Assembly: GCA_016186825.1 (NCBI GenBank)
Contig: JACPKW010000006.1
Location: forward strand, 3,191 to 67,190
Direction of reading: 5' to 3'
Source of the DNA: Candidatus Giovannonibacteria bacterium
GTDB taxonomy: Bacteria; Patescibacteriota; Minisyncoccia; JACPKW01; UBA11713
Length of the DNA: 64,000 bases
Made by a program: the position numbers and the translations under genes. Positions 1 to 64,000 of the stretch are shown here, piece after piece (within the stretch, counting starts at the first letter, position 1; every line of letters starts with the position of its first letter). Under the pieces are notes generated by a model that was not told where the DNA came from, searched no databases, and saw only the letters and a program-made list of their open reading frames with translations.

Positions 1-154
1 GGAATCATTTCTTTTTTTGACCTCGGTTCGAAGCACCTCGATAATTTCCTCGTCAGAAAGGCCTTCTGTTTTTTTTAAAAGTTGGATTTCTCTGTTGTGA
101 ACAGCAGTCATCGCCATCCGCAAAACAGAAATTTTAAGAGCTGCCCCGGCTTTC
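1..154 (-). CDS. GatB/YqeY domain protein, N-terminal part (gene continues past window start)
   Basis: Minus-strand ATG at 154; translation MKAGAALKISVLRMAMTAVHNREIQLLKKTEGLSDEEIIEVLRTEVKKRNDS matches YqeY/GatB-domain pattern (..LRM..A...E.....ELSDEE...VL..E.K.R.DS); lies directly downstream of rpsU as in the Bacillus rpsU-yqeY arrangement. Confidence 0.5.
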
Positions 155-244
155 ATGGAGGTCTTTAAATCTTCGTTTAATTTTTGTTTCAGTCCTTCTG
201 CCATTACTACATTTTATCCCGAATTTTTGAATACGAAAACGGGG

Positions 245-469
245 CTATTCAATCTTCCCAAGTTTTCGCAATTTTTCCATCTCTTTTTGCCAGGCAATTC
301 GCTTCAGAGCGTCTTTTCTTTTTTTGAATTCGGATTTTTTTCGGGCGCGGAATTGATAAGAACGCGCATTGATCAAAATTTTCGAGCGCTTAATTTTACG
401 CGTAAAACGCCTGAGGAGGCTTCCTACAGTTTCATTCTCGCGTCTTTTAACTTCAACAGCTAGTGGCAT
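245..469 (-). CDS. rpsU: 30S ribosomal protein S21
   Basis: 74 aa, basic; MPLAVEVKRRENETVGSLLRRFTRK... matches bS21 N-terminal signature. Confidence 0.85.
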   Translation of the reverse strand: MPLAVEVKRRENETVGSLLRRFTRKIKRSKILINARSYQFRARKKSEFKKRKDALKRIAWQKEMEKLRKLGKIE

Positions 470-632
470 TAATTTAACTTAATAACTCCAATAAATTTAC
501 AAATCTAGTTTCCCGTGTTTTCTATATCTAACATATTTCAGAAATTTTTTAAACCCTGTTAGAAGTCTAAGCAATGTTATGTTGATAAACTAAATAAATA
601 AAGTAATTGAGAATTTCCAACTTCCAGCGGGG

Positions 633-989
633 TTAGACCTCAACGTTGCCGGGCGAACTTTCCCATCCCCCCAACAAATGGAGATGAATATGGCCAATGA
701 TCTGGCCTCCTTTCGGACCGACATTAAAAATTAATTTATATCCTTCGAGCCCCTGCCGCTCGGCAATATCCCGCGCAATGCCAATCATTTCTCCCGCCAG
801 AACTAAATCGGAAGATTTTAATTCCTTCACGGAGTCGATATGCTTTTTTGGGATAATCAGGATGTGCACCGGGGCTTTTGGCCTAATATCGCGCACCGCC
901 ATACAGTCAGGGCCTTCAAATACCTTCTCGGCGGGAATTTCTTTGTTCGCAATTTTACAAAAAAGACAGTCCATAGTTTCAATTACCAA
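633..989 (-). CDS. HIT family (histidine triad) protein
   Basis: 118 aa; ...IGHIHLHLLGG histidine triad motif, CLFCKI N-terminus typical of HinT. Confidence 0.85.
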   Translation of the reverse strand: MVIETMDCLFCKIANKEIPAEKVFEGPDCMAVRDIRPKAPVHILIIPKKHIDSVKELKSSDLVLAGEMIGIARDIAERQGLEGYKLIFNVGPKGGQIIGHIHLHLLGGWESSPGNVEV

Positions 990-995
990 TAGAGA

Positions 996-2285
996 CTAGT
1001 TTTTTGCCTTCGTTTTAATGCGGTCGATTACTTTCGGGAAAGGGATGATTTCCTGAACGCCTGAATCCATTTCGCGAATTATGATCGTTCCGTCCATCGC
1101 TTCTTTTTGCCCCAATATAAGACTGAAATCCACTTCTAGCTTCGAAGCAAGGCGAAGCTGCCCGCGAAGCGAGTCCTTTGATAGCGACTGCGCCAACGGA
1201 ATTTTGGCTTTTCTGAATTCTTCGATCAAGCATAAGCTTTTTTTCTTCGCGACTTCTCCGAGCTGGATTAAAAAGACTTTCGGGCGCTTTCCTTCTGCGA
1301 ATCCGTCCTTTTCCTTGAGCAATTCAGAAAGCCGATCCACTCCGAACGCTCCGCCAACCGCAGCCAACGGTTTTCCGGCGAGCAAATCACCCAAATAGTC
1401 ATAACGGCCTCCGCCTCCGATTTCCATTCGTTTCTCTTCGGGAGTTTTTGGCGGAATCACAAATTCAAAAACCGTCCTTGTATAATAATCGAGCCCCCGC
1501 ACCAGGTAAGGATTCAAACTGTAAGGAATTTCTGCGGCATCCATAAAATCAAGCACCTCTTTAAAGTGCGCCTTGCAGTTATCGCAGACATATTCAATCA
1601 TCTGCGGCGCGTTTTTCTTGAGCTCGACACAGCTTTCTTCTTTGCAATCGAGCAAGCGCAATGGATTTTCTTTAAGGCGGCGTTTGCAGTCTTTGCAGAG
1701 ATAATTGACATGCTTTCTATAATAGGCAATCAAATCTTTGCGATAAGCCGGGCGGCATTCCTTGTCTCCAATCGTGTTTAATTCAAGCGCCGCTTCGAGT
1801 CCGAGTTCTTTAAGAATCAAACTGAAGATTCTTATTATAGTAGCCTCTGCAACTGCCAAGTCTTCGCCCAAAATTTCAAGCCCAAATTGTCCGAATTCGC
1901 GAAAGCGTCCCTTTTGCGGCGACTCGTGGCGAAAAAAAGAGCCCACATAGTAAAGCATGACGGGCTGCGGCCAAGAGAGCATGCCGTCTTCAAAATAAGC
2001 ACGCACAATGGGGACCGTGCCTTCGGGACGCAGCGTCAGCTGATCTCCTCCGCGCGTGCGGAATGTATACATTTGTTTTTCAACTATATCCGAAGCCGCA
2101 CCCAAAGACGCTTCAAAAATTTCGGAGTGTTCAAAATGCGGGGTCTGAATTTCCTGAAACCCGTAATATTCCGCAATTTCGCGGCACTTTTCATGAATTT
2201 TTTTGCGGATAAAAAGTTCGTCGCTGAAAAGATCCCGCGTTCCCTTTGGAGTGACTAAAATTTCTTTTTTCACTAGTCTAGACAT
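996..2285 (-). CDS. hisS: histidine--tRNA ligase
   Basis: 429 aa; class II aaRS motifs (GTRDLF, RPEGT, GGGRYD), global HisRS-like. Confidence 0.9.
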   Translation of the reverse strand: MSRLVKKEILVTPKGTRDLFSDELFIRKKIHEKCREIAEYYGFQEIQTPHFEHSEIFEASLGAASDIVEKQMYTFRTRGGDQLTLRPEGTVPIVRAYFEDGMLSWPQPVMLYYVGSFFRHESPQKGRFREFGQFGLEILGEDLAVAEATIIRIFSLILKELGLEAALELNTIGDKECRPAYRKDLIAYYRKHVNYLCKDCKRRLKENPLRLLDCKEESCVELKKNAPQMIEYVCDNCKAHFKEVLDFMDAAEIPYSLNPYLVRGLDYYTRTVFEFVIPPKTPEEKRMEIGGGGRYDYLGDLLAGKPLAAVGGAFGVDRLSELLKEKDGFAEGKRPKVFLIQLGEVAKKKSLCLIEEFRKAKIPLAQSLSKDSLRGQLRLASKLEVDFSLILGQKEAMDGTIIIREMDSGVQEIIPFPKVIDRIKTKAKN

Positions 2286-2339
2286 TCTAACTTTTACAAA
2301 AAGCTCGCTCTTAATTCTTTAAGATGATTAGGCATTCGA

Positions 2340-2936
2340 TCATTGAAAACTTCCGCCCATCTGAAAATTATAAAATCCGGGAAGAAAGCTGATCCGATCC
2401 GGAGGCCATAGCCTCATCCAGACTCGCCCAACCACCAGGTTAAGCGGCAAATTGCCCCACGTCCGAGAATCAGAAGAACGAAGCCGGTTATCTCCCAAAA
2501 CAAAATATTCATCATTCTTCAGCTCAAAAATTCCGTCCGGCGTCGTCAATGCCTCTGAAAGATAAGGCTCTTTCAGTTCTTCGCGCTCTTCGCCCTTAAC
2601 AAGGAAAATTCGCGTATTTTTAACCTCAATCGTTTCGCCCGGCAGCCCAATCACGCGCTTAATATAGAATTTTGAGGTGTCATTCGGAAAACGAAACACG
2701 ACGACTTCGCCGCGTTTGGGGTTTCGCAAGTGGTAGGTAAGTTCGTCAATTATTAGATATTGGCCGTCTTCGTAAGTTGGCTCCATCGAAGCTCCTTTAA
2801 CTATGAAAGGTTGCGCTACCCAGGCTCGGATCGGAACAATGATTAGGACTGCTATTACAATGAAACGAATCAGATCTTTCCCGAAATAACTCGCATTTTC
2901 ATCAGACATGAATAAAGAGTAATGGAATTTTGCCAA
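2340..2936 (-). CDS. lepB: signal peptidase I
   Basis: N-terminal TM, GASMEPT (Ser box), KRVIGLPGE, VLGDNRLRSSDSR boxes. Confidence 0.85.
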   Translation of the reverse strand: MAKFHYSLFMSDENASYFGKDLIRFIVIAVLIIVPIRAWVAQPFIVKGASMEPTYEDGQYLIIDELTYHLRNPKRGEVVVFRFPNDTSKFYIKRVIGLPGETIEVKNTRIFLVKGEEREELKEPYLSEALTTPDGIFELKNDEYFVLGDNRLRSSDSRTWGNLPLNLVVGRVWMRLWPPDRISFLPGFYNFQMGGSFQ

Positions 2937-3015
2937 GAAATCAAGGGCTCGGGTTACAATCTTGACCGTGACATTTACACGCTTAAATTAATTTCGACGT
3001 GTTATTCTGAAATCA

Positions 3016-3414
3016 ATGAATAGATTTGGAATCTCCTTATTTATTTTATTATTTGTTTTTTGGGGCATTCTTGTTTTGTCGATAAAGTTTCTTTTCAGCC
3101 CTGTACATGGTGCGCCTGCCATATACGAAATAAGCGGGTGCGATATTTCGAGATGCTTTTACAAATTTTATCCAGCTGGAGCTATAACGGATTTAATATT
3201 GATAGTTGGATCTTTTGTAGGAGCATATTTTGTAGGAAAAAAATATAAAGATTCATTATTTAAGAAAAAAATGAGTGTCGGATTTTTATTTTTTATTTTT
3301 TTATTGGCAATAAATGGTTTAATTTTCTTTTTTGGATTTCAAATGCCACTCGATAATTTAGACAATTACAATAATGTTCCGAGTTTAGGACCAAAAAGTT
3401 CTGGGGGTATTTGA
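3016..3414 (+). CDS. hypothetical membrane protein
   Basis: 132 aa, several hydrophobic helices, no recognisable family. Confidence 0.4.
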   Translation: MNRFGISLFILLFVFWGILVLSIKFLFSPVHGAPAIYEISGCDISRCFYKFYPAGAITDLILIVGSFVGAYFVGKKYKDSLFKKKMSVGFLFFIFLLAINGLIFFFGFQMPLDNLDNYNNVPSLGPKSSGGI

Positions 3415-3420
3415 ATTAAA

Positions 3421-4026
3421 ATGAAAAAATTTTACATTATTGGACTTGGCAATCCCGATTCCAAATATATGGGAACAAGACACAATGCGGGACGAATGAT
3501 GGTCCAGCTTTTTGGAAAGAAAAATGATTTTCCGGATTTCGAGCTTCAAAAAAAATCAGCACTGGTAGCTGAAGGTAAAATAAATAAGACATCTGTCTCT
3601 CTTATTTTGCCCGAGCTTTTTATGAACAACTCTGGCAAGTCTATAAAAAATTTCATAAAACCGAAAAAAACTTTAAAGCATGTAATCGTTTTAAATGACG
3701 ACATTGATATTCCGATCGGGAAATTCAAAATCGTATTCAACCGCGGTTCAGGCGGGCATAAAGGAGTCGAATCAGTCAGGCGCGCGCTCGGCACAGAAGC
3801 ATTTGTTCGCGTGAGGGTTGGAATCTGTCCCAAGAAACCTGCCCGCAATGCTACGCATAGCGTTGCGGGCGGGAAACCGACGCATCGCGAATTGCTAAAA
3901 CTTCTCACCGCGAAATTCAAGCCATCCGAAGAGGCTGAACTCAAAAAAATTTCCAAAAAAGTTTTGGAAGCGCTCGTGATCATCATCACCGAAGGCCATG
4001 AAAAAGCAATGAGTTTGTTTAATTAA
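3421..4026 (+). CDS. pth: peptidyl-tRNA hydrolase
   Basis: MKKFYIIGLGNPDSKYMGTRHNAG... canonical Pth N-terminus. Confidence 0.85.
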   Translation: MKKFYIIGLGNPDSKYMGTRHNAGRMMVQLFGKKNDFPDFELQKKSALVAEGKINKTSVSLILPELFMNNSGKSIKNFIKPKKTLKHVIVLNDDIDIPIGKFKIVFNRGSGGHKGVESVRRALGTEAFVRVRVGICPKKPARNATHSVAGGKPTHRELLKLLTAKFKPSEEAELKKISKKVLEALVIIITEGHEKAMSLFN

Positions 4027-4077
4027 AATTGAAAATCTTTCAGTTTTCTGCTTGAATGAGTGTGACTTTTATTTTGA

Positions 4078-6027
4078 ATGACTGATCCGCCTAAAAGATA
4101 CCAGAAAATAATAATTTTTGCCCCTACCCCCTCTTTTTTGGAACGGGGCGATTTGGCATTGGAGAAAGATATTGAAAAATATCGTGCGCTTCGCATCCGA
4201 AATAATTTTTGGCAAAGAAACACGTTGATTATCGAGACCGGAAAATATATCAAACCGACAGAGCTTGCGCGTAAACTTACCGATCTCGGTTATGAAAAAT
4301 ATCCGCTCTCGGCTGAAAGCCATATCCATAAAGGAGAATTTTCCTGGACCGGCGGGCTGATTACAATTTTCCCGATCAACAGCCCTACCCCAATTACAAT
4401 CGAGTTTATCGGAAATGAAATTGCGGCTATTGAAGAAGCAAAAATCGTAAGTCACAAATCGGTTTTCGAGAAAAAGACAGAGCACAAATTCGAACCCGGA
4501 GATTTTGTCGTTCATGAAGACCATGGAATTGGAATATTTCGCAGATACAGCGACACAAACGAGCAATTTTTAATTCTGGAATACGCTCCGGCCCGGAAGG
4601 GCGGCGAGCCGGACCGCCTTTTCGTCCCCCAAAAAGTCTCGGACAAAGTTGCGCCCTATCTCGGGTTAAGGAACCCGAAAATTAATCGCTTGGGAACTCC
4701 GCTTTGGTTTCATACGAAAAAGAAAGCGAAAGAAGACATCATAAAATTCGCACACGAATTGTTAGCGCTTTACCAAACGCGCGCTGATGTGAAAAGAAAT
4801 TCATATGATGCCTCGGAACTTGAAAAAGAAATCTGGGAAAATTTTCAATTTGAAGAAACACCCGGACAGAAAAAAGCGCTCGAAGATATTTTTTCTGATT
4901 TTTCAAAAAACGAGCCAATGGAACGGCTCGTAATCGGCGATGTCGGATTTGGAAAAACTGAAGTAGCGCTTCGCGCCGCACTTCGCGTAATTTTAAATGG
5001 AAAGCAAGCTGCCCTTCTTGCGCCAACTACAGTCCTCGCGGATCAGCACGCGCAGGTTTTTAAAGAGCGCTTTGAGGCACTCGGCTTGAATGTGGCGCGT
5101 TTTACAAGGCTTGAAAAAAGTGCGGCAGTTCGCAATATTAAAAAATTCGTGCTCGAAGGGAAAACAGATATTCTAATCGGGACACATCGGGCGCTCTCGA
5201 AAGAACTTGAATTCAAATCGCTTGGCCTTTTAATTATTGACGAAGAGCAGCGCTTCGGAGTGCGGCAAAAAGAAACACTGAAGAAAAAATATCCGGAAGT
5301 AGATATTTTATATCTTTCCGCAACGCCGATTCCGCGCACACTAGCATTTTCAATTTCAAAAATTCGTCCGATGAGCTTCATCAGCGATCCTCCGGAGGGC
5401 CGAAAACCGATCGTGACCTTCATTCTTCCGCGAACGGATAAAATCATCAAAGAAGCGATTGCAAGAGAAATCGAGCGAAAAGGTCAAATTTATTTTTTGG
5501 TTCCGCGGATTGAAAAAATCGGTTTTATAAAAAATAAACTCGACAAATTATTTCCGAAAGTTAAAAAGGCCGTTCTCCACGCGCGTCTCCCCGAAAAAGA
5601 CTTGGTCAAAAGCATGCATGACTTCCGCGAAGGTTCAGTTGAGCTGTTGATTTCAACAACAATAATCGAAAACGGCCTCGACATTTCAAACGTCAATACA
5701 TTGATTGTGGAAAATTCAGCGCTCTTAGGTTTAGCTCAAGCCCATCAGCTCCGCGGGCGAATTGGAAGAAAGGAGATCCAGGCTTATGCATATTTTTTAT
5801 ATCCATCGAAAAAGTTAACTCCGCTCGCCCAAGAGCGCCTCGAAACTTTGGTTTCTTTCCAAGAACTGGGAGCGGGGTTTGAAATCGCAAAAAAAGATCT
5901 AGAGATCCGCGGTGCGGGAAACGTGTTAGGACGCGAGCAATCCGGGGTAATAAATAAAATCGGCTGGAATTTGTATTTCCAGTATTTATCGGAATCTTTG
6001 GACGAAACATCACGAATAGATATTTAA
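4078..6027 (+). CDS. mfd: transcription-repair coupling factor, short form (lacks UvrB-homology N-domains and most of the C-terminal TRCF domain)
   Basis: 649 aa; CarD/RNAP-interacting region (GDFVVHEDHGIGIF), SF2 helicase motifs DVGFGKTEVALRAA, LLIIDEEQRFGV, HQLRGRIGR; collinear with E. coli Mfd residues ~480-1000. Confidence 0.85.
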   Translation: MTDPPKRYQKIIIFAPTPSFLERGDLALEKDIEKYRALRIRNNFWQRNTLIIETGKYIKPTELARKLTDLGYEKYPLSAESHIHKGEFSWTGGLITIFPINSPTPITIEFIGNEIAAIEEAKIVSHKSVFEKKTEHKFEPGDFVVHEDHGIGIFRRYSDTNEQFLILEYAPARKGGEPDRLFVPQKVSDKVAPYLGLRNPKINRLGTPLWFHTKKKAKEDIIKFAHELLALYQTRADVKRNSYDASELEKEIWENFQFEETPGQKKALEDIFSDFSKNEPMERLVIGDVGFGKTEVALRAALRVILNGKQAALLAPTTVLADQHAQVFKERFEALGLNVARFTRLEKSAAVRNIKKFVLEGKTDILIGTHRALSKELEFKSLGLLIIDEEQRFGVRQKETLKKKYPEVDILYLSATPIPRTLAFSISKIRPMSFISDPPEGRKPIVTFILPRTDKIIKEAIAREIERKGQIYFLVPRIEKIGFIKNKLDKLFPKVKKAVLHARLPEKDLVKSMHDFREGSVELLISTTIIENGLDISNVNTLIVENSALLGLAQAHQLRGRIGRKEIQAYAYFLYPSKKLTPLAQERLETLVSFQELGAGFEIAKKDLEIRGAGNVLGREQSGVINKIGWNLYFQYLSESLDETSRIDI

Positions 6028-6036
6028 AATTACCTA

Positions 6037-6060
6037 AAAAAAATCCTCCTATAAGGAGGG
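6037..6060 (-). terminator. rho-independent terminator downstream of rpsA
   Basis: CCTCCT-ATA-AGGAGG hairpin followed (minus sense) by T8. Confidence 0.5.
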
Positions 6061-6163
6061 TCAAGAGAAGGATTCCGCAGGACGTAAGGCCAAAATATAA
6101 ATAGGGAGAGATATAGGATGCTCCTACTTGCACCGAGTCCTGGAAGTATTTTTTATTGCAATA

Positions 6164-7345
6164 CTACGCTTTCGTCTCTTCTTTCGCTTTCGCTTCATCA
6201 CCCAAATAAGAAAGTGTGAGTCTTCGTTCTTTGGGTTCAAAAAGAGTGATTTGAAATGGATATTTTCCGCCAAGTTCGAGTTTGTCGCGCATCTGTTTTT
6301 CGGATCCAAATTCAGAAATGTGGCAAAGACCAGAAACGCCTTCTTCAATCGCGATCAACGCGCCATATTTATTGAAACGGAGCACTTTTCCTTCAACAAT
6401 ATCCCCTTTCCTGTATTTTTCCGCCGCTCTTACCCACGGATCCGGCTTCAATGCTTTTACAGAAAGCGAGACACGCCCCGCATCGATGCCGATAATTTTC
6501 GCCTGCAACTTGTCTCCAACTTTAAAGTGCTCATTCGGATTTTCGATTAGCGACCAATCCAGTTCTGAAATGTGGCAGAGGCCTTCGAGCCCCTCTTCAA
6601 GTTTTATAAAAATTCCGAAGTCCACTACGCCTGTAACTTCACCTTCAATCACATTCCCAATTTCATATTTAGAAATTACTTCCTTAAATTCATCAGATTC
6701 CGCTCCTTTTTCGGAAAAAATAATTTTTTCCTCTTTAGGATCGAGCGCAATTAACGTCACGCCGAGCGTTGTTCCCACAAACTTTCTAAGTTCGTCTAAA
6801 ATGCGGTCCTTGTCTCCGCCCTCCACGCGCGGGTAATGTCCCATTTTTAACTGCGACGCCGGGAGAAAGCCTTTCATTTTTTTCCATTCGAGCACCAAAC
6901 CGCCTTTGTTCGCATCAATCACTTCCAAATTCAACGTTTCTTTTTTATTCATTAATTCTTCCGCTTCAAGCCAAACCAAATCGTTCCCTGCTTCTTTCAA
7001 AGAAAGCTCGATATACCCGTCTTCGTTTTCAAGTTCGAGCACTTTTGCAGTTACGCTGTCGCCAGCTTTCAAATTCTTTATAATTTCGCGCGCCCGCATA
7101 AATTCACGGCCATATACGATTCCAACGCCTGCCGCTCCTAAATCCACCATCAAACGCGGGCCGGAACGCCCAATCACGAGCCCTTCGATAAGCTCGCCCG
7201 CGCGCGGAATCAAAACAGGAACTTTTTTAAAAAGTTCCTCCATCAAGCTATTTTTCTTTTTTGCTTCTTCTTCCGAAATGAACGCAGCATTTAAAGTCTT
7301 AGGCGACATGCCAAAAAGTATAAACAATCTATAAAAAAGAGGCAA
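6164..7345 (-). CDS. rpsA: 30S ribosomal protein S1
   Basis: 393 aa; four S1-like OB repeats (..G.V.G.V..I..FG.FV.L..G..GL.HISE..). Confidence 0.85.
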   Translation of the reverse strand: MPLFYRLFILFGMSPKTLNAAFISEEEAKKKNSLMEELFKKVPVLIPRAGELIEGLVIGRSGPRLMVDLGAAGVGIVYGREFMRAREIIKNLKAGDSVTAKVLELENEDGYIELSLKEAGNDLVWLEAEELMNKKETLNLEVIDANKGGLVLEWKKMKGFLPASQLKMGHYPRVEGGDKDRILDELRKFVGTTLGVTLIALDPKEEKIIFSEKGAESDEFKEVISKYEIGNVIEGEVTGVVDFGIFIKLEEGLEGLCHISELDWSLIENPNEHFKVGDKLQAKIIGIDAGRVSLSVKALKPDPWVRAAEKYRKGDIVEGKVLRFNKYGALIAIEEGVSGLCHISEFGSEKQMRDKLELGGKYPFQITLFEPKERRLTLSYLGDEAKAKEETKA

Positions 7346-7384
7346 GTAGGCGCGAGACTGGGGAGCCTCAAGGGGCTTAAATAT

Positions 7385-8074
7385 TTGAGCAAAAAATGCT
7401 ATAATTTTTTAATGGTAATCACCTATTACGGAGCTTCTTGTTTCAAAGTACAATCAGGAGATCTCACCATTGCCTTTGACCCGCCTTCCAAAGGATCCGA
7501 CTTGAAACCTCCGCGTTTTGAATGCCACGTCGTCCTTTCGAGCCACGATCATCCCCTTCATAACGGATTGAAAGAGCTCCCCGGAAAAAAAGGCGAGGAT
7601 CCTTTTTTTATCTCCGGGCCGGGAGAATATGAGTATGGCGGTCTCCAAATCACCGCCATCCAGTCTTTTCACGACAACACAAGCGGCAAAAAACTGGGGA
7701 CGAATACAATATATGTAGTTGAAATGGAAAACATCCGTCTTTGTCATTTAGGCGACCTTGGGCAAGGAGAATTGGAAGCGGAATCAATCGAGGTTATTGG
7801 CAAAAGCGACGTGCTTTTTGTCCCTGTCGGAGGAAAGGACGTAATAGATGCAGAAACGGCCGCAAAAATCATCACGCAATTAGAGCCCAGAGTCGTAATT
7901 CCGATGCATTACGCCATTTTGAAAACAGCGCTAAAGGGAGCTCGCGTAGATGAGTTCTTAAAAGAGCTCGGGGAAGAAAAAATAAAACCGGAAGACAAAT
8001 TTACGTTCAAAAAGAAAGAACTCCCCGAAGACGGAATGAAAGTGGTCTTACTTGAACCAGTTATAAGCCTCTAG
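7385..8074 (+). CDS. MBL-fold metallo-hydrolase
   Basis: 229 aa; HVVLSSHDHPLHNG (HxHxDH-like) motif, beta-lactamase fold pattern. Confidence 0.7.
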   Translation: MSKKCYNFLMVITYYGASCFKVQSGDLTIAFDPPSKGSDLKPPRFECHVVLSSHDHPLHNGLKELPGKKGEDPFFISGPGEYEYGGLQITAIQSFHDNTSGKKLGTNTIYVVEMENIRLCHLGDLGQGELEAESIEVIGKSDVLFVPVGGKDVIDAETAAKIITQLEPRVVIPMHYAILKTALKGARVDEFLKELGEEKIKPEDKFTFKKKELPEDGMKVVLLEPVISL

Positions 8075-8080
8075 GGCGCT

Positions 8081-8347
8081 ATGGGTTTAATTGATAAAAT
8101 TGAAGATCTTCGGCAAAAACCTGAGCGGACGCGAAAAAAAGTTTTATTTCTAACCGTCGGTCTTTGTATGATTTTGGTTTTAACTTTCTGGGTTAGCAAT
8201 TTAAGTTTTGGAAAAAATAAAATAGCGAAAAATGCCGGCGACTCCCAGCCTTCCCCCTGGGCAGTGCTCAGAAAAACTTTTCAAAGCGGCATCAGCGATT
8301 TTAAAGCGAAGTTTCAAACCGGGGAAGTTTATCAGAAAAACGAATAA
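8081..8347 (+). CDS. hypothetical membrane protein
   Basis: 88 aa, single TM helix. Confidence 0.35.
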
Positions 8348-8352
8348 GCACC

Positions 8353-10800
8353 ATGGCTGAAGAAAAAAACGAAAAAGATTCCGTAGAAAGAAGAGACATC
8401 GTTAAAGAAATGCGCGAATCTTATCTCGATTATGCGATGTCTGTTATTGTTTCGCGCGCTCTCCCGGACGTGCGGGACGGATTAAAGCCCGTCGCGCGGC
8501 GCATTCTTTATGCGATGAACGAACTCGGGCTTTCGAGCGGCGCGAAATTCAGGAAATCTGCGCTCGTCGTAGGTGAAGTGCTGGGTAAATTTCATCCGCA
8601 CAGCGACACCGCTGTTTATGACGCGCTCGTCCGAATGGCGCAGAATTTTTCCTTGCGCTATCCCTTGATTCACGGACAGGGTAATTTTGGTTCGATCGAC
8701 GGCGACTCCGCGGCGGCAATGCGCTATACGGAAGTAAAAATGTCTTCAATATCAGCAGAGCTTCTTCGCGATATCGAAAAAGAGACTGTAGATTTCATCC
8801 CAAATTATGACGGCTCGCGCATAGAGCCCAAAGTCCTTCCGGCTGCGCTTCCGCAATTGCTGTTAAACGGTTCACTTGGAATTGCGGTTGGCATGGCAAC
8901 CAATATCCCTCCGCACAATTTAACAGAAGTGATAGATGCGACCTGCCAGCTTCTAGATCATCCAAAAACTTCCACGGACGAGCTCATGAAATTTATCAAA
9001 GGCCCGGATTTTCCGACCGGAGGCATGATTTTTTCAAAGGCTGACCTCGCCCAAGCCTACGCGACTGGACGCGGAAGCGTGATCAACCGGGGTGAGGCGG
9101 AAATTCTCGAAAAATCCAAAGGGCATTTCCAAATTCTAATCTCTTCCATTCCATATCAGGTCAATAAAGCGGAACTTATTACAAAAATGGCCGATCTCGT
9201 GCACGAAAAAAAGATTGAGGGCATTCGCGATATTCGCGATGAATCCGATAAAGAGGGTCTTTCAATTGCGATTGATCTGAAAAATGACGCAGTGCCGGAA
9301 AAAATTCTAAACAGCCTCTATAAATATACCGACCTTGAAAAAGCTTTTCACTTCAATATGATTGCGCTCGTTGACGGAATTCAGCCCCAGCTCCTTTCGT
9401 TGAAATCAATGCTCGAGCATTTCATTTCTTATCGGAAAGTTGTTGTCGAGCGGCGAGCGAAATTTGAACTTAAAAAAGCGGAAGAACGCGCGCATATCCT
9501 CGAGGGGCTGAAAAAAGCGCTGGATCATATTGATGCCGTCATTAAAACCATCAAAGCTTCGCGCGACCGGCAGGAAGCTTCAAAAAATCTAGTAAAAAAA
9601 TTCGATTTAACGGAAATCCAGGCCGGAGCAATTCTCGACATGCGCCTCTCGACGCTCGCCGGACTTGAACGGCAGAAAATTGAAGATGAACTCAAGGAAA
9701 AGCAAAAATTAATCAGAGATTTGAAAGCGCTCCTAAAAGACCCCGAAAAAATTTCAAAATTAATCGCAGAGGAGCTTCAGGAAGTAAGGAAAAAATTCGG
9801 GGACGACAGAAAAACAAAAGTGGTGGCGTCGGCAATAAAATCATTTTCGATGGAAGATTTAATTCCAGAGCGGGAAACCGTAATCGTGCTAACGCAGGGC
9901 GGATACATCAAGCGCGTGAATCCGGAAGAATACCGCACTCAAAAAAGAGGCGGGAAAGGAATTATGGGCGCAGACATAAAAGAAGAGGACGCGGTTGAAA
10001 ATTTTCTTGCGGCAAATACACATGACGATTTGCTCTTCTTCACTTCGAAAGGAAAAGTTTTCCAGACGAAAATGTATGAAATCCCGGAAGGGAAAAGGAT
10101 AACCAAAGGGAAAGCAATCGTGAACTTTCTCCCGATTTCTACAGAAGAGCGGATCACTTCCATGCTTGCAGTTCCGAAAGCGAAGAAGGGACAAATTTTA
10201 TCTCTCGTTTTAATAACAAAAGACGGAATAATAAAAAAAGTTGACGCAAGCCACTTTTCCGATGTGCGGCGTTCCGGAATCATCGCGATCAAATTGCAAA
10301 AAGATGACCTGCTCCGCTGGGTTCTGATTTCGGGCAAGGGCGATCACATTATTATGACAACCAAAAAAGGACAGGCTATCCGCTTTAAAGAGACAGACGT
10401 CAGGCAAATGGGCCGCTCCGCGCAAGGCGTCAAAGCGCTCCGCTTGAAAAAGTCGGATGAGCTCGTGGGAGCTGATGTGATCGCGGCAGACGAAAAAGAA
10501 TCAATGCTTCTGGTTGTCAGTGAAAACGGTTTTGGAAAGAAAACAAATCTTCGCCAATATCGGCTGCAGCGCCGCGGCGGATCTGGAATCAAAACTGCAA
10601 AAGTTACATCAAAAACAGGGAATCTTGTCTCGGCAAAAGTCATATCACCTGAAATTGAAGGTCTGATCGCAATTTCAAAAAAGGGCCAGGTTATTCGCAC
10701 TTCTTTGAGCGGAATTTCTGTGCTCGGGCGCGGAACGCAGGGCGTGCGTATCATGCGGCTTGACCCAAAAGACAGCCTTGCTTCGATAACATGTTTGTAA
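8353..10800 (+). CDS. gyrA: DNA gyrase subunit A
   Basis: 815 aa; [33 protein letters not shown] active-site region, C-terminal beta-pinwheel repeats. Confidence 0.92.
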
Positions 10801-11318
10801 ACCCGAACCATGCAATAGAAAACCTTGACCTTCTTCCGGGTATGACCGGAGCGGACTTCGGCGTAGGGCCCGGTTTTTACGCGCTTCCAGCCGCGAAACG
10901 GCTCGGCAACTCCGGCACGCTCTATGCTTTCGATATCAGAAAAGAGATGCTTGAGATCACGCAGTCGAAAGCAAAAAGCGAAGGGTTAACAAACATCCAG
11001 GCAATCGCCGCAGATCTTGAACTTCCTGAAGGCTCGCACTTGAAAAACGAAACCGTGGATTTTATTTTAATCGCAAATATTCTTTTTCAGGTCGAAAATA
11101 AAAAGAACTTGGCGCGCGAATCTTTCAGAATATTGAAAAAAGGCGGGAAAGTTCTTCTCGTAGAGTGGGCTGAAGAAGAAAAACCCTTCGGGCCTCCCCT
11201 GAAATACCGTATCAACCGCAAAGAAGCGGAAGAAATATTTTTGCATGAAGGTTTTTTCTTTTCCAAAGAATTCAAAGCTGGCGATCATCACTACGGGCTT
11301 ATTTTAAAGAAGACTTAA
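10791..11318 (+). CDS. class I SAM-dependent methyltransferase
   Basis: 175 aa; [14 protein letters not shown] (motif I), overlaps gyrA stop by 10 nt. Confidence 0.7.
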
Positions 11319-11365
11319 AAATTTATTGCCTGCAGCGCAGGCAATAATCTGTTATCATTTAAATA

Positions 11366-12652
11366 ATGTCCAAAGTTCAGTTTTTTATAATAGTTTTTTC
11401 GATTTTTATCGCGATTTTGGCAGTTTTAGTCCTGTCTGGAGTGCTCCCCGGATTGGATCCGCTCGGAAGCGAGAACCCGGTTGATTTAGTTATCTGGGGA
11501 ACAGTCCCTGAAAATGTTTTTGCAAATCAGGCCTACGAGTTAAAAAAACTTCGTGAAAACATTAATGTTGCTTATGTTCAAAAACCCGCCGCTGACTTTG
11601 AAAACACTGTAATAAATGCCTTGGCTTCCGGCTCCGGCCCAGACTTAGTTTTGGCGAGTTCCGACTTAATAATCAAGCATCAAGATAAATTCGAGCTCTT
11701 GGATCAGAAAACTCTCACGGAGAGAAGATTCCACGACGCGTTTCTTGACGGCGCAGACATTTTGATTAAACAAAACGGGATAATTGGATTGCCTCTCGTA
11801 ATAGACCCACTTGTTCTTTACTGGAACAAGGATCTTTTTTCTAACGAAGGACTCGCTAGCCCGCCCAAAACCTGGGAAGAGTTTCAAAACTATTCGCGCG
11901 CACTTACAAAAATTGACGGATCGGGAAATATTTTAGAGTCCGGCGCCGCTCTGGGTCTTGATAAAAACGTGAGGCATTATAAGGAAATTCTCTCGATGCT
12001 GATGAGGCAAGCCGGAAACCCAATCATTGACGCCCAAACCACCCAGCCGGTGCTTGCCGAGGAAAACAGCCAAAACGCCAGGGCCGCAGAAGACGCGCTC
12101 CGATTTTACTCTGAATTCGCGCGCCCCCAAAAAGCTTCATACAGCTGGAATTCGTCGAAGCCGGATTCGAGGCAGGCTTTTCTCGAAGGCAAGCTCGCGA
12201 TGTATTTCGGCCTCGGCTCGGATTTTCAATATTTAAGGGACGCCAATCCTCATTTAAATTTTGATATCGCATCCGTTCCGCAGAGCGGCACCGTAAAATC
12301 AACATCCGGAAAATTTCTGGCATTTGTGATCTCGAGGCAATCGCCCTATAAAGCCGAGGCCTTCCAGACCGCGAGTTATTTTGTATCCTTAAACCCAATT
12401 TCAGATATTGCCGCAAAAATTTTTCTCCCTCCCGCGCGCCGCGATTTTGCTTCAACAAAAGTCAATAATCCCGTGATGGCAGTCCTTGTTTTAGAAGCAG
12501 TGCGCGCGCGGCTTTGGCCGGACGTCAATTCGGAAAAAACTTCTGAAATTTTTTCAGACATGATAAAATCGGTTTATAGCGGCGGGAAAAGCGCCTTAGA
12601 CGCCGCGCGAGATGCGCAAAGCAAACTTGAAGCTCTCTATAATCAAAATTAA
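11366..12652 (+). CDS. ABC transporter extracellular solute-binding protein (family 1-like)
   Basis: 428 aa, N-terminal anchor/signal, SBP-like fold pattern. Confidence 0.7.
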   Translation: MSKVQFFIIVFSIFIAILAVLVLSGVLPGLDPLGSENPVDLVIWGTVPENVFANQAYELKKLRENINVAYVQKPAADFENTVINALASGSGPDLVLASSDLIIKHQDKFELLDQKTLTERRFHDAFLDGADILIKQNGIIGLPLVIDPLVLYWNKDLFSNEGLASPPKTWEEFQNYSRALTKIDGSGNILESGAALGLDKNVRHYKEILSMLMRQAGNPIIDAQTTQPVLAEENSQNARAAEDALRFYSEFARPQKASYSWNSSKPDSRQAFLEGKLAMYFGLGSDFQYLRDANPHLNFDIASVPQSGTVKSTSGKFLAFVISRQSPYKAEAFQTASYFVSLNPISDIAAKIFLPPARRDFASTKVNNPVMAVLVLEAVRARLWPDVNSEKTSEIFSDMIKSVYSGGKSALDAARDAQSKLEALYNQN

Positions 12653-13601
12653 TAAATTTTTCATTGCTTCTTTTTTAGCCATTCTTTTAGGAATGGCTTT
12701 TGTGTTCTCTTTTTCTGAAGCATACGCGCAAGCGCCCATTGTTCAGTGCGGAAACCCCGGTCAGCCCATGTGCAATTTGTGCGATCTTTATACGGGAATA
12801 CGCCGTATAATTAACTTTCTGCTCGTAGGCGTAGCAGTGCCGCTTGCAACCGCAGCTATGATCTGGGGAGGGATCGTGCTTGTTACATCTGGAAGTTCCG
12901 ACCGCCATACTTTAGGAAAAACGATTCTTTGGTATACGGCATTAGGCTTTCTTATCACACTCGGAGCGTGGCTTATTGTAAATACGATTCTTGATACCGT
13001 TGGGTTTAGACTGCCCTTCGGAACGGGCCAATGGTGGAACTATGAAATCTGCAAAAAATTTGACGAGTTTAAAACTGTAACTGGCGGACCCTCTGTCCCA
13101 ACAACCCCCACGACGCCGACGATGCCTTCAGTACCAACGACTGGTGGCCGAAATTGCCCAAACTGCACAAACCTGTCGCTTTCAGCAACGAATACAGCTT
13201 GCCGAAAAACCGCATCAGGGATCTGCCAGATTGATGCGAGCACAAATGAAAAACTAAAAACCTTGCAGAATGAATTGGGTAAGTCTGTAGAGCCCCTGTC
13301 CTTAACAATTACTGAAGCTTACCCTCCTATTCTTGTGCAATGCGCTTATCAAGGCCAAAAAGATTGTCATAAGGATGCCTGTCATTGGGACGGGACTTGC
13401 GTCGATGCTAAATTAATAGCCCCAACGTATACCGGAAAACAAATTGGTGATGTTGTAACAAGGGCAAAAAACGCCCAGCTTGACGCTTATTATGAAGTTG
13501 CCGATAAAACGCGCGCAAATAAACTGATAAGCCAAGGAGTGCCTGCAAGCAATATCTGGGTAACTGGAGCCAAGGAACACTTCCATATCCGCTCGAAATA
13601 A
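12612..13601 (+). CDS. TrbC/VirB2-like T4SS pilin domain fused to PT-rich linker and Cys-rich C-terminal domain
   Basis: N-domain IRRIINFLLVGVAVPLATAAMIWGGIVLVTSGSS..ILWYTALGFLITLGAWLIVNTIL matches the pilin family of the three downstream genes; linker PSVPTTPTTPTMPSVPTTGG; C-domain has 10 Cys; start uncertain (overlaps upstream gene). Confidence 0.5.
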   Translation: MRKANLKLSIIKINKFFIASFLAILLGMAFVFSFSEAYAQAPIVQCGNPGQPMCNLCDLYTGIRRIINFLLVGVAVPLATAAMIWGGIVLVTSGSSDRHTLGKTILWYTALGFLITLGAWLIVNTILDTVGFRLPFGTGQWWNYEICKKFDEFKTVTGGPSVPTTPTTPTMPSVPTTGGRNCPNCTNLSLSATNTACRKTASGICQIDASTNEKLKTLQNELGKSVEPLSLTITEAYPPILVQCAYQGQKDCHKDACHWDGTCVDAKLIAPTYTGKQIGDVVTRAKNAQLDAYYEVADKTRANKLISQGVPASNIWVTGAKEHFHIRSK

Positions 13602-13695
13602 TTATCCATTTCACAAAAACCGCCTGCTTGCTAAAATTATTAGTATATTACTAAGCATCAAAGGTCATATAAATTAAAGGTTTTTTAGTTAAATT

Positions 13696-14040
13696 ATGAA
13701 AAAAGTCGCAAAAAAAATATTGCCTTATGCCGCCGCAGGGCTTCTGCCCCTCTTGGCTTTTGCCCAAACGGCAGAGTCAATTATCACTAGAATTGATCGA
13801 ATTCTCCAACAAGTAATTCCTATTCTTCTGATAATCGGCACGATCGTATTTCTGTGGGGAATAATTGTTTTTATCACAGCAGGCGCTTCTGAAGAGAAAA
13901 AGAGCTATGGAAAATATTTGATTATTTACGGACTTGTTGGCCTCTTTGTGATGGTGGCGATCTGGGGAATTGTCGGAGTTCTTGTAAACACTTTCGGAGT
14001 GGGGGGTAGGCGCGTTCCTCGCGATGTTGGCGGAATATAA
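13696..14040 (+). CDS. TrbC/VirB2-like (T4SS) pilin family protein
   Basis: 114 aa; signal peptide; IPILLIIGTIVFLWGIIVFITAGASEEKKSYGKYLIIYGLVGLFVMVAIWGIV two-helix pilin signature. Confidence 0.6.
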   Translation: MKKVAKKILPYAAAGLLPLLAFAQTAESIITRIDRILQQVIPILLIIGTIVFLWGIIVFITAGASEEKKSYGKYLIIYGLVGLFVMVAIWGIVGVLVNTFGVGGRRVPRDVGGI

Positions 14041-14055
14041 GCAGCAACTTTTTTA

Positions 14056-14328
14056 ATGCCTGCATTGATTGCATACGCCAAGAGCGCGGATGAGATAATT
14101 GATATAACGATTGCCGAAGTTATCCAGCCGTTTCTGATTGTTTTATTCGCGCTCGCGGCGATTCTCTTTTTCTGGGGAGTGGTCCAGTTCATCATGAACC
14201 CCGATAGCGAGGATAAAAAGGCGAGCGGGAGGCAGCATATGATATGGGGGCTGATCGGACTTGCAATAATGTTCGGCGTAAATGGGATTATTAAAATTCT
14301 TCAAAACTTCGTAGGACAGATAAAATAA
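14056..14328 (+). CDS. TrbC/VirB2-like pilin family protein
   Basis: 90 aa paralog (FLIVLFALAAILFFWGVVQFIMNPDSEDKKASGRQHMIWGLIGLAIMFGVNGI). Confidence 0.55.
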   Translation: MPALIAYAKSADEIIDITIAEVIQPFLIVLFALAAILFFWGVVQFIMNPDSEDKKASGRQHMIWGLIGLAIMFGVNGIIKILQNFVGQIK

Positions 14329-14329
14329 T

Positions 14330-14836
14330 ATGGACTTTTTAATTCCCGTAGCTAACGCGCAGACCTTCAAAGGCGCTGCGGACAATATCACAAACGCTCT
14401 CGAATCAGTCATCCCGATTCTCTTTTTAATCGCGACAATCGTATTTCTTTGGGGCGTTGTTTTATACATCACAGCGGCAGGTTCGGAGGATAAAAATAAA
14501 AAGGGGCATAAATATATTATCTGGGGGCTAGTCGGTTTGTTTGTAATGGTTGCCGTTTGGGGACTTGTAAGATTAATCACATCACTTGTTTTTGGAACTG
14601 CGATTTTGCCCCGTTCTGCTGATATCCCGTGTTTACCCGGACAAACCTGTAGCTCGAGTAATTCCGGAAATTCCGCCGACTGGAACTCTGGAGGAAGGTA
14701 TGAAGGCTGGTATCCGGAAGACCAAGAAGATGAATCAGGAAATAGTATAAATGTCAACAGCGGCGTATTTGAAGTCCCTACTCCGACAGATCCATGCGAA
14801 GGCGACAACCCGGCATATTGGGATCCTGACTGTTAA
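14330..14836 (+). CDS. TrbC/VirB2-like pilin family protein with Cys-containing acidic C-terminal tail
   Basis: 168 aa paralog (IPILFLIATIVFLWGVVLYITAAGSEDKNKKGHKYIIWGLVGLFVMVAVWGLV). Confidence 0.55.
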   Translation: MDFLIPVANAQTFKGAADNITNALESVIPILFLIATIVFLWGVVLYITAAGSEDKNKKGHKYIIWGLVGLFVMVAVWGLVRLITSLVFGTAILPRSADIPCLPGQTCSSSNSGNSADWNSGGRYEGWYPEDQEDESGNSINVNSGVFEVPTPTDPCEGDNPAYWDPDC

Positions 14837-14973
14837 TGTATAAATCAGGACTAAAATTCAGCGCAGGCGCAATTGGTTTGATAATCATAGGAATTGCGTT
14901 TCTCCTTATTCTTCAGGCAGTGAACAAAAATTCCGAAAATCAAGCAGCAAATATTTTGCAAACTGAAAATTAA
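14836..14973 (+). CDS. small single-TM protein (45 aa), start overlaps upstream stop (TAATG)
   Basis: MYKSGLKFSAGAIGLIIIGIAFLLILQAVNKNSENQAANILQTEN; below ORF-track length cutoff, read directly from sequence. Confidence 0.3.
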   Translation: MYKSGLKFSAGAIGLIIIGIAFLLILQAVNKNSENQAANILQTEN

Positions 14974-14985
14974 TTCAAGTAATTG

Positions 14986-15056
14986 TGCGGCCAGCGAGAA
15001 TTGAACTCGCGTCTCGTCCTTGGCAAGGACGCATTCTGCCACTAAACCATGGCCGC
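14986..15056 (-). tRNA. tRNA-Gly (GCC)
   Basis: GCGGCCA/TGGCCGC acceptor, anticodon loop TTGCCAA, TTCAATT T-loop. Confidence 0.85.
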
Positions 15057-15097
15057 AATGAATATTATTTTATCTGATAAAAATCAATTTTTCAAAG

Positions 15098-15179
15098 TGC
15101 CTCCGAGAGGATTTGAACCTCTAACCCCTTCGGGACGGCGTTCTAAGCGCCGCGCGTATGCCAGTTCCGCCACGGAGGC
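15098..15179 (-). tRNA. tRNA-Leu (TAG)
   Basis: GCCTCCG acceptor, loop CTTAGAA, long variable arm GTCCCGAAGGGGTT. Confidence 0.85.
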
Positions 15180-15185
15180 ATTTTG

Positions 15186-15269
15186 TGCCCGGAGTGGGGC
15201 TCGAACCCACAAGCCCTTTCGGGCCGAGGATTTTAAGTCCTCTGCGTAAACCAATTCCGCCATCCGGGC
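15186..15269 (-). tRNA. tRNA-Leu (TAA)
   Basis: GCCCGGA acceptor, loop CTTAAAA, long variable arm. Confidence 0.85.
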
Positions 15270-15292
15270 ATTTAAGTTTTTTTAATCTTCGG

Positions 15293-15483
15293 AGGCCATG
15301 GCGGGACTCGCACCCGCGTATAGCGGTTTTGCCCGCCTGCCAGAGCTTGAGGCCTGGGAGGGATTCGAACCCTCGTATATGGGTTTTGCAGACCCATGCC
15401 TTACCTCTTGGCTACCAGGCCATATTTGCTCAGGCCGATTGCGGGCAGGCAGACCGCCGCGTTAGCTTCTTCGCCACATGGCC
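15293..15483 (-). tRNA. candidate interrupted/split tRNA (Gly-GCC-like) whose anticodon loop contains tRNA-Cys
   Basis: 5' part 15448-15483: GGCCATG-TG-GCGA..ACGC-G-GCGGT-CTGCC; 3' part 15293-15330: AA-ACCGC-TATAC-GCGGG-TGCGAGT-CCCGC-CATGGCC-T; acceptor 7/7 and anticodon stem 5/5 complementary; D/T loops non-canonical. Confidence 0.4.
15350..15421 (-). tRNA. tRNA-Cys (GCA)
   Basis: GGCCTGG/CCAGGCC acceptor, loop CTGCAAA, GGTTCGAATCC. Confidence 0.85.
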
Positions 15484-15549
15484 AGAAATCCTTTGCGATA
15501 TTATATCATTCGATGAAAATTTTAAAGACTGATTTTTTATTTATTTTTT

Positions 15550-15879
15550 TTACTTCGCTTTCTTCAAGAGGCTCTCGATTTGAAGGCGCTTCTTCTCAGA
15601 TTCGTCCAGGATAAATTCAAGTGTTGGCACGAATTTTGTTTTGATTTGAGACGCCAAATGAAAACGCATTTCTTTCTTCAAATCCTCTAAGGAGTTTAAC
15701 ACATCTTTTTCCCTCGAATCAGGCCACACAGAAAAAAATATTTTCAAATGATTTAGGTCATCCGAAATCTCAACTTTAGTCACGCTAAATGTTCCATCCT
15801 TTATGAAAAGGTTCTTTTGCAAAAAAACTGATACTGTTTCGTTATATAAAGATGCGAGTTTCTCCTGGCGATGGTTCAT
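15550..15879 (-). CDS. rbfA: ribosome-binding factor A
   Basis: 109 aa, immediately downstream of infB, RbfA-like KH fold pattern. Confidence 0.7.
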   Translation of the reverse strand: MNHRQEKLASLYNETVSVFLQKNLFIKDGTFSVTKVEISDDLNHLKIFFSVWPDSREKDVLNSLEDLKKEMRFHLASQIKTKFVPTLEFILDESEKKRLQIESLLKKAK

Positions 15880-17408
15880 CTTAAATTAAACTGAACTTTT
15901 TTAATTTCCTCTTCAAAAATTTCAAGAACGTCTCCGGGCGCGATCTCAAAAGCAATTTCAGCCAAAACCCCGAACTCACTTCCCTCTGAAACTTCCCTTG
16001 CTCTCATTTTCCCCGATTGCAGTTCTAATATCCTCCCCTCGCCTAACGGAAAATCTCTCCTTAAAAGCGTGATTCTTTTTCCCTCCGTGATTAACCCCGA
16101 TTCAACGCGGCCGCCGACAATCTGCTTTGATCCATCTTTCTTAAAAATTTTTAGAATCCGGGCGCGTCCGAGAACTTTTTTCTGTTTTTCTTCGGGCAAT
16201 CTTTTTTCTATTTCACCCTGAAGCCAATCGCCCATTTCATAAATAAGATCGAAAGTTTTTACAGTTACCATAAACCGCTCTGCCAGATCAAGCGCGCTTT
16301 TTTCTGCTTTAACCCGAAAGCCGATAATTATTGTTTCCTTCCCTCCCGCGGCAAGTTTAATATCATCTTCCGTTATGTTGCCCACTTCAGAGCGGAGATA
16401 ATTTATCGTGGCTTCAGGAATCTCAAATTTTTTTAATTCGCTCTGCAATGCCTCGAGCGATCCCGCTGTATCTGCTCTTAATATTACGGGAATGGCTTTC
16501 GCGCCCTCTCCTGAAATTTGGGCAGGCAGGGCTGAAATTTCCGGAAAATTCTTCAGCGCAAACTCTATATCTTTTTGCGTGGGAAACGTGTTAAAAACTG
16601 CGCCCACGCTAGGAATATGCTCAAACCCTACGACGCGCACAGGATTCGAAGCTCGAGCGCGCTCAATATTTTTGCCTTCAAAATTTTCAAGAATTTTGAT
16701 TTTAAGGTATGCCCCTCCTGCCAATATAAAATCCCCCTTTGAAAGCTCCCCCTCGCAGATTAAAAGAGTCGCGGCATTTCCACGTTTCGGATCCAGATGC
16801 GATTCAATAACGACACCCGAAGCTTTTTTTGATAAATCCGTTGTTAATTCTTCTAAATCAGAGAGCAATAAAATCATTTCCAACAGCTTTTCGATACCTT
16901 CTCCAGTTTTTGCCGAAACAGGTAAAACAGGAACTTTGCCGCCCCATTCCTCTATTAAAACTCCCTTTTCGCCAAGTTCTTTTTTTACGCGCGCCGAATC
17001 TGCCGTCTCCTTATCAATTTTATTCAATACAACAATGAAAGGTATTTTTGCCTCGTTGATCGCCTTGAGAGACTCCTCCGTTTGTGGCTTGACGCCATCG
17101 TCAGCCGCCACCACCAAGAGCGCGATATCGGCTACCCCCGCGCCTCTCGAACGCATTTTCGAAAATGCTTCGTGACCGGGCGTATCAATGAAAGTTATTT
17201 CATGCTCAATATTTTTTGAGTCCTTCAAGGTTATAACATACGCGCCGATATGCTGTGTTATTCCTCCGGTTTCCTTCGAGGCGATTTTGGTGTCGCGAAT
17301 TCTGTCCAAAAGGCTGGTTTTTCCATGATCAATATGCCCCAAAACAGCGATCACAGGCGGACGCTTCGTCAAAATTTTATTATTTTCTTTTACTAAATTT
17401 TTCTCCAT
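15876..17408 (-). CDS. infB: translation initiation factor IF-2 (short form, G-domain through C-terminus)
   Basis: 510 aa; VIAVLGHIDHGKTSLLD (G1), DTPGHEAF (G3), NKID (G4). Confidence 0.9.
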   Translation of the reverse strand: MEKNLVKENNKILTKRPPVIAVLGHIDHGKTSLLDRIRDTKIASKETGGITQHIGAYVITLKDSKNIEHEITFIDTPGHEAFSKMRSRGAGVADIALLVVAADDGVKPQTEESLKAINEAKIPFIVVLNKIDKETADSARVKKELGEKGVLIEEWGGKVPVLPVSAKTGEGIEKLLEMILLLSDLEELTTDLSKKASGVVIESHLDPKRGNAATLLICEGELSKGDFILAGGAYLKIKILENFEGKNIERARASNPVRVVGFEHIPSVGAVFNTFPTQKDIEFALKNFPEISALPAQISGEGAKAIPVILRADTAGSLEALQSELKKFEIPEATINYLRSEVGNITEDDIKLAAGGKETIIIGFRVKAEKSALDLAERFMVTVKTFDLIYEMGDWLQGEIEKRLPEEKQKKVLGRARILKIFKKDGSKQIVGGRVESGLITEGKRITLLRRDFPLGEGRILELQSGKMRAREVSEGSEFGVLAEIAFEIAPGDVLEIFEEEIKKVQFNLR

Positions 17409-17480
17409 GTTTTGAGACGATAATAAAAAAATCTCTGCTGATGAACTTGTTAATTTAATCCACTTATTAGCTTTGAATAA

Positions 17481-17933
17481 TCAACTTTTTCGGAGAGCGT
17501 CTTCTACCGCCTGCAGCTCTTCATTAGAAAGTTTGTAGGTCGATGTGCCCTTGTCCAACGGTTTCGCATAAATTCTCGAAGTATCTCGCCCATAAAGCGA
17601 CGAGAGTACAATTCCGTTTTTTCGCTCATCCATTATTGCCAATGCAAAGCTTTGGTCTCCGCCTGCGTCTTTGAAAGGATTAAACCGGACGATCCCGACA
17701 TGCTGGGCGGAACGATTAAGCCTTTTTTCAACTGATTCTAAATACTTTTCCATATCTTCGCGCGAGCCATGCAAAGCTTGGAGCTCACGCGCAATTTCTC
17801 TCAAAATATTTTCTAGATCGCCGGGTTTTTTTCCCCCGAATACTTTTCGCAAACGAGCTTCCAAAAAAATAGCCCAAACAATTGTTAAAAATGCGAACAC
17901 ACCGACGACATAAATTAAGATTTGCTGATTCAT
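17481..17933 (-). CDS. hypothetical membrane-anchored protein (DUF4446-like)
   Basis: 150 aa, N-terminal TM, charged coiled region. Confidence 0.4.
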   Translation of the reverse strand: MNQQILIYVVGVFAFLTIVWAIFLEARLRKVFGGKKPGDLENILREIARELQALHGSREDMEKYLESVEKRLNRSAQHVGIVRFNPFKDAGGDQSFALAIMDERKNGIVLSSLYGRDTSRIYAKPLDKGTSTYKLSNEELQAVEDALRKS

Positions 17934-17964
17934 GTATGATTTAAAAAATAAATGTTTCGCTCAC

Positions 17965-18054
17965 TGGCGGAGGCGGGAGGATTCGAACCTCCGATACCCT
18001 TTCGGATATACCGCTTTTCGAGAGCGGCCCGATCAACCACTCCGGCACGCCTCC
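17965..18054 (-). tRNA. tRNA-Ser (CGA), CCA encoded
   Basis: GGAGGCG acceptor, loop CTCGAAA, long variable arm, terminal CCA. Confidence 0.85.
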
Positions 18055-18220
18055 TTAAACGCGACCCACTAATGACCCACTAAAAAATATCTTAAATTTT
18101 AACCTTATTTCACGTTTTTTACAAGAAAATAAAATATATCGTCGGAAAACTCTAAAACAATATTAATAAAAAATCAATGCGAAAAGTCGCGTTTTAACTG
18201 ATGAAAGGAGAATTTTGAAA

Positions 18221-18247
18221 TTAGCACTCTATTGACAAGACTGCTAA
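18221..18247 (+). promoter_or_regulatory. CIRCE-like HrcA operator overlapping a TTGACA-16-TAAAAT promoter upstream of hsp20
   Basis: TTAGCACTC-TATTGACAA-GACTGCTAA (consensus TTAGCACTC-N9-GAGTGCTAA, 1 mismatch); -35 TTGACA at 18232-18237, -10 TAAAAT at 18254-18259. Confidence 0.6.
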
Positions 18248-18302
18248 TTTTAATAAAATTACGATAAAAAGGTCGAGATTTATAAAATAATATTTTACTA
18301 CC

Positions 18303-18800
18303 ATGAAAATAATCAGAAAAAATGAAGAGAATAAAAGGAGCGACGAGCAAGCTATGCGCCCTCTTCAGAAACGACATTTAATATCGCCGTGGCGCACATT
18401 TGATCGCTTCTTCGAAGATCCGTTTTGGGAATCAGATTTCCCTGTTCTTTCGCTTAAACCCTTTCGATCGATGGGATTCCCTAAAGTTGACGTTTCAGAA
18501 ACAGAAAATGAAATTAAAATCGTCGCGAATGTCCCGGGGATAGATCCAGAAAAAATCGAAATAGAAATAGACGACGACACGATCACACTCTCGGGAAAAA
18601 TTGAAAAAGAAACTGAAAAGAAAGATGAAAAAGTATATAGATACGAGCGGGAATACGGGGAATTTCGTCGGGAGTTCGCACTTCCAGCTCGAGTGAAAAC
18701 GGATCAGGTGCAGGCAAAATGCAAAGACGGTGTTCTCACAATCACGCTTCCAAAAACGGAGGAAGAAAAAAGAAAGAAAATAAAAATTGAAAAAGAGTAA
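18303..18800 (+). CDS. Hsp20/alpha-crystallin family small heat-shock protein
   Basis: 165 aa; alpha-crystallin domain (..FPKVDVSETENEIKIVANVPG..KDGVLTITLPK). Confidence 0.85.
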   Translation: MKIIRKNEENKRSDEQAMRPLQKRHLISPWRTFDRFFEDPFWESDFPVLSLKPFRSMGFPKVDVSETENEIKIVANVPGIDPEKIEIEIDDDTITLSGKIEKETEKKDEKVYRYEREYGEFRREFALPARVKTDQVQAKCKDGVLTITLPKTEEEKRKKIKIEKE

Positions 18801-18803
18801 TCT

Positions 18804-18830
18804 AAAATCCCCGCGCAGGCGGGGATTTTA
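18804..18830 (+). terminator. rho-independent terminator after hsp20
   Basis: AAAATCCCCGC-GCAG-GCGGGGATTTT hairpin with T-run. Confidence 0.6.
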
Positions 18831-18841
18831 GATTCAAGAAG

Positions 18842-18912
18842 TGGACCTAGAGGTAATCGAAACCTCGCCTCATCCATGCCATGGATGCGTTCTGCCACTG
18901 AACTATAGGCCC
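18842..18912 (-). tRNA. tRNA-Ala (GGC)
   Basis: GGGCCTA acceptor with G3:U70, loop ATGGCAT. Confidence 0.8.
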
Positions 18913-18949
18913 CCGCTGGAATTTTAGCGGATTTGTTATTTTATACAAC

Positions 18950-19201
18950 TTAAACTTGCGTATTGTCTTTTCTCGAAAAAACGTAGAGATAAAGAATTTC
19001 GAGAATCCCGACTGTGTTTATGACGAGAAGAGCTACAAACCACGCCTTCTCGCCGCGCCGCGCCGCGCGCCAGAGCGCGAGCCCTTTCCAAATAAACGAC
19101 CAGATTATCACTATTGAAAGTGAAATCCAGAACCAAGAAGGCAAATCACCCCACACGGGCTTCGCCCATCCCTGAAACGTATTTTGAAACCATTCGATCA
19201 T
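18950..19201 (-). CDS. hypothetical small membrane protein
   Basis: 83 aa, two hydrophobic helices, W-rich. Confidence 0.4.
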   Translation of the reverse strand: MIEWFQNTFQGWAKPVWGDLPSWFWISLSIVIIWSFIWKGLALWRAARRGEKAWFVALLVINTVGILEILYLYVFSRKDNTQV

Positions 19202-19216
19202 GTTATTTTTTTTTAA

Positions 19217-19798
19217 TTAATAAATAAGTTGATATGAATTAATAATTTTCTGACCAATAGTAAATTCCTCGGTTGATTCTTTTACAGATTTAGGAACATC
19301 AATATTCCAAGCGGATTGTTTCCCGTATTTTGGATCAGGGCTTCCGAAATCTGCGATAGCGTTAAAATTACCATCTATATAAATCAGAATTCGATAATTG
19401 ACCGGAACTCCTATATACCCCGGAAGATCATATCGTTTGGGGCTCTCAATATTAACTCCAATACTTTTAATATTTCCCTTATCGCTGGTCCAAACATTTC
19501 GGCTCGTATCAACCAACTTCCAACCATCCGGATATTTTACCTCAAAACCATATTCCGTATTTCTATAAGTTTTCCACCCCGCGGTTTCGTCATTCTCTTG
19601 CTCGGTCTGCTGATTTTGATTTTCGACAGGAGCTGGAGCTTCGGCCTGTTTGATCCAAATATAATATGAAACACCGATAATTATTGCGATGAGAACTATT
19701 ATTAAATCAGTTCGCTTGCTCATGAAATTTTGTAAAAAATTAACTATTAACATTATACTATAAAAAACTGTTCTGTCACACCTCACAGTAGACAACAA
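19217..19798 (-). CDS. anchored secreted protein, same family as the 32.3-37.3 kb paralog array (start probably internal Met MSKRTDLII..)
   Basis: TM anchor, QNQQTEQEND linker, WKTYRNTEYGFEVKYPDGWK motif shared with P4 (WKTYRSEKYGFELKYPLELK). Confidence 0.5.
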   Translation of the reverse strand: MLSTVRCDRTVFYSIMLIVNFLQNFMSKRTDLIIVLIAIIIGVSYYIWIKQAEAPAPVENQNQQTEQENDETAGWKTYRNTEYGFEVKYPDGWKLVDTSRNVWTSDKGNIKSIGVNIESPKRYDLPGYIGVPVNYRILIYIDGNFNAIADFGSPDPKYGKQSAWNIDVPKSVKESTEEFTIGQKIINSYQLIY

Positions 19799-19813
19799 AG
19801 AACCCCACCATAA

Positions 19814-19847
19814 ACTTCATATTTGCACGATCGTGAGAATATGAAGT
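19814..19847. repeat. nested palindromic element copy 1 (ACTTCATAT-TTGCACGATCGTGAGA-ATATGAAGT)
   Basis: 9-bp outer inverted repeat around CACGATCGTG palindrome; second copy at 50138-50171. Confidence 0.5.
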
Positions 19848-19905
19848 ATTAGGAGAACACGTCATCACTAAAAATAAGTTTAGAGTTTTTTGCGATAAAT
19901 CTTTG

Positions 19906-19977
19906 CGCCCCCGTTCCGAGTCGAACGGAAATCTAGGGCTTAGGAGTCCCTTGTTCTGTCCCTTGAACTACGGGGGC
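19906..19977 (-). tRNA. tRNA-Arg (CCT)
   Basis: GCCCCCG/CGGGGGC acceptor, loop CTCCTAA, TTCGACT T-loop. Confidence 0.8.
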
Positions 19978-20078
19978 GAAAAAAATGTTTAACGGGAAGG
20001 TTATCCCTTTATGTATAGCATATTCGGCTGATATTCTTAATTTAATCAAAAACTATTCAACAATTTAACAAACAAACC

Positions 20079-21143
20079 ATGACTGAACACGAAAAGAAGA
20101 TAATAAGCGCTGTAGATGCAGCCCTGCCGGCAGTTGTTTCAATAAGCATCACAAAAGAGGCAAATGATATTGCCCGCGATTTGCCGCTCGAGTTTTTTCG
20201 CTTGCCGCACTCGGAAGAATTTTTACAATATGAAATTGACCATGCTCCGAAAGACGACCAGGGCAGAATTAAAGTCGGCGGAGGATCGGGCTTTTTTATC
20301 TCTGCCGACGGGCTTATTTTGACAAACCGGCATGTCGTTACCGATGTTCACGCGAAATATTCTGTAGTTACGGACGGAGAAAAAAAATTTGATGCAGTCG
20401 TTCAGGCGCGCGATCCTATAAATGATGTCGCAATTCTGAAAATCGTTTCAAACGGGGGGTTTCCTTTTATAAAACTTGGCGAAACAAAAGACCTTAAACT
20501 TGGGCAAACTGTCGTCGCGGTCGGAAATGCGCTCGGAGAATTTCAAAATACGGTTTCAACAGGAGTTGTCTCGGGCCTTTCCCGATTCATTCAGGCCGGA
20601 AGCGACATGATGGGGCATCAAGAGCGTTTGCGCGGCCTTATCCAAACGGATGCCGCGATCAATCCGGGGAACTCCGGCGGACCCCTTGTGAATCTAAACG
20701 GGGAAGTGATCGGAATAAATGTCGCCGTAGTTTTCGGCGCGCAGAACATCGGCTTTGCGATTCCAATCGAACGCGCGAAGAAAGATCTGGAAGAAATTCA
20801 AAAATTCGGACGCATCCGCAGGCCGTATCTTGGGGTGCGCTATATGCTCTTAAATAAATTCCTAAAAGATCGCTTTAAGCTGCCGATTGATTATGGAGCG
20901 CTCGTGATAAATGAAGGCGCGCCTGGAGATTTCGCCGTGATTCCAAATTCCCCAGCCGCAAAAGCAGGGCTCAAAGAATTTGATGTCATAACGGGCTGCG
21001 AAGGAAAAGAGATTTCAGAGAAAGAAACTCTGGAAGACATGCTTTCTTCCCATGAAATCGGCGACGAAATCGAGCTAAAGATATATCGCGAGGGTAACGA
21101 AAAAACCGCCAGTTTGAAACTTGCGGAATTTATGCAAGTTTAG
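20079..21143 (+). CDS. HtrA/DegP-family trypsin-like serine protease with C-terminal PDZ domain
   Basis: 354 aa; TNRHVV (His), D, GNSGGPLVN (Ser) catalytic motifs. Confidence 0.85.
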   Translation: MTEHEKKIISAVDAALPAVVSISITKEANDIARDLPLEFFRLPHSEEFLQYEIDHAPKDDQGRIKVGGGSGFFISADGLILTNRHVVTDVHAKYSVVTDGEKKFDAVVQARDPINDVAILKIVSNGGFPFIKLGETKDLKLGQTVVAVGNALGEFQNTVSTGVVSGLSRFIQAGSDMMGHQERLRGLIQTDAAINPGNSGGPLVNLNGEVIGINVAVVFGAQNIGFAIPIERAKKDLEEIQKFGRIRRPYLGVRYMLLNKFLKDRFKLPIDYGALVINEGAPGDFAVIPNSPAAKAGLKEFDVITGCEGKEISEKETLEDMLSSHEIGDEIELKIYREGNEKTASLKLAEFMQV

Positions 21144-21151
21144 ACAGACTT

Positions 21152-21388
21152 TTATTTGAGGTCCAAAAGTTCGGACAGCCTTTCCTGATCAAAGCCCACC
21201 ACGATCTGCCCATCAATGATCGTAACCGGCACTCCTAGCTGGCCGGATTTTTGGATCATTTCATCCCGAGCCTTCACGTCAGAAGCCACATTGAGCTCCT
21301 TATATTCTATGTTATTTTTCGCAAAAAAATCCTTGGTCATTTTGCAGTAAACGCAGATTGGGGTCGTATAAATTGAAACGTTTTTCAT
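21152..21388 (-). CDS. glutaredoxin/NrdH-like redoxin
   Basis: 78 aa; CVYC active-site motif, thioredoxin fold pattern. Confidence 0.75.
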   Translation of the reverse strand: MKNVSIYTTPICVYCKMTKDFFAKNNIEYKELNVASDVKARDEMIQKSGQLGVPVTIIDGQIVVGFDQERLSELLDLK

Positions 21389-21426
21389 AAAAAAATTATA
21401 ACAAACTTTTTGAATAATATTGCATG

Positions 21427-22155
21427 TTAATAACCTGTAAATTCCTCGAAACGCATCTCATCTCTCGAAATCCCAACTTTTTCAAGAGATTCCGTAACGC
21501 CTTTTACCATTCCGGGAGGGCCCACGATATAAAAAATGGAACTGCTCAAGTCTTCTATTTTATTTTTTATAAAATTTTCGTCAATATATCCAGTTTCACC
21601 GCGCCAATTGTCCTCGGGGGCTACTTGAGTCATTGTCGCTATCACTTTCAAATTTGGGTTTTTGTGCTCCCAGTTATTCAGGTCACGAAGGAAAGCGGCG
21701 CCGCGCGGATTTCGATTAGAATAGAGCAGTGTAATTTTATGCGGGAGTTTTTCCTCGGTCGCATATTTGATAATGCTTCTCGATAAAGTAATCCCTATCC
21801 CGCCCGCGATGAATACAGCTTTTTTGTCTGTTTTTTCATGCAAAGAAAACATTCCAAAAGGCCCATCCGCCATAATTTCGGCTCCAAAAGGCAGCTCGAG
21901 CAAACTTCTTTTAAAAGCCGAGCCTGTCATCCTTGAAGCAATCATTATAATCCCGCGGTCATTCGGACTTGAAGCAATTGAAAAATCACGCGAATTGCCT
22001 TTTTCATCCGTATACAGAGGGTTTTCCAAAGTTAATGTGACAAATTGTCCCGCCCTAAAATTGAAATCGGGAGTGACGGAAGTATCCCAGATAAATGCAA
22101 CTGTGCCTTCTGCAACTTCATGACGCTCTTTTAACGAAAATTTATATTGAGACAT
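21427..22155 (-). CDS. FAD/NAD(P)-binding oxidoreductase (ferredoxin-reductase-type)
   Basis: 242 aa; RAGQFVTLT / RDFSIASSP FAD-binding and GGIGITL NAD-binding motifs. Confidence 0.75.
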   Translation of the reverse strand: MSQYKFSLKERHEVAEGTVAFIWDTSVTPDFNFRAGQFVTLTLENPLYTDEKGNSRDFSIASSPNDRGIIMIASRMTGSAFKRSLLELPFGAEIMADGPFGMFSLHEKTDKKAVFIAGGIGITLSRSIIKYATEEKLPHKITLLYSNRNPRGAAFLRDLNNWEHKNPNLKVIATMTQVAPEDNWRGETGYIDENFIKNKIEDLSSSIFYIVGPPGMVKGVTESLEKVGISRDEMRFEEFTGY

Positions 22156-22228
22156 TTATAAATTATAAGTAATTGTCTTTAAAAAAACAAAACGGCTCAG
22201 ACCCAAGTGAATAATATGTGAGAAAAAT

Positions 22229-22516
22229 TTAGAAAATCAAAATCGCAATTAATGCAAGAAGGGCAACAATCCCCAAAACCGCATAAAGCCGGTAACTTTG
22301 CTCTTGCACTATCTTTATTTTTTCTGATTTATTCGAAGCGACAGAATTGGAGTATGAAAGTTTCCGAAGCAAATTGTCCGAATTAAAAGTATCCTCGTAG
22401 CTCGCCAAACGTCCCACGAACAGGTTGCACGAATTGCAGAACAGCAATTCTTTTCTTGGCTCAAGACCCGTTTGGCAAATCGGGCAGCTGTGTTTTGCAT
22501 TGATTTCCATGCCCAA
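22229..22516 (-). CDS. hypothetical zinc-ribbon protein with C-terminal TM helix
   Basis: 95 aa; CPICQ...CNSC. Confidence 0.4.
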   Translation of the reverse strand: MGMEINAKHSCPICQTGLEPRKELLFCNSCNLFVGRLASYEDTFNSDNLLRKLSYSNSVASNKSEKIKIVQEQSYRLYAVLGIVALLALIAILIF

Positions 22517-22577
22517 TTCTTAGCATGTCGGTTTAAAAAAATAAAGCGGTGAAGCGCTCGTTTCTTGATAATCCTTG

Positions 22578-22650
22578 GGTGCCTATCGGGACTTGAACCC
22601 GAACCGAGAGTTCCACAAACTCTAGTGCTAACCATTACACTATAGGCACC
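22578..22650 (-). tRNA. tRNA-His (GTG) with encoded G-1
   Basis: G-1 + GTGCCTA acceptor, loop TTGTGGA, discriminator C. Confidence 0.85.
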
Positions 22651-22705
22651 ATGTTGAAACAATGAGAAAATTATTTCTCATTCGGGCGGCAAGTACAGAC
22701 CAAAT

Positions 22706-22957
22706 TTATGCTTCCAGTCTATAAACCCGCGATCCTTCCTTGGCAGCTTGAGTAACTTTCACTGCAACTTCTTTCCCCGCTTCCGCAGACTGTATCGATT
22801 TTCGATCAATCTCCATTGATTCGATATCTTGAGTAAATTCATTTCCGCCTTTTTTTATTTTTACCTGATCGCCTACAGCAAGATAACCGGAAAGTTTCAT
22901 TACTGCAACCCCGGCCTTGTCAAAATAATGAATTACTTTACCAACTTCTTGATCCAT
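22706..22957 (-). CDS. hypothetical small beta-barrel protein
   Basis: 83 aa, no confident family. Confidence 0.35.
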   Translation of the reverse strand: MDQEVGKVIHYFDKAGVAVMKLSGYLAVGDQVKIKKGGNEFTQDIESMEIDRKSIQSAEAGKEVAVKVTQAAKEGSRVYRLEA

Positions 22958-23036
22958 ATTTTTTTAAATTATGCGATGACCTTTAAAACCCGCGAGGGCC
23001 ACAACCCTATCCTACACTACAAAAAAAAGCGGTCAA

Positions 23037-23570
23037 TCAGAGTACTTTTTCAAAATGCTGCCAGTCTTTTCGATCTTGCCATTTTCCACCCCAAGACCAT
23101 CCATAGCTTTCAAAAATTTTTACAACAAGGCCATCGGCTAAAATTGTTCCAGGATGATTAGTATTATAAGACGCTCCTTTCGGCCAAACAGATTCATCCA
23201 TGGCAATGTACGGATTTAAAGCCGGATTAATATCGACCGCCAATCCTTTGGCATGGTTTGACAGGCGATTAGTTTTATAAATGAGACGGTAGTTAAAGCA
23301 TGAGGTATTATTATCCTCCATCGAACTCGCGTCATCCCAATCATATTTTGATATAGGAATAATTTTTTCTATCGGAAAACGGCCACTAACCGGAGAATCA
23401 CAAATTTTCTGAAAAATTTCTGCTATTTCGGCCGCTATTTTTTTATTAACAACCAACTCTCCCCGGCAAATTTTTTCTTCAAAAGACCAAAAAGGAACAG
23501 AAATCAATTCGAGTTCATTTAAAATTTCATCCGGAATTTCTTTTCCAAAAACCGCTTCATCAAAAGTCAT
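23037..23570 (-). CDS. M15-family (VanY/LAS-type) zinc D,D-peptidase-like protein
   Basis: 177 aa; SNHAKGLAVDIN (SxHxxGxAxD) motif. Confidence 0.65.
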   Translation of the reverse strand: MTFDEAVFGKEIPDEILNELELISVPFWSFEEKICRGELVVNKKIAAEIAEIFQKICDSPVSGRFPIEKIIPISKYDWDDASSMEDNNTSCFNYRLIYKTNRLSNHAKGLAVDINPALNPYIAMDESVWPKGASYNTNHPGTILADGLVVKIFESYGWSWGGKWQDRKDWQHFEKVL

Positions 23571-23619
23571 GTATTAATTATAGTTAACAGACCCCCTCGA
23601 TCTAGAAAAAATAATTCTG

Positions 23620-23890
23620 AACTTGTGCGCGGGAGAGCCTGCCTGCAGGCAGGGACTTGGTCACGAATAAATTCCTTCTGAATTTTTCTCGACCCCGACT
23701 CGTCTGTTCCGCTCTGCGGAACATGACTCCGGCTTGCAAGTCCTCCCGCAAGTGAAGCAGTTCACTTGCTTCCCGCGACAAAATTGCTTCGCAATTTGTG
23801 CGCGGGAGAGGACTTGCACCTCCACGTCCTTGCGGACACCAGCCCCTCAAGCTGGCCTGTCTTCTAGTTTCAGCACCCGCGCAAATTACA
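23620..23890. other. GC-rich structured intergenic element (candidate ncRNA or repeat)
   Basis: local GC far above flanks; direct repeats TTGTGCGCGGGAGAG at ~23624 and ~23806; palindrome CCTGCCTGCAGGCAGG (23642-23657); hairpin GCAAGTGAA-GCAG-TTCACTTGC (23748-23769); ends GTGCGCGGG / CCCGCGCA can pair. Confidence 0.3.
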
Positions 23891-23956
23891 ATCCGATTAT
23901 ATTCGAAGACTAAAAGAGCTTCAATGAAAAATTAAACTGGGTTTAAAAAGGATAAT

Positions 23957-24358
23957 TTATTCTGCTGGTTCGGAGGCAGCTGGGACGGCTTGCACTTGAT
24001 AGGCAACCTGACGCATTTTGCGGCGGGTTTCGCGCTGAGCTTTTTCACGAATGTAATAAAGCTTGGCACGCCGCACTTTAGCGCGGCGTAAAATTTCAAT
24101 TTTTTCAATTACAGGAGAATATAATGGAAAAACCCGCTCCACGCCGACTCCTGCTGAAACTTTTCTCACTGTAAAAGTAGCTCCTGCTTCGCGTCCGTGT
24201 TTTCGCGCCAAAACCAGCCCTTCAAAAGCCTGTAGGCGCATCTTGTCGCCCTCTTTAATTTTTTGCCAAATGCGAATTGAATCACCCGGACGAATATCCA
24301 TTTTTTTGCGCTCTTCCATATCTGTCGGTGAAAATTTTGTATTCAATATTGCAGTCAC
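23957..24358 (-). CDS. rplS: 50S ribosomal protein L19
   Basis: 133 aa; bL19 signature region. Confidence 0.85.
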
Positions 24359-25071
24359 GATTTTCCATTTATATCAGCTTCCGAAAGCTTTTGCAAGACT
24401 TTCTGCAAATCTTCCGGTAAATCTGCTTCTAGCTTTATGTTTAGTCCTGTCGGCAGAGCAAGCTCCAAAGTGGAAGCATGGAGAAATTGCCGCGCTAGTC
24501 CGAAAGGGCAGACAAATTTTTTGCCGGCATATAAAGAATCACAAACAACTGGATAACCGATTGCTGATAAATGCGAGCGAATCTGATGTGTCCTTCCGGT
24601 TTTTGGCGATACTTCCAAAAATGTGAAGCCCTTGAAACGTCCTAAAACGCGCCATTTCGTCAAAGCTTCTCTTGTTTTTCCTTTCAACCTTTTCCCGCTT
24701 ACGCGCTTTGAAGGATATTTTGTTGAACGTCCGATCGGTAAGTTGATAGTCCCGCTTTCGTTTTTTACATTTCCAACTACCAGGGCTTTATATTTCTTTT
24801 CAATTTTTCGCTCCTGAAATTGCGTTTTTAAAAAATCAAAAGTTTTCTGATTTTTTGCAATGAGAATTGCGCCTGAAGTGTCTTTGTCTAGGCGATGCAC
24901 AATGCCTGGACGCATCAGATCGCCCACTTTCTTTATTTCAGGATATTTTTCGAGAATCTCATCGATTAGCGTTCCACCGCCGCCTGGCGGATGAGCCTTA
25001 TCATGATGCACGACGACTCCCGCCGATTTATTTATCGCGAGAATATCGCAATCTTCGTAAATTATTTGCAT
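24355..25071 (-). CDS. RluA-family pseudouridine synthase
   Basis: 238 aa; HRLDKDTSG catalytic Asp motif. Confidence 0.85.
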
Positions 25072-25586
25072 TAATGGTTCACTGGAGCCTGCAGCTCGGC
25101 AGCAACTTTCACCGCCATGCGGTTTATCACAACCGCGCCAGCCATAACGATCAATGTGATTACTATCCCAACGCCAAACTTAAGCACGTCATCAGCGCCA
25201 TCCCAGCCCCAAAAATATCCATATCCAATCCCATAAGCGCCCGCAAAAATTGTCCCGGCTCCAATACTAGTTCCCAAGCCCGAAATAAAAGCAATAATTC
25301 CTAAAAGCAGAATTACAATGCCTACAACATTTGATGCGATAAAGATTTTTCCTCCATAAGTTTTCATATCTTCATCATATTGCTTTTGAGCATCCTTCAA
25401 GTCATTTTGCCTTTGGGTGTAAGTATTTTCGTCATAAGGAATAGACGGAATAGAGTAATCATAAGTGGGACGTTCCGGAGGAGGGATAAAAATCTTTAGC
25501 CCCAAAATAATGAGCACGGCCAGAACGGCGGCGATTGTTGCGCCGATGAAAAAGTTTACAATCGCAAATTTTCGCATTGGGTTCAT
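25071..25586 (-). CDS. hypothetical membrane protein
   Basis: 171 aa, 3-4 TM helices, G-rich. Confidence 0.4.
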   Translation of the reverse strand: MNPMRKFAIVNFFIGATIAAVLAVLIILGLKIFIPPPERPTYDYSIPSIPYDENTYTQRQNDLKDAQKQYDEDMKTYGGKIFIASNVVGIVILLLGIIAFISGLGTSIGAGTIFAGAYGIGYGYFWGWDGADDVLKFGVGIVITLIVMAGAVVINRMAVKVAAELQAPVNH

Positions 25587-25606
25587 AAATTAAAATTAAA
25601 TAATAA

Positions 25607-26164
25607 TTAAAAAATAGGATACAAAAGTAAAGGAGGTCTCCTGTCAGTCTTCTCATAACGGATCTGAACTTTTTCGCTGTTTTCAAACTGCAAGCCTGTT
25701 AATTCATACGTTACAGTTCCGGACCATTCTGATGCTATCTGCGGACCGCCGAATTCAAATTCCTTAATATAATTTTTCTTAAGAGTTCCGTAAACGGAAA
25801 GATTTTCTTCCCAGATCGGATTTTTATCTTTATTCAGATACATTACTTTGAAAGTCAGGCTGGTAACAATCTCGTCTCCCAAATTTTGAACCTTCCCGAT
25901 ATACTTTTTAAGGCGAGGACTGGTTTGATAGCTGTAACTTGGAACAGTCTCATTTGTAAAAGTAAACTTCAAATTCGAGAAATAATCCTTTGCTTCGTTT
26001 TCTGAAATTTCGCTATCTTGTTCAATTTTCCCTCCTTCCTCATTTGATTTTTCTCCCATATTTGATTGAGCTTTATAGAAAATCAGAAATCCCCCTCCGA
26101 TTATAAGAGCAAGAACAAGTAAGATGCTCAAAACAAAAACTTCTTTATTTTTTACCACACTCAT
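25607..26164 (-). CDS. hypothetical anchored secreted protein
   Basis: 185 aa, N-terminal TM. Confidence 0.4.
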   Translation of the reverse strand: MSVVKNKEVFVLSILLVLALIIGGGFLIFYKAQSNMGEKSNEEGGKIEQDSEISENEAKDYFSNLKFTFTNETVPSYSYQTSPRLKKYIGKVQNLGDEIVTSLTFKVMYLNKDKNPIWEENLSVYGTLKKNYIKEFEFGGPQIASEWSGTVTYELTGLQFENSEKVQIRYEKTDRRPPLLLYPIF

Positions 26165-26292
26165 TTTTTACCATAAATATGAGCTTTCGGCCATGGGGAG
26201 AATTAGGAATGCTTAGTTGGAATAATTTGTTGTTATCCTTTATCCAGAACTTCATTATTTCAGTTTACATCTAGAGGGTTGGAATCGAAGTG

Positions 26293-26364
26293 TGCGCGCA
26301 CGAGGGATTGAACCTCGGGCCTTCACAATGTCAATGTGACGCTCTACCACTGAGCTATGCGCGC
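26293..26364 (-). tRNA. tRNA-Val (GAC)
   Basis: GCGCGCA acceptor, loop TTGACAT. Confidence 0.85.
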
Positions 26365-26373
26365 ATATTATTT

Positions 26374-26703
26374 CTAATTTTTCAAAACAAAACCGATTCT
26401 CTTCATCGCAATAAAACCATAACCCCATGCGATCGGAAGCCAGAACGGGATACCCCATAGATTGGGGTTGGTAAAAGACTGATAGCCGCTCACTTGTGTC
26501 CCGATAACTTCTACAATCAATCCTATAATAATTCCGTATACAAAAATAATAAATTCTGTTTTGTCCTTATGCCAGAAAATCAGGGCGAGCGTTAAAACCA
26601 GATAAATAATAAACAGCAAAATATTATTTTGCCAAAATAAGTAAGAAAGCAAAATCCCTAAAAATATCGGCAGAGTTTCTAAAAAAATTTTGTGGCTTTT
26701 CAT
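26374..26703 (-). CDS. hypothetical membrane protein
   Basis: 109 aa, 3 TM, between two tRNAs. Confidence 0.4.
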   Translation of the reverse strand: MKSHKIFLETLPIFLGILLSYLFWQNNILLFIIYLVLTLALIFWHKDKTEFIIFVYGIIIGLIVEVIGTQVSGYQSFTNPNLWGIPFWLPIAWGYGFIAMKRIGFVLKN

Positions 26704-26704
26704 G

Positions 26705-26776
26705 CGGCCCCACCGGGAATCGAACCCGGATTTACGCCTTGAAAGAGCGCTGTCCTAACCATTAGACGATGGGGCC
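26705..26776 (-). tRNA. tRNA-Glu (TTC)
   Basis: GGCCCCA acceptor, loop CTTTCAA. Confidence 0.85.
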
Positions 26777-26827
26777 TTTATTTGCTATGAATTTCATAAT
26801 ATTACAAAAAGGCCGGATAATAAACAA

Positions 26828-27949
26828 ATGGTTATTTTGGCGATTGAAACTTCCTGCGATGAAACCGCAATCGCAATAATTGAAGCTCGCAAAGAAAAAA
26901 GCGGGACGGATTTTAAAATTCTCTCAAACCAGATTGCATCTCAAATAAAAATCCATGCGCCGTTTGGAGGGGTGGTGCCGAATCTGGCAAAAAGAGAGCA
27001 CATTAAAAACTTGCCAATATTATTATACAGAGCTCTGAAAGAGGCTAAGTTAATTCCCATTTCCAAACAAGAATCAAAAAATAGCAACCAAAACCAAAAA
27101 CTATCAACAAAAAACTATAAACTGATAGATGCGATTGCCGTAACTTACGGCCCGGGGCTCGAGCCTGCGCTTTGGACTGGAATAAATTTTGCGCGTGAGC
27201 TCGCAAAAAAATGGCGCGTGCCGCTTGCGCCGGTTAATCATCTTGAAGGGCATATTTATTCCGCATTTATGCGGGGCGCTCAATTCTCAATTCCCCCGCC
27301 TTCGCCAAGGCTTCGGCGGGCAAGCAATTTTCAAATGTTTCCCTTGCTCACATTAATTGTCTCTGGAGGACATACGGAAATGGTACTTTCGAAAAAACAT
27401 TTAAACTATAAGATTTTGGGCGAGACTTTGGACGATGCCGCCGGAGAAGCGTTTGATAAAGTCGCGCGGATGCTCGAACTCGGATACCCCGGAGGACCTT
27501 TGGTTTCCAAACTTGCCTTGAAGGGAAATCCAAACGCAATTAACTTTCCGCGCCCGATGATCCATTCAAAAGATTTGAACTTTAGTTTCTCGGGACTGAA
27601 AACATCGGTTCTCTATTATATCCGCGAATTGCCCCAAACTAAGTTTTGGGCAATGAAAACTGATATCGCTGCCTCTTTTGAAAAAGCTGTGGTGGACGTA
27701 CTCGTCAAAAAAACCTTGGATGCCGTGAAAATATACAAGCCAAGAACTGTTGCGATTGGGGGAGGCGTTGGAGCCAATAATCTTCTCCGCAGTGAGCTTG
27801 TAAAAAAAACTGGCGCTCTCTTGCCGGAGAAAAAATTCACGGGCGACAACGCTGCTATGATTGCAGTCGCAGGATACTACAGATTTCTTGCAAAGAAATT
27901 TAATAAAAATCCAAAAGCCGAAGGAAACTTAAAACTTTCAAAAACTTAG
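26828..27949 (+). CDS. tsaD: tRNA N6-adenosine threonylcarbamoyltransferase TsaD
   Basis: 373 aa; MVILAIETSCDETAIAI; contains low-complexity insert (SKQESKNSNQNQKLSTKNYK). Confidence 0.85.
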   Translation: MVILAIETSCDETAIAIIEARKEKSGTDFKILSNQIASQIKIHAPFGGVVPNLAKREHIKNLPILLYRALKEAKLIPISKQESKNSNQNQKLSTKNYKLIDAIAVTYGPGLEPALWTGINFARELAKKWRVPLAPVNHLEGHIYSAFMRGAQFSIPPPSPRLRRASNFQMFPLLTLIVSGGHTEMVLSKKHLNYKILGETLDDAAGEAFDKVARMLELGYPGGPLVSKLALKGNPNAINFPRPMIHSKDLNFSFSGLKTSVLYYIRELPQTKFWAMKTDIAASFEKAVVDVLVKKTLDAVKIYKPRTVAIGGGVGANNLLRSELVKKTGALLPEKKFTGDNAAMIAVAGYYRFLAKKFNKNPKAEGNLKLSKT

Positions 27950-27970
27950 AAAAATTGCAATAATTCCGTT

Positions 27971-30064
27971 ATGTCAGCAGACTTCACGAAACCATACGAC
28001 CCAAGAACGGTTGAGCCGGAGATCTATAAAAAATGGGAGAAGTCCGGATATTTTAACCCTGATAATTTACCTCAACCCGCCGCCGCTAAAGCTAAGGCGG
28101 GCGAAGCGGGAACTTTTACGATCGCGCTTCCACCTCCGAATGTAACCGGCTCACTTCACTTGGGCCACGCCCTTAACGCAACAATTCAAGATATTTTGAT
28201 CCGCAAAAAAAGAATGGAGGGATACAGAGCGCTCTGGATTCCCGGAACTGATCACGCAGGAATTGCCACGCAAAATATTGTAGAAAAAGAATTAAAAAAA
28301 GATGGGAAAACGCGGCACGATTTGGGTCGCGAAAAATTTTTGGAGCGCGCCTGGGAGTGGAAGGAAAAATACGGAAATATTATTTTAGACCAGTTGAAAA
28401 AACTTGGCTCATCCTGCGATTGGTCGCGAACGCGTTTCACCATGGATCCGGAATATGCCAAAGCCGTTGAAACAGCATTTTTGCACTACCATAAAAAAGG
28501 CTGGATCTATCAGGGCAAACGCGTTATCAACTGGTGCACGCGCTGCCGGACTTCGCTTTCGGATTTGGAGGTTGAATATAAACCAGAAAAGGGGAAACTT
28601 TGGTATATAAAATATCCTCTCAAGGACTCCTCGGAATTTGTAATTGTCGCGACTGTGCGGCCCGAAACCATGCTCGGCGATTCGGCAGTTGCGGTAAATC
28701 CCAAGGATGCGCGTTATAAAAATTTAATCGGGAAAATTGCAATCCTCCCGATTCAAGAGCGTGAAATCCCGATAATTGCAGACCCGCGAATCGAAACGGA
28801 GTTCGGAACGGGCGCTGTGAAAGTTACGCCCGCGCATGACATTCTGGACGAAGCAATCGCCATGGATAACAATCTGATTTCATATCAAGTTATCGGCGAA
28901 GATGGAAAAATGACCGAAGAGGCAGGAGAGAAATTTCAAGGACTCAAAGTTAAAGAAGCTCGCGAGAAAATTGTAGCGCTTCTCGAGAGCTTGGATCTTT
29001 TAGAAAAAACTGAAGATTACGAGCATAATGTCGCATTGTGTTACCGCTGCGGAACAATGCTTGAACCGCTTCGTTCCAAACAATGGTTTTTAAAAATGGC
29101 CGAGCTCGCGAAACTCGCCATCGCAGACGTGAAATCAGGAAAGGTAAAATTTCACCCTGCACGCTGGGAAAAAATTTATTTGGAATGGCTCGATCCTCCG
29201 GTTGGCGGACTCCGAGATTGGTGCGTCTCGCGGCAGATCTGGTGGGGACACAAAATTCCAATCGACGGGGTTGATGACGTTCTTGATACTTGGTTTTCTT
29301 CAGCGCTTTGGCCGTTCGCAACTCTTGGCTGGCCTTCTCAAACGGCGGATCTCAAGACTTTTTATCCGACGCAAATTCTTTCGACTGCGCGCGACATTAT
29401 AAATCTTTGGGTCGCGCGGATGGTTTTTTCATCTGAAGAATTTTTAGGAAAAGCCCCTTTTTTGGACGTAATTATTCATGCGACTATTCTTGCGAAGTCA
29501 GGCGCGCGCATGTCTAAATCGCTCGGCACGGGAGTCGACCCGATGACGCTCATTGAAAAATATGGCGCAGACGCCACACGCTTCGGTTTAATTTGGCAAG
29601 CCATGGGCGGGCAAGACATTAAGTGGTCCGAAGAACATGTTGTGGCAGGAAAGAAATTTTTAAATAAACTTTGGAACGCAAGCAGGTATGTTTTAAGCCG
29701 CAGCGATTCTTCAGATTGTGAAATTTCTAAACCGCCAGATCTAAAATCCGAATCGAATAAAAAAATAATAGCGAGCCTTGAAAAAACAGAGAAAGAAGTA
29801 AATGAGTTAATCGATTCGTATGATTTCGGGCAGGCACTTCACATTTTATATGACTTTTTTTGGCACGAATTTTGCGACAAGCACTTGGAGGAAAGCAAGA
29901 GTGACAGCTCTGAAGAAACAAAAAAAACTTTAATCTTTGTGCTTTCAACTTCTTTAAAACTACTCCATCCTTTTATTCCTCATATCACAGAAAAAATCTG
30001 GGAAAACTTATCCCGCTCTGGAGACCAAGGATACCTTATAATAGAAAGGTGGCCGAAAGCATAA
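27971..30064 (+). CDS. valS: valine--tRNA ligase (short form lacking C-terminal coiled coil)
   Basis: 697 aa; PPPNVTGSLHLGHAL (HIGH) and KMSKSLGTG motifs. Confidence 0.85.
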   Translation: MSADFTKPYDPRTVEPEIYKKWEKSGYFNPDNLPQPAAAKAKAGEAGTFTIALPPPNVTGSLHLGHALNATIQDILIRKKRMEGYRALWIPGTDHAGIATQNIVEKELKKDGKTRHDLGREKFLERAWEWKEKYGNIILDQLKKLGSSCDWSRTRFTMDPEYAKAVETAFLHYHKKGWIYQGKRVINWCTRCRTSLSDLEVEYKPEKGKLWYIKYPLKDSSEFVIVATVRPETMLGDSAVAVNPKDARYKNLIGKIAILPIQEREIPIIADPRIETEFGTGAVKVTPAHDILDEAIAMDNNLISYQVIGEDGKMTEEAGEKFQGLKVKEAREKIVALLESLDLLEKTEDYEHNVALCYRCGTMLEPLRSKQWFLKMAELAKLAIADVKSGKVKFHPARWEKIYLEWLDPPVGGLRDWCVSRQIWWGHKIPIDGVDDVLDTWFSSALWPFATLGWPSQTADLKTFYPTQILSTARDIINLWVARMVFSSEEFLGKAPFLDVIIHATILAKSGARMSKSLGTGVDPMTLIEKYGADATRFGLIWQAMGGQDIKWSEEHVVAGKKFLNKLWNASRYVLSRSDSSDCEISKPPDLKSESNKKIIASLEKTEKEVNELIDSYDFGQALHILYDFFWHEFCDKHLEESKSDSSEETKKTLIFVLSTSLKLLHPFIPHITEKIWENLSRSGDQGYLIIERWPKA

Positions 30065-30774
30065 AAAACCTTCTAATCGTTTTTTCGGCGGGTTTTTTGC
30101 CCTCGCTTTTGTGGCTTTGGTTTTGGCTTAAAGAAGACCCGCATCCGGAACCCAGAAAAACACTTCTAAAAAGCTTCCTCGCGGGAATCGCGATCGTCCC
30201 TTTTGTTTTTTTATTAGAATATGGTTTTTTAAAGCTGCTTGTAACAAATGGGGTCGTCCAAAAGTCTCAAATTGACTACCTCCCGCTTGCCCAAAGCCTA
30301 ATTCTTTTTCTGGGATGGGCGTTTATCGAAGAAATTTCAAAATTTTTTACTGCTTGGTGGGTAGATTTAAGACGCTCTGTCTATGACGAGCCGGTAGATG
30401 CCATGATCTATTTAATTACCGTATCGCTGGGCTTTGCGGCGCTCGAAAATGCTCTTTTCTTAAACAAAGTGCTCCCCGAAGGGGTAATCCAAAGCGCGAT
30501 GACCCTAAATTTGCGCTTCCTAGGAGCCACGCTTCTCCACTCCCTTACCGCCGGAGTAATGGGGGCATCGATCGCGCTCTCTTTTTTCCACAAAGAGCAT
30601 GTTCACCGCAACGTGATTGGTGGAATTATCCTCGCTACTCTATTGCACTGGAGTTTTAACGCAATTATAATTAATTCAGAAAGCGAGTTGATGTTTCAAA
30701 CTTTTTTTGCAGTATGGTCGCTCGTAGTAGTACTAATTTTTATTTTTGAACGCGTGAAGCGACTTCACGCCTAA
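30049..30774 (+). CDS. PrsW-family intramembrane glutamic protease (putative)
   Basis: 241 aa polytopic; FIEEISKF (EExxK), ALENALF, HSLTAG motifs. Confidence 0.55.
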   Translation: MAESIKNLLIVFSAGFLPSLLWLWFWLKEDPHPEPRKTLLKSFLAGIAIVPFVFLLEYGFLKLLVTNGVVQKSQIDYLPLAQSLILFLGWAFIEEISKFFTAWWVDLRRSVYDEPVDAMIYLITVSLGFAALENALFLNKVLPEGVIQSAMTLNLRFLGATLLHSLTAGVMGASIALSFFHKEHVHRNVIGGIILATLLHWSFNAIIINSESELMFQTFFAVWSLVVVLIFIFERVKRLHA

Positions 30775-30787
30775 TAAACCAACAACT

Positions 30788-31246
30788 ATGTTAAGAGATA
30801 ATCGTTCATTTTTTGAAAAACTTACTGGCTCTACTCGTATGGATGAGGAAATCACTAACGAAGAACCGCAGGCAGAACTCGCGAGATCCAAAGGCGAGTG
30901 GCTTACCTCCGATGAAGAAGGCCAGCTTACAGTAGATGTCTTCCAGACTCCGGATGAAATTATAATCCAGTCTACTGTGGCAGGCGTGAAACCTGATGAA
31001 ATGGATGTATCAATAACGCAAGATATGGTAACGATCAAAGGAAAAAGGCAGAGGGCGCATGAAGTTACAGAAAAAGACTTTTTCTATCGCGAACTGTATT
31101 GGGGGACATTCTCTCGCTCCATTCTTTTGCCCCAAGAAGTGGACGCTGACGCCGCAATAGCTAGTTTGAAAAATGGCCTGCTTACAGTTCGGCTTCCGAA
31201 ACTAGACAAATCCAGAACGCAGAAACTGAAAGTGAAAATGGAATAG
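30788..31246 (+). CDS. Hsp20/alpha-crystallin family small heat-shock protein
   Basis: 152 aa alpha-crystallin domain. Confidence 0.85.
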   Translation: MLRDNRSFFEKLTGSTRMDEEITNEEPQAELARSKGEWLTSDEEGQLTVDVFQTPDEIIIQSTVAGVKPDEMDVSITQDMVTIKGKRQRAHEVTEKDFFYRELYWGTFSRSILLPQEVDADAAIASLKNGLLTVRLPKLDKSRTQKLKVKME

Positions 31247-31248
31247 TA

Positions 31249-31293
31249 ACACAAAACTAAAATTGCCCATGATGGGCAATTTTAGTTTTGTGT
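31249..31293 (+). terminator. perfect 22-bp-arm palindrome (hsp20 terminator)
   Basis: ACACAAAACTAAAATTGCCCAT-G-ATGGGCAATTTTAGTTTTGTGT, directly after the stop codon. Confidence 0.6.
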
Positions 31294-31389
31294 GCCGCGG
31301 GGGTGATCGGTCACATGTTGGCTTCGCCACTCGCGACCCCGCCTCGCGGTCGCCTCCGGCGACATCGCTCCGGCTTTCGATTCACCACG

Positions 31390-31477
31390 CGAGCGAAGCA
31401 GTTCGCTCGCTCCCACGGCAAAATTTCTTCGCGCGAGCGAAGCAGTTCGCTCGCTCCCACGGCAAAATTTCTTCGAA
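31390..31477. repeat. 2 x 44-nt tandem repeat each with GCGAGCGAA-GCAG-TTCGCTCGC hairpin
   Basis: two identical units in tRNA-Phe trailer; not CRISPR (only 2 units, no cas). Confidence 0.6.
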
Positions 31478-31482
31478 ATTTG

Positions 31483-31554
31483 TGCCGCGGGGGTGAATCG
31501 AACACCCGACGCCTACCTCTTCAGGGTAGCGCTCTGCCACTGAGCTACCGCGGC
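31483..31554 (-). tRNA. tRNA-Phe (GAA)
   Basis: GCCGCGG acceptor, loop CTGAAGA; 3'-end 22-nt segment duplicated at 31291-31313. Confidence 0.85.
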
Positions 31555-31636
31555 AATAAAAAAAGTATAAATGATCAAAAATTTTATATCAAACTCAAGG
31601 AGGGCAACCCAAAAAACTTTTGAATTGCCCTCTCAA

Positions 31637-32101
31637 TCAGATGCTTAAGGAATTAAAAAGATCCCGAAGAAAGTTCCAGCGCCTCGAAGATTCGTATTCT
31701 TTCCACAGTCTGGAAATTATCCGAGTGATTTCGGACTTATACTCGGGTTTCGGGCATCTCGCATAAAGCTCGAACATATTCAAGAACGCCTTCATATCTT
31801 CGGGAATCTTTCCTGCAAAAACGCGCCGGAATGCATCCATTTCCAAAGAAATTCTCCGGTCAAATCTTGTTCTCATGGTGAGAAGAGAAATCGACCCGAA
31901 CTTTAATAAACAAATGGAAACGATGAGCGCTAGATACCATTGCAGAGGCCAAATAAACGCAAAGCCAAGAAGCCCAACCTGCCCCACCAAATTGAAAGTT
32001 CTGACAAAAGTCACGCATGCAATAAAATCTTTTGCGTAATAAATTCTCAATGCCGAATAAACTCGTTCTTCAGAATCCATAACTCCTCCTTGTGATTTCA
32101 A
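31637..32101 (-). CDS. hypothetical membrane protein
   Basis: 154 aa, 2-3 TM. Confidence 0.4.
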   Translation of the reverse strand: MKSQGGVMDSEERVYSALRIYYAKDFIACVTFVRTFNLVGQVGLLGFAFIWPLQWYLALIVSICLLKFGSISLLTMRTRFDRRISLEMDAFRRVFAGKIPEDMKAFLNMFELYARCPKPEYKSEITRIISRLWKEYESSRRWNFLRDLFNSLSI

Positions 32102-32104
32102 ACA

Positions 32105-32175
32105 ACACTTTTGTGCGCGCTCGAGGGATCGAACCCCGGGCCTACTCGGTGTAAACGAGTCGCTCTGCCACTGAG
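32105..32175 (-). tRNA. tRNA-Val (TAC)
   Basis: GCGCGCT acceptor, loop TTTACAC. Confidence 0.85.
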
Positions 32176-32205
32176 CTAAGCGCGCATATTTTTAATTTTC
32201 TATCT

Positions 32206-32322
32206 ATGCGCAGTATTCTTGAATTAGTCCGAACCCCGGTAGTAAAGCAAAGCTTACTACGGGGCACGGCGCATTTCGCCGCCTGCGGCGGCGAGCCTGC
32301 CTGCCGGTAGGCAGGTTTGGCG
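32206..32322. repeat. island repeat module copy (hairpin motif + CCTGCCTGCCGGTAGGCAGG palindrome) immediately downstream of paralog P1
   Basis: GCAGTATTCTTGAATTAGTCCGAACCCCGGTAGTAAAGCAAAGCTTACT..GGGG shared with 35183-35260; palindrome shared with 35443-35462 and R repeats. Confidence 0.55.
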
Positions 32323-32330
32323 GCAAATTC

Positions 32331-33021
32331 TTATTGGATAAATTTAAAACTTCCAACCAATTCTTCAAAAGCAGCATTATCAAAAATCTCACCCCGTTTA
32401 TTCATTTTTATGGTTATGCCTTCAATCTTATCTCCTCCGCGTAAATACTTTAACGCCGTAATTGGTATGTATACCACCTCTAGAATTTCGTCACTACCAA
32501 TATTTTGTTCTGTAAACCGTGTCGCTTGCATACCACTCACAAGAACCACTTCCCGAAAATTAGATGAAGCTTTTCTTCCACGATCTTTCATTTTTCCAGC
32601 CAGTTCCTTTATTGAATCAATGCTTACTGGTATCGGATATATTTCAATGCTGTTTTGTAGTGAAGTTTGTGCTAAAGAAGGGGCGAAGAATAGTTCTTCC
32701 GATTTTGCTGCTTGTTGTGCTCCGGTTAGAAAACGCAGTTCTTCATTCCTATCATTTTTTGTGACAAGAACAAATTCAGCATTTTCATCGGCAAAATTGG
32801 TAATTGGATTTGGTCCAGTCGTATTCATAAACTTTGTGTAATCCAATGCAACTCGATAATTTTTCGGCAGAGAAAATGTATAACCCAATCTATTATTTAT
32901 GTAACTCGTTTTTTGTTCTGTGGTCGTGTTCGGTGTTTGAATGTCATTATCGCTCCCCCCTTTTTTTGTTAAGAACAGATAACCTCCAATTCCAAGCACG
33001 ACAATAACAAGTAGTATTATT
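32331..33021 (-). pseudogene. paralog P1 of anchored secreted-protein family; canonical ATG replaced by ACG (possible pseudogene or rare start)
   Basis: upstream in-frame codons encode ..T-NQKGFAKILIILLVIVVLGIGGYLF.. matching MNQKGFANI.. N-termini of P2-P4, but ATG->ACG; ORF-track start is internal GTG at 32999. Confidence 0.45.
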
Positions 33022-33083
33022 AAAATTTTAGCAAATCCCTTTTGGTTCGTATTGATAAAAATTTAAGTCAATGATTAAAAAAT

Positions 33084-33206
33084 TTTTCTTTTCCCCAAAA
33101 TTAAAATATGGTTCGAGCCGACCCGCCTGCATCAGCTATGCTGAAAGCATTGCGGGCAGGTGTTTTTCTATGGGTTCTTTACCTACCGGCAGGCAGGTTT
33201 GGCGGC
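33084..33206. repeat. R repeat copy R1 (5'-leader/intergenic module)
   Basis: TTTTCCCCAAAATTAAAATATGGTTCGAGCCGACCCGCCTGCATCAGCTATGCTGAAAGCATTGCGGGCAGG..CCTACCGGCAGGCAGGTTTGGCGGC; near-identical to 33972-34095 and 37383-37500. Confidence 0.6.
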
Positions 33207-33336
33207 ATTCAATCAAAAATTCGTAGAGCGAATACTTAAAGAATATAAGATTATGACAAAAATTTCAATTTCAAAAAAAGTACGAGCCCCAAGCAGAATT
33301 GAATTCCACGAGGGGCTCGAGTGGTCACCGACGCCG

Positions 33337-33819
33337 TTAGGCGAAGATTTCGGTGGCGTAGCGCTTGGAAAAGAAACGGAACTTGATCCGGTCGAGCATG
33401 GTAAGCGTCGCCTTGCCCCACCGCGCGAGGTTCACGAACACGGTGCCGTCGTTCGAATCCATGAAGTCCTTGAACTGGTAATCCACCGGGTCGCCCTTGT
33501 GGAACTCGAGGACGACGTCCCAGCCGTCCTCAATCGCCTGCATGCCAGTGAATATGCCACAGCGAGTGGTACTGCTGAACTGGATGAACTTGTCGCCCTG
33601 CTCGCTAGTCATTCGAACATCCACCATCTCGCACATCGCGCCGTACTTGCGGATCGCCTCGTCGATCGAGATCGTCCGCCCCTTGCCGGGAGCCCACCGC
33701 AGACCCGCCAGTTGTCCATCGTCGTAGATGTTCATCTGGAAAAGCGGCATAGGGTGACCCTTGAGGTTGAGAAACTCCTGGGCCTTCTTGAGCCCGCCGA
33801 GTGTAGGTTTGTAACCCAT
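33337..33819 (-). CDS. GC-rich foreign hypothetical protein (160 aa) occupying a paralog slot
   Basis: local GC ~60% vs ~40% genome; strong SD GGAGGG 7 nt upstream of ATG; own terminator GAGCCCC..GGGGCTC+T7 at ~33262-33305; balanced aa composition whereas + strand ORF 33160-33993 is antisense-like. Confidence 0.55.
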   Translation of the reverse strand: MGYKPTLGGLKKAQEFLNLKGHPMPLFQMNIYDDGQLAGLRWAPGKGRTISIDEAIRKYGAMCEMVDVRMTSEQGDKFIQFSSTTRCGIFTGMQAIEDGWDVVLEFHKGDPVDYQFKDFMDSNDGTVFVNLARWGKATLTMLDRIKFRFFSKRYATEIFA

Positions 33820-33971
33820 AACGGTTCCCTCCTTTCAATGTGCAGTTTGATTCCATCCAAGCACCATGCCTGGATTTCCTGCTATCCAACCATAATAGGA
33901 CTTGTGTGTCAAGCGCAACAAAAAATCACCATCTCTGGTGTTTCTCATTTCTTAACTCTTTGGATTAAAAA

Positions 33972-34170
33972 CTTTTCTTTCCCCCAAAATTAAAATATGG
34001 TTCGAGTCGACCCGCCTGCATCAGCTATGCTGAAAACATTGCGGGCAGGTGTTTTTCTCCAGGTTCCCTGCCTACCGGCAGGCAAGTTTTGCGGTTTTTA
34101 TCAGCGCGAACATCTTTATCATATCACAAACAACATTCCTTTCCCAATCTGGTGCAGTATTCTTGAATTA
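33972..34170. repeat. R repeat copy R2
   Basis: same module as R1/R5 plus tail ..CTGGTGCAGTATTCTTGAATTAGTCCGAACCC. Confidence 0.6.
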
Positions 34171-34447
34171 GTCCGAACCCATTTCGCCGCCGCACCGATA
34201 ACAATTTTCCTTCAACTTCGTTCAGGATGGTGAGCTTGCCGAATCAACAAGTTTTTCTTCTTGACCTGAGCTTATCGAAGGTTGGAGGCAGGAGTTATTT
34301 ACTGACTCACAACATGTTAACTACAATATCTTTCTGTTTATTAACATGTCCAACACAAGGCATATAGTGGTGATCAGTGATCTAGTTCTCCGATAACTCC
34401 TTCAATTTTTTATATTTAAGTTCTTTCGGTATGTGCGTAATTATAGA

Positions 34448-35080
34448 CTACCTTGATGCTTGATAGAATTTAATTGTTGCAATTGCGGCTTCAGAGGAAG
34501 CAAATATCTCATCAACACGATTTTTTTCTACATTAGGACCACCAAGAACTCGTATCGTGATTCCTTTATTAGTAAGTGGATGAATAAAATAGAGATCTTC
34601 TAAAATATTAATCACCACATTTGGATCAGAAGAGAAAAACTCTGTTTTGCAACCTTGAACGGATATTCCTCCTGAAGTTTTAATCTCAATTCCACCCCTT
34701 TTTATCCCTCCGCCCAAGGTATTATCACCAGTGCATCCTGATGACTGATATTCTTTCAGAGTATGATCGTCATTAGAATAGGTCCATGTAATATAATACT
34801 TAGGGGGATTAGACGGAATTAGAGCGTTAGCTTCTTTACTATCAAGCGCGTCTCCCCCGGAAATCAAATAACTAGCCCCTACATGGGGCTTCCATTTATT
34901 AACATCGTAGTGAATTTCTATACCAAATGCGTCGCTTCGAAAAATCCCTAACCCCATGCTATCGATCGTTTTCGTTGGAGATTGACTCAGATTTTTAATA
35001 AGCGCAAAATATCCAATCGTACCTACAAGTATCACAATGACTACTATCAAAACAATATTCGCAAATCCCTTTTGGTTCAT
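34448..35080 (-). CDS. paralog P2, anchored secreted protein
   Basis: 210 aa; MNQKGFANIVLIVVIVILVG N-terminus. Confidence 0.55.
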   Translation of the reverse strand: MNQKGFANIVLIVVIVILVGTIGYFALIKNLSQSPTKTIDSMGLGIFRSDAFGIEIHYDVNKWKPHVGASYLISGGDALDSKEANALIPSNPPKYYITWTYSNDDHTLKEYQSSGCTGDNTLGGGIKRGGIEIKTSGGISVQGCKTEFFSSDPNVVINILEDLYFIHPLTNKGITIRVLGGPNVEKNRVDEIFASSEAAIATIKFYQASR

Positions 35081-35126
35081 GTTAAAAATTTATTCGCTAT
35101 TAAGTTTTCCACTCATTATTAAAAAA

Positions 35127-35260
35127 TTTTCTTCCCCAAAAATTAAAATATGGTTCGATATTCTTAGTATAGCATTATTTTTGCAGTATTCTTGAATTAG
35201 TCCGAACCCCGGTAGTAAAGCAAAGCTTACTGCGGGGCATGGCGCATTTTGCCGCACCGA
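35127..35260. repeat. R repeat copy R3 (variant)
   Basis: TTTTCTTCCCCAAAAATTAAAATATGGTTCGAT + GCAGTATTCTTGAATTAGTCCGAACCCCGGTAGTAAAGCAAAGCTTACTGCGGGG. Confidence 0.5.
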
Positions 35261-35477
35261 TGCTTGCCCCGTACCAATCCTAAGCAAGAACTCGGCAATG
35301 GTAGTATGTAAGCCGAAGGCGATATCGCGAGATAAACTTAGATTTTAGAAGCGATATATTTGGGATTGGTGCGGGGACAATTTTCCCGCCGCATATTTAA
35401 AATTTTAGAAGGCGGGATCCCGTTAAAAACGGTGACAAGTTTTTCCCTGCCTGCCGGCAGGCAGGTTTGGCGGCAAA

Positions 35478-36116
35478 TTATTTAGTCCAAACAAAGGACG
35501 AAACAATATGATCAAAAACAGAATCGTATTTACTATCAAGACCATGTGCAAATCTAAACTCTGCAGTGTAATCTCCTTTCGTAATTGTCGCAATATACTG
35601 TTCAGATCCTGGTTCTCTTTTTTGTATAAGAATTTCGGTACTGCCAGATTTTATCTTTCTCAAGGTAGTGTAAGTGTACCAAACTGGGGGCGGCGGTGTT
35701 TTTTTGTAATTGATAATTACGACAGAAATACTTTTTTGTTCAGAGGTTTCTCCTGGAGGCAAAAAATAAACACTCGTCCCAATCTCACCAGTTCCAAACT
35801 CTTTTATAGACCAATTGAGCGGATATTCAGCCGAATATCCAAACCACTGATTTGTTTTGCTATATATCTTCCAGCCGCTATCAGCTGGTTTCTTTACTGG
35901 TTCGCTCCCTCCACTTTTTATCGACTCACTGTTAACAAGTGGTTTAGGTTCACTCTGTATATTTTCCGCCGGAGTTTTATCGGAGCTTGTAGATTCGACA
36001 GGCTGATTTACAGGAGGATTCTGTGGGCGTTGCCTCAGTACAAAATATCCAGTCGCGCCAACAAGTACAACGACCAGAACAATTACGATTATATTTGCAA
36101 ATCCCTTTTGATTCAT
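35478..36116 (-). CDS. paralog P3, anchored secreted protein
   Basis: 212 aa; MNQKGFANIIVIVLVVVLVG; WKIYSKTNQWFGYSAEYPLNW motif. Confidence 0.55.
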   Translation of the reverse strand: MNQKGFANIIVIVLVVVLVGATGYFVLRQRPQNPPVNQPVESTSSDKTPAENIQSEPKPLVNSESIKSGGSEPVKKPADSGWKIYSKTNQWFGYSAEYPLNWSIKEFGTGEIGTSVYFLPPGETSEQKSISVVIINYKKTPPPPVWYTYTTLRKIKSGSTEILIQKREPGSEQYIATITKGDYTAEFRFAHGLDSKYDSVFDHIVSSFVWTK

Positions 36117-36126
36117 ATGATTAAAA

Positions 36127-36296
36127 CTTTTCTTCCCCCAAAATTAAAATATGGTTCGAGCCGATTGTTTTAACGGGTTCTATGCCTACCGGCAGGCAAG
36201 TTTTGCGGTTTTTATCAGCGCGAACGTCTTTATAATATCACAAACAATGTTCCTTTCTAAACTGGTGCAGAATTCTTGAATTAGTCCGAACCCATT
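36127..36296. repeat. R repeat copy R4 (internal deletion variant)
   Basis: CTTTTCTTCCCCCAAAATTAAAATATGGTTCGAGCCGA..CCTACCGGCAGGCAAGTTTTGCGG..CTGGTGCAGAATTCTTGAATTAGTCCGAACCC. Confidence 0.55.
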
Positions 36297-36435
36297 TCGC
36301 CGCAGTTACCGACTCTTTTTGTGGCCATATTGATGAGATGTTTTATGCTGGTAATCACCCCTTGATTTTACCAACGGCGGTGTCGCAGGGGTATTACCGA
36401 TGTATCTCATCTTCTGCAATAATTGCAATCTCTTT

Positions 36436-36690
36436 TTATAATTCGGATTTATTTTTTAAACGATTTTCGATAAAAAGCGAAACAAAAAGCAATATCAATG
36501 CCCCTAATGCGATTGGGGTCGCAAAATATTTATAAAACGGCCATGGGCAAAAACCGCGTTCATATAAAGGTGCATTCTGCATTTCTGTAATGCATTTGTT
36601 TTCAACTGTTAAAATAACGACAAGAAAAATAAAATAAAGCACGACGATCGCAAGACTTAGCAATTTGAAAAACTTTATGAAAACCACCAT
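36436..36690 (-). CDS. hypothetical small membrane protein
   Basis: 84 aa, two TM helices, Cys pair. Confidence 0.35.
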   Translation of the reverse strand: MVVFIKFFKLLSLAIVVLYFIFLVVILTVENKCITEMQNAPLYERGFCPWPFYKYFATPIALGALILLFVSLFIENRLKNKSEL

Positions 36691-36767
36691 ATGGTCTTAG
36701 AATTAAATTAATTAATAAATTTGAAAGTTAGGAGGATTTCATTAACTGTTTTCCTTTTAGCGGTAAA

Positions 36768-37328
36768 CTATTCAGCATACTTTAAGGTCTTAGCGATTGC
36801 TTCCATCTGAGAAACATGGGCATCAACGAGTGATTTATTAAAGCATCCGGAATCAAATCTATCATATCGCGTTTGACCATCAAATTTCGTGTATGCAATT
36901 TGTAGCGTTACATCATCACCCTCACATTTTATAAGAGTTTCATCTACCATCTCGCCATCGATTAAAATTTTCTTAGCCCAAACTGTGCCATAACCGATAT
37001 ATCCACCAACTTCTTTCATGCCAGCAAAAAACGTAAATTGAAAACCGGGTTTTTCAAAAATCACGTTTGTCCAAGTAGAGCCGGGTTTTTCGGATAACTT
37101 TAGCTCCAATGGATATTTTAGCTCAAATCCATATTTTTCACTTCTGTATGTTTTCCAGCTTGCAGTTTCGCTATTAGATATAGGAGGAGTTTGTGTTGTG
37201 GCTGGAGGCATTTTTTGTTCAGCAGAAGGAGCCGAGATTTTTACGAATGCAAAATATCCGCCGACAGCTACGATGGCAACGATTACTATTATCAAAACAA
37301 TATTCGCAAATCCTTTTTGATTTTTCAT
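36768..37328 (-). CDS. paralog P4, anchored secreted protein
   Basis: 186 aa; MKNQKGFANIVLIIVIVAIVAVGG; WKTYRSEKYGFELKYPLELK. Confidence 0.55.
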   Translation of the reverse strand: MKNQKGFANIVLIIVIVAIVAVGGYFAFVKISAPSAEQKMPPATTQTPPISNSETASWKTYRSEKYGFELKYPLELKLSEKPGSTWTNVIFEKPGFQFTFFAGMKEVGGYIGYGTVWAKKILIDGEMVDETLIKCEGDDVTLQIAYTKFDGQTRYDRFDSGCFNKSLVDAHVSQMEAIAKTLKYAE

Positions 37329-37382
37329 ATTAATATGATTATTAGTTAATAATTTCCGACTTTATGTTTATGATTAAAAAAT

Positions 37383-37560
37383 TTTTTTCCCCAAAATTAA
37401 AACATGGTTCGAGCCGACCCGCCTGCATCAGCTATGCTGAAAACATTGCGGGCAGGTGTTTTTCTCCAGGTTCCCTGCCTACCGGCAGGCAGGTTTTGCG
37501 GTTTTTATCAGCGCAAACGTCTTTATAATATCACAAACAACATTCCTTTCTAAACTGGTG
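37383..37560. repeat. R repeat copy R5, fused at its distal end to a tRNA 3' half
   Basis: same module as R1/R2; ends ..AAACTGGTG|CCCCCGCCAAGAATCGAACTTGG. Confidence 0.6.
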
Positions 37561-37736
37561 CCCCCGCCAAGAATCGAACTTGGATCTACTCCTTACCTGC
37601 CCACCGTTGCCTGCGCCCTCGGCAGGAATCGAACCTACATCTAGGGCTTAGAAGACCCCTATTCTATCCATTGAACTACGAGGGCAACTTAGGCAGGTGG
37701 GGAAGGGAGCTATTCTATCCGTTGAACTACAGGGGC
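37556..37736 (-). tRNA. candidate interrupted/split tRNA (Arg-like body) whose anticodon loop contains tRNA-Arg(TCT); CCA encoded
   Basis: 5' half 37701-37736: GCCCCTG-TA-GTTC-AACGGATA-GAAT-A-GCTCC-CTTCC; 3' half 37556-37592: AA-GGAGT-AGAT-CCAAG-TTCGATT-CTTGG-CGGGGGC-A-CCA; acceptor 7/7 (one G.U), anticodon stem 5/5 (one G.U); canonical D and T loops. Confidence 0.45.
37614..37685 (-). tRNA. tRNA-Arg (TCT)
   Basis: GCCCTCG/CGAGGGC acceptor, loop CTTCTAA, TTCGATT T-loop. Confidence 0.85.
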
Positions 37737-37770
37737 TTTTAAATAAAAATGCGTAAGTATTTTAACCGAT

Positions 37771-38064
37771 TTAAGGATTGGTTTCAAATCCCGCGCCATT
37801 AGCATCAAAAGCGGATTTTTTTTCGTTTATTCTTTGGAATACTTTTCGAAAACTGTCTTTTTTCAGCGTCTGTAATACGTCATCATCAGAATAGTTTTTT
37901 GCGCTGTTCCCATTCAAATTAACGGAGTAAACCCACCAGTCAAATACAAAAACAATAATAAGCAGAAGGACAGAGAAAGCAATAAGCTTGCTCCACCAGC
38001 GCCCGGGCGCCGAACTAAATACATCACTTATATTAACTGACGGTTTTTTTATATTAAAATTCAT
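37771..38064 (-). CDS. hypothetical membrane protein, first gene downstream of pilO in T4P operon
   Basis: 97 aa, one TM. Confidence 0.35.
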   Translation of the reverse strand: MNFNIKKPSVNISDVFSSAPGRWWSKLIAFSVLLLIIVFVFDWWVYSVNLNGNSAKNYSDDDVLQTLKKDSFRKVFQRINEKKSAFDANGAGFETNP

Positions 38065-38585
38065 TTTGAAAAAATATAGCTGATAAGCCTAAAGGTATAA
38101 TAAGTCTTCCAATTTCCGCTTTCCCCGGCTTCTTTCCTAAAATTTATTTTATCCATGATCATTTGATAAGGCATGTTTTCGAGTAAAAAAGAATATCGGA
38201 GCAAGCCGGAAAAAGACCCCGAAGCTTCCAGCTGGAAAGACGGCCCGAGCTCTGCAGCGTTCAAAATTCCAGTCGCTGAAGTTACCTTCAAATTTATGCC
38301 CGATAGGCGGGCGATTTCTTCTAAGTCCTCAATAAAGTGGACAAGATTTTCGTCAGTTATGAATAATTTATCAAGCATTTCTTTTTCTTCGTTTAAATCG
38401 TCCAAAGTATTTGTAATGGCTTTTACATTTCTTGTTTTAGTTTCAGCGAGTGCAATATTGCTTTTTAATATACGAACTTCTGCTTTTAAAATCTGAATCT
38501 GATTTAAAACAAAATATCCTGCGACAAAAACCGAGATTAAAATCGCCGCACCTCCCAATATTCTTTTGTCTAAAAGAATATTCAT
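38061..38585 (-). CDS. PilO-like type IV pilus inner-membrane assembly protein
   Basis: 174 aa, N-terminal TM + coiled coil, position after pilN. Confidence 0.5.
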   Translation of the reverse strand: MNILLDKRILGGAAILISVFVAGYFVLNQIQILKAEVRILKSNIALAETKTRNVKAITNTLDDLNEEKEMLDKLFITDENLVHFIEDLEEIARLSGINLKVTSATGILNAAELGPSFQLEASGSFSGLLRYSFLLENMPYQMIMDKINFRKEAGESGNWKTYYTFRLISYIFSK

Positions 38586-39124
38586 TTTAATTCTAATGTT
38601 AAAGAAAATGGAGCGTTAGAATCTTTCAATAAATTTGAGACTGGCGACTCCACTTTTTTAAAGGCGTCCACTGATTCCAAATTTTTTAAAAAAACAAGAA
38701 AATCATCTCTTCTTTGGGCTACGCCTTCTACAAAAATGATTTCTTTAGAATTCGCCGCTTTTCTTTCGTAATTTAAACTCTCGATAGCAATTCCGGAATT
38801 TTGCTTTTCTAGAATTTTTTTAAGATTCGAAGCGACTGGCCGGATTTCCCGCTCGCGCTCTTCAAAATTCGACAGCTTGGAATTGAACTCTTTTAGAGTT
38901 TTTTCAATGAGGCCGACCTCTTTGAGTTCGGGGCTTGTCTCGGCAAATTCGAGACCCCTTTCTAATCCGGTCTTTTCAATCAGAAGAGAAAAATAAACAG
39001 GCAAAATCAGAACCGTGCTGATAAAAATCGCAATTGCGATTAAAAATTCAAGCGCCATAAGAAAGCGCGCAAATCTTTCGCGCTTAAGTTTTTTTATATC
39101 TTCTTGCGGAAGGAGATTAATCAT
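38582..39124 (-). CDS. PilN-like type IV pilus assembly protein
   Basis: 180 aa, N-terminal TM, follows pilM with 8-nt overlap. Confidence 0.5.
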   Translation of the reverse strand: MINLLPQEDIKKLKRERFARFLMALEFLIAIAIFISTVLILPVYFSLLIEKTGLERGLEFAETSPELKEVGLIEKTLKEFNSKLSNFEEREREIRPVASNLKKILEKQNSGIAIESLNYERKAANSKEIIFVEGVAQRRDDFLVFLKNLESVDAFKKVESPVSNLLKDSNAPFSLTLELK

Positions 39125-40214
39125 AACTTCGTTCGGTTTTTATCGCCGCGAGCGCTAAACCAAGAGCGGTCGCATAAGAAAGCGAATTTCGGTAAGTAAT
39201 TTCGGGAATGTAGTCATTGAAATCGACAACATTAACCCACGGATTTGACATTATGATTGGAAGTTTCAGTTCGTAGGAAAGATACTCCTTAAAACCGTAA
39301 AGATTTGAATCCCCGCCGCAGAGATAAATTTTCCGCACCGAAGGGTCTGGGAAATTTACATTTTTCGCATGCTCTTTCCAAAATATCAAATGTCTCGAGA
39401 TCTCATCCCGGATCGCTGATATCGTTGGCAAAAGTGCGTCAAAAACTTCTTTGTTTTCCTCTGTTCTAACGAGACCTTTCTCATTTTTTATTCGTTCCGC
39501 TTCTTCGGGAGAAATTTTAAAAATTCTTTGAAGAACTTCGTCCAAAGCCGCGCCGGCAACAGTAACGGTTGAGGTAAATCTTACAACCCCTTCGGAAACA
39601 ATTATAAAGCTTGTGCGAGTTCGGCCAAAATCAACAACCATGACAGGTTCTCTTTCGCTTTTAGGAAGCGCCGAGCGCACCAAAGCATGCGCTTCCATTT
39701 CAAACGAAATCGGTATTAGGCCTGCCTGGCGGACGACATCGCGATAATCTTCAACCAAGGCCTTCGGAAACGCGACTACGACCAAATCCAGATTATTACT
39801 ATCTCCGGAATGCGGGATAATTTCGAAATCAAAAATCGCCTGCCGCGCGTTAAGGGGAATATGCTCTTCCAGTTGCAGCTCGAGAGCTTCACGCAAATTT
39901 TCTGAAGGCATCGCTGGCATAGTAACCACATCGACAAAAGCTTTTTCTTCCGGAAGCGAGAGAACTACTCCCCTCGAAGCATGTTTTTCAAAAACCTCTT
40001 TCAAAATCGAGGCCAGTGTGTCTTTATCCTTAATTTCCCCGGCCTTTATCACTCCGGGGGGAAGAATTTTTTCGCCGAAATTTTCAACTTCAAGATGGCC
40101 TGAACTTTCCACAAGCTCAACGTATTTCATGGAACGGTCCGAAATATCAATCCCAAAAGCAGGCATTCTTAGATAGCGTGGAGGAGGAAAAAATTTATAA
40201 ATAAGTCTATCCAT
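39117..40214 (-). CDS. pilM: type IV pilus assembly ATPase-like protein PilM
   Basis: 365 aa actin-like fold; AFGIDISDRSMKYVEL N-terminus. Confidence 0.8.
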   Translation of the reverse strand: MDRLIYKFFPPPRYLRMPAFGIDISDRSMKYVELVESSGHLEVENFGEKILPPGVIKAGEIKDKDTLASILKEVFEKHASRGVVLSLPEEKAFVDVVTMPAMPSENLREALELQLEEHIPLNARQAIFDFEIIPHSGDSNNLDLVVVAFPKALVEDYRDVVRQAGLIPISFEMEAHALVRSALPKSEREPVMVVDFGRTRTSFIIVSEGVVRFTSTVTVAGAALDEVLQRIFKISPEEAERIKNEKGLVRTEENKEVFDALLPTISAIRDEISRHLIFWKEHAKNVNFPDPSVRKIYLCGGDSNLYGFKEYLSYELKLPIIMSNPWVNVVDFNDYIPEITYRNSLSYATALGLALAAIKTERSYD

Positions 40215-40216
40215 TT

Positions 40217-42022
40217 TTATGGTAAAACTTCCCTCCAGGTATCAATCCCCCAGCCGCCGGAAGGACCGGATGTGAAATTTAGATTGGCGAGTCCAGATAC
40301 ATAATTTATTACTGCGTTGTTGTTTAAGTGCATCCCATACGCAGTCGCTTCTTTTGCCAATGCATTATTGGCAAAATCAATGCGGCCATCGGATGCATAA
40401 TAAATTACACCGTCAGAGTTGTTGGAAATATTCATAACATTTTGGCTCGGCGCATTCTTCGCGGAGAGCAAAAGAATAAAACTTTCAGGATCGCCCGATC
40501 CTTCGAAAGTGCAGTTATTTGATACCGTAATTACTCCGTCTGAAAATATTATTCCTGAATCAGCTCCATAATCCGGCGAAAGCTTAATGACGCAGTTATT
40601 GGAAAAATTTATGTCGCCTGCCACATAAATTGTACCGGACACGGTAAGTATCGCATTATTTGAAACAGTCATGCTGCCATTAATTTTTTTTGGGCCGAGC
40701 GTTGCCAAAGCCCCATTTTCTGTCAGGCTGAAATTTCCGCTCGAATCGCATAAGGGACTCAAACATTCACCCCCAATTAACGAATCAGCTCTCCAGTCCT
40801 CAATCAAGCCGGCAGAAATCGGCAATTCTTCGCGCGAAGGATTGTCCACGATGCAATACTGATTGGGACAAGCCGAGCCATGCACTATATCGTCAACGAA
40901 AAGGTTTGCGCGTCCAGTGCCCATTGTGCTGTCCCCTACAGTCAAACTCTCGATTCTCGTGTTCACCCCGCCAATCCATACTTTAAACGAAAGATCACCG
41001 CCTACATCCGTCCAGCTTGCGGATCCGGAATCCCAGTCGGAAGTGTATTTTCCTGTGTTTGAGAGGTAGCCATCCGTCGAATCTTTTTTCCAGTTCCAGT
41101 AATTTGAGGAAGAATTTGAACCATAATCAAGAATAATCCAATATTTGCTGCCGTTTGCGAGAACCGGAACTGAAGAAAAAGCCACATTAATCCAGGACGG
41201 AGTCGAACCTACTGTGCTCGGAACAATTACGGCATTTGCCAAACTTGAACTTGCCGGTTTTCCTCCGTTATCAGAAGCGATGCGCACGTTGATACTCGAT
41301 CCCGGAGACCCGACTTTTCCCAGGTAAAGAGAAATTTTTGAAAGACCCCCCGAAGCATTTGTGATAAAAGACTGTGCTATATCGCGATTAGATGCGGCAG
41401 TCGCAAAGAATTGATCCGAATCGTAACTTTCCCAAGAAAGCGATGGATCCGATGTAATTCCTCCGGCGACGATGACATCGCCAAAAACTTTTGCGCCGTT
41501 TGACCCGACAACGTTTCCGTTCGAATAAACACTCCCGTTCACAATTGCGTTATTATCCATTGTGAGACCCCCATCTCCGACCTGAATCCCATAGAAAAAG
41601 CTGACATTATCACTTCCCATAGTGAGATGGGATTCAACCGCCCTCGTTGCTCCTGAATAATCTCCCGTGGAAGTGATTACGCGCTGGGTCTGTGTAGGAA
41701 TCGAAACGTTTGTTATAGCGCTTGCCCCATCGATGGATAGCGTAAAGGATGAGGTAAGATTTTTTCCCCGTCGCAAACGGTAAACTGCGTCATCAACCCC
41801 CGCTTCAGCGACAAAGAAAGAGAGGCGGGATTTAAAATTGCTTGAGGCTACTTTTGACTCTCTAAGCGCGAAGGCAGCGGTAGAAAAAATCACGGAAAGC
41901 ATAAGAAACATAATGATGATGACAGTGAGCAGAGCGGCTTGCCCGCTATTTTTTTGATTTGAAAATTGCTTGCCCGCCGAAGCCTTGGCGAAGGCGGGGA
42001 AATTAAAAATCGAAAATTTCAT
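40217..42022 (-). CDS. large pilus-associated surface protein (possible tip adhesin / PilX-PilY-like)
   Basis: 601 aa, N-terminal hydrophobic anchor, G/S/N-rich beta-rich body. Confidence 0.4.
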   Translation of the reverse strand: MKFSIFNFPAFAKASAGKQFSNQKNSGQAALLTVIIIMFLMLSVIFSTAAFALRESKVASSNFKSRLSFFVAEAGVDDAVYRLRRGKNLTSSFTLSIDGASAITNVSIPTQTQRVITSTGDYSGATRAVESHLTMGSDNVSFFYGIQVGDGGLTMDNNAIVNGSVYSNGNVVGSNGAKVFGDVIVAGGITSDPSLSWESYDSDQFFATAASNRDIAQSFITNASGGLSKISLYLGKVGSPGSSINVRIASDNGGKPASSSLANAVIVPSTVGSTPSWINVAFSSVPVLANGSKYWIILDYGSNSSSNYWNWKKDSTDGYLSNTGKYTSDWDSGSASWTDVGGDLSFKVWIGGVNTRIESLTVGDSTMGTGRANLFVDDIVHGSACPNQYCIVDNPSREELPISAGLIEDWRADSLIGGECLSPLCDSSGNFSLTENGALATLGPKKINGSMTVSNNAILTVSGTIYVAGDINFSNNCVIKLSPDYGADSGIIFSDGVITVSNNCTFEGSGDPESFILLLSAKNAPSQNVMNISNNSDGVIYYASDGRIDFANNALAKEATAYGMHLNNNAVINYVSGLANLNFTSGPSGGWGIDTWREVLP

Positions 42023-42023
42023 G

Positions 42024-42596
42024 TTAATACATCCCCCTTAAAACCGCGCTTCCATAAAAGTTTTTCGTTCTTAGATATGCGCCCGATCCGGCTTCCAACG
42101 TAAATTCGACTTTTATTATTTCCGAATTGATAGCGCCGGAGGAAATCATCCTATAAAATTTTAAATTTGTAACTCTGGTATCCGCAGTCAAGTCATCCGG
42201 AGGATTCGCGCCGTTTTGAACTTGTAATGTACCGGATGATAAGGAAAATTTCTTGTCCCCCACTTTCAATATTCCCGGACTTGCTCCAAAAACACTGACA
42301 CCCGTGTCTGTAACATTTGCGGCGCGAATTTCGCGCACCATAGTTTCAAGCGCCACGTCACCTTCCGCCGAAAGACTCCGCTCCACGCTGGTTCGCAAAT
42401 AAACTTTATAAATTGACAAGAGCGACCCCACTGCAAGAACCGCGATAATTGCTAAAATTCCTGAATAAACCACAAGTTCAAACAAAGAATATCCGCCGGA
42501 AAAAGATTTGAAAGGATCGCGTTGCATTAGTTGCTGAAAATATTTGATAAATATGTCGAAACACCGACGCTTGGAGTCGTATAGCGCTCCTGCCAA
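42024..42596 (-). CDS. pilin-like protein (prepilin-type N-terminus; start probably internal Met at ~42524)
   Basis: FKSFSGG|YSLFELVVYSGILAIIAVLAV with Glu at +5. Confidence 0.5.
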   Translation of the reverse strand: MAGALYDSKRRCFDIFIKYFQQLMQRDPFKSFSGGYSLFELVVYSGILAIIAVLAVGSLLSIYKVYLRTSVERSLSAEGDVALETMVREIRAANVTDTGVSVFGASPGILKVGDKKFSLSSGTLQVQNGANPPDDLTADTRVTNLKFYRMISSGAINSEIIKVEFTLEAGSGAYLRTKNFYGSAVLRGMY

Positions 42597-43060
42597 TATA
42601 TACTCACTGTTATTTTTTTAGTTTCGGGGTCTACTGTGCCGCCCGACGTAACTATATCCGCATTCGAATCGCGGGAAACACTTTGAACATTCACTTTTCT
42701 TCTGAAAAGGCCGTCAATCAGCCCCGGATCGGCAGTTACGATGCTCCAAACGGATGTTCCGGCATCGAAAGAAAGATAGTAATCCGTGCCGGGAGTTAAA
42801 CTTTCAAAATTAGCACCCCAGCTTTTATCTCTCAAAAAACGCATTGCTTCGATCCCCTCCTCGGCAAGGAAGTTTGCCCTGATTCTGTCCGAAGCTTCCA
42901 TGGAAAGCCGGTTCGAAATGATAAACACGGCAAGCAAAGAAAAAACTGTCGCGCTCAAAATTGAAGCGGCGATCACAACTTCAATAAGACCGAACCCAGA
43001 CGCGTTTTTTTTCATCATTTTTCTTGATTTTAACATATTACTTTGCAATTCCGGTCGCAT
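42527..43060 (-). CDS. type IV (pseudo)pilin
   Basis: KKNASG|FGLIEVVIAASIL prepilin cleavage/methylation motif. Confidence 0.65.
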   Translation of the reverse strand: MRPELQSNMLKSRKMMKKNASGFGLIEVVIAASILSATVFSLLAVFIISNRLSMEASDRIRANFLAEEGIEAMRFLRDKSWGANFESLTPGTDYYLSFDAGTSVWSIVTADPGLIDGLFRRKVNVQSVSRDSNADIVTSGGTVDPETKKITVSIYWQERYTTPSVGVSTYLSNIFSN

Positions 43061-43484
43061 AAATCGAAATTGTGCGCGATTTTGAACTATCCGAAACGGA
43101 TTGGATTGTAAGCGTGCCCGCTGCAGAGGAATTTCCGCTCAAACGCGCAAAAATTACATCGCTCGCTCCGCCTAAACTTATTGAGCTTACTGTCAAAACG
43201 CTCGGCAACAAATAAATTTCGTTCGAAGCATCAGAAGAATCATAAAGGGCGCCCTTAAAAAAGACTGCGCGATCCGCTTCAAAATGCACGCCGTAACTTG
43301 AATTACTCTCCGAAGCAAGTGTCCGGGCGCGGGCATCACTTAATAAACCCAAAATATTCGCATGCGCCTCTGCTAAAGCATTATTTTCGTTAAGCCTCAT
43401 AAAAGAGGCAATAATAACCGCCGCAAGCGCAAAAACAATAAGGATCACGAAAATATTTTCAATTAAAGTCATCCCCGATTTCAT
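43038..43484 (-). CDS. type IV pilin
   Basis: MKSG|MTLIENIFVILIVFALAAVII prepilin motif. Confidence 0.65.
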   Translation of the reverse strand: MKSGMTLIENIFVILIVFALAAVIIASFMRLNENNALAEAHANILGLLSDARARTLASESNSSYGVHFEADRAVFFKGALYDSSDASNEIYLLPSVLTVSSISLGGASDVIFARLSGNSSAAGTLTIQSVSDSSKSRTISIYATGIAK

Positions 43485-43486
43485 TT

Positions 43487-44695
43487 TTAAAGCGCTCCCG
43501 CCAAATTATATAAGGGCGTGATCATTGAAACCGCAAAGAAACCGACCGCAATGCCAATCACGATCATCAAAACCGGCTCGATTACCGCGGAGAGATCCTT
43601 CGTCTCCGAAGAAACTTCGCTTTCATAAAAAAGAGCGAGGCGGCTAAGCATTTCGGAAAGTTTGCCTGTCTCTTCTCCAACCGCAATCATTTCTCCAACC
43701 AAAAGCGGGTAAAGTTCGGGGTGAGCGATAAAAATTTTCGAGATCAGATTCCCTTTTTCAATATCTTTTTTCGCCTGCCGGATTACTTCTTTATAGTAAT
43801 GGTTTTGGAGCACATCTTCCGTAACCGTCAGAGCTTCAAGAATTTCCACTCCGGAGCTGATAAGCGAGCCGAGCGTGCGCGCGGTTCGCGCAGCGTTCGT
43901 TTTTTTTACCAAGCCCGAGATAACCGGCATTTTAAGCCAGATGGTATCAAAAAACTTTTTTCCCGCAACGCTCCTGTGCGCGGCAGTTAAGCCGGCGATT
44001 AGTAAAACCGCGGCTATGCTCACGAAGATGTAGTTTGTACTCAAAAAAGAGCTCAGGGCGATTATAATTTTTGTCGACAAAGGAAGTTCGACATTCATTT
44101 CTTCGAAAGTTTGAACCAGAGTCGGGACTACATAGATCAGCATCAAAATTCCAATCACTATAATCGCAATCAAAATAATAATCGGATAGACCATCGCCCC
44201 GCGAACCTTCCTTCTAAGATCGTAATCGCGCTTCAGCTGGTGCGAAATCAATTTCAGCGCTTCTTCAAGTTTTCCGGTTTTTTCGCCCGCCGAAACCATA
44301 GCGCGAAAGAGCCCTGAAAAAATGTTCTGATGCTTATCCATCGCCTGGGATAAATTTTCTCCGCGGCGAATCGCATTTGCAAGATCGACTAAGACTTCCT
44401 TAAAGCGGCGGTTGGGCGTTTGCTCGGAAAGAATTTCGATCGCGCGCGCAAGCGAGACGCCCGCGGCAACCATTACGGAAAGATTCCGCGCAAAAAGCAT
44501 TTTTTCCGCAATCGGCACGCGCGAAAAAAAAGAAGGGAGCCTAAATCCGCCTGCTTTTTTCCCTTCCGAGGTCTGAATCAAAATATAACCTTCTTTTTTT
44601 AGCACGCGCGCCAAGTCGAATTTGTCCTGGGCTTCGCGCGCCCCTTTTATTTCCTCTCCGGAAAGGCTCTTCGCAACATATGAAAAATTCGGCAT
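43487..44695 (-). CDS. pilC: type IV pilus platform protein PilC (GspF family)
   Basis: 402 aa, two T2SS-F repeats, 3 TM. Confidence 0.85.
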   Translation of the reverse strand: MPNFSYVAKSLSGEEIKGAREAQDKFDLARVLKKEGYILIQTSEGKKAGGFRLPSFFSRVPIAEKMLFARNLSVMVAAGVSLARAIEILSEQTPNRRFKEVLVDLANAIRRGENLSQAMDKHQNIFSGLFRAMVSAGEKTGKLEEALKLISHQLKRDYDLRRKVRGAMVYPIIILIAIIVIGILMLIYVVPTLVQTFEEMNVELPLSTKIIIALSSFLSTNYIFVSIAAVLLIAGLTAAHRSVAGKKFFDTIWLKMPVISGLVKKTNAARTARTLGSLISSGVEILEALTVTEDVLQNHYYKEVIRQAKKDIEKGNLISKIFIAHPELYPLLVGEMIAVGEETGKLSEMLSRLALFYESEVSSETKDLSAVIEPVLMIVIGIAVGFFAVSMITPLYNLAGAL

Positions 44696-44696
44696 G

Positions 44697-46445
44697 CTAC
44701 TCGCGTGTGACTCTTAAAACTTCTTCAATCGTAGTAACACCGAGGACAGCTTTCACAATTCCATCTTCCAGCATCGTCATCATTCCTTCTTCTTTGGCGG
44801 TTTTTTCTATCTGGTCTGAAGTTGCATTCGACATAATTAACGCTCTGATGCTTTCGGTCACGGGGAGGACTTCGTGAATTCCAATCCGGTTTTCAAAACC
44901 GTCGGGCGCTTCTGATGTCGGGACGGGTTTGTAAAATGAGACATCGTCCCAGCCATCGCCCGCCTTAATAGCTTTTGTTTCATGCAAAAATTTGAGCATG
45001 CGGTCCAAATCCACTTCTTTCCCGAGTTCTCGCAATTCATCTTTTGAAATTTTATAAGGCTTTTTTGAAGAACATAATACGCGCACTAAACGCTGGCCGA
45101 TAATCACGTTCACCGTGGAAGCGATTAAAAACGGCTCCACTTTCATGTCCAAAAGGCGCGGCAACGTCCCCGCTGCAGAATTTGTGTGCAAAGTCGAGAG
45201 CACAAGATGCCCAGTGAGCGCCGCGTTGATAGCGAGCGAAGCCGTTTCATTATCGCGGATCTCGCCTACCATTATGATGTCCGGGTCTTGCCTTACGAGC
45301 GAGCGGAGGCCGTTTGCAAAGCTAAATCCGATTTCAGGCTTGACTTGAGTTTGATTAACGCGAGGCATCCTATACTCAATCGGATCTTCAATCGTCGAAA
45401 TATTTACTTCGGGAGTATTTAAAATATCAATTATCGTATACAAAGTAGTCGTCTTTCCCGAACCAGTCGGCCCGGTCGCAAGCACCATCCCCACAGGACG
45501 CTTAATCGCGTGATGCAGACGTTCCAGCGCCTCTCCTCCGAATCCAAGCCCCTCAAGTGAAAACCCCTCCGAATTTTCGGGAAGCAGACGCATCACCGCC
45601 TTTTCGCCGTCATAAATTGGGAGGATCGAAACCCTGAAAGAAAATTTCTGCTCGGAATTTTCCATTTTGAATCTCCCGTCTTGCGGCAGGCGATGCTCAT
45701 CCAATTTCAGATTCGAAAGCACTTTTATTCTGGCAATTACTCCGGAAGCTGCTTTTTTAGGCAAAATCATCGCATCGTGAAGGATGCCGTCAATCCGGTA
45801 GCGCACCAAAAGTTGATTTTCTTCAGGCTCGATATGAATGTCCGATGCCCGCTGGGTGATTGCATGTTTCAAAAGTGTTTCGACGATTCGGACAACCGGC
45901 AGATCTTCCGCCATTTTTTTCAGATCTTCAGCATCTTTCTCCGGCTCACCAGAAGTTTGGGAAATTTTAAGATTCCCCGATTCTTTTTTGATGATTTCGC
46001 CGAATTCCGCCTCGAGCGATTTATTATATTGCTTCAAAACATGCTTGATTGAGGCCGGATTAGTTAAACGCGGCAGAATTTTTAAATCCGCCTTCTTGCG
46101 GATAAACTCGATTGTCTCCAAATCCTGCGGATCGAGCATGGCGACTTCAAGGCTTGAACCCAACTTTCTGTAGGAAACGATATTATGATTACGGGCGATC
46201 GGCTCGGGAATTATGCCCAAAACGTCCTCCGGAATCTTTTCATGCTCTAAGTTGACAAAAGGGATTCCGAGCACATATGCCCGCATTTTCCCCAAGTCTT
46301 CCTCGGTAATTTTCCCATCCTTCACGAGCACATCGCCCAAATCCTTTTCTCCTACGGCTTTTTTCTCCGCTTTTTCTATATCACTCGGGCTAACAAGCTC
46401 CGAATCAATTAAAAAAGTTTTTAGTTGTTTGGCATCAACTTTCAC
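44697..46445 (-). CDS. pilB: type IV pilus assembly ATPase PilB (GspE family)
   Basis: 582 aa; Walker A GPTGSGKTT, His box, T2SSE N-domain. Confidence 0.9.
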   Translation of the reverse strand: MKVDAKQLKTFLIDSELVSPSDIEKAEKKAVGEKDLGDVLVKDGKITEEDLGKMRAYVLGIPFVNLEHEKIPEDVLGIIPEPIARNHNIVSYRKLGSSLEVAMLDPQDLETIEFIRKKADLKILPRLTNPASIKHVLKQYNKSLEAEFGEIIKKESGNLKISQTSGEPEKDAEDLKKMAEDLPVVRIVETLLKHAITQRASDIHIEPEENQLLVRYRIDGILHDAMILPKKAASGVIARIKVLSNLKLDEHRLPQDGRFKMENSEQKFSFRVSILPIYDGEKAVMRLLPENSEGFSLEGLGFGGEALERLHHAIKRPVGMVLATGPTGSGKTTTLYTIIDILNTPEVNISTIEDPIEYRMPRVNQTQVKPEIGFSFANGLRSLVRQDPDIIMVGEIRDNETASLAINAALTGHLVLSTLHTNSAAGTLPRLLDMKVEPFLIASTVNVIIGQRLVRVLCSSKKPYKISKDELRELGKEVDLDRMLKFLHETKAIKAGDGWDDVSFYKPVPTSEAPDGFENRIGIHEVLPVTESIRALIMSNATSDQIEKTAKEEGMMTMLEDGIVKAVLGVTTIEEVLRVTRE

Positions 46446-46757
46446 CCCGTTAGATATCCCAATATTTAGCCTTTAAAATAAAGACCTTTTTGTGACTTTC
46501 TGGTTTAATATTTATGATTTTCATAAAGAGATATCTGGTGAGGTGAATAGCTCTTCTTAATTATATATGAAAGAGTGCTGATTAAATGGGCATATTTTTT
46601 AGATAAAGCGCCGATTGACAAACCTAAATTAATTAACTATGCTCAAGAGAGTCCGTTCGAAAAACGGGCTTTAATTTTAAGAATTGCTAGAAATGGGGCT
46701 CAATTTTTAGCCAAAACCTTGCCCAAAATAAATTAACATAATTTTGTAAAAATTGGC

Positions 46758-48071
46758 ATGATAGACAATAAAAATTTTCAATCCGCGCTCGAAGAGCTCT
46801 TAATGGAGCGAGGAATTCCCAAAGAAAAGATTTTCGAAACAATCGAGCTTGCTTTGGCTGCGGCTTATAAAAAAGACTACGGCAAGCGCGGGCAGATTAT
46901 TCGTGCTGAATTTGATTCAAAAACCGCACAATCAAAATTTTCACAGATAAAAATAGTCGTTGATGAAAGCATGCTCAAGGGCGAAGATGAAGATGATGGG
47001 GCTGAAAATGTTGAACTTGAAAAAGAGGCTCTGGAAACGGAGGGCGAAGTGCGGAAGGTGCGCTTCAACCCCGAGCGGCACATTATGCTCGAGGAAGCCA
47101 AAAAAATTAATCCAAAAATAGAGCCCGGGGAGGAGCTCATTTTTCCGCTCGAAACAAAGGACGATTACGGACGGATCGCGGCGCAGACTGCAAAGCAAGT
47201 AATTATCCAGAGAATCCGCGAGGCTGAACGCGAGTCTGTTTTTTCCGAATTCGAATCAAAGCAGGGACAGGTTATTTCCGGAATAGTTCAGCGCATTGAA
47301 GGGCGAAACGTATTTTTGGATCTGGGACGTGCCACAGCCATTCTCCCCCGCGAAGAACAGATACGCGGAGAACGCTACAGGATCGGAGAGCGCATCAAAG
47401 CTTATCTTTTCTTGGTCGAAAAAAACCCGAAAGGGCCGGGGCTCTATCTTTCCCGCTCGCACCCGCGTTTTGTCGCGAAGTTGTTTGAAATTGAAGTTCC
47501 GGAAATCGCAAATGGGGCAGTTGAAATTAAAAACATTGCGCGCGAAGCAGGATCACGCACAAAAATCGCGGTTTCTTCGAAAGAAGAAGGCGTCGATGCA
47601 GTCGGATCGTGCGTTGGGCAAAAAGGAATCAGGGTCGGAACAGTTATTGCCGAACTCGGCGGAGAAAAAATTGACATCATTGAATGGCGCGACGATCCTG
47701 AAGAATTTATTGCAAAAAGCCTGTCCCCCGCAAAAATTCTTGAAGTCGAGGCAAATCAATCCACAAAAGAAGCAAGCGTTACGGTCGCCGAAGACCAGCT
47801 TTCTCTCGCCATCGGGAAAGGAGGACAAAACGTGAGGCTCGCGGCAAAATTAACAGGGTACAAAATCGATATTCATTCCCGCTCCGGTGAAATGGTCGCA
47901 AGCTCCGAGGAAGAAGAACAAGCAAAAGAGACCGTTGAATCTGGGGATAAAAAAGAAATTGCTGAAAAAGAAGCACAAGTAGAAACTGCCGGAGAAAAGG
48001 CGAATGAACCGCCGGGAAAAAAAGACGGCGAAGAAAAAGAAACCAAACAAAAGTCAAAAAAAATTAAATAA
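46758..48071 (+). CDS. nusA: transcription termination/antitermination factor NusA with acidic C-terminal tail
   Basis: 437 aa; NusA N-domain, S1 and two KH domains (GQKGIRVGTVIAELGGEKIDI). Confidence 0.88.
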   Translation: MIDNKNFQSALEELLMERGIPKEKIFETIELALAAAYKKDYGKRGQIIRAEFDSKTAQSKFSQIKIVVDESMLKGEDEDDGAENVELEKEALETEGEVRKVRFNPERHIMLEEAKKINPKIEPGEELIFPLETKDDYGRIAAQTAKQVIIQRIREAERESVFSEFESKQGQVISGIVQRIEGRNVFLDLGRATAILPREEQIRGERYRIGERIKAYLFLVEKNPKGPGLYLSRSHPRFVAKLFEIEVPEIANGAVEIKNIAREAGSRTKIAVSSKEEGVDAVGSCVGQKGIRVGTVIAELGGEKIDIIEWRDDPEEFIAKSLSPAKILEVEANQSTKEASVTVAEDQLSLAIGKGGQNVRLAAKLTGYKIDIHSRSGEMVASSEEEEQAKETVESGDKKEIAEKEAQVETAGEKANEPPGKKDGEEKETKQKSKKIK

Positions 48072-48085
48072 ATTAATACACAAAT

Positions 48086-50080
48086 ATGAACGACTCAATT
48101 TGGTATGTAATTGGCGTAAGCGTTATCGGACTTATCGCGGCGGCTTGGGCGCGCTTTCGCATAAGACAGATGCCTGCGGGAGATGAAAAAATGCTCTCGA
48201 TCGCGCGCGCGATCGAAGAAGGCTCGCTTGCCTATTTAAAAAGGCAATATAAAGTCGTAAGCATTGTCGCGATAATAATCGCGGCTCTCCTCTTTTATTA
48301 TTTTGGAACAAACACAGCTTTAGGATTTGTTATCGGCGCGCTGGCATCTGCGCTTGCCGGATATCTAGGAATGATGACTGCGGTTATGTCGAATGTGCGC
48401 GTCGCCCAAGCCGCAAAATCAGGCCTTTCAAAGGCTTTCCATGCTGCATATCTCGGCGGCTCCGTAACAGGTTTTCTCGTAGTAAGCCTTGGACTTTTGG
48501 TTGTCGGCGCATTCTGGATTTATACAAAAGATTTAGCCGCACTCCTCGGCCTCGGATTCGGGGGATCATTGATTTCAGTTTTCTCGCGACTTGGCGGCGG
48601 AATTTATACCAAAGGGGCGGATGTCGGCGCGGATCTTGTCGGAAAAGTTGAGGTTGGAATTCCAGAAGACGATCCAAGAAACCCTGCCGTGATTGCAGAC
48701 AATGTTGGAGACAACGTCGGCGACTGCGCGGGGATGGCTGCTGATTTATTTGAAACTTACGCAGTTACTTTAATCGCGGCGATGCTTCTGGGCTCGCTCA
48801 TTTACCCGGGAGTAGGCGCGGCGATTACGTACCCGATTTTTTTGGCGGCTGCGGGACTCGTCGCTTCGCTCGTTGGAACTTTATTTGTGCGCGCCCACGT
48901 CAAAGAAAAAATTATGGCTGGATTATATAAAGGGCTGATCGCGGCTGGCATCATTTCGATTATTCTTTTCTGGCCGGTTACGAATGCATTTGTGAAAGAA
49001 AACCAGATCCCGGGAGATTCCTTAAAACTTTTTGCATCTGCTTTAATCGGACTTGCCCTTACGCTCTCAATGGTAATTATTACCGAATACTATACTTCAA
49101 AAAAATTCCGCCCCGTAAAAAATATCGCGAAAGCTTCAACTTCGGGACATGGCACGAACATTATCATGGGGCTTGCAGTCTCGCTTGAAGCGACAGTGCT
49201 TCCGATTATCGCAATCGCGCTTGGAACTTATTTTGCTTGGCTTCTTTTCGGCCTTTACGGAATAGCAATCGCGGCGACTGCAATGCTTTCTTTGACAGGA
49301 ATTATTGTCGCGATCGATTCATTCGGTCCGATTACAGATAATGCGGGCGGAATCGCGGAAATGGCTGGCCTTTCGGCAGATGTCCGCAGCATCACCGATC
49401 CGCTTGATGCGGTTGGAAATACAACGAAAGCTATTACAAAAGGATACGCGATTGCTTCGGCCGGACTTGCCGCGCTCGTTTTATTCGGAGCATACGTTGA
49501 GGAAATTCGAGTGCACGGGGAAGCGCTGACTTTTGAGATAAATGATCCTCTGGTTTTGGTCGGGCTCTTCTTGGGCGGTATGCTCCCCTATCTTTTCGGA
49601 GCGCTTTCGATGCTTGCGGTCGGCAAAGCCGCGGGATCGATTGTGGGGGAAGTCCGCAGGCAATTTCGTGAGAAAAAAATTATGGAAGGAATCGACAAAC
49701 CTGATTACGCAAGAGCGGTAGATATTGTAACTAAAGCCGCACTTCGAGAGATGATTTTGCCCGCTCTTCTGCCAATAGCAGTCACGATTTTGGTCGCGAT
49801 AATTTTCGGCCTCAAAGCGCTGGGCGGACTATTGATAGGGGTTATCATCACAGGACTTTTCCAGGCGATTGCCATGACTTCCGGCGGTGCCGCGTGGGAC
49901 AACGCGAAAAAATATATTGAAGAAGGGAACTACGGCGGAAAAGGTTCTCCCGCGCATCAGGCCGCAGTTACAGGAGACACAGTAGGAGATCCTTACAAAG
50001 ACACCGCTGGTCCCGCCATCAACCCGATGATTAAAGTGGTGAATATAGTAGCGTTATTGCTCGTCGGGATATTACTGTAA
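48086..50080 (+). CDS. hppA: membrane-bound H+/Na+-translocating pyrophosphatase
   Basis: 664 aa; [34 protein letters not shown] motifs. Confidence 0.9.
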
Positions 50081-50137
50081 AATCTTCAACGCAAAAGATG
50101 TCATTATGTTTCATAATGTTTAAAAACTAAAACATCA

Positions 50138-50171
50138 ACTTCATATGTTCACGATCGTGTAAATATGACGT
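50138..50171. repeat. nested palindromic element copy 2
   Basis: ACTTCATAT-GTTCACGATCGTGTAA-ATATGACGT between convergent hppA and Cys-rich gene. Confidence 0.5.
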
Positions 50172-50220
50172 AGAAAGACTAAACTAGACAAACTTTTTAT
50201 TTTCAAATTTTAGATATATT

Positions 50221-52047
50221 CTAAAAAACTTCGGCTAGATAGCAGGATTCGCAATAAACTGTTTCGGGCTGATTCGGCGCATAAGTCGTCTCAAATTTTA
50301 TTTCGCAACGCACCTCGCCATGCCCGTGCTTTCCGGAATTTTTATATTTCCAATTTTCAGAGCCAACCCCCGCACATTGGCAAATCCGCGGATAAAGCTT
50401 CAACGGATTTTTCAATTTCACTCTTTCGGCATGCCTGCAATTCGGGCAAAGCCGCGGCAAAGGCAGATTCATTTTCCTCAAAAAATCGAGTTCGCGCGGG
50501 ATAATTCTGAAAGCCTCCGTGCACCCTTCATTGCATCCGACAACTGGCGGATTTTCCTGATGAGCGCATGGGATGATCTGATCCAGAATATCATCCCCAA
50601 CTTCACCAATATTGTCCGGCAATTGAGAATTGGAAATCGAAAATTGATAATTCCGTATTTCAGGCTCTTTCCAGAAATACCCTTGCTCAAGCGCTTCGGT
50701 TTTCGTCAGCGGATGATATTCCGCCGCAACAGTTTCATTATAGGCAAACGGTGAAAATTCCGGCGGAAAATATTCTCCGTATTTATAAACTCTCCCTTGT
50801 TTATCCTTATAGGGCATCGAATTCATTTGATCGGTTATTTTCGGAACCAAAGCCTCGTATTCCTCCTTCGAATACTGTTTATTCAAAATACAATAAGATT
50901 TATTTTTGAGTCCCACACAGCCGAATAAATTATTTGAGTTCTCGCACGTATCCGCATACGAACAATCGAAATCATGCCAGACGCAATATCCGGCTTTCAC
51001 ATTTCGAAGCGCGATAGCGCTTACAACTTCATAAGAAAGCTCGGAATTATCCACGACAACATAGCCGTCATAACAATCCTTCGCCTTATTTCCAAGCTGA
51101 ATAAATTTCGAATCTTCCAAGTATTCCGAATCATATGAATCATAAGTCTTTTTGGAGTTGAAAATATAATCGCCGCCGACATTCGCGTTATATTGCCCAT
51201 GAATATATTTTACGATGAATTGCGGCCAGAATTTTTCCGCCTTTTCTTTCGCTGCCGTCATTTTTTGATGCGATCCCAAGCCCAATTCCTCCAATTTTTT
51301 GAAATAATCTTCTTTGGAATAAGGCTCGTTAAAAATATGATATTGTTTGTTTCGTAAATTTACCGAGCCCACGCAGTCGTGGCAATTTACGCAATTTTTT
51401 GAGAAAAATAAATTCTGCGAATTCGCGCAATCCTGCGAGAAAAATACTCGATAGCATTTTTTGCACGTTACCGAACCATAGCAAAGTTCGCACTCGTTTG
51501 AATTGAGCGAATCAAAAGTATCCTTGCAATTAAAAATCGAATACGAGTAAGCCGAGTCTTCGTTGTGATCGCTAACGAATAAAAGATAACCGTTTTTATT
51601 GAAAGCCGAACCGTTGGTGTATTCACTATTTACATTATTGAAAACGAAAGCGTAAAGACGCGGAACTTGAAGTTGGAGTTCGCGGAACTGTTCCAAAAAC
51701 GGACGAGAAAAATCGAATTCTTTCCCATAGCTCATCGAATCCCACTTGTCACCGTGGTAACACTCAAAGCAGTAAACTTTGAAAGGCTTATCTTTCGAAT
51801 AAAGCGTTATGATATCCTTTCCGCAAAGTGCGCAATTATTTTTATAGAGCGCCCGCTCGTTTCTCCAAACTATGCGGCGAATTTGACGGCACTCCGGGCA
51901 AAAAGTTGGTAAAGGAACATTTATTTTTTTATAAAATTGCGAATCGGATTCTGTTGTTTCAAATTCCTTATGACAATTTGAGCAAACTTTTTTCATTTTG
52001 ATATTTATCCAATTACAGATTGATAAAGATAAAACCGAGAACCCCAA
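50221..52047 (-). CDS. large Cys-rich protein with paired zinc-ribbon-like modules at both ends (likely start at Met18, ~51996)
   Basis: 608 aa, ~45 Cys; N-module CSNCHKEF..PLPTFCPECRQIRR and C-module CNEGCTEAFRII..PLPRLCPNCRHAER are internal repeats. Confidence 0.5.
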   Translation of the reverse strand: MGFSVLSLSICNWINIKMKKVCSNCHKEFETTESDSQFYKKINVPLPTFCPECRQIRRIVWRNERALYKNNCALCGKDIITLYSKDKPFKVYCFECYHGDKWDSMSYGKEFDFSRPFLEQFRELQLQVPRLYAFVFNNVNSEYTNGSAFNKNGYLLFVSDHNEDSAYSYSIFNCKDTFDSLNSNECELCYGSVTCKKCYRVFFSQDCANSQNLFFSKNCVNCHDCVGSVNLRNKQYHIFNEPYSKEDYFKKLEELGLGSHQKMTAAKEKAEKFWPQFIVKYIHGQYNANVGGDYIFNSKKTYDSYDSEYLEDSKFIQLGNKAKDCYDGYVVVDNSELSYEVVSAIALRNVKAGYCVWHDFDCSYADTCENSNNLFGCVGLKNKSYCILNKQYSKEEYEALVPKITDQMNSMPYKDKQGRVYKYGEYFPPEFSPFAYNETVAAEYHPLTKTEALEQGYFWKEPEIRNYQFSISNSQLPDNIGEVGDDILDQIIPCAHQENPPVVGCNEGCTEAFRIIPRELDFLRKMNLPLPRLCPNCRHAERVKLKNPLKLYPRICQCAGVGSENWKYKNSGKHGHGEVRCEIKFETTYAPNQPETVYCESCYLAEVF

Positions 52048-52235
52048 TTCGTTTGAAATCCGATACTATTTTCCTGAATCTCAATTCCTTTAACGGTCCT
52101 TTCGGGCAGAGAAATGATATGACGCATCGCCATGTCTAAAGCCTCCTTTTTCGTGTCGCAAAATTTACGAACGCAATGTTTGCAGTCCATCATCCAACTG
52201 TCCCCGCTTTTGTAAATAATTATTTTGTTTTTCAT
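52005..52235 (-). CDS. hypothetical small protein
   Basis: 76 aa. Confidence 0.35.
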   Translation of the reverse strand: MKNKIIIYKSGDSWMMDCKHCVRKFCDTKKEALDMAMRHIISLPERTVKGIEIQENSIGFQTNWGSRFYLYQSVIG

Positions 52236-52517
52236 TTTTTTTCATCTAATCGTATTATTTTTTAATTTTTCCATAAAAATCTTCAATACTATGATGCAAC
52301 ATATTATTTAAAAACTTTGTTGGACCAAATTATAAGGAAAACTTGGCAGAAACCTTATTTCCATGGGCAAAGAACTTGACTCTTCCAGCAGAGTTTAGCA
52401 TGGCAATATTGTTCTGTCAAACAGTCATCATTAAAATATCATTATTTACCAATGGGTTTTCAGATTTTGTGGAATGGATTCGACACAAAATAAATAATGC
52501 CTTAAAATTGGGCTATT

Positions 52518-53297
52518 ATGGAAAATTCAATTAAGGCTCTCATTTCCTCTGGACTTTCGGCAAATGAAGCAAAAATATATTTGGCGCTCTTAGTATTGGG
52601 TAGAGGTACGGTTTCGGAGATTACAAGAAAAGCGAACTTGAACCGTACAACTGGCTATGACGTGCTTGATTCACTCGTGAATATTGGTCTTGCAAGCGTT
52701 TCCGGAAAAGAACCAAAGCAGGAATATATTGCGGAATCGCCAGATCGAGTAGAGGTGAACCTAAAAAATAAAATCGAACAAGACCAGAAAAATTTAAACG
52801 AAATTAAAAACCTGATTCCGGAGCTTAAATCCATCCACAATGTCGCGGGGAGGCCGAAAGTAAGATTTTATGAGGGAACCGAGGGGTTAATTCAAGTTTA
52901 TGAAGACACTCTAACCTCCTCTGAAACAATCCTTGCCTATGCGACGGTTGACGACATGCATAAAGCGCTTCCGAATTATTTCCCGAAATATTATGAGCGC
53001 CGTGCTGGAAAAGGTATCGCCATTAAAGCAATAATTCCAAAAACCGCAGCTGGTGAAGAGCGAGCAGTGCATAATGAGACGGAAAGGCGCGAAACTGCGC
53101 TAATTCCGCCCGATAAATACTATTTCTCGCCCGAAATAAATATTTACGATAACAAAGTAATGATCGCGTCTTTACGCGAAAAGCTGGGCATTATAATAGA
53201 AAGCGCTGAAATCGCAGACGCCATGAAAATTATTTATAAATTAGCATGGCCTGAAGCGAAGAGGCTCGAACAGGAGGCAGAATATATTTCAAAATGA
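52518..53297 (+). CDS. TrmB-family HTH transcriptional regulator
   Basis: 259 aa; N-terminal wHTH (NEAKIYLALLVLGRGTVSEITRKANLNRTTGYDVLDSL). Confidence 0.6.
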   Translation: MENSIKALISSGLSANEAKIYLALLVLGRGTVSEITRKANLNRTTGYDVLDSLVNIGLASVSGKEPKQEYIAESPDRVEVNLKNKIEQDQKNLNEIKNLIPELKSIHNVAGRPKVRFYEGTEGLIQVYEDTLTSSETILAYATVDDMHKALPNYFPKYYERRAGKGIAIKAIIPKTAAGEERAVHNETERRETALIPPDKYYFSPEINIYDNKVMIASLREKLGIIIESAEIADAMKIIYKLAWPEAKRLEQEAEYISK

Positions 53298-53369
53298 ACC
53301 TTTTCTTTATTATTATTCTTTCAAAATTGGGCTTTATTTTTTTATAAAAAAAGAGTAATATACACCGAC

Positions 53370-54416
53370 ATGCAAATAGAAATTAAAAAACTTTCCCCTT
53401 CCGAGGTCGAAATCACAGGCGAACTTGAAGCGGAAAAATTCGATAAATTCTGGGCGAGCGCGGTAAAAAAAGTTAACTCAAAAACAAAGCTCGACGGATT
53501 TCGTCCCGGAAACATCCCCGAGAAAGTTCTAGTTGATAGAGTAGGCGAAGCTGAAATTATGGAAGAAGCCGCCGGACTCGCGCTTTCGGATATCTGGCCC
53601 CGCATCATTAAGGAAAATAAAATCGAGGCGATCGGGCGCCCAGAAATCGTGATTACAAAAATCACAAAAGGAAATCCGCTCGGATTCAAGATCAAAACTT
53701 ACTCCCTCCCAGAAATAAATCTTCCAGACTACGCTGATTTAATAAAGCCTATTTTTTCCGCCGAAACCCCAGTTGCGGTAGAAGAAAAAGAAATTTCAGA
53801 CGCGCTCGAATACATCAGAAAAACCAAGGCAAAGATTTCCGAAAAAGTTGAAAATTCCGAAGCTCCCAAAGAGATTGAAGAACTTCCGGAGTTAAATGAC
53901 GAATTTGCGCGTAGCGTGGGGCAGTTTGAGAACCTGGAAGCCTTAAAAAATACGCTTGCAAATAACATCAAAATGGAGAAAACTATGAAGCTTCGCGACA
54001 AAAAGCGAATGGAGGCTCTTGATCTGATCGCGCATACAATCAAAATAGAAATCCCGCAGATATTGGTTGAGGCCGAGAAAGAAAAAATGATTTCCGAGCT
54101 CAAGGCGAACCTTAGCCAGATGGGCCTCGAATGGGGGCATTACCTCGAACACATCAAAAGAACAGCAGAAGACTTGAGAAAAGAATGGGCAAGCGAAGCT
54201 GAAAAAAGAGTGCGCTACGGCTTAGCAATCCGCGCGATTCGCGAAAGAGAAAAAATTACAGCGAGCGAAGAAGAACTTAAAAAAGAAGTGGAATATATAG
54301 TCTCGCGCCAGACCGCCGAAGAAAAAGGAAAGCTTGACCCCGAAAGCCTGCGCGATTACGCTTATGGTATTATCATCAATGAAAAAGTTTTTCAGGCTTT
54401 AGAAAAAAATAAGTAA
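53370..54416 (+). CDS. tig: trigger factor (short form)
   Basis: 348 aa; N-terminal ribosome-binding domain ([11 protein letters not shown]). Confidence 0.8.
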
Positions 54417-54424
54417 TTAATATT

Positions 54425-55078
54425 ATGGAAGAAGAAAATATGAGTTATTTAATTCCGACTGTCATCGAAAAATCGCAATATGGCGAGCGCGCTTACGATA
54501 TCTATTCGCGGCTATTAAAAGACCGAATTATCTTTCTTGGCGGACAAATTAACGACGCGGTCGCAAACACCGTGATTGCGCAGATTTTGTTTTTGGAGCT
54601 TCAAGACCCGAAACAGGATATAAAATTATATATAAATTCACCCGGCGGATCGGTTTCTGCTGCGCTTGCGATTTATGACACGATGCAGCACGTGCGGGCG
54701 GAGGTTTCCACGATCTGCATCGGTTTTGCGGCTTCCGCGGCGGCGATTTTGCTCGCTTCAGGCGCAAGAGGCAAGCGCTATGCCCTTCCAAACTCGGAGA
54801 TCATGATCCACCAAGTTTACGGTGCGGCGGAAGGCGTAGCGGCTGATATCAAAATTACCGCTGACCACATTATTCACGTCCGCGAAAAAGTAAATAAAAT
54901 TCTTTCATCTCACACGGGACAGACGCTTGCAAAAATTGAAAGAGATACCGACCGCGATCGCTATATGGATGCCGAGGAAGCAAAAAACTACGGGATCATT
55001 GATCAAATCGTAAAAACAAAAAACGGCTCAACAATAAAAGCCGCAAAAGAACCGAAAGAAAAAGTTTTCTCGAAATAA
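54425..55078 (+). CDS. clpP: ATP-dependent Clp protease proteolytic subunit
   Basis: 217 aa; catalytic Ser region [14 protein letters not shown], His/Asp motifs. Confidence 0.9.
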
Positions 55079-55215
55079 AAAAAGCCGGAAGTAAGAGAAG
55101 TTCTTAGGCACAAGGCCTATATCCCCCTTGCGGGGGCCCTCGAAGGAGGGACGAGGGGGACTTCCCCTACTTTCGGCTTTTTACTTGTTTAAATATACAA
55201 AACAGAAAAAAAATG

Positions 55216-56910
55216 TCAATTTTCTCGACCCATGATGCCGATTTTTTTAAGCAAACTCACGCCGCGCATTTCTTCAGGAGTTTTTAAGCCCATCAAATCC
55301 AATACCGTCGGGGCAACATCTGTTAAAACTCCGCCGACCTTGGAATAAACGCGGCGAATTTCATCCGGTTCTTTTTCTTTTTGATTCTTAAACTGCTCCC
55401 CGATCAAGTAAAACGGCACAGGATTTGAAGTGTGTTTCGTCCTTTTTTCGCCCGAGACTCTGTATCTTTTTTCTTCAGCATTGCCGTGATCTCCAGTGAT
55501 TACTAAAATCCCTCCGAGCTCAAGCACTTTTTCCATAATTTGGCCGATTTTTTCGTCAAGAATTTCAAGCGCTTTTCTGGTGGCATCAAAACTGCCTGTA
55601 TGCCCTACCATGTCGCCGTTTGCGAAATTTACGAGAATAAAATCGTAATCCCCGATTTTCTCAAGAATATTTTCGCAAATTTTGTCTGCGGACATTTCAG
55701 GATGCTCGTCAAAATGGGCACCCTGAAGAGACGGAACAAGAATCCGATCCTCCAACTCATATGGTTTTTCGATCCCGCCATTAAAAAAATAAGTAACATG
55801 AGCATACTTTTCGGTTTCCGCAACATGCAGCTGTTTTAAATTGTTCTCGGAAATAACACGCGCAAGCGGATAAGAAATATCAAGCGGCGGAAAAGCCACA
55901 AGCACAGGAAGTTTGTCATCATATCTGGTCAGAGTCGCAAAAGCCAAATCCGCAATTTTTTCGCGCGGGAAATGGTCAAAGCCGTCCGCTACAAATGCGG
56001 AACTTAGCTCAATTGCCGAATCTTCACGAAAATTAAAAAATATTACCCCGTCTCCAGTCTGAATTCTGCCTTCGGGCTTTCCATCGCTTCCCGTTAAATA
56101 CCCAGGCTCGATGAATTCATCGCTCCTGCCGCTTTTGTATTCGGAATCAAGATACGATTCCGGATTTTGAAAGCCGTTCCCCTTCCCTTCCGCAAAAAGG
56201 CGGTAGGCCTTCTCGATTCTTCCCCAGTTTCCGTCGCGATCCATGGAAAAATCGCGCCCGACGAGCGATGCTATTTTCGCGGCTGGAAAATTTTTTTCAA
56301 GCCGCCAGATTAAATTTTGTATAAAAGTTAAAGCTTCTTTGGGCGGCGCATCCCTGCCATCCGTAAAAAGATGCAAAAAAACCTGCCCGATTTCCTGCCG
56401 TTTTGAAAACTCGAGCAGGGCATATAGGTGATCCACATAGGCATGGACCGAGCCAGACGAAAAGAGACCCATCAAATGAAGGCGCGATGAACGCTTTTTT
56501 GCGTGCTCCGCAACCTCGACAAATGCAGGATTTTCAAAAAAAGTTCCGTCCTGAATTGAAACAATGATCCGCGGAAGATGGTGATACAAAACTCGCCCAG
56601 CCCCTATGGTCAAATGGCCGACTTCGGAATTCCCCTCTTCCCCCCAAGGAAGCCCGACAGCGATTCCCGAAGCTTGCAAGGTTGTAAAGGGAAAATTTTT
56701 TTCGATTTTTCGTATATTCGGCAGATTCGCCTCTAAAAAGGTTGAGCCGGGATCCTCCGAGACGCCAAAACCATCAAGGACTGCAAGCACTAGCGGCTTA
56801 GAATTTTTAGCCATTAATGCAATTCTAACCTCCTTAAAAAAATTTGGGAATACGTTTTTAGTCAACCCCGTTAGAAATCTGTTTAATTGCATATAAATTG
56901 TTATGGACAT
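55216..56910 (-). CDS. gpmI: 2,3-bisphosphoglycerate-independent phosphoglycerate mutase (likely start at Met33, ~56814)
   Basis: iPGM family; LAVLDGFGVS, metal-binding motifs. Confidence 0.88.
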   Translation of the reverse strand: MSITIYMQLNRFLTGLTKNVFPNFFKEVRIALMAKNSKPLVLAVLDGFGVSEDPGSTFLEANLPNIRKIEKNFPFTTLQASGIAVGLPWGEEGNSEVGHLTIGAGRVLYHHLPRIIVSIQDGTFFENPAFVEVAEHAKKRSSRLHLMGLFSSGSVHAYVDHLYALLEFSKRQEIGQVFLHLFTDGRDAPPKEALTFIQNLIWRLEKNFPAAKIASLVGRDFSMDRDGNWGRIEKAYRLFAEGKGNGFQNPESYLDSEYKSGRSDEFIEPGYLTGSDGKPEGRIQTGDGVIFFNFREDSAIELSSAFVADGFDHFPREKIADLAFATLTRYDDKLPVLVAFPPLDISYPLARVISENNLKQLHVAETEKYAHVTYFFNGGIEKPYELEDRILVPSLQGAHFDEHPEMSADKICENILEKIGDYDFILVNFANGDMVGHTGSFDATRKALEILDEKIGQIMEKVLELGGILVITGDHGNAEEKRYRVSGEKRTKHTSNPVPFYLIGEQFKNQKEKEPDEIRRVYSKVGGVLTDVAPTVLDLMGLKTPEEMRGVSLLKKIGIMGREN

Positions 56911-57046
56911 TTTGACGAGGTTTCTAAGGGGGCAAACCTTGCGGTTATTAATAATGGCTGGTATGATACGGACATTATATTCGTAATTTAAACGTTCTTA
57001 TATAAATTTATAAATTCGATGAACGTTTTGAAAGGAAAAATTTATA

Positions 57047-58576
57047 ATGAATTTTATCTCACCGGGTCTCGCGGCAGCCTTGGCGCTTTTGGCAGGCGCT
57101 GTAGCGGGATATGTTACGAGCCAGTTTGTGGGCTACTACCGAAAAAATTCGGTAGGATTAAAAGTAAAGCAAATCCTTCTCGATACTAAGGCCGAGGCTG
57201 TAAAAACCTTAGAAGAGTCGAAAAAAAAGGCAGAGATTTTTATTGAGGAATCGCGCAAAGAAGCGAAAGAGCGCGAAAGCCAGCTTAGAAAGTTAGAAGA
57301 AAAATTCCTTCAAAAAGAAGACCTTGCTGAAAAGAAACAGGCGGCTTTGGATTCCGAAATGGATAACCTGAAAAAGAAAGCTGAGGAAATTAAAAAGATT
57401 CGGGAAGATGCGGAGAAGCTCGAGGCTTCAAAGCGCGAGGAACTCCAGAAAATTGCGGGGCTTTCCGAATCAGAAGCAAAAAAGGAGCTCTTGGATTCGA
57501 TCGAGAAAAAATACGAATCGGACATTTTAGCTCGCATCCAAAAGCTTGAACTTTTCGGACAGGAAAAACTGGAAGAGAGAGGGAAAAATATTTTGGCGGC
57601 AGTCATCCAGCGGCTCGCCTCCTCGACTGCGTCCGAACTTACTACAACTTCTGTCCAAATCGCTTCAGAAGATTTGAAGGGAAAAATTATCGGGAAAGAG
57701 GGAAGAAACATCCGCGCTTTTGAGCGCGCGGCAGGCGTTGAAATGATCGTTGACGACACGCCTGGCACAGTTATCATTTCGAGCTTCGATCCGGTCCGCA
57801 GACATATCGCAAAAATGGCCTTGGAAAATTTAATCCTCGACGGGCGTATCCAGCCCGCACGGATTGAAGAAATGGTTGAGAAGGCAAAAATCGAAATTGA
57901 AAAAATAATCAAGGACGCGGGAGAAAAAGCCGCTTATGAAATCGGCATTTTCGATATCGACCCGCGGCTCTTGATGCTTCTAGGACGCCTCCGCTTCCGA
58001 ACTTCTTACGGCCAAAACGTGCTTCAGCATTCCATTGAAATGTCGCATCTCGCAGGAATGATAGCTTCCGAACTCGGGGCGGACGTTAACATTGCGAAAA
58101 AGGGGGCGCTTTTGCATGACATCGGAAAAGCTGTTGATCATGAAATCCAGGGCACGCATGTTGAAATTGGACGGCGAATTTTGCAGAAATTCAATGTTGA
58201 TACGCGAGTAATCCAGGCGATGCAATCGCACCATGAAGAGTATCCCTATGAAACTATCGAATCGATCATCGTCCAGACGGTGGACGCAATTTCGGCATCA
58301 CGTCCGGGGGCGAGAAGGGATACGGTAGAAAATTACTTGAAGCGCCTCGAGGACTTGGAAAGGATCGCAAATGAATTCCCGGGCGTAGAAAAATCTTACG
58401 CGATCCAGGCGGGACGTGAAATCAGAATTTTCGTGACACCTGAAAAAGTTACGGATCTTGAAATGAAAAAGATGGCGCGCGACATTGCAAACCGCATTGA
58501 GCAAGAATTAAAATACCCCGGTGAAATAAAAGTGCACATAATAAGAGAAACCCGAGTCGCAGACTATGCCCGCTAG
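57047..58576 (+). CDS. rny: ribonuclease Y
   Basis: 509 aa; N-terminal TM, coiled coil, KH (GKIIGKEGRNIRAFE), HD domain (LLHDIGK). Confidence 0.88.
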   Translation: MNFISPGLAAALALLAGAVAGYVTSQFVGYYRKNSVGLKVKQILLDTKAEAVKTLEESKKKAEIFIEESRKEAKERESQLRKLEEKFLQKEDLAEKKQAALDSEMDNLKKKAEEIKKIREDAEKLEASKREELQKIAGLSESEAKKELLDSIEKKYESDILARIQKLELFGQEKLEERGKNILAAVIQRLASSTASELTTTSVQIASEDLKGKIIGKEGRNIRAFERAAGVEMIVDDTPGTVIISSFDPVRRHIAKMALENLILDGRIQPARIEEMVEKAKIEIEKIIKDAGEKAAYEIGIFDIDPRLLMLLGRLRFRTSYGQNVLQHSIEMSHLAGMIASELGADVNIAKKGALLHDIGKAVDHEIQGTHVEIGRRILQKFNVDTRVIQAMQSHHEEYPYETIESIIVQTVDAISASRPGARRDTVENYLKRLEDLERIANEFPGVEKSYAIQAGREIRIFVTPEKVTDLEMKKMARDIANRIEQELKYPGEIKVHIIRETRVADYAR

Positions 58577-58713
58577 GAGGTGGGTTAGTTTCACAGAAGT
58601 GAAAAATAATGCGAGAAAGACCAAAATGAGCAAAGTTGTTTTCACTTTTGTAACATGTTATGATATCGCAATAAATTCAAAGGTCGTAAATCGAGAATAA
58701 AAATATATATAGA

Positions 58714-59001
58714 ATGAACAAAGTAGAATTGGCAAGCAAACTTTGGGAAATGCATTCCAAAAGCGGAATGGATGTTTCCAAAAAACATTCAGAGGAAGTG
58801 GTGGATTTCGTTTTCGATTCGATCACTGAAGCTATGAAAAGAGGCGAGGAAGTTTCGATCGCAGGCTTTGGGACTTTCGCGGTAAAACAGAGAAAGGCGC
58901 GCCAGGCGAGGAACCCTAGAACAGGCCAGACAGTAAATGTCCCCGCAATGAAAGTTCCGAAATTTCGCGCGGGCAAGGGGCTTAAAGAAGCTGTAAAATA
59001 A
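58714..59001 (+). CDS. HU/IHF-family DNA-binding protein
   Basis: 95 aa; GFGTFAVKQRKARQARNPRTGQTVNVPAMKVPKFRAGK arm. Confidence 0.85.
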   Translation: MNKVELASKLWEMHSKSGMDVSKKHSEEVVDFVFDSITEAMKRGEEVSIAGFGTFAVKQRKARQARNPRTGQTVNVPAMKVPKFRAGKGLKEAVK

Positions 59002-59012
59002 ATTCGATCTCC

Positions 59013-59055
59013 AAAATCAAAAATCCCTCGGCAGTGCCGAGGGATTTTTGATTTT
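59013..59055 (+). terminator. rho-independent terminator after HU gene
   Basis: AAAATCAAAAATCCCTCGGCA-GTG-CCGAGGGATTTTTGATTTT. Confidence 0.7.
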
Positions 59056-59109
59056 AATTGCAATTAAATAAGTCTGTTTCCATGCAGGTGATATTTCCTT
59101 CAGAGTTTT

Positions 59110-59181
59110 TTGTTTTATGTGCGGCTGGGGGTAGTCGAAACCCCGTCTCCACTTTGGAAGAGTGGCATATTGGCCGTTATA
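59110..59181 (-). tRNA. tRNA-Gly (TCC)
   Basis: GCGGCTG/CAGCCGC acceptor, loop CTTCCAA, TTCGACT. Confidence 0.8.
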
Positions 59182-59198
59182 CGACAGCCGCGAACAAC

Positions 59199-59238
59199 TT
59201 ATTGTAGTAAAAAAAATCTTCCCCGCCAATGGCGGGGA
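59199..59238. terminator. bidirectional terminator hairpin
   Basis: A7-ATCTTCCCCGCC-AAT-GGCGGGGAAGAT-T6. Confidence 0.55.
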
Positions 59239-59245
59239 AGATTTT

Positions 59246-59434
59246 TTAATCGTTTGCGTCTTTCAGAAAATCTTTGAGCTCCTTTCGAAACTCAGGCGTA
59301 TCCTTGTGTCCGTGAGCAGAAACTGCGTGCTGGATCGAAGCATCCATCACTTCGTTTTCCGTCCCAGAAATATAAAGCGAGCAATTTTTCTCGCTAGGGA
59401 AAAGACGGCAATCCGCTGATTTTCTTTGTGCCAT
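59246..59434 (-). CDS. hypothetical small protein
   Basis: 62 aa. Confidence 0.35.
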   Translation of the reverse strand: MAQRKSADCRLFPSEKNCSLYISGTENEVMDASIQHAVSAHGHKDTPEFRKELKDFLKDAND

Positions 59435-59530
59435 GGTTTTCTAGATAATTATCTTTTTAAAACGACCTTTAAAATTTTCTAATATATTTCATAATGCTTT
59501 CTTCATGCTTTATGTTTCGAGTTTAATGCT

Positions 59531-60292
59531 TTAATTTCTAATTTTATATCCACTTTTAAACAAATACCAAACCCAATATCCCAAAACTAAGATCAGTCCG
59601 ATGATAACAGTCATGCCAATTGTGCGGTTTGAATCGGAAATTCCGATCATGGAATAGCGCAGCCCATCCACAAAATAAAAAAACGGATTGAGTTTCACAA
59701 AAATGTGAAATTTTTCAGGGAGCATAGAAAGAGAATTAAAAAGTCCGCCGAGAAAAGTAAGAGGCATGATGATAAATGTCTGCGGAATCATGAGTTGCTC
59801 AAATCCTTCCGCCCAAAGCCCGACGAGCAAACCAAGTAGCGAAAAAATCAGCGCGACCGCAACAGAATAAAAGAAAAAAAGGAAAATATGCGCAACTGAC
59901 GCCGACGTGAAAAAAAGCGCAATTATGTAAACTCCCGCGGCGACGACAACGCCGCGCGCAATTCCGCCGACCACATATCCCGTAATCATTTCTAGATATG
60001 AAAGCGGGGCGGTTAAAATTTCTTCAATATGTTTTACAAAACGCTGAAAATAGAGAGACGAAGAAGTTTGTCCGAATGCAGACTGCATAACATTCATCAT
60101 CAAAAGTCCCGGAACAACAAAATCAATATATGAAACTCCGTGGATCTCCCCTATCCTCCGCCCGACAATCTCCCCGAAAATTAAAATATACAAAAGCGCC
60201 GAAATCCACGGCGTGATCAAAGTCTGAATCCAGACGCGATAAAGTCTCGAAATCTCTTGGCGAATAAAAGTATAAAGCCCGATTGAATTCAT
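59531..60292 (-). CDS. ABC-2 type transporter permease
   Basis: 253 aa, 6 TM. Confidence 0.75.
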   Translation of the reverse strand: MNSIGLYTFIRQEISRLYRVWIQTLITPWISALLYILIFGEIVGRRIGEIHGVSYIDFVVPGLLMMNVMQSAFGQTSSSLYFQRFVKHIEEILTAPLSYLEMITGYVVGGIARGVVVAAGVYIIALFFTSASVAHIFLFFFYSVAVALIFSLLGLLVGLWAEGFEQLMIPQTFIIMPLTFLGGLFNSLSMLPEKFHIFVKLNPFFYFVDGLRYSMIGISDSNRTIGMTVIIGLILVLGYWVWYLFKSGYKIRN

Positions 60293-61032
60293 GTTTTCGA
60301 AACTCCGTTTTTTTGGAGCTCGGCGTAATGCAAATAATGATCCTCGATAGATTTTCCATCTTTGATGAGCTCTTCTTTTGATTCGAGCGCGACAAGTTTG
60401 CCGTTAAATATAATGCCGATTCTTCCGCAAAGGCGCTGGGCTTCTTCGAGATAGTGCGTTGTTAGAAAAATTGTCTTTCCTTTTTTATTAAGGTCCGTTA
60501 AAATTCGCCATAATTCGTGGCGTAGTTCCACATCCACACCAGAAGTCGGCTCGTCCAGAATTAACAATTCCGGATCATGGATCATCGCGCGCGCGAGCAT
60601 TACGCGGCGCTTATATCCCCCAGAAAGCGCTCGAAAAGGCGTATCGACAAATTTTTCCAAACCCAAATCGCGAATCACCTCCTCGCTTCTTTTTTTTCGT
60701 AATTCCTTCGGCATCCCAAAATATCCGCCCACAAAATCGAGAACACGGCGCGGAGGCGCGAAGATATCTATATTAAATTCCTGCGGTGAGAGTCCGATTT
60801 TTTTGCGAGCTTCGCGGTAATCTTTAACAACATCTAGTCCAAAAACTTTAATCCCGCCTGAATCAAACTTCCCTATTCCGGTTATAGAATTAATCGTTGT
60901 GGTCTTCCCTGCCCCATTCGGACCCAAAAAACCGAAAAACTCTCCCCTGTTAATTGAAAAAGAGATGCCATCTACAGCCACTTTATCTCCATATTTTTTG
61001 ACTAAATTGTTTATTTCAAGCGCGTGATCCAT
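60289..61032 (-). CDS. ABC transporter ATP-binding protein
   Basis: Walker A GPNGAGKTT, signature LSGGYKRR, Walker B LLILDEPT. Confidence 0.88.
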   Translation of the reverse strand: MDHALEINNLVKKYGDKVAVDGISFSINRGEFFGFLGPNGAGKTTTINSITGIGKFDSGGIKVFGLDVVKDYREARKKIGLSPQEFNIDIFAPPRRVLDFVGGYFGMPKELRKKRSEEVIRDLGLEKFVDTPFRALSGGYKRRVMLARAMIHDPELLILDEPTSGVDVELRHELWRILTDLNKKGKTIFLTTHYLEEAQRLCGRIGIIFNGKLVALESKEELIKDGKSIEDHYLHYAELQKNGVSKT

Positions 61033-61047
61033 ACTTAAAAAACTCGA

Positions 61048-62553
61048 TTACAAGTCCTGCCCTTGGTAGTCCTTATACTGCTCAATCTCGCCAATTTTTG
61101 AATAAAGAATTTTCTCCGCTCTAATTCTTGAAATATTCAGCGATTGCCACCTTGAAAACAAAGGGGAATTAATTAGTTGCGCGCGCCAGTATAGGTCGCG
61201 AGCAAAACTTTTTCTCAAATCATCATCCGCTATATTCAATATTTCGACAGTGTCAGGAATCGCATCATCAGAAAGACTGTTTAAATAATGCACATCAAGC
61301 TTACCTGTGGCACCAAATCTGTCAATATTTCTGCGGGCGATAAATGCGTCGGGATTGAGAAAGTTCATCACTGCTAAAAATAATACCAGGGAAATAAAAA
61401 CCCTTAAAGCAAAAGCGTTTTCTCTTTTATCAAAAAAAATCTTAAAGAGCAATAAAAGAAAGTTAACCGCCAATAATATTATAAAGGCATGGCTATACAG
61501 CCTTAATGTTGTAAAGCCGTAAGCTTCCTCATACAGAGATAACCGCAAAAAAGCCGAAAACATTATTAGAATTACCTGCATAACTAATGCGGTGGCTAAG
61601 ATTTTGAATCCAGGCGAATGTTCGGCCTCTTTTTTTGCAGCAAACTTTTCGGTAGTTAAAAGCACCAGCAGGGAAATAATGGCAACAGCGATTAGCTCAA
61701 AAAAACCGCGACGCGCGTACTCGGCGTAAGTAAAACCTTGAGATGAAACATTATTCTCGCCGCCAAAAAAATACGTAAATTGAACAAGAACAAAGATAAA
61801 AAAAAGAATGTTGACTGACCCGAGCAGAATTGAATTTTCTATATGTCCCAAGCTATACGTTTTATTACTCGGCTGTGCAGTAATCTGGTTTTCTATTTTT
61901 CGAAAAATGTAGGAGTACGCGCCGATATAGGCAAGCGTCGCAATCAAAACCAGAGCGGACCGAAAAATTGTTTCTGGTTCAATTTTAATTAAATCCGCTA
62001 CATATTTTCGGAAAAACAGATCAGCTGAAGAAAAAAGCCATAAAAGAACAAACAGAACAGGAGCTGTTATTATTATTCCTCTAATAATCGGCGATAAAAC
62101 TTTTTGGTCTTTATTAACGCCGCGGAGGGCAAACAAATCAGACAGCGTTTTTAAAAACGGCAAAATAAACATAATCGGAAGAAAAATGACTTTTATGCAA
62201 TCCCCCAACAAAAAGTTTTTCACCTTCTTGCCAAATACAACTTCGGCTATTACGAGCAAGATTAGCAGCGAAGCTACTATATTCAGAAATGTAAGCAACA
62301 TGCTTGAACGGGCAGAAACCATTGCGCTAAAAAATATGAGCGGCGCTATAAGCAAAAAAATTTCGTTGTTTACTTGTTTCTTGAAAATGTGGGCCAGGCT
62401 AAAAAGTCCTGCCAAAATAAGAATTACATAAAAGAGAAAAGAAATTCCAGGGACTTTTCCATAAAAAAAATAATCAAAAAATAGCCCTAAAACGAGAGAT
62501 ACTATCGCTATCAGGCCGGCATTGAAAAAATTTTCTGATTGCGAATCTTCCAT
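61048..62553 (-). CDS. hypothetical polytopic membrane protein
   Basis: 501 aa, >10 TM helices. Confidence 0.45.
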   Translation of the reverse strand: MEDSQSENFFNAGLIAIVSLVLGLFFDYFFYGKVPGISFLFYVILILAGLFSLAHIFKKQVNNEIFLLIAPLIFFSAMVSARSSMLLTFLNIVASLLILLVIAEVVFGKKVKNFLLGDCIKVIFLPIMFILPFLKTLSDLFALRGVNKDQKVLSPIIRGIIITAPVLFVLLWLFSSADLFFRKYVADLIKIEPETIFRSALVLIATLAYIGAYSYIFRKIENQITAQPSNKTYSLGHIENSILLGSVNILFFIFVLVQFTYFFGGENNVSSQGFTYAEYARRGFFELIAVAIISLLVLLTTEKFAAKKEAEHSPGFKILATALVMQVILIMFSAFLRLSLYEEAYGFTTLRLYSHAFIILLAVNFLLLLFKIFFDKRENAFALRVFISLVLFLAVMNFLNPDAFIARRNIDRFGATGKLDVHYLNSLSDDAIPDTVEILNIADDDLRKSFARDLYWRAQLINSPLFSRWQSLNISRIRAEKILYSKIGEIEQYKDYQGQDL

Positions 62554-62628
62554 ATTTATAATGGCGTACGCCCATTATCAATAAATAAAACTTATGGTCT
62601 TGAAATATTTATTCTAGAATCATTGATG

Positions 62629-62699
62629 TCGGAGAGCCGGGAATCGAACCCGGGCTTCGTGCTCCCAAAGCACGTGTACTACCTCTATACTACTCTCCG
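62629..62699 (-). tRNA. tRNA-Pro (TGG)
   Basis: C1:G72 acceptor CGGAGAG/CTCTCCG, loop TTTGGGA, discriminator A. Confidence 0.8.
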
Positions 62700-62712
62700 C
62701 TCCACATATTGA

Positions 62713-63126
62713 TTACTCACTTAATATTATATTTTTTGTCCAGCGTATTTTAGCTTTCTTTGCCTCTAAATCAAGGAAAACTGCCATTACATCTACCTGC
62801 CAATCATAATCCTCAAATTTTGAGTGCTCCGCGAGCCATGTCTGAATCGCCCGCCATAACCTTCTCTTTTTCCACGAATGCACATTTTCCTCTGGCAAAT
62901 AATCAATCAACGTGTTTTCACGTGTAACTTGTCCCTTTACCTCGATAAAATGGAGTTCTGACGGATTTCTCGAAATTGCCACGATGTCGATCTCTCCCCA
63001 CTTACGAAGATAATTCCGCTCAAGAACGACAAAACCATGTTTCACTATATGTTTCACGGCAATAGTTTCACAAACGTTGCCAACTTTTCTTTTTGATGAA
63101 GGCATATAAGTTACACGTGAAAACAA
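62713..63126 (-). CDS. YraN/UPF0102-family putative endonuclease
   Basis: 137 aa; GEIDIVAI...FIEVKG motif. Confidence 0.55.
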   Translation of the reverse strand: MFSRVTYMPSSKRKVGNVCETIAVKHIVKHGFVVLERNYLRKWGEIDIVAISRNPSELHFIEVKGQVTRENTLIDYLPEENVHSWKKRRLWRAIQTWLAEHSKFEDYDWQVDVMAVFLDLEAKKAKIRWTKNIILSE

Positions 63127-63173
63127 AATTTCTATCGGTCAATGGACTATTGGACACGACCTATTATGTCCGA

Positions 63174-63734
63174 TTAGTTTGTTTCATGTGAAATCATTCT
63201 TACTTTCTTATAAACCTCATAGCATGCCATGGCATCCGCCAGCGCTGTATGATGTTTTTCATTGCTAATACCGAGCTTTTTTGCAGTTCCACCCAACCCA
63301 AGCTCACTCCATTCGTACCCGAGTTTGCTGTAAGCATATGAGGTTATGTCAAATACTCGCTTATGGAAATCGAGTTGAACGCCGGTTTTCGTGGATGCCG
63401 CGTCTAAGAAAGCATAGTCTGTTGAAATATTCCAGCCCGCGAGAATAGTATTTTGAATTTTAGCTGAAAGCATCTTCATCATTTCCTTCAGACTAACTGC
63501 GCTTTTCCAGGCATCGGCATCATAATTACTGATGCGAAGTGCTTCAGGATCAGCGTTTTCAAGTTTTTCCGGTTTTACTTTTACGTCCCAAGATTCGATA
63601 ATTTCAAGCTTAGGTTGCGAAACTTTCACCAATCCGATTTCAACAATTTCATGTTTAGACCCTTCGAGCCCCGTCATTTCGAGATCAATAAAAGAAATAG
63701 GGGATTCATTTGTTTCAAATTCCTTACCTTTCAT
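63174..63734 (-). CDS. DEDD-family 3'-5' exonuclease (DnaQ-like)
   Basis: 186 aa; Exo I FIDLEMTGL, Exo III HTALADAMACYEVY. Confidence 0.8.
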   Translation of the reverse strand: MKGKEFETNESPISFIDLEMTGLEGSKHEIVEIGLVKVSQPKLEIIESWDVKVKPEKLENADPEALRISNYDADAWKSAVSLKEMMKMLSAKIQNTILAGWNISTDYAFLDAASTKTGVQLDFHKRVFDITSYAYSKLGYEWSELGLGGTAKKLGISNEKHHTALADAMACYEVYKKVRMISHETN

Positions 63735-63861
63735 GAAATTTCATTCTCGCATGAAAAACCGGAAGCGTAAAATTAAAAACGATTCTTTAAAAAAGAGTAA
63801 AAAAAAATTCGCTGAAAGAAAAAGCTGGGTTTCGGCAACTTGCCACGCCACTTAATATTAG

Positions 63862-63932
63862 TGGACCCGGGGGGAATTGAACCCCCGCTTGCGCAATGCG
63901 AATGCGCCGTTATGCCACTTAACTACGGGCCC
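63862..63932 (-). tRNA. tRNA-Ala (CGC)
   Basis: GGGCCCG acceptor with G3:U70, loop TTCGCAT. Confidence 0.8.
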
Positions 63933-64000
63933 GTAGAATAAGTGGCGGGGTAAGATGCCGCTTTCGCCCGCTTCCTACTGCGGGCGCATTTCCGTCTATA

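Follow-up and report, generated by a model that had tools for sequence, protein, structure and literature searches.

We found that a 20-bp GC-rich palindrome, named PAL, which occurs several times in the 64-kb window (the whole stretch of DNA analysed), is a discrete, precisely inserted sequence that is conserved across phyla and prefers hairpin-prone and tRNA-derived DNA. One subfamily of small GIY-YIG nucleases is consistently encoded adjacent to it. The reading that we favour, at a probability of roughly 55%, is that PAL is a self-contained palindromic insertion module of widespread selfish tRNA-gene cassettes, and that the window holds relics of them. A full cassette would begin with a displaced piece of a tRNA, interrupted precisely by PAL in the D, anticodon or T arm, and continue with a gene for a ~78-aa UPF0213/SLX1-like GIY-YIG protein and an intact replacement tRNA. 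Solo PAL would persist elsewhere, preferring other hairpins, tandem repeats and the loops of other PAL copies. The relics in the window would be a displaced tRNA-Leu 3' fragment bearing a 16-nt derivative, six PAL copies carried passively in the duplicated modules of a small secreted-protein gene array beside a nested tRNA-Arg, and two nested tRNAs that have the cassette architecture without the nuclease gene.

PAL copies in the window and their island

The pattern CCTGCCNNNNGGCAGG matches the window six times, compared with no match across 100 dinucleotide-preserving shuffles, and the 20-mer CCTGCCTGCCGGCAGGCAGG with up to three mismatches matches four times, with none expected. A six-copy repeat family returned by the repeat finder (D3) contains PAL in the window. 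An earlier account made from the letters alone (the sequence-only reading) had proposed a recurring palindrome, perfect or in close variants, and had named a frequency consistent with chance as what would speak against it. The shuffle counts make the recurrence real and not a matter of chance, but only the copy at 35446-35465 is perfect. Chance recurrence in GC-rich patches, or an assembly or adapter artefact, to which the moderately common hexamers CCTGCC and GGCAGG of the window might point, has a probability of practically nil, being already refuted by the shuffles, by the diverged paralogous PAL copies in the window, by the presence of PAL in cultured isolates and many independent projects and by its identity in independent assemblies of this organism.

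The perfect copy, CCTGCCTGCCGGCAGGCAGG (no strand assigned), lies 12 nt 3' of the stop codon of a minus-strand ORF (35478-36116), and a copy with one mismatch (32296-32315, no strand assigned) lies 15 nt downstream of the stop codon of another minus-strand ORF (32331-32999). The latter copy belongs to the repeat family, has CCGGTAGG at its centre and carries this T13 allele on the plus strand, and the right flank TTTGGCGGCAAATT is common to both copies (95% identity over 37 nt in D3). The sequence-only reading had listed the second of them, at 32297-32316, under its 20-nt perfect palindrome or close variants, and this copy is not a perfect palindrome; that both come immediately after stop codons is roughly right, given the gaps of 15 and 12 nt, and the copies that it listed do exist, at positions shifted by 0-9 nt. 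It had also placed the motif inside R repeats, where the repeat finder indeed puts four PAL copies, all on the minus strand. These are 37474-37493 (one mismatch, T13 allele on the minus strand; R repeat 37382-37550), 34067-34086 (two mismatches; R repeat 33975-34143) and the degenerate copies TTTACCTACCGGCAGGCAGG (33178-33197, 16/20; R repeat 33086-33254) and TATGCCTACCGGCAGGCAAG (36181-36200, 16/20; R repeat 36089-36257). The CCA end of the outer tRNA-Arg lies 62 nt upstream of the copy at 37474-37493, which is itself within the predicted 5' leader of the minus-strand ORF 36768-37328. The 16-nt derivative, CCTGCCTGCAGGCAGG, had been reported at 23642-23657; it is present, but at 23638-23653 (no strand assigned), within a displaced copy of a tRNA-Leu(GAG) 3' end.

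The window is bacterial, encoding PilM with neighbouring pilus genes, has a G+C content of ~43% and abounds in minus-strand tRNA genes. Between tRNA-Val (32113-32185) and the nested tRNA-Arg (37556-37736) lies an array of minus-strand small-protein genes, the products of which have a common N-terminal hydrophobic segment (MNQKGFANI...). The intergenic DNA of this island is a mosaic of the 169-nt R repeat (four copies), a promoter-proximal module (five copies) and a module 'A' (four copies), and the modules differ by the clean presence or absence of other GC-rich hairpins, as with an insertion of 36 nt that two of the 'A' modules have and the other two lack. Since all six island PAL copies, including the four in R repeats, have the right flank TTTKGCGG in common and lie in duplicated modules, they are paralogues that arose mostly by segmental duplication and are not six separate insertions. 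No tRNA-like flanks were found around these six copies, and the island modules are absent from every PAL locus compared.

We consider it very unlikely that PAL is a selected functional RNA hairpin of the host (serving, for example, in intrinsic termination, in mRNA stabilisation or as an RNase III site) and not mobile DNA. In its favour, PAL in the window follows two stop codons and falls in three or four 5' leaders, the R-repeat copies are followed by TTTTGCGGTTTTT on the plus strand, and of the five asymmetric copies all but one preserve a G-U pair on the minus strand, which is the transcribed one. However, T-rich 3' flanks are found at 9 of 311 copies (2.9%) compared with 3.5% in controls, and PAL is thus not generally a terminator; the T tract in the window is moreover on the strand antisense to the genes, and an intrinsic terminator was rejected on these two grounds. 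The orientation of the T13 allele is independent of that of the neighbouring genes (37 versus 27, no bias). Rfam returned no family for PAL, with no non-tRNA match in the window at gathering thresholds nor in the island at E values up to 1. The identity of PAL across unrelated contexts and phyla and the nesting of PAL in PAL are also unlike convergent selection.

Spread and insertion sites of PAL

Outside the window, an exact-pattern scan with PAL defined as CCTGCCTRCCGGYAGGCAGG located it in 48 viral stretches and in at least 120 each of metagenome contigs and species genomes; by our estimate, which assumes uniform composition, ~2 matches would be expected by chance in the 596-Gb genome collection. 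The genomes listed belong to Patescibacteria, Bacteroidota, Omnitrophota, Planctomycetota, Nitrospirota, Chloroflexota, Gamma- and Deltaproteobacteria and Bdellovibrionales, and cultured Bacteroidota (Winogradskyella, Flagellimonas and Olivibacter) are among those with PAL. Closed genomes with PAL include those of candidate division WWE3 RIFOXYC1_FULL_40_10, Salinimicrobium sediminis and Winogradskyella echinorum. The flanks of the PAL loci are mutually unrelated, and the G+C content of the contigs ranges from 0.29 to 0.71. The symmetric allele accounts for ~64% of copies and the T13 allele for ~34-36%, while all other single-base variants combined amount to 13 copies. When the T13 copies are oriented, the preceding base is G in 75% and the following base is G in 57%. 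Most copies (188 of 257) lie outside long open frames.

At 12 sites, judged against an intact tRNA in the same locus as the disrupted copy, PAL is an exact 20-nt insertion between tRNA positions n and n+1, with neither duplication nor deletion of the target. These sites are in D arms (10-23), anticodon loops (32/33, 39/40) and the T arm (62/63); at one locus, PAL replaces 8 nt. The sequence-only reading had suspected mobile DNA tied to tRNA genes, and the precise insertion into disrupted tRNA copies, together with the specific small nuclease gene that adjoins PAL outside the window, upholds this. It had suggested terminal inverted repeats or a recombination site of a small mobile element family, or else a protein-binding site. 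PAL is not a pair of terminal inverted repeats bounding a MITE-like element, since the unit is the whole 20-nt palindrome and the target is neither duplicated nor lost at the 12 sites, and a MITE was rejected. Nor does the 64-kb window encode a recombinase or transposase, for which the sequence-only reading had advised looking elsewhere in the genome.

PAL also occurs within PAL, one copy being inserted in the loop of another at position 9/10 or 11/12. Inverted repeats of at least 8 nt flank 10.9% of PAL sites compared with 1.5% of controls, and direct repeats of at least 8 nt flank 11.7% compared with 2.9%. Extending the palindrome directly and in register into the flanks reveals no enrichment, which appears only when offsets are allowed. 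tRNA-like flanks, scored against a small tRNA set, are present at ~19 of 314 PAL sites. In two loci (L126 and L164), the arrangement of tRNA fragment and PAL occurs without a nuclease gene, and in another (L304) an IS110-family element lies exactly between PAL positions 13 and 14.

Under the favoured reading, PAL would enter single-stranded loops, mostly on the 3' side of a G, and, extruded as a hairpin or cruciform, would be the substrate or landing site of a structure-specific SLX1-like nuclease. PAL copies may depend on this nuclease for insertion or for cassette homing, paralleling the dependence of REPs on RAYT. tRNA genes would be struck because their arms form hairpins, and the surviving loci would be those in which an intact gene has been regained through partial duplication or through a tRNA that was carried in. 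This enzymology of PAL mobilisation is our inference.

Nuclease genes beside PAL and comparison with known systems

Clustering of the ORFs around PAL gave no dominant family, the top ones being ABC ATPases, restriction-modification subunits and sensor kinases, and among these neighbours no recombinase gene recurs beside PAL. Two small nuclease families do recur nearby, namely IS200-like Y1 transposases and small GIY-YIG proteins. GIY-YIG ORFs are present in 16 of 288 PAL loci with a bimodal distance distribution, ten being within 161 nt and six at 1.8 kb or more. All 12 of the aligned proteins match Pfam GIY-YIG. The PAL-associated proteins are ~78 aa in size, and the solved structures to which they are most closely related are those of UPF0213 proteins and SLX1 (E 1e-9 to 1e-4). 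The recurrent gene order begins with a 5' tRNA fragment whose D arm holds PAL, and continues with the GIY-YIG gene and an intact tRNA.

A protein-first profile search, which lifts the ascertainment through PAL, returned 7,719 proteins at E<=1e-8 among 8,000 scored candidates, and we examined the contexts of eight matches, none of them from PAL loci. In all eight independent loci, PAL or a near-PAL is found at most ~250 nt from the gene and inside a tRNA-Leu fragment, with an intact tRNA-Leu adjoining, in a sample made up of close relatives (E ~1e-33; the ARKREKYLKSG subfamily) of the nucleases first met beside PAL, in which three loci share a parAB-tRNA-Leu(CAA) neighbourhood and may represent one ancestral event. 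The hosts include Magasanikbacteria, Moranbacteria, Buchananbacteria and another Patescibacteria group bacterium, as well as a Chitinophagaceae MAG, a Bacteroidales MAG and the isolate Salinimicrobium sediminis. A GIY-YIG gene thus positioned, adjoining the disrupted target, is found in ten PAL loci and in eight of the eight protein-first loci and is absent from the window, where neither the intergenic regions nor the six-frame translation revealed a gene or remnant. A GIY-YIG profile scan of viral contigs gave two loci only, and tblastn of the GIY-YIG proteins against cultured phage genomes gave no match. In one locus (L081), a more distant GIY-YIG subfamily lies beside a different 16-nt palindrome, TGCACCGTACGGTGCA, at the 3' end of two tRNA-Ser copies, which hints that nuclease clade and palindrome may co-vary.

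We tentatively raise the possibility that the ~78-aa GIY-YIG protein and PAL make up an unrecognised class of mobile element, in which a structure-specific nuclease mobilises a 20-bp palindrome across phyla and phages, analogously to REP and RAYT but by GIY-YIG chemistry. If so, preferential hits on tRNA genes would drive tRNA duplication, fragmentation and the nesting of tRNA within tRNA. A function and a DNA partner would be given to a very large orphan protein family (the 7,719 proteins above), and an explanation would be at hand for tRNA debris and nested tRNAs, as well as for many of the GC-rich hairpins that small AT-rich genomes, among them those of Patescibacteria, contain. PAL would also add a sequence-defined, pan-bacterial case to the very small mobile repeats, the insertion mechanism of which has been an open question since the yeast GC clusters and the cyanobacterial small dispersed repeats (SDRs). 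In practice, PAL is a 20-nt marker of disrupted tRNA copies. We found no published account of the PAL sequence or of a link between GIY-YIG genes, tRNA and a palindrome in bacteria, which, with incomplete coverage of the literature, is absence of evidence only. Against the favoured reading, only ~5% of PAL copies adjoin a GIY-YIG gene and most are solo, so that the nuclease could simply be drawn to places that PAL favours too, tRNA fragments among them. We know of no GIY-YIG enzyme that makes precise insertions without target duplication; such insertion is typical of HUH/Y1 enzymes.

Alternatively, PAL might be a REP-like repeat whose mobility depends on an IS200-like Y1 (RAYT-type) HUH transposase acting in trans, with the GIY-YIG link secondary and both preferring tRNA fragments; we regard this as unlikely, although it is the strongest of the alternatives. 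REPINs are described in PMC3116915, which also cites insertion sequences that target REPs. Like the REP/RAYT system, PAL is a short GC-rich extragenic palindrome dispersed as a non-autonomous unit, a small nuclease gene can be flanked by the cognate palindrome, and IS110-type elements insert into the palindrome (in L304). Precise insertion into hairpin-prone DNA without target duplication would fit HUH chemistry, and Pfam-confirmed Y1_Tnp genes are present in 10 of 288 PAL loci, two of them at 15-22 nt from PAL. However, most of these Y1 genes are more than 300 nt from PAL, none has PAL on both sides, and there is none in the window; the nuclease gene that accompanies PAL is of the GIY-YIG and not the Y1 type. 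The T13 allele creates a GTAG tetranucleotide, and the frequent G at -1 of its oriented copies would agree with a Y1 enzyme, but this GTAG is internal and specific to that allele, and PAL has no GTAG/GTGG head at its 5' end. REPs are normally lineage-specific, whereas PAL is a perfect 20-mer, identical across phyla, and is strongly tied to tRNA gene fragments.

Quite unlikely, and a little more so, is the view that PAL is an att-like crossover site for circular GIY-YIG/tRNA cassettes, the junction copies and split halves being recombination products. PAL is found on both sides of the nuclease gene in four loci (L078, L292, L293 and L297), the nested inserts of the window have CCTGCC-like and GGCAGG-like ends, and the IS110-family element of L304 interrupts PAL itself. 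Against this stand the lack of a recurring recombinase gene beside PAL and the many cassettes with PAL on one side only (L295, L298, L307 and L310), and the solo copies in unrelated hairpins would be left without explanation. Integron attC sites are imperfect palindromes with R/L core sites, beside promoterless cassettes and accompanied by an integron integrase, and we found no such integrase in the large ORFs of the window or, by neighbour clustering, recurring near PAL.

The SDRs of heterocystous cyanobacteria are reportedly hairpins of 21-27 nt that insert without target duplication, and they are said to be nested and to lie within tandem heptamer repeats and structured RNAs, by a mechanism that is said to be unknown. 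PAL shares with them the hairpin of ~20-27 nt, the duplication-free insertion, the nesting and the tandem repeats, but differs in sequence and taxa; no cyanobacterial genome is among the 80 matches listed of at least 120. To our knowledge, no associated nuclease or tRNA-fragment architecture has been reported for SDRs. The GC clusters of yeast mitochondria and the PstI palindromes that flank tRNA genes in Neurospora mitochondria are, like PAL, short, GC-rich invaders of AT-rich genomes that cluster at tRNA genes, and a PstI site is also inside the 16-nt variant of the window. They are nevertheless organellar and of different sequences, some classes of yeast GC clusters duplicate a short target while PAL does not, and we know of no nuclease partner established for them.

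In phage T4, the gene for the free-standing GIY-YIG homing endonuclease SegB lies in a tRNA gene cluster, and PAL loci resemble such cassettes in having a GIY-YIG gene between tRNA genes. The layout of PAL loci is consistent with cleavage of a tRNA gene followed by repair that copies the cassette, as homing genes do. Seg proteins are ~200 aa or more and have DNA-binding domains, whereas the PAL-associated proteins are ~78 aa and comprise the catalytic domain only, and we know of no conserved palindrome or duplicated tRNA fragment in Seg cassettes. SLX1 cuts branched and stem-loop DNA, a type of substrate that would fit a cruciform-forming PAL, and SLX1 and UPF0213 (YhbQ-like) proteins are the closest solved relatives, although at modest similarity; no mobile-element role or cognate repeat of UPF0213 proteins is known to us. 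On these comparisons, PAL behaves like REP/REPIN sequences and cyanobacterial SDRs and recalls the mitochondrial GC clusters. It fails the defining REP/RAYT features that were tested, namely the GTAG head and the flanked Y1 gene.

Nested tRNAs and a displaced tRNA-Leu fragment

In the outer tRNA-Arg(TCT) (37556-37736, minus strand), an insert of 106 nt (37596-37701) separates positions 35 and 36 and so splits the anticodon; it has the ends CCCACCTGCC... and ...GGTGGGCAGG and contains a complete inner tRNA-Arg(TCT) (37613-37685). The outer tRNA-Cys(GCA) (15293-15483, minus strand) has its anticodon loop split by a 118-nt insert (15331-15448) with the ends CTGCCCGCAAT... and ...GGCAGGCGGGC and a complete inner tRNA-Cys(GCA) (15349-15421). 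At this locus, a tRNA-SeC call at 15291-15384 is false and exemplifies how tRNA finders miscall disrupted copies. Joining of the outer Arg halves (...CTTC and TAAGG...) results in a tRNA-Arg(TCT) call; an exhaustive scan for splice sites in the outer tRNA-Arg was mostly noise, and its sole meaningful junction gives the loop CTTCTAA. Three complete assemblies made independently from other sequencing runs (L311, L314 and L315) reproduce the nested tRNA-Arg and the PAL copy at 37474 without any difference, and these therefore are not an assembly artefact; two further contigs stop within the outer tRNA-Arg. The same nesting exists in another Patescibacteria genome (L141), where the outer tRNA bears an exact PAL in its D arm, which argues that the outer copies are disabled rather than spliced. 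The nested tRNAs follow the logic of a replacement tRNA beside a disabled copy, but in the form of a clean insertion of 106-118 nt.

We regard as highly improbable the opposite case, in which the half-motifs at the insert ends are RNA-level intron helices, the nested tRNAs are processed, the outer halves are religated and the palindromes are intron relics. The outer tRNA-Arg and tRNA-Cys do form intact cloverleaves after removal of the insert, GC-rich helices close the inserts, and inner and outer tRNAs have the same anticodon. However, the disrupted copies in most loci are truncated fragments, the outer tRNA of L141 has PAL in its D arm as well, and the inserts are far too small for group I introns. 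An archaeal bulge-helix-bulge intron belongs to an archaeal host and shows, where exon meets intron, two bulges of 3 nt with a 4-bp helix between them. This geometry is absent from the predicted folds, which have closing helices of 7-10 bp and asymmetric unpaired stretches, and the neighbouring genes, including PilM, are bacterial; such an intron was rejected.

The half-sites that the sequence-only reading had seen at the insert boundaries, ACCTGCC and GGCAGGT at Arg and CTGCC and GGCAG at Cys, are present, but these matches of 5-7 nt are the whole of the link to PAL in the window. By analogy with the L141 and L081 loci, a tie of the nested-tRNA boundaries to PAL is plausible. CCTGCC occurs 31 times and GGCAGG 29 times in the window, about twice the mean of 13.4 for hexamers with five G/C. 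In the predicted folds, the closing helices are not the half-sites but CCCACC/GGTGGG plus TGCC/GGCA for the Arg insert and TGCCCGC/GCGGGCA for the Cys insert. Better supported, by sequence comparison, is a local relation of the Cys insert ends, CCTGCCCGCAAT and GCAGGCGGG, to the hairpin 'D' of three R repeats, in which they recur. This hairpin, CCTGCCCGCAATG...GATGCAGGCGGG on the minus strand (37418-37456, with further copies at 33122-33160 and 34011-34049), has 12 and 9 nt in common with the two ends. CCCGCCTGC occurs in the window only at the Cys locus and in the three R repeats, and GCGGGCAG at these places plus one other site, at 46888. The L081 locus also has a T-loop insertion, CCTGCCCGCC...GGCAGG, with CCTGCC...GGCAGG arms around a different interior. 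Elements with such arms and variable interiors therefore exist, and their structure would agree with an insertion of material into a hairpin like PAL, at its tip.

The 16-nt derivative of PAL lies in a displaced 3' fragment of tRNA-Leu(GAG) (23620-23665, minus strand), 132 nt downstream of the full-length tRNA-Leu(GAG) (23798-23882, minus strand). The latter is an ARAGORN call below the Rfam gathering score, with the T loop TGCAAGT. No nuclease-like remnant was found in the 132 nt between the gene and the fragment. The genuine gene reads GCAAGTC directly followed by CTCTCCCGCGCACAA, and in the displaced copy the 16 nt stand between CCAAGTC and CTCTCCCGCGCACAA. The right flank of the 16-nt copy begins at tRNA position 73 with 0 unaligned nt, and the left flank matches at 6 of 7 nt only. 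The displaced fragment corresponds to a cassette variant seen at L297 and L304, the 3'-side version, whose order is intact tRNA, nuclease gene and, last, a 3' fragment that bears PAL in the T arm.

Small palindromic insertions in the window and in other loci

Module 'A', an intergenic unit duplicated along the array of small secreted-protein genes, has four copies in the window. Two contain a 36-nt GC-rich hairpin, CGGTAGTAAAGCAAAGCTTACTACGGGGCACGGCGC, at 32237-32272 and 35210-35245; the other two (34154-34190 and 36267-36303) cleanly lack it. This hairpin represents a second insertion polymorphism that involves a small palindrome, besides PAL, the 20-nt GC-rich palindrome with CCTGCC...GGCAGG arms that is inserted precisely in disrupted tRNA copies.

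Among the loci fetched from outside the window (L-numbers; positions are those within each locus), L058 (1060-1360) has tandem pseudo-copies of the 3' part of a tRNA-Ala that are filled with several different GC-rich mini-hairpins. One of these hairpins, TCCGCCAGAGGCGGA, is present in five unrelated loci (L058, L151, L180, L183 and L260); PAL is thus not the only mini-palindrome that is widely shared, but one of several. In L081, a perfect palindrome other than PAL, TGCACCGTACGGTGCA, occurs at 5265-5280 and 7398-7413, each time after a tRNA-Ser copy whose 3' end reads CTCCGCCA. One of the two adjoins a GIY-YIG gene that belongs to another subfamily than the ~78-aa UPF0213/SLX1-like nuclease gene that borders PAL-bearing tRNA fragments in related loci.

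Arrangements of PAL outside the window

On the viral contig L286 (3916-4125), the PAL variant CATGCCTACCGGCAGGCAGG is repeated head-to-tail in ten copies with a period of 21 nt. An IS110-family insertion sequence exactly interrupts a PAL copy in L304 (1744-3060) and is flanked by its two parts, CCTGCCTGCCGGC and AGGCAGG; this PAL adjoins a GIY-YIG gene and a tRNA-Leu(TAA). Three Patescibacteria-like contigs (L292, L293 and L307) carry a GIY-YIG/tRNA-Leu(CAA) cassette directly adjoining parA-parB; the position of PAL within the tRNA differs among them. In another Patescibacteria genome (L141, 3990-4225), a complete tRNA-Met, closed by a long AT-rich inverted repeat, is nested within a second tRNA that has an exact PAL in its D arm.

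Other features of the window

ARAGORN called a tRNA-SeC at 15291-15384, overlapping the minus-strand tRNA-Cys locus (15293-15483) in which one complete tRNA-Cys(GCA) lies inside the anticodon loop of another. This call lacks Rfam support and is an artefact of the nesting, in which part of the inner tRNA-Cys is joined to the outer tRNA's 3' half. ARAGORN also called a tRNA-Leu(GAG) at 23798-23882, but this gene scores below Rfam's gathering threshold for tRNA. Where tRNAs usually have TTCRANN, its T loop is TGCAAGT, which resembles that of the outer tRNA-Cys (TGCGAGT). Two exact 32-nt direct repeats (31400-31431 and 31444-31475; spacing given as 44 nt) lie directly 3' of a minus-strand tRNA-Phe.

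Within the secreted-protein gene array, a 160-aa ORF (33337-33819, minus strand) sits between two R repeats, another intergenic unit duplicated there. This ORF, which has no Pfam match, is possibly foreign; the kilobase that holds it (33001-34000) has a G+C content of 47.8%, compared with roughly 37-41% in the adjoining kilobases.

Follow-up and report, generated by a model that had tools for sequence, protein, structure and literature searches.

Organization of the locus

The locus lies in a Giovannonibacteria genome, within the window analysed here (a single stretch of DNA of 64,000 nucleotides). Between tRNA-Arg(TCT) and tRNA-Val(TAC), 5.4 kb carry four genes that encode a KGF leader, together with a composite repeat in five copies, all on the minus strand. 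The flanking tRNA genes are as described in the initial annotation, and the tRNA-Arg gene reported there as split is genuinely so. Once a 106-nt insert is taken out, a perfect tRNA-Arg(TCT) with CCA results, and the two outer halves joined in silico give a perfect 75-nt tRNA-Arg(tct), as judged by ARAGORN. The sister species has a single tRNA-Arg(tct), which the anticodon arm of the outer 5′ half matches. The inner tRNA-Arg(TCT) carried by the insert is complete and is flanked by CCCACCTGCC...GGTGGGCAGG.

37702-37736, minus strand: outer tRNA-Arg(TCT), 5′ half (joined with 37556-37595 in silico)
37596-37701, minus strand: insert of 106 nt interrupting the anticodon loop of the outer tRNA and holding the inner tRNA-Arg(TCT) (37613-37685)
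37556-37595, minus strand: 3′ half of the outer tRNA-Arg(TCT), ending in GCACCA; docking (attB-type) arm and start of the array
32113-32185, minus strand: tRNA-Val(TAC), chromosomal flank, directly after tRNA-Arg in the sister species

The array is divided here into the following cassettes and genes.

37558-36268, minus strand: cassette A (P4 and an 84-aa ORF)
36265-35184, minus strand: cassette B (P3)
35181-34155, minus strand: cassette C (P2)
GC-rich ORF and P1, minus strand: cassette D/E, two cassettes fused by deletion
36768-37328, minus strand: P4, 186 aa, with KGF leader and TM helix, disordered linker and PsbP-fold domain (cassette A)
36436-36690, minus strand: 84-aa ORF with two TM segments, second gene of cassette A; gene call also on contig L158
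35478-36116, minus strand: P3, 212-aa KGF-leader protein, cargo of cassette B; W abuts its ATG
34448-35080, minus strand: P2, 210-aa KGF-leader protein, cargo of cassette C
33337-33819, minus strand: GC-rich cargo gene of unknown function, 160 aa
32331-33050, minus strand: P1, KGF-leader gene with ATG changed to ACG

Cargo genes

The four genes had been described as paralogs sharing an N-terminus of the MNQKGFANI type. This holds for P2, P3 and P4, which begin M(K)NQKGFANI, but not strictly for P1, where ACG replaces the ATG of the other three and an in-frame TAA lies 15 nt ahead of it. As called mechanically, the ORF of P1 begins only at GTG 32999, and P1 is probably a pseudogene or uses a non-canonical start. 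The remark that the leader superficially resembles that of prepilins without Glu+5 was a fair one (G-1/F+1 are present), although no N_methyl Pfam match was found for it. Paralogy is restricted to the first ~60 residues. In profile comparison, P1 and P2 align to the P4 family over this part only (leader, linker and first strand), and overall pairwise identity among P1-P4 is just 22–31%. P4, which is a membrane-anchored PsbP-fold protein, is by contrast 72–75% identical to proteins of other metagenomes, and its 72% homologue in L159 lies beside a different neighbour. The 5′ coding region of P3 together with its W shows 78% identity over 160 nt to a cargo cassette of another contig (L024).

The GC content over the GC-rich gene reaches 0.55–0.58 against about 0.40 nearby (300-nt windows). 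Its homologues are up to 87% identical and, where the source names them, bear names of Patescibacteria lineages only. In L154, the same gene (58.8% GC in a locus of 41% GC) stands behind a tRNA with a highly similar leader and 3′ UTR. There the UTR runs into L5-M′-X′; in the window the X′/Y junction between the GC-rich and P1 cassettes has been deleted. A fusion of L5 to W, analogous to this one, was seen in L159.

Repeat modules of the array

The motif W (GAACCATRTTTTAATTTTKGGG), the palindrome H1 (CCTGCCTRCCGGYAGGCAGG) and the tRNA-like tail X′ (GGTTCGGACTAATTCAAGAATWCTGC) are present in the 64 kb window in five, six and four copies, respectively, all of them within the array (0.02, 0 and 0 expected by chance). 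All the parts of the repeat noted initially were thus found, on the minus strand. Five copies (R1-R5) do exist, but they are not a uniform module; each is a mosaic in which sub-modules X′, Y, H1, Z and W are variously combined. R4 is without Z, and R3 is reduced to a short promoter-like stretch and W. Nor does the repeat always stand ahead of a paralog, since R2 precedes the unrelated 160-aa ORF.

37494-37555, minus strand: Y arm of R5, element side after the junction; promoter-like TTTAGA-18-TGaTATTAT at 37554-37525
37474-37493: H1 of R5, palindrome CCTGCCTACCGGCAGGCAGG inserted in AAACCGCAAAA^GAACC
37418-37456, minus strand: Z hairpin of R5, CCTGCCCGC...GCAGGCGGG, inserted at AAAACA^TCGGC
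37372-37417, minus strand: W core of R5 (TCGGCTCGAACCATGTTTTAATTTTGGGGAAAAAAATTTTTTAATC), 94% identical to the pan-Patescibacteria consensus
36262-36305, minus strand: X′, mimic of a tRNA 3′ end (..GGTTCGGACTAATTCAAGAATTCTG-CA-CCAG), cassette A/B junction; GTTCGG 24 nt from CA
36117-36261, minus strand: R4, Y arm (promoter-like site 36261-36232), H1 36181-36200, W 36123-36165; no Z hairpin
35434-35477, minus strand: remnant of large serine recombinase (LSR) codons (GCCGCCAAA..GAAAAACTTGTC), split by H1 (35446-35465), directly after the P3 stop codon
35182-35255, minus strand: X′ and extra hairpin, closing cassette B; CA comes next, then unrelated sequence
35081-35181, minus strand: R3, promoter-like TGcTATACT and W 35118-35158, upstream of P2
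34149-34195, minus strand: X′ and CACCAG, cassette C/D junction
33963-34148, minus strand: R2, Y arm TTGGGA-18-TGaTATGAT, H1 34067-34086, Z hairpin, W 33963-34006
33820-33962, minus strand: second conserved leader, with terminator-like hairpin 33927-33940, TTGACA-type promoter-like site, leader and Shine-Dalgarno AAGGAGG
33054-33336, minus strand: 3′ UTR of the GC-rich cassette, fused directly at GCCGCCAAA-H1 (33178-33197) to Z and W of the P1 cassette (33071-33121)
32209-32325, minus strand: distal array end, GCCGCCAAA, H1 32296-32315 and X′ with extra hairpin 32211-32282; then 24 nt, then tRNA-Val

Several of these parts recur elsewhere. Arms resembling the Y arm of R5 follow a tRNA or X′ in three loci (L124, L013 and L050), a stretch similar to the promoter-like part of R3 follows a tRNA in L027, and the second conserved leader is also present in L112, L154 and L161. 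H1 is missing from the consensus leader of other genomes, and the insertion point of Z is occupied by other hairpins in L014, L106 and L123.

The site in related species

The nearest species (L002-L007; ValRS 75% identical) shares the synteny of the window (ValRS-PrsW-Hsp20...PilO/N/M), with just 13 nt between tRNA-Arg(tct) and tRNA-Val(tac). Neither the W nor the H1 motif was found in L002-L007; the whole block is absent, genes and modules together. A third Giovannonibacteria species (L161; ValRS 71%) carries different cassettes at the same site, namely a DUF2283 pair and a single W cassette, whose GC-rich gene is another one and which ends in L5-M′-X′. The 5.4 kb block is therefore an insertion relative to the sister species, and its content varies at the same site in the third. 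A similar array follows tRNA-Arg(tcg) in L017. The Logan contig L158 corresponds to 37414-36274 with 99.8% identity, its breaks falling at W and X′; this sole near-identical contig carries the same cassette, which counts against our preferred reading of the locus as an array of accreted cassettes.

Could the array exist in no cell, the contig of this metagenome-assembled genome (MAG) having been stitched through dispersed repeats? Logan contigs do break exactly at modules (L001 ends near 31.3 kb and L158 extends from W to X′ only), and homologous cassettes are mostly found on contigs of 1–3 kb. However, two long, independent contigs (L017, L161) carry comparable arrays, the outer junctions with both tRNAs are specific, and the modules, 70–95% identical, are divergent enough for reads to bridge. 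We regard a pure artefact as very unlikely, although the cassette order could be partly wrong in a MAG assembled through such repeats.

Distribution of the modules

W matches were obtained in at least 118 contig stretches with names from many Patescibacteria lineages. The window copies are 92–98% identical to their consensus. The ~75-nt 3′ part of the leader is conserved at 80–99% per column, with a sharp drop after ..TTTTTTAATC(AT). Among the matches listed, W lies upstream of about 100 unrelated genes: the first downstream ORFs (ATG-initiated, at least 50 aa) of the 123 copies listed comprise 19 of KGF type, 1 LSR and 87 with other diverse starts, 16 copies having none. W lies within 400 nt downstream of a co-oriented tRNA in 38 of 124 copies listed, against about 4.6% expected. 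No match to the W motif was found in IMG/VR, nor to the element end sequence in the GenBank phage and PLSDB plasmid collections.

These data bear on the possibility that one secreted-protein gene was duplicated in tandem with its promoter and 5′ UTR, its coding sequence diverging afterwards. Such modules, merely copied by ordinary duplication with no variation of content among relatives, would have refuted the initial annotation. The four genes are indeed head to tail and share leader peptide and W leader. Nevertheless, the site is empty in the nearest species and differently filled in the third, the modules match a wide consensus far better than the adjacent proteins match each other, one module stands ahead of the unrelated GC-rich gene and the same modules precede the unrelated genes counted above, and the best relatives of P4 are in other metagenomes. 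Ordinary duplication thus fails as an explanation and is, of all those weighed, hardly credible.

Alternatively, the repeats might be promoter-bearing, MITE-like elements inserted alone upstream of resident, non-mobile genes. Minimal W copies (~55 nt) without X or M, directly after tRNAs or other sequence (L019, L028, L119, L008), would fit, as would P4 relatives found in an ordinary chromosomal context without modules (L156). This reading remains unlikely: the sister species lacks genes as well as modules, cargo genes keep their 5′ and 3′ modules together (L154 compared with the window), the units have a regular size of 1.0–1.3 kb with defined end modules, and cargo GC is unlike that of the host.

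A large serine recombinase linked to the modules

Among the matches listed, an LSR homologue was present within the fetched stretch at 36 W loci. It carries Resolvase, Recombinase and Zn_ribbon_recom domains, begins MKYILYARKS with Ser10, and shares <28% identity with known phage LSRs. The 3′ end of its gene usually adjoins that of a tRNA, and at least 12 loci show an actual overlap with a convergent Arg, Leu or Gly tRNA gene. In related loci, the modules are thus in physical linkage with both the LSR gene and tRNA ends. The 64 kb window itself, which says nothing of the rest of the genome, has no LSR gene. The initial statement that no integrase is present in the window therefore holds as far as the LSR is concerned, the gene being found in related loci, where it ends at tRNA 3′ ends. 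This link, together with the attP-like tail described below, also argues against ordinary duplication.

Remnants of the LSR were nevertheless detected in the window by tblastn. AAAACCGCAAAAGAACCCGG and GCCGCCAAAGAAAAACTTGAAATTGTC match early LSR coding sequence, GAAAAACATCGGCTYGAACCATATTTT matches codons near its 3′ end and ATTTTGGGGGAAGAAAATTTTTTAATC its upstream region; the LSR coding sequence corresponding to the remnant at 35434-35477 reads gccgccaaagaaaaacttgaaattgtc. The matches fall in portions of W and of the 3′ flank of the cargo, and we take parts of the repeat to derive from the LSR gene and the region ahead of it.

In about 108 of 121 copies of X′, the next two nucleotides are CA; beyond them lie CCA(G/C)..AGGAA arms or unrelated flanks. 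A junction of the type tRNA ...G-CA-CCAx..RGGAA was seen at 26 left arms that resemble tRNAs, several of which were verified with ARAGORN to be tRNA genes. The distance between GTTCRR and CA is 19 nt in every one of the 26 left arms that show the T-arm/acceptor pattern of a tRNA, and 24 nt in 37 X-type arms. The T-loop motif GTTCG of X′ is thus 5 bp further from the junction than in real tRNAs. In serine integrases, the zinc-ribbon motif is shifted 5 bp inward in attB relative to attP (PMC3783163). Judged from these motif positions alone, the offset between X′ and tRNA arms matches that between attP and attB, and the tail, first noted as resembling a tRNA 3′ end, behaves as an attP-type half-site. 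The spacer before AGGAA is longer in the window Y arms than in common arms, which counts against cassette accretion.

Serine integrases normally recombine attP with attB only, so tandem attP-like junctions need another route, for which homologous recombination and relaxed specificity are candidates. In most other genomes, moreover, ~100-nt inverted repeats X-M / M′-X′ flank the cargo unit, and the composite element has an internal inverted copy of the junction. Neither is explained by a simple integration model, and both count against cassette accretion. The inverted repeats, seen around the cargo gene in about 50 other loci, would suit a serine recombinase that inverts segments and so turns surface proteins on or off (phase or antigenic variation), as would the IRa′/IRa repeats flanking the LSR core, the two orientations of the LSR relative to the tRNA (L112 and L142) and the enrichment of surface proteins among cargo. 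In the window, however, all X′ copies are direct, no cassette lacks a promoter-like site of its own, no recombinase lies close by, and no sequence pair was found with both orientations of one segment. We consider inversion quite unlikely.

Comparison with known systems

The composite SCCmec/pseudo-SCC islands of staphylococci use the large serine recombinases CcrAB and insert at the 3′ end of rlmH. Because the junction repeats are restored, further elements can be added in tandem, and stacked units may lack a recombinase and rely on one in trans. The present elements resemble them in the LSR, the conserved-gene 3′ end as target, the tandem stacking and the recombinase-less units. They differ in targeting many different tRNA 3′ ends, in having one recombinase, <28% identical to known phage LSRs, instead of a CcrA/B pair, and in their single-gene units of ~1 kb, which have a promoter-like site and leader built in and, elsewhere, ~100-nt inverted repeats.

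Integrons rely on the tyrosine recombinase IntI, on attC sites defined by folded structure and on one Pc promoter for their cassettes. Single-gene units in one orientation, a fixed docking site, very diverse cargo functions and content differing between relatives are common to both. In contrast, no IntI was found beside the cassettes (the window was not screened for tyrosine recombinases), the modules are conserved in primary sequence without a structure-defined attC, and each cassette has its own 5′ promoter-like site. CIMEs, known from streptococcal ICE accretion, are recombinase-less att-bounded units that the tyrosine integrase of a related element can move; the cassettes are likewise recombinase-less and bounded by att sites, but have no conjugation module and no tyrosine-integrase basis. 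Tn4451/TnpX transposons, which likewise rely on a serine recombinase, excise as circles and, unlike the present elements, do not target tRNAs.

With phage serine integrases (A118/LI, Bxb1, phiC31; PMC3783163), the LSR shares the three-domain structure and the 5-bp half-site motif offset between element and host arms; here, however, there are no phage genes, the element totals about 2.5–3 kb and many alternative tRNAs are targeted. Tycheposons of Prochlorococcus, which has a streamlined genome, are cargo elements integrating at tRNA genes, where each new integration displaces older elements into an island and decayed remnants survive with partial copies of the tRNA; of 937 tycheposon-type elements, 910 carry a tyrosine recombinase, many have replication modules, and cargo reaches 10 kb or more (bioRxiv 10.1101/2020.12.28.424599). 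The tRNA site, the accretion into an island and the remnants are alike. The LSR, the lack of replication genes, the single-gene cargo and X′, a tRNA mimic and not a true partial tRNA, set the present elements apart.

A model for the array

Taken together, we think it likely that the array consists of four recombinase-less units with five W-leader genes, each with a promoter-like signal, accreted at a tRNA 3′ end. The cassette array or successive accretion at a tRNA first proposed for this locus is supported by the empty site, the differing content, the modules found outside and the link to the LSR. The window cassettes would belong to a family of small integrative elements across Patescibacteria, whose autonomous form would encode the LSR and dock at the 3′ end of tRNA genes ending in GCACCA. 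Immediately beyond the junction CA, each cassette would open with an element arm (CCAG and Y) bringing a promoter-like site and the nearly invariant, unstructured AU-rich W leader ahead of the cargo gene, and would end with X′, mimicking the T-loop and acceptor end of a tRNA. With units A, B, C and D/E stacked head to tail, neighbours would thus meet at X′-CA-CCAG-Y junctions resembling intact attP sites.

Mobility of the cassettes is inferred, in the absence of an excised circle, a strain-level empty-site pair or read-level variation. Their movement as units is argued from the GC-rich gene, found with both leader and 3′ UTR behind another tRNA (L154), from the P4 relatives in other metagenomes, the one in L159 beside a different neighbour, and from the array in L017. 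We also infer that the LSR moves cassettes in trans, that crossover takes place at the CA (or adjacent AC) dinucleotide, that the array grew by repeated recombinase action or by homologous recombination between conserved modules, and that Y and W drive expression. With near-identical ends in at least 118 contigs from many Patescibacteria lineages, the elements constitute an apparently undescribed family of serine-recombinase elements. Since the window cargo consists mostly of membrane-anchored secreted proteins, P4 with its PsbP-like fold included, the array site may serve, as these data suggest, as a swap-in store of surface proteins.

Organization of the array and its repeat modules

The initial annotation described P1-P4 as tandem paralogs, each preceded by a copy (R1-R5) of one conserved module. 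The features of the array are listed here.

Features of the array and its boundaries (coordinates, strand, description)
37613-37685, minus, inner tRNA-Arg(tct), one array boundary
36768-37328, minus, P4, ORF
36436-36690, minus, ORF for an 84-aa membrane protein
35478-36116, minus, P3, ORF
34448-35080, minus, P2, ORF
33337-33819, minus, 160-aa GC-rich ORF (GC 0.55-0.58 in windows versus ~0.40 nearby)
32331-33050, minus, P1, with ACG instead of ATG at 33048-33050
32113-32185, minus, tRNA-Val(tac), other array boundary
32296-32315, 33178-33197, 34067-34086, 35446-35465, 36181-36200 and 37474-37493, copies of the palindrome H1
37418-37456, example of the Z hairpin

The repeats are indeed present. 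Within the 64 kb window, all five copies of the repeat core W (0.02 expected by chance), all six of H1 and all four of the tRNA-3′-end-like tail X′ (none expected for either) lie inside the array. Alignment resolved the supposed single module, however, into a mosaic X′-Y-H1-Z-W, where Y is an element-side arm with a promoter-like site, and some copies lack some parts. The relationship between P1-P4 also held in part only: the leader M(K)NQKGFANI, the linker and a first-strand motif are common to all four, but overall identity is only 22-31%. In a profile comparison, P1 and P2 align to the P4 family across ~60 residues only. No protein identical to P3 is on record (exact-protein look-up) and P1-P3, the GC-rich ORF and the 84-aa ORF gave nothing above threshold in Pfam, NCBIfam or PHROGs.

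In a related sample (SRR12113390), the P4 cassette is otherwise 99.8% identical but carries ATA for ATG (position ~87 of L158). Loss of the start codon in cassette genes, as in P1 and this P4, may be recurrent.

H1 and Z are small GC-rich palindromes located at fixed module points or deletion junctions. H1 is always preceded by (G/A)CCGC(C/A)AAA and its exact sequence occurs in only 2 of 157 fetched loci, while Z-like hairpins (CCTGCCCGC..GCAGGCGGG) are found in other genomes at the AAAACA^TCGGC point or in the loop of M, a further module of the element consensus. These palindromes may be mobile hairpins or recombination scars.

Further observations concern the neighbouring tRNA genes. At 37556-37736 (minus strand), a 106-nt insert separates anticodon positions 35 and 36 of an outer tRNA-Arg(TCT) and includes a complete second tRNA-Arg(TCT) with flanks CCCACCTGCC...GGTGGGCAGG. 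Removing the insert in silico leaves a perfect tRNA with CCA, and in the sister species the orthologue of this outer gene is the only tRNA-Arg(tct). Complementary flanks of the CCTGCC(C)...GGCAGG type bracket Patescibacteria tRNA-Arg genes in L127, L128, L144 and L153, like the inner tRNA-Arg of the window (37596-37701); such flanks could form the stem of a tRNA precursor or delimit a mobile tRNA unit. At 31292-31554 (minus strand), a 16-17-nt copy of the tRNA-Phe 3′ end (tcacccccgcggcaca) lies 190 nt downstream of tRNA-Phe, with two 44-nt tandem repeats in between (31381-31468). Judged by sequence, this region resembles what a decayed integration at tRNA-Phe would leave behind.

The insertion site in related species

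The window belongs to a Candidatus Giovannonibacteria MAG, and its ValRS matches a protein bearing this name at 100% identity. In the nearest species found (L002-L007), ValRS is 75% identical to that of the window and the synteny ValRS-PrsW-Hsp20 ... PilO-PilN-PilM is kept. There, tRNA-Val(tac) starts 13 nt after tRNA-Arg(tct), and none of the window's repeat motifs is present at these loci. The array occupies exactly the interval between these two adjacent genes, which meets the criterion of a site-specific insertion compared with an empty site. In a third Giovannonibacteria species (L161, ValRS 71%), the corresponding site, which follows tRNA-Arg(tct) and adjoins the pil genes, is filled differently: it contains a DUF2283 gene pair and one W-type cassette with another GC-rich gene, ending in L5-M′-X′ (L5 being the stretch 3′ of cargo genes and M′ a further module). 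Because L002-L007 are empty and L161 carries different genes, array content varies between relatives, the variation that the initial annotation had proposed to look for. To find strain variants, metagenomes were scanned with a 28-nt probe, the outer tRNA's 3′ half; it matched many unrelated tRNA-Arg genes and provided no variants of the window array. The scan gave only an occupied/empty pair at a different tRNA-Arg: in L142/L146, a large serine recombinase (LSR) gene is co-oriented behind tRNA-Arg, and in L144 the related tRNA-Arg is unoccupied.

Spread and consensus of the repeat core

A W-motif scan over species-representative genomes identified at least 118 stretches, almost all from Patescibacteria MAGs whose names span numerous lineages (Jorgensen-, Wolfe-, Nomura-, Falkow-, Magasanik-, Doudna-, Yanofsky-, Taylor-, Kaiser-, Zambryskibacteria and others). 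Oriented towards the gene that follows, the consensus reads (IRa)-CTGGTG-CAGTATTCTTGAATTAGTCCGAAC..(X)..GAGGAAGTCCCCCCGCGAAAATTCGGAAAGGCGGCGGAGCCGCACCGCTC (M) AAAACCGCAAAAGAACCCGGAGAAAAACATCGGCTCGAACCATATTTTAATTTTGGGGGAAGAAAATTTTTTAATCAT (W), IRa and X being further modules. Its final ~75 nt are conserved at 80-99% per column with a sharp fall past AATC(AT), and the W copies of the window are 92-98% identical to it. The first downstream ORFs are very diverse: among the matches listed, 123 W copies are followed by KGF-type leaders (19), a recombinase (1), no ORF (16) or other unrelated starts (87), among them those of soluble proteins and of membrane proteins as well as a lipoprotein-like leader. 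The W motif had no match in IMG/VR viral contigs, nor did the element end sequence in GenBank phages or PLSDB plasmids.

We also considered whether W acts as an RNA. A known RNA family is unsupported, since Rfam returned only tRNAs, both at the gathering threshold and at E <= 1. A riboswitch or structured leader was rejected as well, as the consensus W folds worse than shuffled sequences (z = +1.6); the modest structure of the R5 leader (z = -2.1) is due to the inserted H1 and Z hairpins.

The modules and a large serine recombinase

Among the matches listed, 36 loci encode within the fetched stretch an LSR of ~490-520 aa with Resolvase, Recombinase and Zn_ribbon_recom domains. Its N-terminus is MKYILYARKS, hence a catalytic Ser10. 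LSR identity is 75-95% between differently named lineages and <28% with known phage integrases. The usual layout is tRNA(..G-CA)-CCAx-IRa′ <- LSR <- W3′, then IRa-CTGGTG-X-M-W -> cargo -> L5-M′-X′-CA and the flank. In at least 12 loci, the LSR gene and a convergent tRNA gene overlap by their 3′ ends; the tRNAs concerned are those for Arg, Leu and Gly. W is located within 400 nt downstream of a co-oriented tRNA for 38 of 124 copies (among the matches listed), compared to ~4.6% expected.

No LSR gene was detected in the 64 kb window by tblastn, in line with the earlier remark that the window holds no integrase, and the recombinase-gene criterion is not met for this array. Since the LSR is absent here yet lies beside the same modules in the 36 related loci, the window array is a recombinase-less derivative and not an autonomous member of the LSR-element class.

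Parts of the modules correspond to the recombinase gene. AAAACCGCAAAAGAACCCGG (W start) and GCCGCCAAAGAAAAACTTGAAATTGTC (L5) are neighbouring parts of the early LSR coding sequence, GAAAAACATCGGCTYGAACCATATTTT represents the LSR codons ..KNIGLNHIL.. close to the 3′ end and ATTTTGGGGGAAGAAAATTTTTTAATC is the upstream region of the LSR itself. In the window, L5 remnants interrupted by H1 follow the P3 and P1 stop codons, and LSR remnants of 9-10 aa were found by tblastn at 34129-34155 and 36145-36174. By these correspondences, the repeat modules descend from the recombinase element.

In L024 (2860-5830) and ~50 other loci (among the matches listed), ~100-nt X-M / M′-X′ inverted repeats flank cargo units. 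The recombinase core lies between inverted repeats of ~110 nt, and the final 34 LSR residues are encoded within one of them. The composite element therefore holds an internal inverted copy of its own junction. LSR-driven inversion of repeat-flanked units is possible but not shown.

Two MAGs (L112 and L075) have in common 3.4 kb at 91% identity, comprising the left flank, a cargo cassette and the LSR. Their sequences part precisely where the LSR gene ends (3′), against tRNA-Arg(tcg) in one MAG and against tRNA-Gly(ccc) in the other. At the sequence level, either a rearrangement or a re-insertion at the boundary of the element would fit this divergence.

Junctions resembling attachment sites

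X′ (..GGTTCGGACTAATTCAAGAATACTG) is followed by CA in ~108 of 121 copies among the matches listed. Past X′-CA, either CCA(G/C)..AGGAA arms (IRa′ or short promoter-like Y-type arms) or unrelated flanks are found. For CA-CCAx..RGGAA junctions (among the matches listed), GTTCRR is positioned 19 nt from CA in 26 of 26 left arms with a tRNA T-arm/acceptor pattern, and 24 nt from CA in 37 X-type (X′) arms. In serine integrases, the zinc-ribbon recognition motif is 5 bp nearer the centre in attB than in attP (PMC3783163). Because the 24 versus 19 nt spacing matches this 5 bp rule, X′ behaves as an attP-type arm mimicking the T-loop and acceptor end of a tRNA, and genuine tRNA ends behave as attB-type arms. 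The att-site criterion (5 bp motif offset, central dinucleotide) is met by X′ versus tRNA arms, the crossover dinucleotide, CA or AC, being inferred only.

Junctions and cassette units of the array (coordinates, description)
37560 downward, outer tRNA-Arg ..GGGGG-CA-CCAG-Y
36267 and 34154, X′-CA-CCAG-Y, attP-like, as expected between head-to-tail units
35183, X′-CA-other
32210, X′-CG-flank, just before tRNA-Val
37558-36268, 36265-35184, 35181-34155 and 34152-32211, cassette units deduced from the junctions

The unit 34152-32211 consists of two fused cassettes, in which the 3′ UTR of the GC-rich gene jumps at GCCGCCAAA-H1 directly to the W leader of P1. In L154, the same 3′ UTR runs on to L5-M′-X′, and L159 has a comparable L5/W fusion. 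Four points are inferred, in the absence of read data or experiments: that the units are mobile, where crossover occurs, what W does and how the tandem attP-like junctions arose.

Cassettes in other genomic contexts

The GC-rich ORF could have been a contaminant from outside the CPR. This was rejected: its homologues (up to 87% identity) bear only Patescibacteria-lineage names where the source gives one, and elsewhere the gene has the same flanks. No phage match was obtained for this ORF. In L154, a 41% GC locus, the GC-rich gene (58.8% GC) lies behind a tRNA and has a leader and 3′ UTR highly similar to those of the window. P4 is 72-75% identical to other metagenome proteins, one of which (L159) has a different neighbour cassette; a relative at 60% (L156) is an ordinary chromosomal gene without modules. 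A comparable array lies behind tRNA-Arg(tcg) in L017, with two KGx-leader genes, an IS fragment and a further W-preceded gene. As far as such comparisons can tell, the cassettes would travel as units.

A Logan contig from a related sample matches window positions 37414-36274 at 99.8% and ends exactly at W and X′. The modules are therefore assembly branch points. The repeats could also have influenced the order of cassettes in the MAG.

GC-rich cassettes form a sub-class (genes of 54-59% GC without known function, hosts ~40% GC) including L112 1071-1562, L075, L161 ~14000-14360 and window 33337-33819. Their second conserved leader combines a terminator-like hairpin with a TTGACA promoter-like site and a strong Shine-Dalgarno sequence, and one gene of this class encodes a lipoprotein-like leader (MKRLFCLIALVGLLAGCG). 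In L155, a Kaiserbacteria genome of 59% GC, the homologue lies behind a tRNA without W or X.

Several window cassettes have possible expression signals, as judged by consensus matches only: extended -10-type sites in Y of R5, R4 and R2, a TGcTATACT site seen by eye before W of R3, and a TTGACA-type site with a Shine-Dalgarno sequence proper to the GC-rich cassette.

Cargo proteins

Among the cargo proteins, only P4 was examined for its fold. Residues 6-27 are a predicted TM helix, followed by a disordered linker and then by a beta-rich domain that has a C-terminal helix (AF2 model, mean pLDDT 76). Among PDB structures, Foldseek ranks CyanoP and PsbP first (E 4e-5 to 5e-4, probability 1.0, TM 0.46-0.56). 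By this model and these matches, the predicted mature domain meets the criterion for a PsbP-type fold. In Pfam, P4 itself scores 21.8 bits against PsbP_2 (PF18933), below the gathering cut-off of 27, and 11 of 19 members of its family match at E <= 0.01 (best E 1.2e-12).

Class III (type IV pilin-like) signals have G at -1, F/M at +1, a hydrophobic stretch and Glu at +5 (Pfam N_methyl). The leader KG/FANIVLI has G at -1 and F at +1, with V/I at +5; the initial annotation had called it superficially prepilin-like and without Glu+5. KGF leaders had no match to N_methyl in Pfam and the class III criterion is not met; a canonical pilin leader, G/MTLIE, exists elsewhere in the window. Prepilin-peptidase cleavage of KGF leaders is not excluded.

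Comparison with known element classes

The nearest analogues of this cassette system are SCC composite islands, tycheposons and integrons. Integrons are recognised by IntI, a tyrosine recombinase, together with attI and a Pc promoter beside the array, and by attC sites, which close each cassette on its 3′ side and are imperfect palindromes whose structure, not sequence, is conserved. Neither feature fits here: the cassette-side recombinase of related loci is a serine recombinase and none lies beside the window array, and the modules are 80-99% conserved in sequence with an unstructured W consensus (z = +1.6). MITEs are short non-coding elements with terminal inverted repeats and a target-site duplication. 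The present units do not fit this definition, as they carry genes and the end modules of the window are direct, not inverted (target duplications were outside this check). Tycheposons are defined by a tRNA-targeted tyrosine recombinase and a replication module (bioRxiv 10.1101/2020.12.28.424599), a definition that does not apply here, the related loci having an LSR and no replication genes. A literature search on Patescibacteria, CPR or Parcubacteria with serine recombinase gave nothing relevant and no paper describing the cassette system.

Implications for Patescibacteria

Patescibacteria (CPR) have tiny genomes and, to our knowledge, few mobile elements have been described for them. An almost invariant sequence of ~60-200 nt on at least 118 contigs of many named lineages, linked to a serine recombinase, tRNA ends and ~100 different cargo genes, is a sign that genes often move by way of a compact element. 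The modules also explain why CPR metagenome assemblies break and contain short orphan contigs, and they supply a new clade of serine integrases with natural attP/attB pairs in which tRNA 3′ ends are the targets. Locally, the site is a hotspot for surface-protein swapping beside the pilus operon.

We propose, tentatively and with somewhat less than even confidence, a phylum-wide exchange in which a dedicated LSR clade docks ~1 kb single-gene cassettes at many tRNA CCA ends. Each cassette would bring its own promoter-like site, leader and tRNA-end mimic. Cassettes would stack into arrays and pass between class-level lineages, and their cargo would be enriched in surface and secreted proteins. 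If true, such a system would do an integron-like job by other means and be a main route of adaptation for the reduced, largely episymbiotic Patescibacteria.

Follow-up and report, generated by a model that had tools for sequence, protein, structure and literature searches.

An old GC-rich single-gene cassette, probably acquired from a GC-richer CPR relative, in the paralog array of a Giovannonibacteria genome

On the minus strand of a Candidatus Giovannonibacteria contig, a GC-rich gene for a 160-aa protein stands where a member of a tandem paralog array would be expected. We interpret the region as a real, foreign and old single-gene cassette that came from a GC-richer CPR relative, occupies the slot of a paralog and resembles a phage moron in its make-up, and we put the probability of this account as a whole at roughly two in three (0.68). 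The cassette is compositionally foreign and is losing GC, and its protein is under purifying selection. An old acquisition is the reading best supported by the amelioration of the gene, its tree, the differing neighbours of its relatives, the mosaic identity among copies and its absence from phage and plasmid collections. Below, the window is the whole stretch of 64,000 nucleotides that was analysed.

Results

Composition and coding capacity of the gene

The first-pass annotation had recorded a 160-aa ORF at 33337-33819 on the minus strand, with local GC near 60% against a background of about 40%, and both the ORF, with its quoted sequence, and the compositional step hold: 100-nt intervals over 33300-33800 contain 54-64% GC and the flanks 23-45%. 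The ORF itself has 57.8% GC in a window of 42.9%. Its codon usage, which the annotation had left to be compared, is not host-like, with a GC3 of 0.81 where host ORFs average 0.42 (sd 0.06, maximum 0.54, n=48-63; z ~6.6), and G-ending and C-ending codons are both enriched, so that codon and base composition are alike atypical for the host. Because dN/dS among close copies is 0.12-0.23, we regard the gene as functional and coding, and as held by purifying selection. The features discussed in the text are as follows.

33962..34143, minus strand: copy of the R repeat, the 5' element of an array unit, ending TTTTGGGGGAAAGAAAAGTTTTTAATCC (repeat families D1 and D4)
33917..33940, minus strand: upstream hairpin CACCAGAGATGGTG (33940-33927), then a T-run, ATTTTTTGTT (terminator scan; -11.3 kcal/mol, z -3.9)
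33884..33912, minus strand: sigma-70-like promoter, with -35 TTGACA (33912-33907), a 17-nt spacer ending TGG and -10 TTGGAT (33889-33884)
33855..33875, minus strand: conserved stem-loop ATCCAGGC ATGGT GCTTGGAT, at or near the predicted 5' end of the transcript (RNAalifold and single-sequence fold)
33827..33832, minus strand: Shine-Dalgarno sequence GGAGGG, 7 nt before the ATG
33337-33819, minus strand: coding sequence of 160 aa with stop, ATG start, annotated as MBI2610223.1, hypothetical protein
33273..33318, minus strand: intrinsic terminator GAGCCCC-TC-GTGGAAT-TCA-ATTCTGC-TT-GGGGCTC (33318-33284), then GTAC and T7 (33279-33273)
33198..33272, minus strand: AT-rich tail of 75 nt, common to loci L007, L014 and L015, ending in GCCGCCAAA (33206-33198)
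33160..33993, plus strand: antisense ORF of 277 aa, a by-product and not a gene

The antisense ORF was rejected as a gene, as it lies in exact reverse-complement codon register with a sense frame under purifying selection. In that register the only possible interruptions come from TTA, CTA or TCA codons in the sense frame, and a GC3-rich gene avoids these; we therefore consider the antisense ORF a by-product. Equivalent long antisense ORFs are found in L007, L015 and L021, and neither antisense translation was present in the protein collection.

Anatomy of a putative autonomous expression unit

To judge from its predicted signals, the region is a self-contained single-gene expression cassette comprising one complete transcription unit, in the order insulator hairpin, TTGACA promoter, 5' stem-loop, Shine-Dalgarno sequence, ORF and terminator. 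In an alignment of seven contexts, the shared unit begins at the -35 element and stops just past the terminator. The upstream hairpin is terminator-like and probably insulates the cassette against read-through; a hairpin of differing sequence adjoins the -35 element in L007, L008, L014, L015, L016, L017 and L021. Alignments across loci show a promoter pattern of TTGAC(A/T)-17-TGnTAnnnT, with an extended -10. In relatives the -10 element reads TAGGAT or TAACCT, and the window copy, TTGGAT, lacks the conserved A at position 2; the T at this position is why a consensus scan did not call the window promoter, and with this weaker element the expression of this particular copy may not be assured. 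The 5' stem-loop has nine pairs, three of them with compensatory double changes (RNAalifold, 11 loci).

A strong Shine-Dalgarno sequence, unusual for this genome, had been claimed for the ORF and is borne out by the host genes: GGAGG occurs within -20..-4 in 2 of 63 host ORFs, and 49 of the 63 have no SD-like 3-5-mer at all. The anti-SD motif is detectable in just 48% of Parcubacteria (PMC9297842). Among close relatives GGAATCAAACTGCACATTGAAAGGAG, which flanks the Shine-Dalgarno sequence, is almost invariant. The GC-rich terminator with its T7 run, likewise described before, folds at -24.6 kcal/mol (z -3.3; equalled by none of 200 shuffles) and is retained with G-U and compensatory changes in L007, L008, L009, L014 and L015. 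Beyond it, the AT-rich tail holds a promoter-like TTGAAA-17-TATTCT (33268-33240) pointing at the next array unit. Taken together, the predicted expression signals suggest strong, autonomous expression of the kind seen in a phage moron.

The cassette recurs in independently assembled genomes

Relatives carry copies with 86-88% protein identity and about 88% nucleotide identity, and in L007, L008, L009, L010, L014 and L015 the gene forms a GC-rich island (57-61% GC, GC3 0.78-0.89) in contigs of 40-45% GC, with a GC3 island z of 9.4 in L007. Gene neighbours differ at nearly every locus. These loci bear on the suggestion of the first-pass annotation that the region might be a chimeric assembly, in which a GC-rich fragment of another organism was joined into an AT-rich contig. 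The compositional step is indeed sharp at both ends, and the contig belongs to a metagenome-assembled genome. However, the relatives' contigs were assembled independently from other samples (L007 from the Rifle aquifer, L014 and L015 from the Hainich aquifer), and L007 and L014 each show both AT-rich junctions again, while L015 shows the one on the downstream side, at 76-96% identity, that is, in flanks diverged by 4-24%. The AT-rich leader and tail have been kept along with the coding sequence, the exact protein MBI2610223.1 is present on three contigs in NCBI and Logan, and in L008 and L009 islands of the same gene lie in unrelated contexts of 43-45% GC. Because the junctions recur in independent assemblies we conclude that the cassette is real, and we regard a chimera as extremely improbable.

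The cassette stands in place of a paralog in an array downstream of a type IV pilus cluster

From 46.3 to 38.1 kb, the minus strand carries a gene cluster for type IV pili, with a PilB-like ATPase, PilC, several small ORFs, PilM, PilN and a PilO-sized ORF. It is followed by tRNA-Arg(TCT) and then by an array of five units, from 37.6 to 32.2 kb; the neighbours of the cassette include type IV pilus genes, tRNAs, ValRS, PrsW and Hsp20. Every array unit opens with an R repeat, the 3' end of which reads TCGAACCATATTTTAATTTTGGGG...TTTTAATC, and within the window the five copies of TCGAACCATATTTTAATTTTGGGG are confined to 33.1-37.4 kb. Four of these R 3' ends precede paralogs that share a prepilin-like N-terminus, MNQKGFANI.., followed by a hydrophobic helix; the paralogs have no Pfam pilin match, and the label 'pilin' is for that reason an inference. 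The fifth (33982-34005) precedes the 160-aa ORF. The R 3' end is common to the window, L007, L014 and L021. Searches of the repeat against Rfam matched tRNAs only, at gathering scores and at E <= 5, and a split tRNA was rejected, since ARAGORN made no such call with introns allowed.

That the ORF fills one slot of the paralog array, as had been proposed, is supported at both of its ends. The left junction of the cassette lies at most ~10 nt from the end of the R repeat, and the right junction is at GCCGCCAAA, a sequence found right behind the stop codons of paralogs B and E, and in diverged form behind that of A; together, these positions put the cassette exactly in place of a paralog coding sequence. 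The 160-aa protein is no member of the array's protein family: it starts MGYKPTLGGLKK, has no hydrophobic N-terminal helix and has no repeat family in common with the paralogs.

Directional loss of GC and the origin of the cassette

Close copies of the gene differ by dS 0.29-0.56. Among third-position singleton changes on terminal branches, 37 are GC-to-AT and three are AT-to-GC, and the in-group consensus has a GC3 of 0.89 where present copies have 0.78-0.89. The 37:3 bias indicates that all copies are decaying towards AT, the signature of amelioration. By neighbour joining, L011 (Kaiserbacteria, host 59% GC) and L020 (host 40% GC) together form the sister of the in-group, and the next clade out unites L016 (host 57% GC) with L022 (host 39%), so that GC-rich and AT-rich hosts are intermixed on the gene tree. 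The contigs have no marker genes in common; read from host GC and context alone, gene and host phylogenies would appear incongruent. Identity is also mosaic along the cassette, as the window copy is 94-96% identical to L007 in terminator and tail and 89% in coding sequence, with a leader of the L008/L015 type, which points to recombination among variants.

These observations are consistent with a history in which an ancestor of Giovannonibacteria-like genomes of 40-45% GC would have acquired the cassette from a GC-richer CPR relative, the direction being suggested by the nearest outgroup copies, some of which lie in genomes of 57-59% GC. Entry may have been through recombination, not through an enzyme encoded by the element, with conserved sequences such as tRNA genes or the array repeats as candidate homology anchors. 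Since then, relatives would have passed the cassette on by descent and by exchange, its composition meanwhile drifting towards that of the host. The earlier picture of a foreign cassette swapped into the array thus stands as to foreign composition and paralog position, but the event is neither recent nor private to this genome, as copies diverged by dS 0.3-0.56 are found in relatives.

One feature of the family is not predicted by transfer and amelioration alone. At every locus where host GC3 could be estimated, the GC3 of the gene is at or above that of the host, including in AT-rich hosts (0.64 against 0.39 in L020, 0.68 against 0.34 in L022 and 0.33 against 0.24 in L013), and it is never clearly below it in GC-rich ones; the in-group ancestor, at 0.89, exceeds even the GC-rich hosts sampled (0.68-0.72). 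Behind this one-sidedness may lie a GC-rich reservoir or a force specific to the gene. If the latter, the gene could be native and long resident, its GC-rich codons upheld by selection for very high expression or mRNA stability, or by GC-biased gene conversion through frequent recombination, and a foreign origin would not be needed. Such a native gene would fit the excess of GC3 over every AT-rich host sampled, distant members included, as well as expression signals that all look optimised and the recombination evident in the mosaic identity. It would also fit the position of the L013 homolog, which has 53% identity and host-like GC and lies, as in the window, between pilMNO-tRNA-Arg(TCT) and tRNA-Val(TAC), a neighbourhood that could mean an old resident locus. 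Set against this, the 37:3 bias of present substitutions indicates that GC is not at equilibrium, intervals over the highly expressed GroEL/GroES genes in L007 reach just 39-50% GC, and translational selection does not usually enrich G- and C-ending codons jointly; the family is also extremely patchy in its distribution, and neighbours differ even among close copies. We therefore consider a native gene with maintained GC unlikely, though it deserves to be kept in view, and favour old acquisition from a GC-richer CPR relative.

An orphan protein family of CPR bacteria

The first-pass annotation could place the protein in no family, and in one respect this was correct, since there is no match in Pfam, NCBIfam, PADLOC or PDB sequences, and the best PHROGs match (E 0.009) is to a family of unknown function. 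The protein nonetheless belongs, on sequence similarity, to a small orphan family confined to CPR/Patescibacteria, uncharacterised but with at least 35 homologs that are 43-88% identical. When 1.84 billion representatives were searched, 66 clusters were returned, and all named members are CPR (Kaiserbacteria, Zambryskibacteria, Parcubacteria/Paceibacterota and Pacebacteria). The phyletic distribution is patchy, with carriers among only 3 of 185,579 GTDB species representatives. The N-terminus of the family, MGYKPTLGGLKKAQEFL, is nearly invariant and is accompanied by the motifs ARWGK and FP..YA..F; G135, K136 and Y154 never vary, and Arg133 and Trp134 hardly do.

An AlphaFold2 model (pLDDT 89.6, pTM 0.86) predicts a soluble alpha/beta protein with a core, residues 41-107, in which the elements follow the order beta-alpha-beta-beta-alpha-beta. 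Foldseek of the whole model and of the isolated core found nothing significant in PDB or BFVD. Marginal scores were obtained for an RRM (RBM5 RRM profile, E 0.04; hhalign against a small RRM alignment, P 0.07), and we did not adopt this identity given the weakness of the profile scores and the return of no RRM by Foldseek for either model or core. The 160-aa protein has no signal peptide. Some remote homologs have N-terminal transmembrane anchors followed by basic residues ahead of the domain, which would place the domain at the cytoplasmic face of the membrane, and in P0038 the family domain is fused to a C-terminal DUF7768. A Calx-beta match in a second apparent fusion, P0092, was spurious, and apparent tandem paralogs in L025 and L026 were rejected because the adjoining genes are unrelated to the family. 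Our best guess, made with low confidence, is that the protein could be a cytoplasmic, membrane-proximal accessory protein acting on an envelope, pilus or phage-resistance process.

Linkage to tRNA genes and the question of mobility

In 5 of 17 distinct loci the gene is preceded, at a distance of 118-285 nt and on its own strand, by a class II tRNA gene (Leu or Ser). If about 5% of genes follow a tRNA, this would by a post hoc estimate lie well above chance expectation. L017 has, adjoining the -35 element, a 23-nt duplicate of the 3' end of tRNA-Ser, in L008 and L021 remnants of tRNA 3' ends are followed by a common GAAAGGAAATTGCAA trailer, and in the window GCACCA precedes the start of the R units. 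L021 has, directly after a tRNA, the same block of R-end, hairpin, promoter and leader, there ahead of two unrelated GC-rich ORFs for membrane proteins. The recurrence of class II tRNAs upstream is left unexplained by the acquisition account, as are the reuse of the control block in L021 and the neighbourhood common to L013 and the window.

The cassette could be cargo or a remnant of a mobile element that targets tRNA 3' ends, either a moron of a CPR phage or the att-proximal end of an integrative element, and the tRNA linkage, the duplicate, the remnants and the GCACCA starts all favour this, as does an anatomy that fits the published definition of a moron (PMC3594210). But no relative of the cassette was found in IMG/VR, GenBank phages or plasmids, and IMG/VR also lacks the motifs of leader and R-end. 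Pfam families, whether on record or scanned, include no integrase or phage gene in eight loci (L001, L004, L006, L007, L020, L022-L024) or in the window from 30 to 46 kb, and among the genes scanned in that same part of the window no mobility enzyme was found. Nor is the cassette bracketed by direct repeats: a search for target-site duplications or att repeats around it found none, save the tRNA-Ser 3' duplicate upstream in L017. We hold mobile cargo to be distinctly unlikely.

A minimal autonomous element of IS200 type, with the 160-aa product as a new recombinase or transposase, appears very improbable. By analogy, a unit of about 650 bp with a hairpin at each end, the upstream one terminator-like, and with a structured leader would suit such an element, and the invariant Tyr154 and Lys136, the nearly invariant Arg133 and Trp134, and the recurrence beside tRNA genes could be read the same way. 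Yet there is one copy per window or locus, and a dS of 0.3-0.56 between copies indicates no recent transposition. The protein lacks an HUH motif, matches no family of Y1 transposases or recombinases and gave no significant hit in fold searches. The sequence of the left-end hairpin varies from locus to locus, and in L021 the same promoter-leader block drives an unrelated gene.

A further reading would make the cassette part of a system, so far undescribed, of portable units in Paceibacteria that each express one gene. These units would have a block of promoter, 5'-hairpin and Shine-Dalgarno sequence in common that also drives unrelated GC-rich genes, as in L021, and they would lie directly downstream of tRNA genes, mostly of class II, or in R-framed slots with 5' ends resembling tRNA 3' ends. 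The 'pilin array' would then be, by analogy, an integron-like cassette-capture site served by a recombination mechanism of unknown kind, and the persistently high GC of the cargo would reflect either a GC-rich reservoir that the units share or a gene-specific force, biased gene conversion for example. We judge a cassette-capture system to be rather improbable, and less likely than a native gene with maintained GC.

Discussion

CPR bacteria have tiny genomes, are thought to be episymbionts and possess type IV pili suspected of DNA uptake, and to our knowledge their gain of genes is poorly documented. The kind of event described here is already known; the cassette family, the orphan protein and the associations with tRNAs and R repeats are new details. 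If our preferred reading of old acquisition is right, the region provides a clean multi-genome case in which a complete expression unit moved between CPR lineages of very different GC and replaced one member of a surface-protein array, and the directional decay of its GC gives a measure of the time since arrival. We flag an orphan family whose fold, though predicted with confidence, has no match, a strong Shine-Dalgarno sequence retained in genomes that almost never use one, and a recurrent tRNA link that could point to a capture mechanism. Should none of these leads develop, the cassette is an ordinary horizontally acquired hypothetical gene.

Comparison with known systems

Integron cassettes are normally promoterless and end in an attC site recognised by the IntI integrase. 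The array resembles an integron in its series of one-gene units in repeat-framed slots, one of which holds an unrelated gene, but the cassette has its own promoter, the hairpin and T-run at its 3' end form a canonical terminator, and the genes scanned from 30 to 46 kb include no integrase; on these grounds we rejected an integron gene cassette. As the other slots hold paralogs, tandem duplication fits the array better than an integron does.

IS200 is a minimal insertion sequence with a terminator hairpin at its left end and a leader that occludes the ribosome-binding site. The cassette is similar in size, in its single ORF of about 150-160 aa, in its upstream terminator-like hairpin and in its structured leader, but it shows neither the signature nor the fold of a Y1/HUH transposase, is present as a single copy, and its copies are old. 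An IS200/IS605-type element was accordingly rejected, there being no Pfam match, no significant fold match, no conserved His-x-His and a single copy, with dS 0.3-0.56.

In the concept of Lawrence and Ochman, horizontally transferred ORFan islets undergo amelioration. The cassette is like such islets in its atypical GC3, its patchy distribution and its GC-to-AT drift towards host composition. It differs in that GC3 across the family is at or above that of the host wherever this could be estimated, which simple amelioration does not predict, and in that its non-coding control regions are AT-rich and have been co-inherited with the gene.

A phage moron is an added, independently transcribed unit in a phage genome (Cumby, Davidson and Maxwell 2012, PMC3594210). 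Characterised morons confer superinfection exclusion, virulence and similar traits. In location the cassette departs from them, lying in a chromosomal pilin-like array without phage genes nearby and not in a phage or prophage. In make-up the correspondence appears close: the cassette is one gene with its own predicted promoter and factor-independent terminator, its GC is unlike that of adjacent genes (GC3 0.81 against 0.42 +/- 0.06), and it has been put between or in place of resident genes and spread horizontally, as morons are.

tRNA-like 3' ends at R repeats

An R repeat lies at the 5' end of each unit of the prepilin-like array, and '..GCACCA' directly precedes the R repeats near window positions 34151, 36264 and 37550 (minus strand). 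This sequence is similar to the 3' end of a tRNA. Elsewhere, at loci of other genomes carrying members of the cassette's 160-aa family, R-like trailers come after genuine tRNA genes, and these trailers have the same TTTTGGGGGAAGAAAAATTTTTAATCC ending:

L007, 7716-7860: R-like trailer
L016, 4157-4260: R-like trailer
L021, 1-160: R-like trailer

R could be what is left of an att site, a block of promoter sequence, or an RNA.

At one array repeat, the preceding sequence looks like a split tRNA gene:

37550-37736, minus strand: tRNA-Gly(UCC)-like gene split in the anticodon loop, with pairing acceptor and anticodon stems

Its 5' half is GCCCCTGTAGTTCAACGGATAGAATAGCTCCCTTCC and its 3' half terminates in GGAGTAGATCCAAGTTCGATTCTTGGCGGGGGCACCA; an intact tRNA-Arg(TCT) (37613-37685) lies between the halves, and the R repeat begins immediately after the CCA. 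The outer gene was called neither by ARAGORN, including with introns allowed, nor by Rfam. The 64-kb window has 18 tRNA calls, every one of them on the minus strand; the tRNA-SeC that ARAGORN reports at 15291-15384, which overlaps tRNA-Cys, is probably a false call. A patch of 50-54% GC upstream of tRNA-Phe holds two further features:

31249-31293: perfect 22-nt inverted repeat, arms separated by 1 nt
31381-31468: 44-nt tandem duplication with a hairpin inside (GCGAGCGAAGCAGTTCGCTCGC)

Promoter-leader blocks

In another genome, a tRNA 3' end and an R-like trailer are immediately followed by a promoter-leader block homologous to that of the cassette:

L021, 1-1051: tRNA 3' end, R-like trailer, promoter-leader block, two ORFs, 160-aa family gene, in that order

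There the block drives a pair of unrelated ORFs for membrane proteins, 100 and 145 aa long and GC-rich (55-62%), and the 160-aa family gene that comes after them has a separate leader of its own, an arrangement that looks like two GC-rich cassettes in succession. In the window, the cassette's -10 hexamer (33884-33889, minus strand) reads TTGGAT, versus TAGGAT or TAACCT in relatives; because the most conserved A is lost, expression from this copy may be weaker. Among host genes of the window, the Shine-Dalgarno motif is nearly absent (none in 49 of 63) and AT-rich sequence precedes the start codons.

Possible inserts and an atypical start within the array

A 20-nt palindrome, CCTGCCTGCCGGCAGGCAGG, occurs in perfect or near-perfect form within GCCGCCAAA|GAAAAAC:

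32296-32315: palindrome
34067-34086: palindrome
35446-35465: palindrome
37474-37493: palindrome

Since the homologous sites of L007, L014 and L015 lack it, the palindrome behaves as a small inserted element. Two D5 repeat copies carry a second hairpin insert, CCCCGTAGTAAGCTTTGCTTTACTACCGGGG:

32210-32282: D5 copy with hairpin insert
35183-35255: D5 copy with hairpin insert

The paralog at 32331-32999 retains the conserved N-terminus (.NQKGFAKILIILLVIV) at its start (33000-33050, minus strand), with ACG at the start codon position and a stop five codons upstream; the ORF listing assigned an internal GTG as start. This paralog would be either a pseudogene or a gene with an unusual start.

Gene neighbors of the 160-aa family

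Envelope-related genes are frequent beside family members (L014 and L026; also L009, L020, L022, L023 and L024). The next downstream gene in L014 (1271-1789) and L026 (1668-2126) appears, as judged by eye, to encode a 3D-domain cell-wall protein; Pfam returned no match for the L014 protein. Neighbors at other loci include an LD-carboxypeptidase, a sortase, an M23 peptidase, a Mur ligase and a surface-sugar gene cluster. Such neighbors may be a mere consequence of insertion into variable surface loci.
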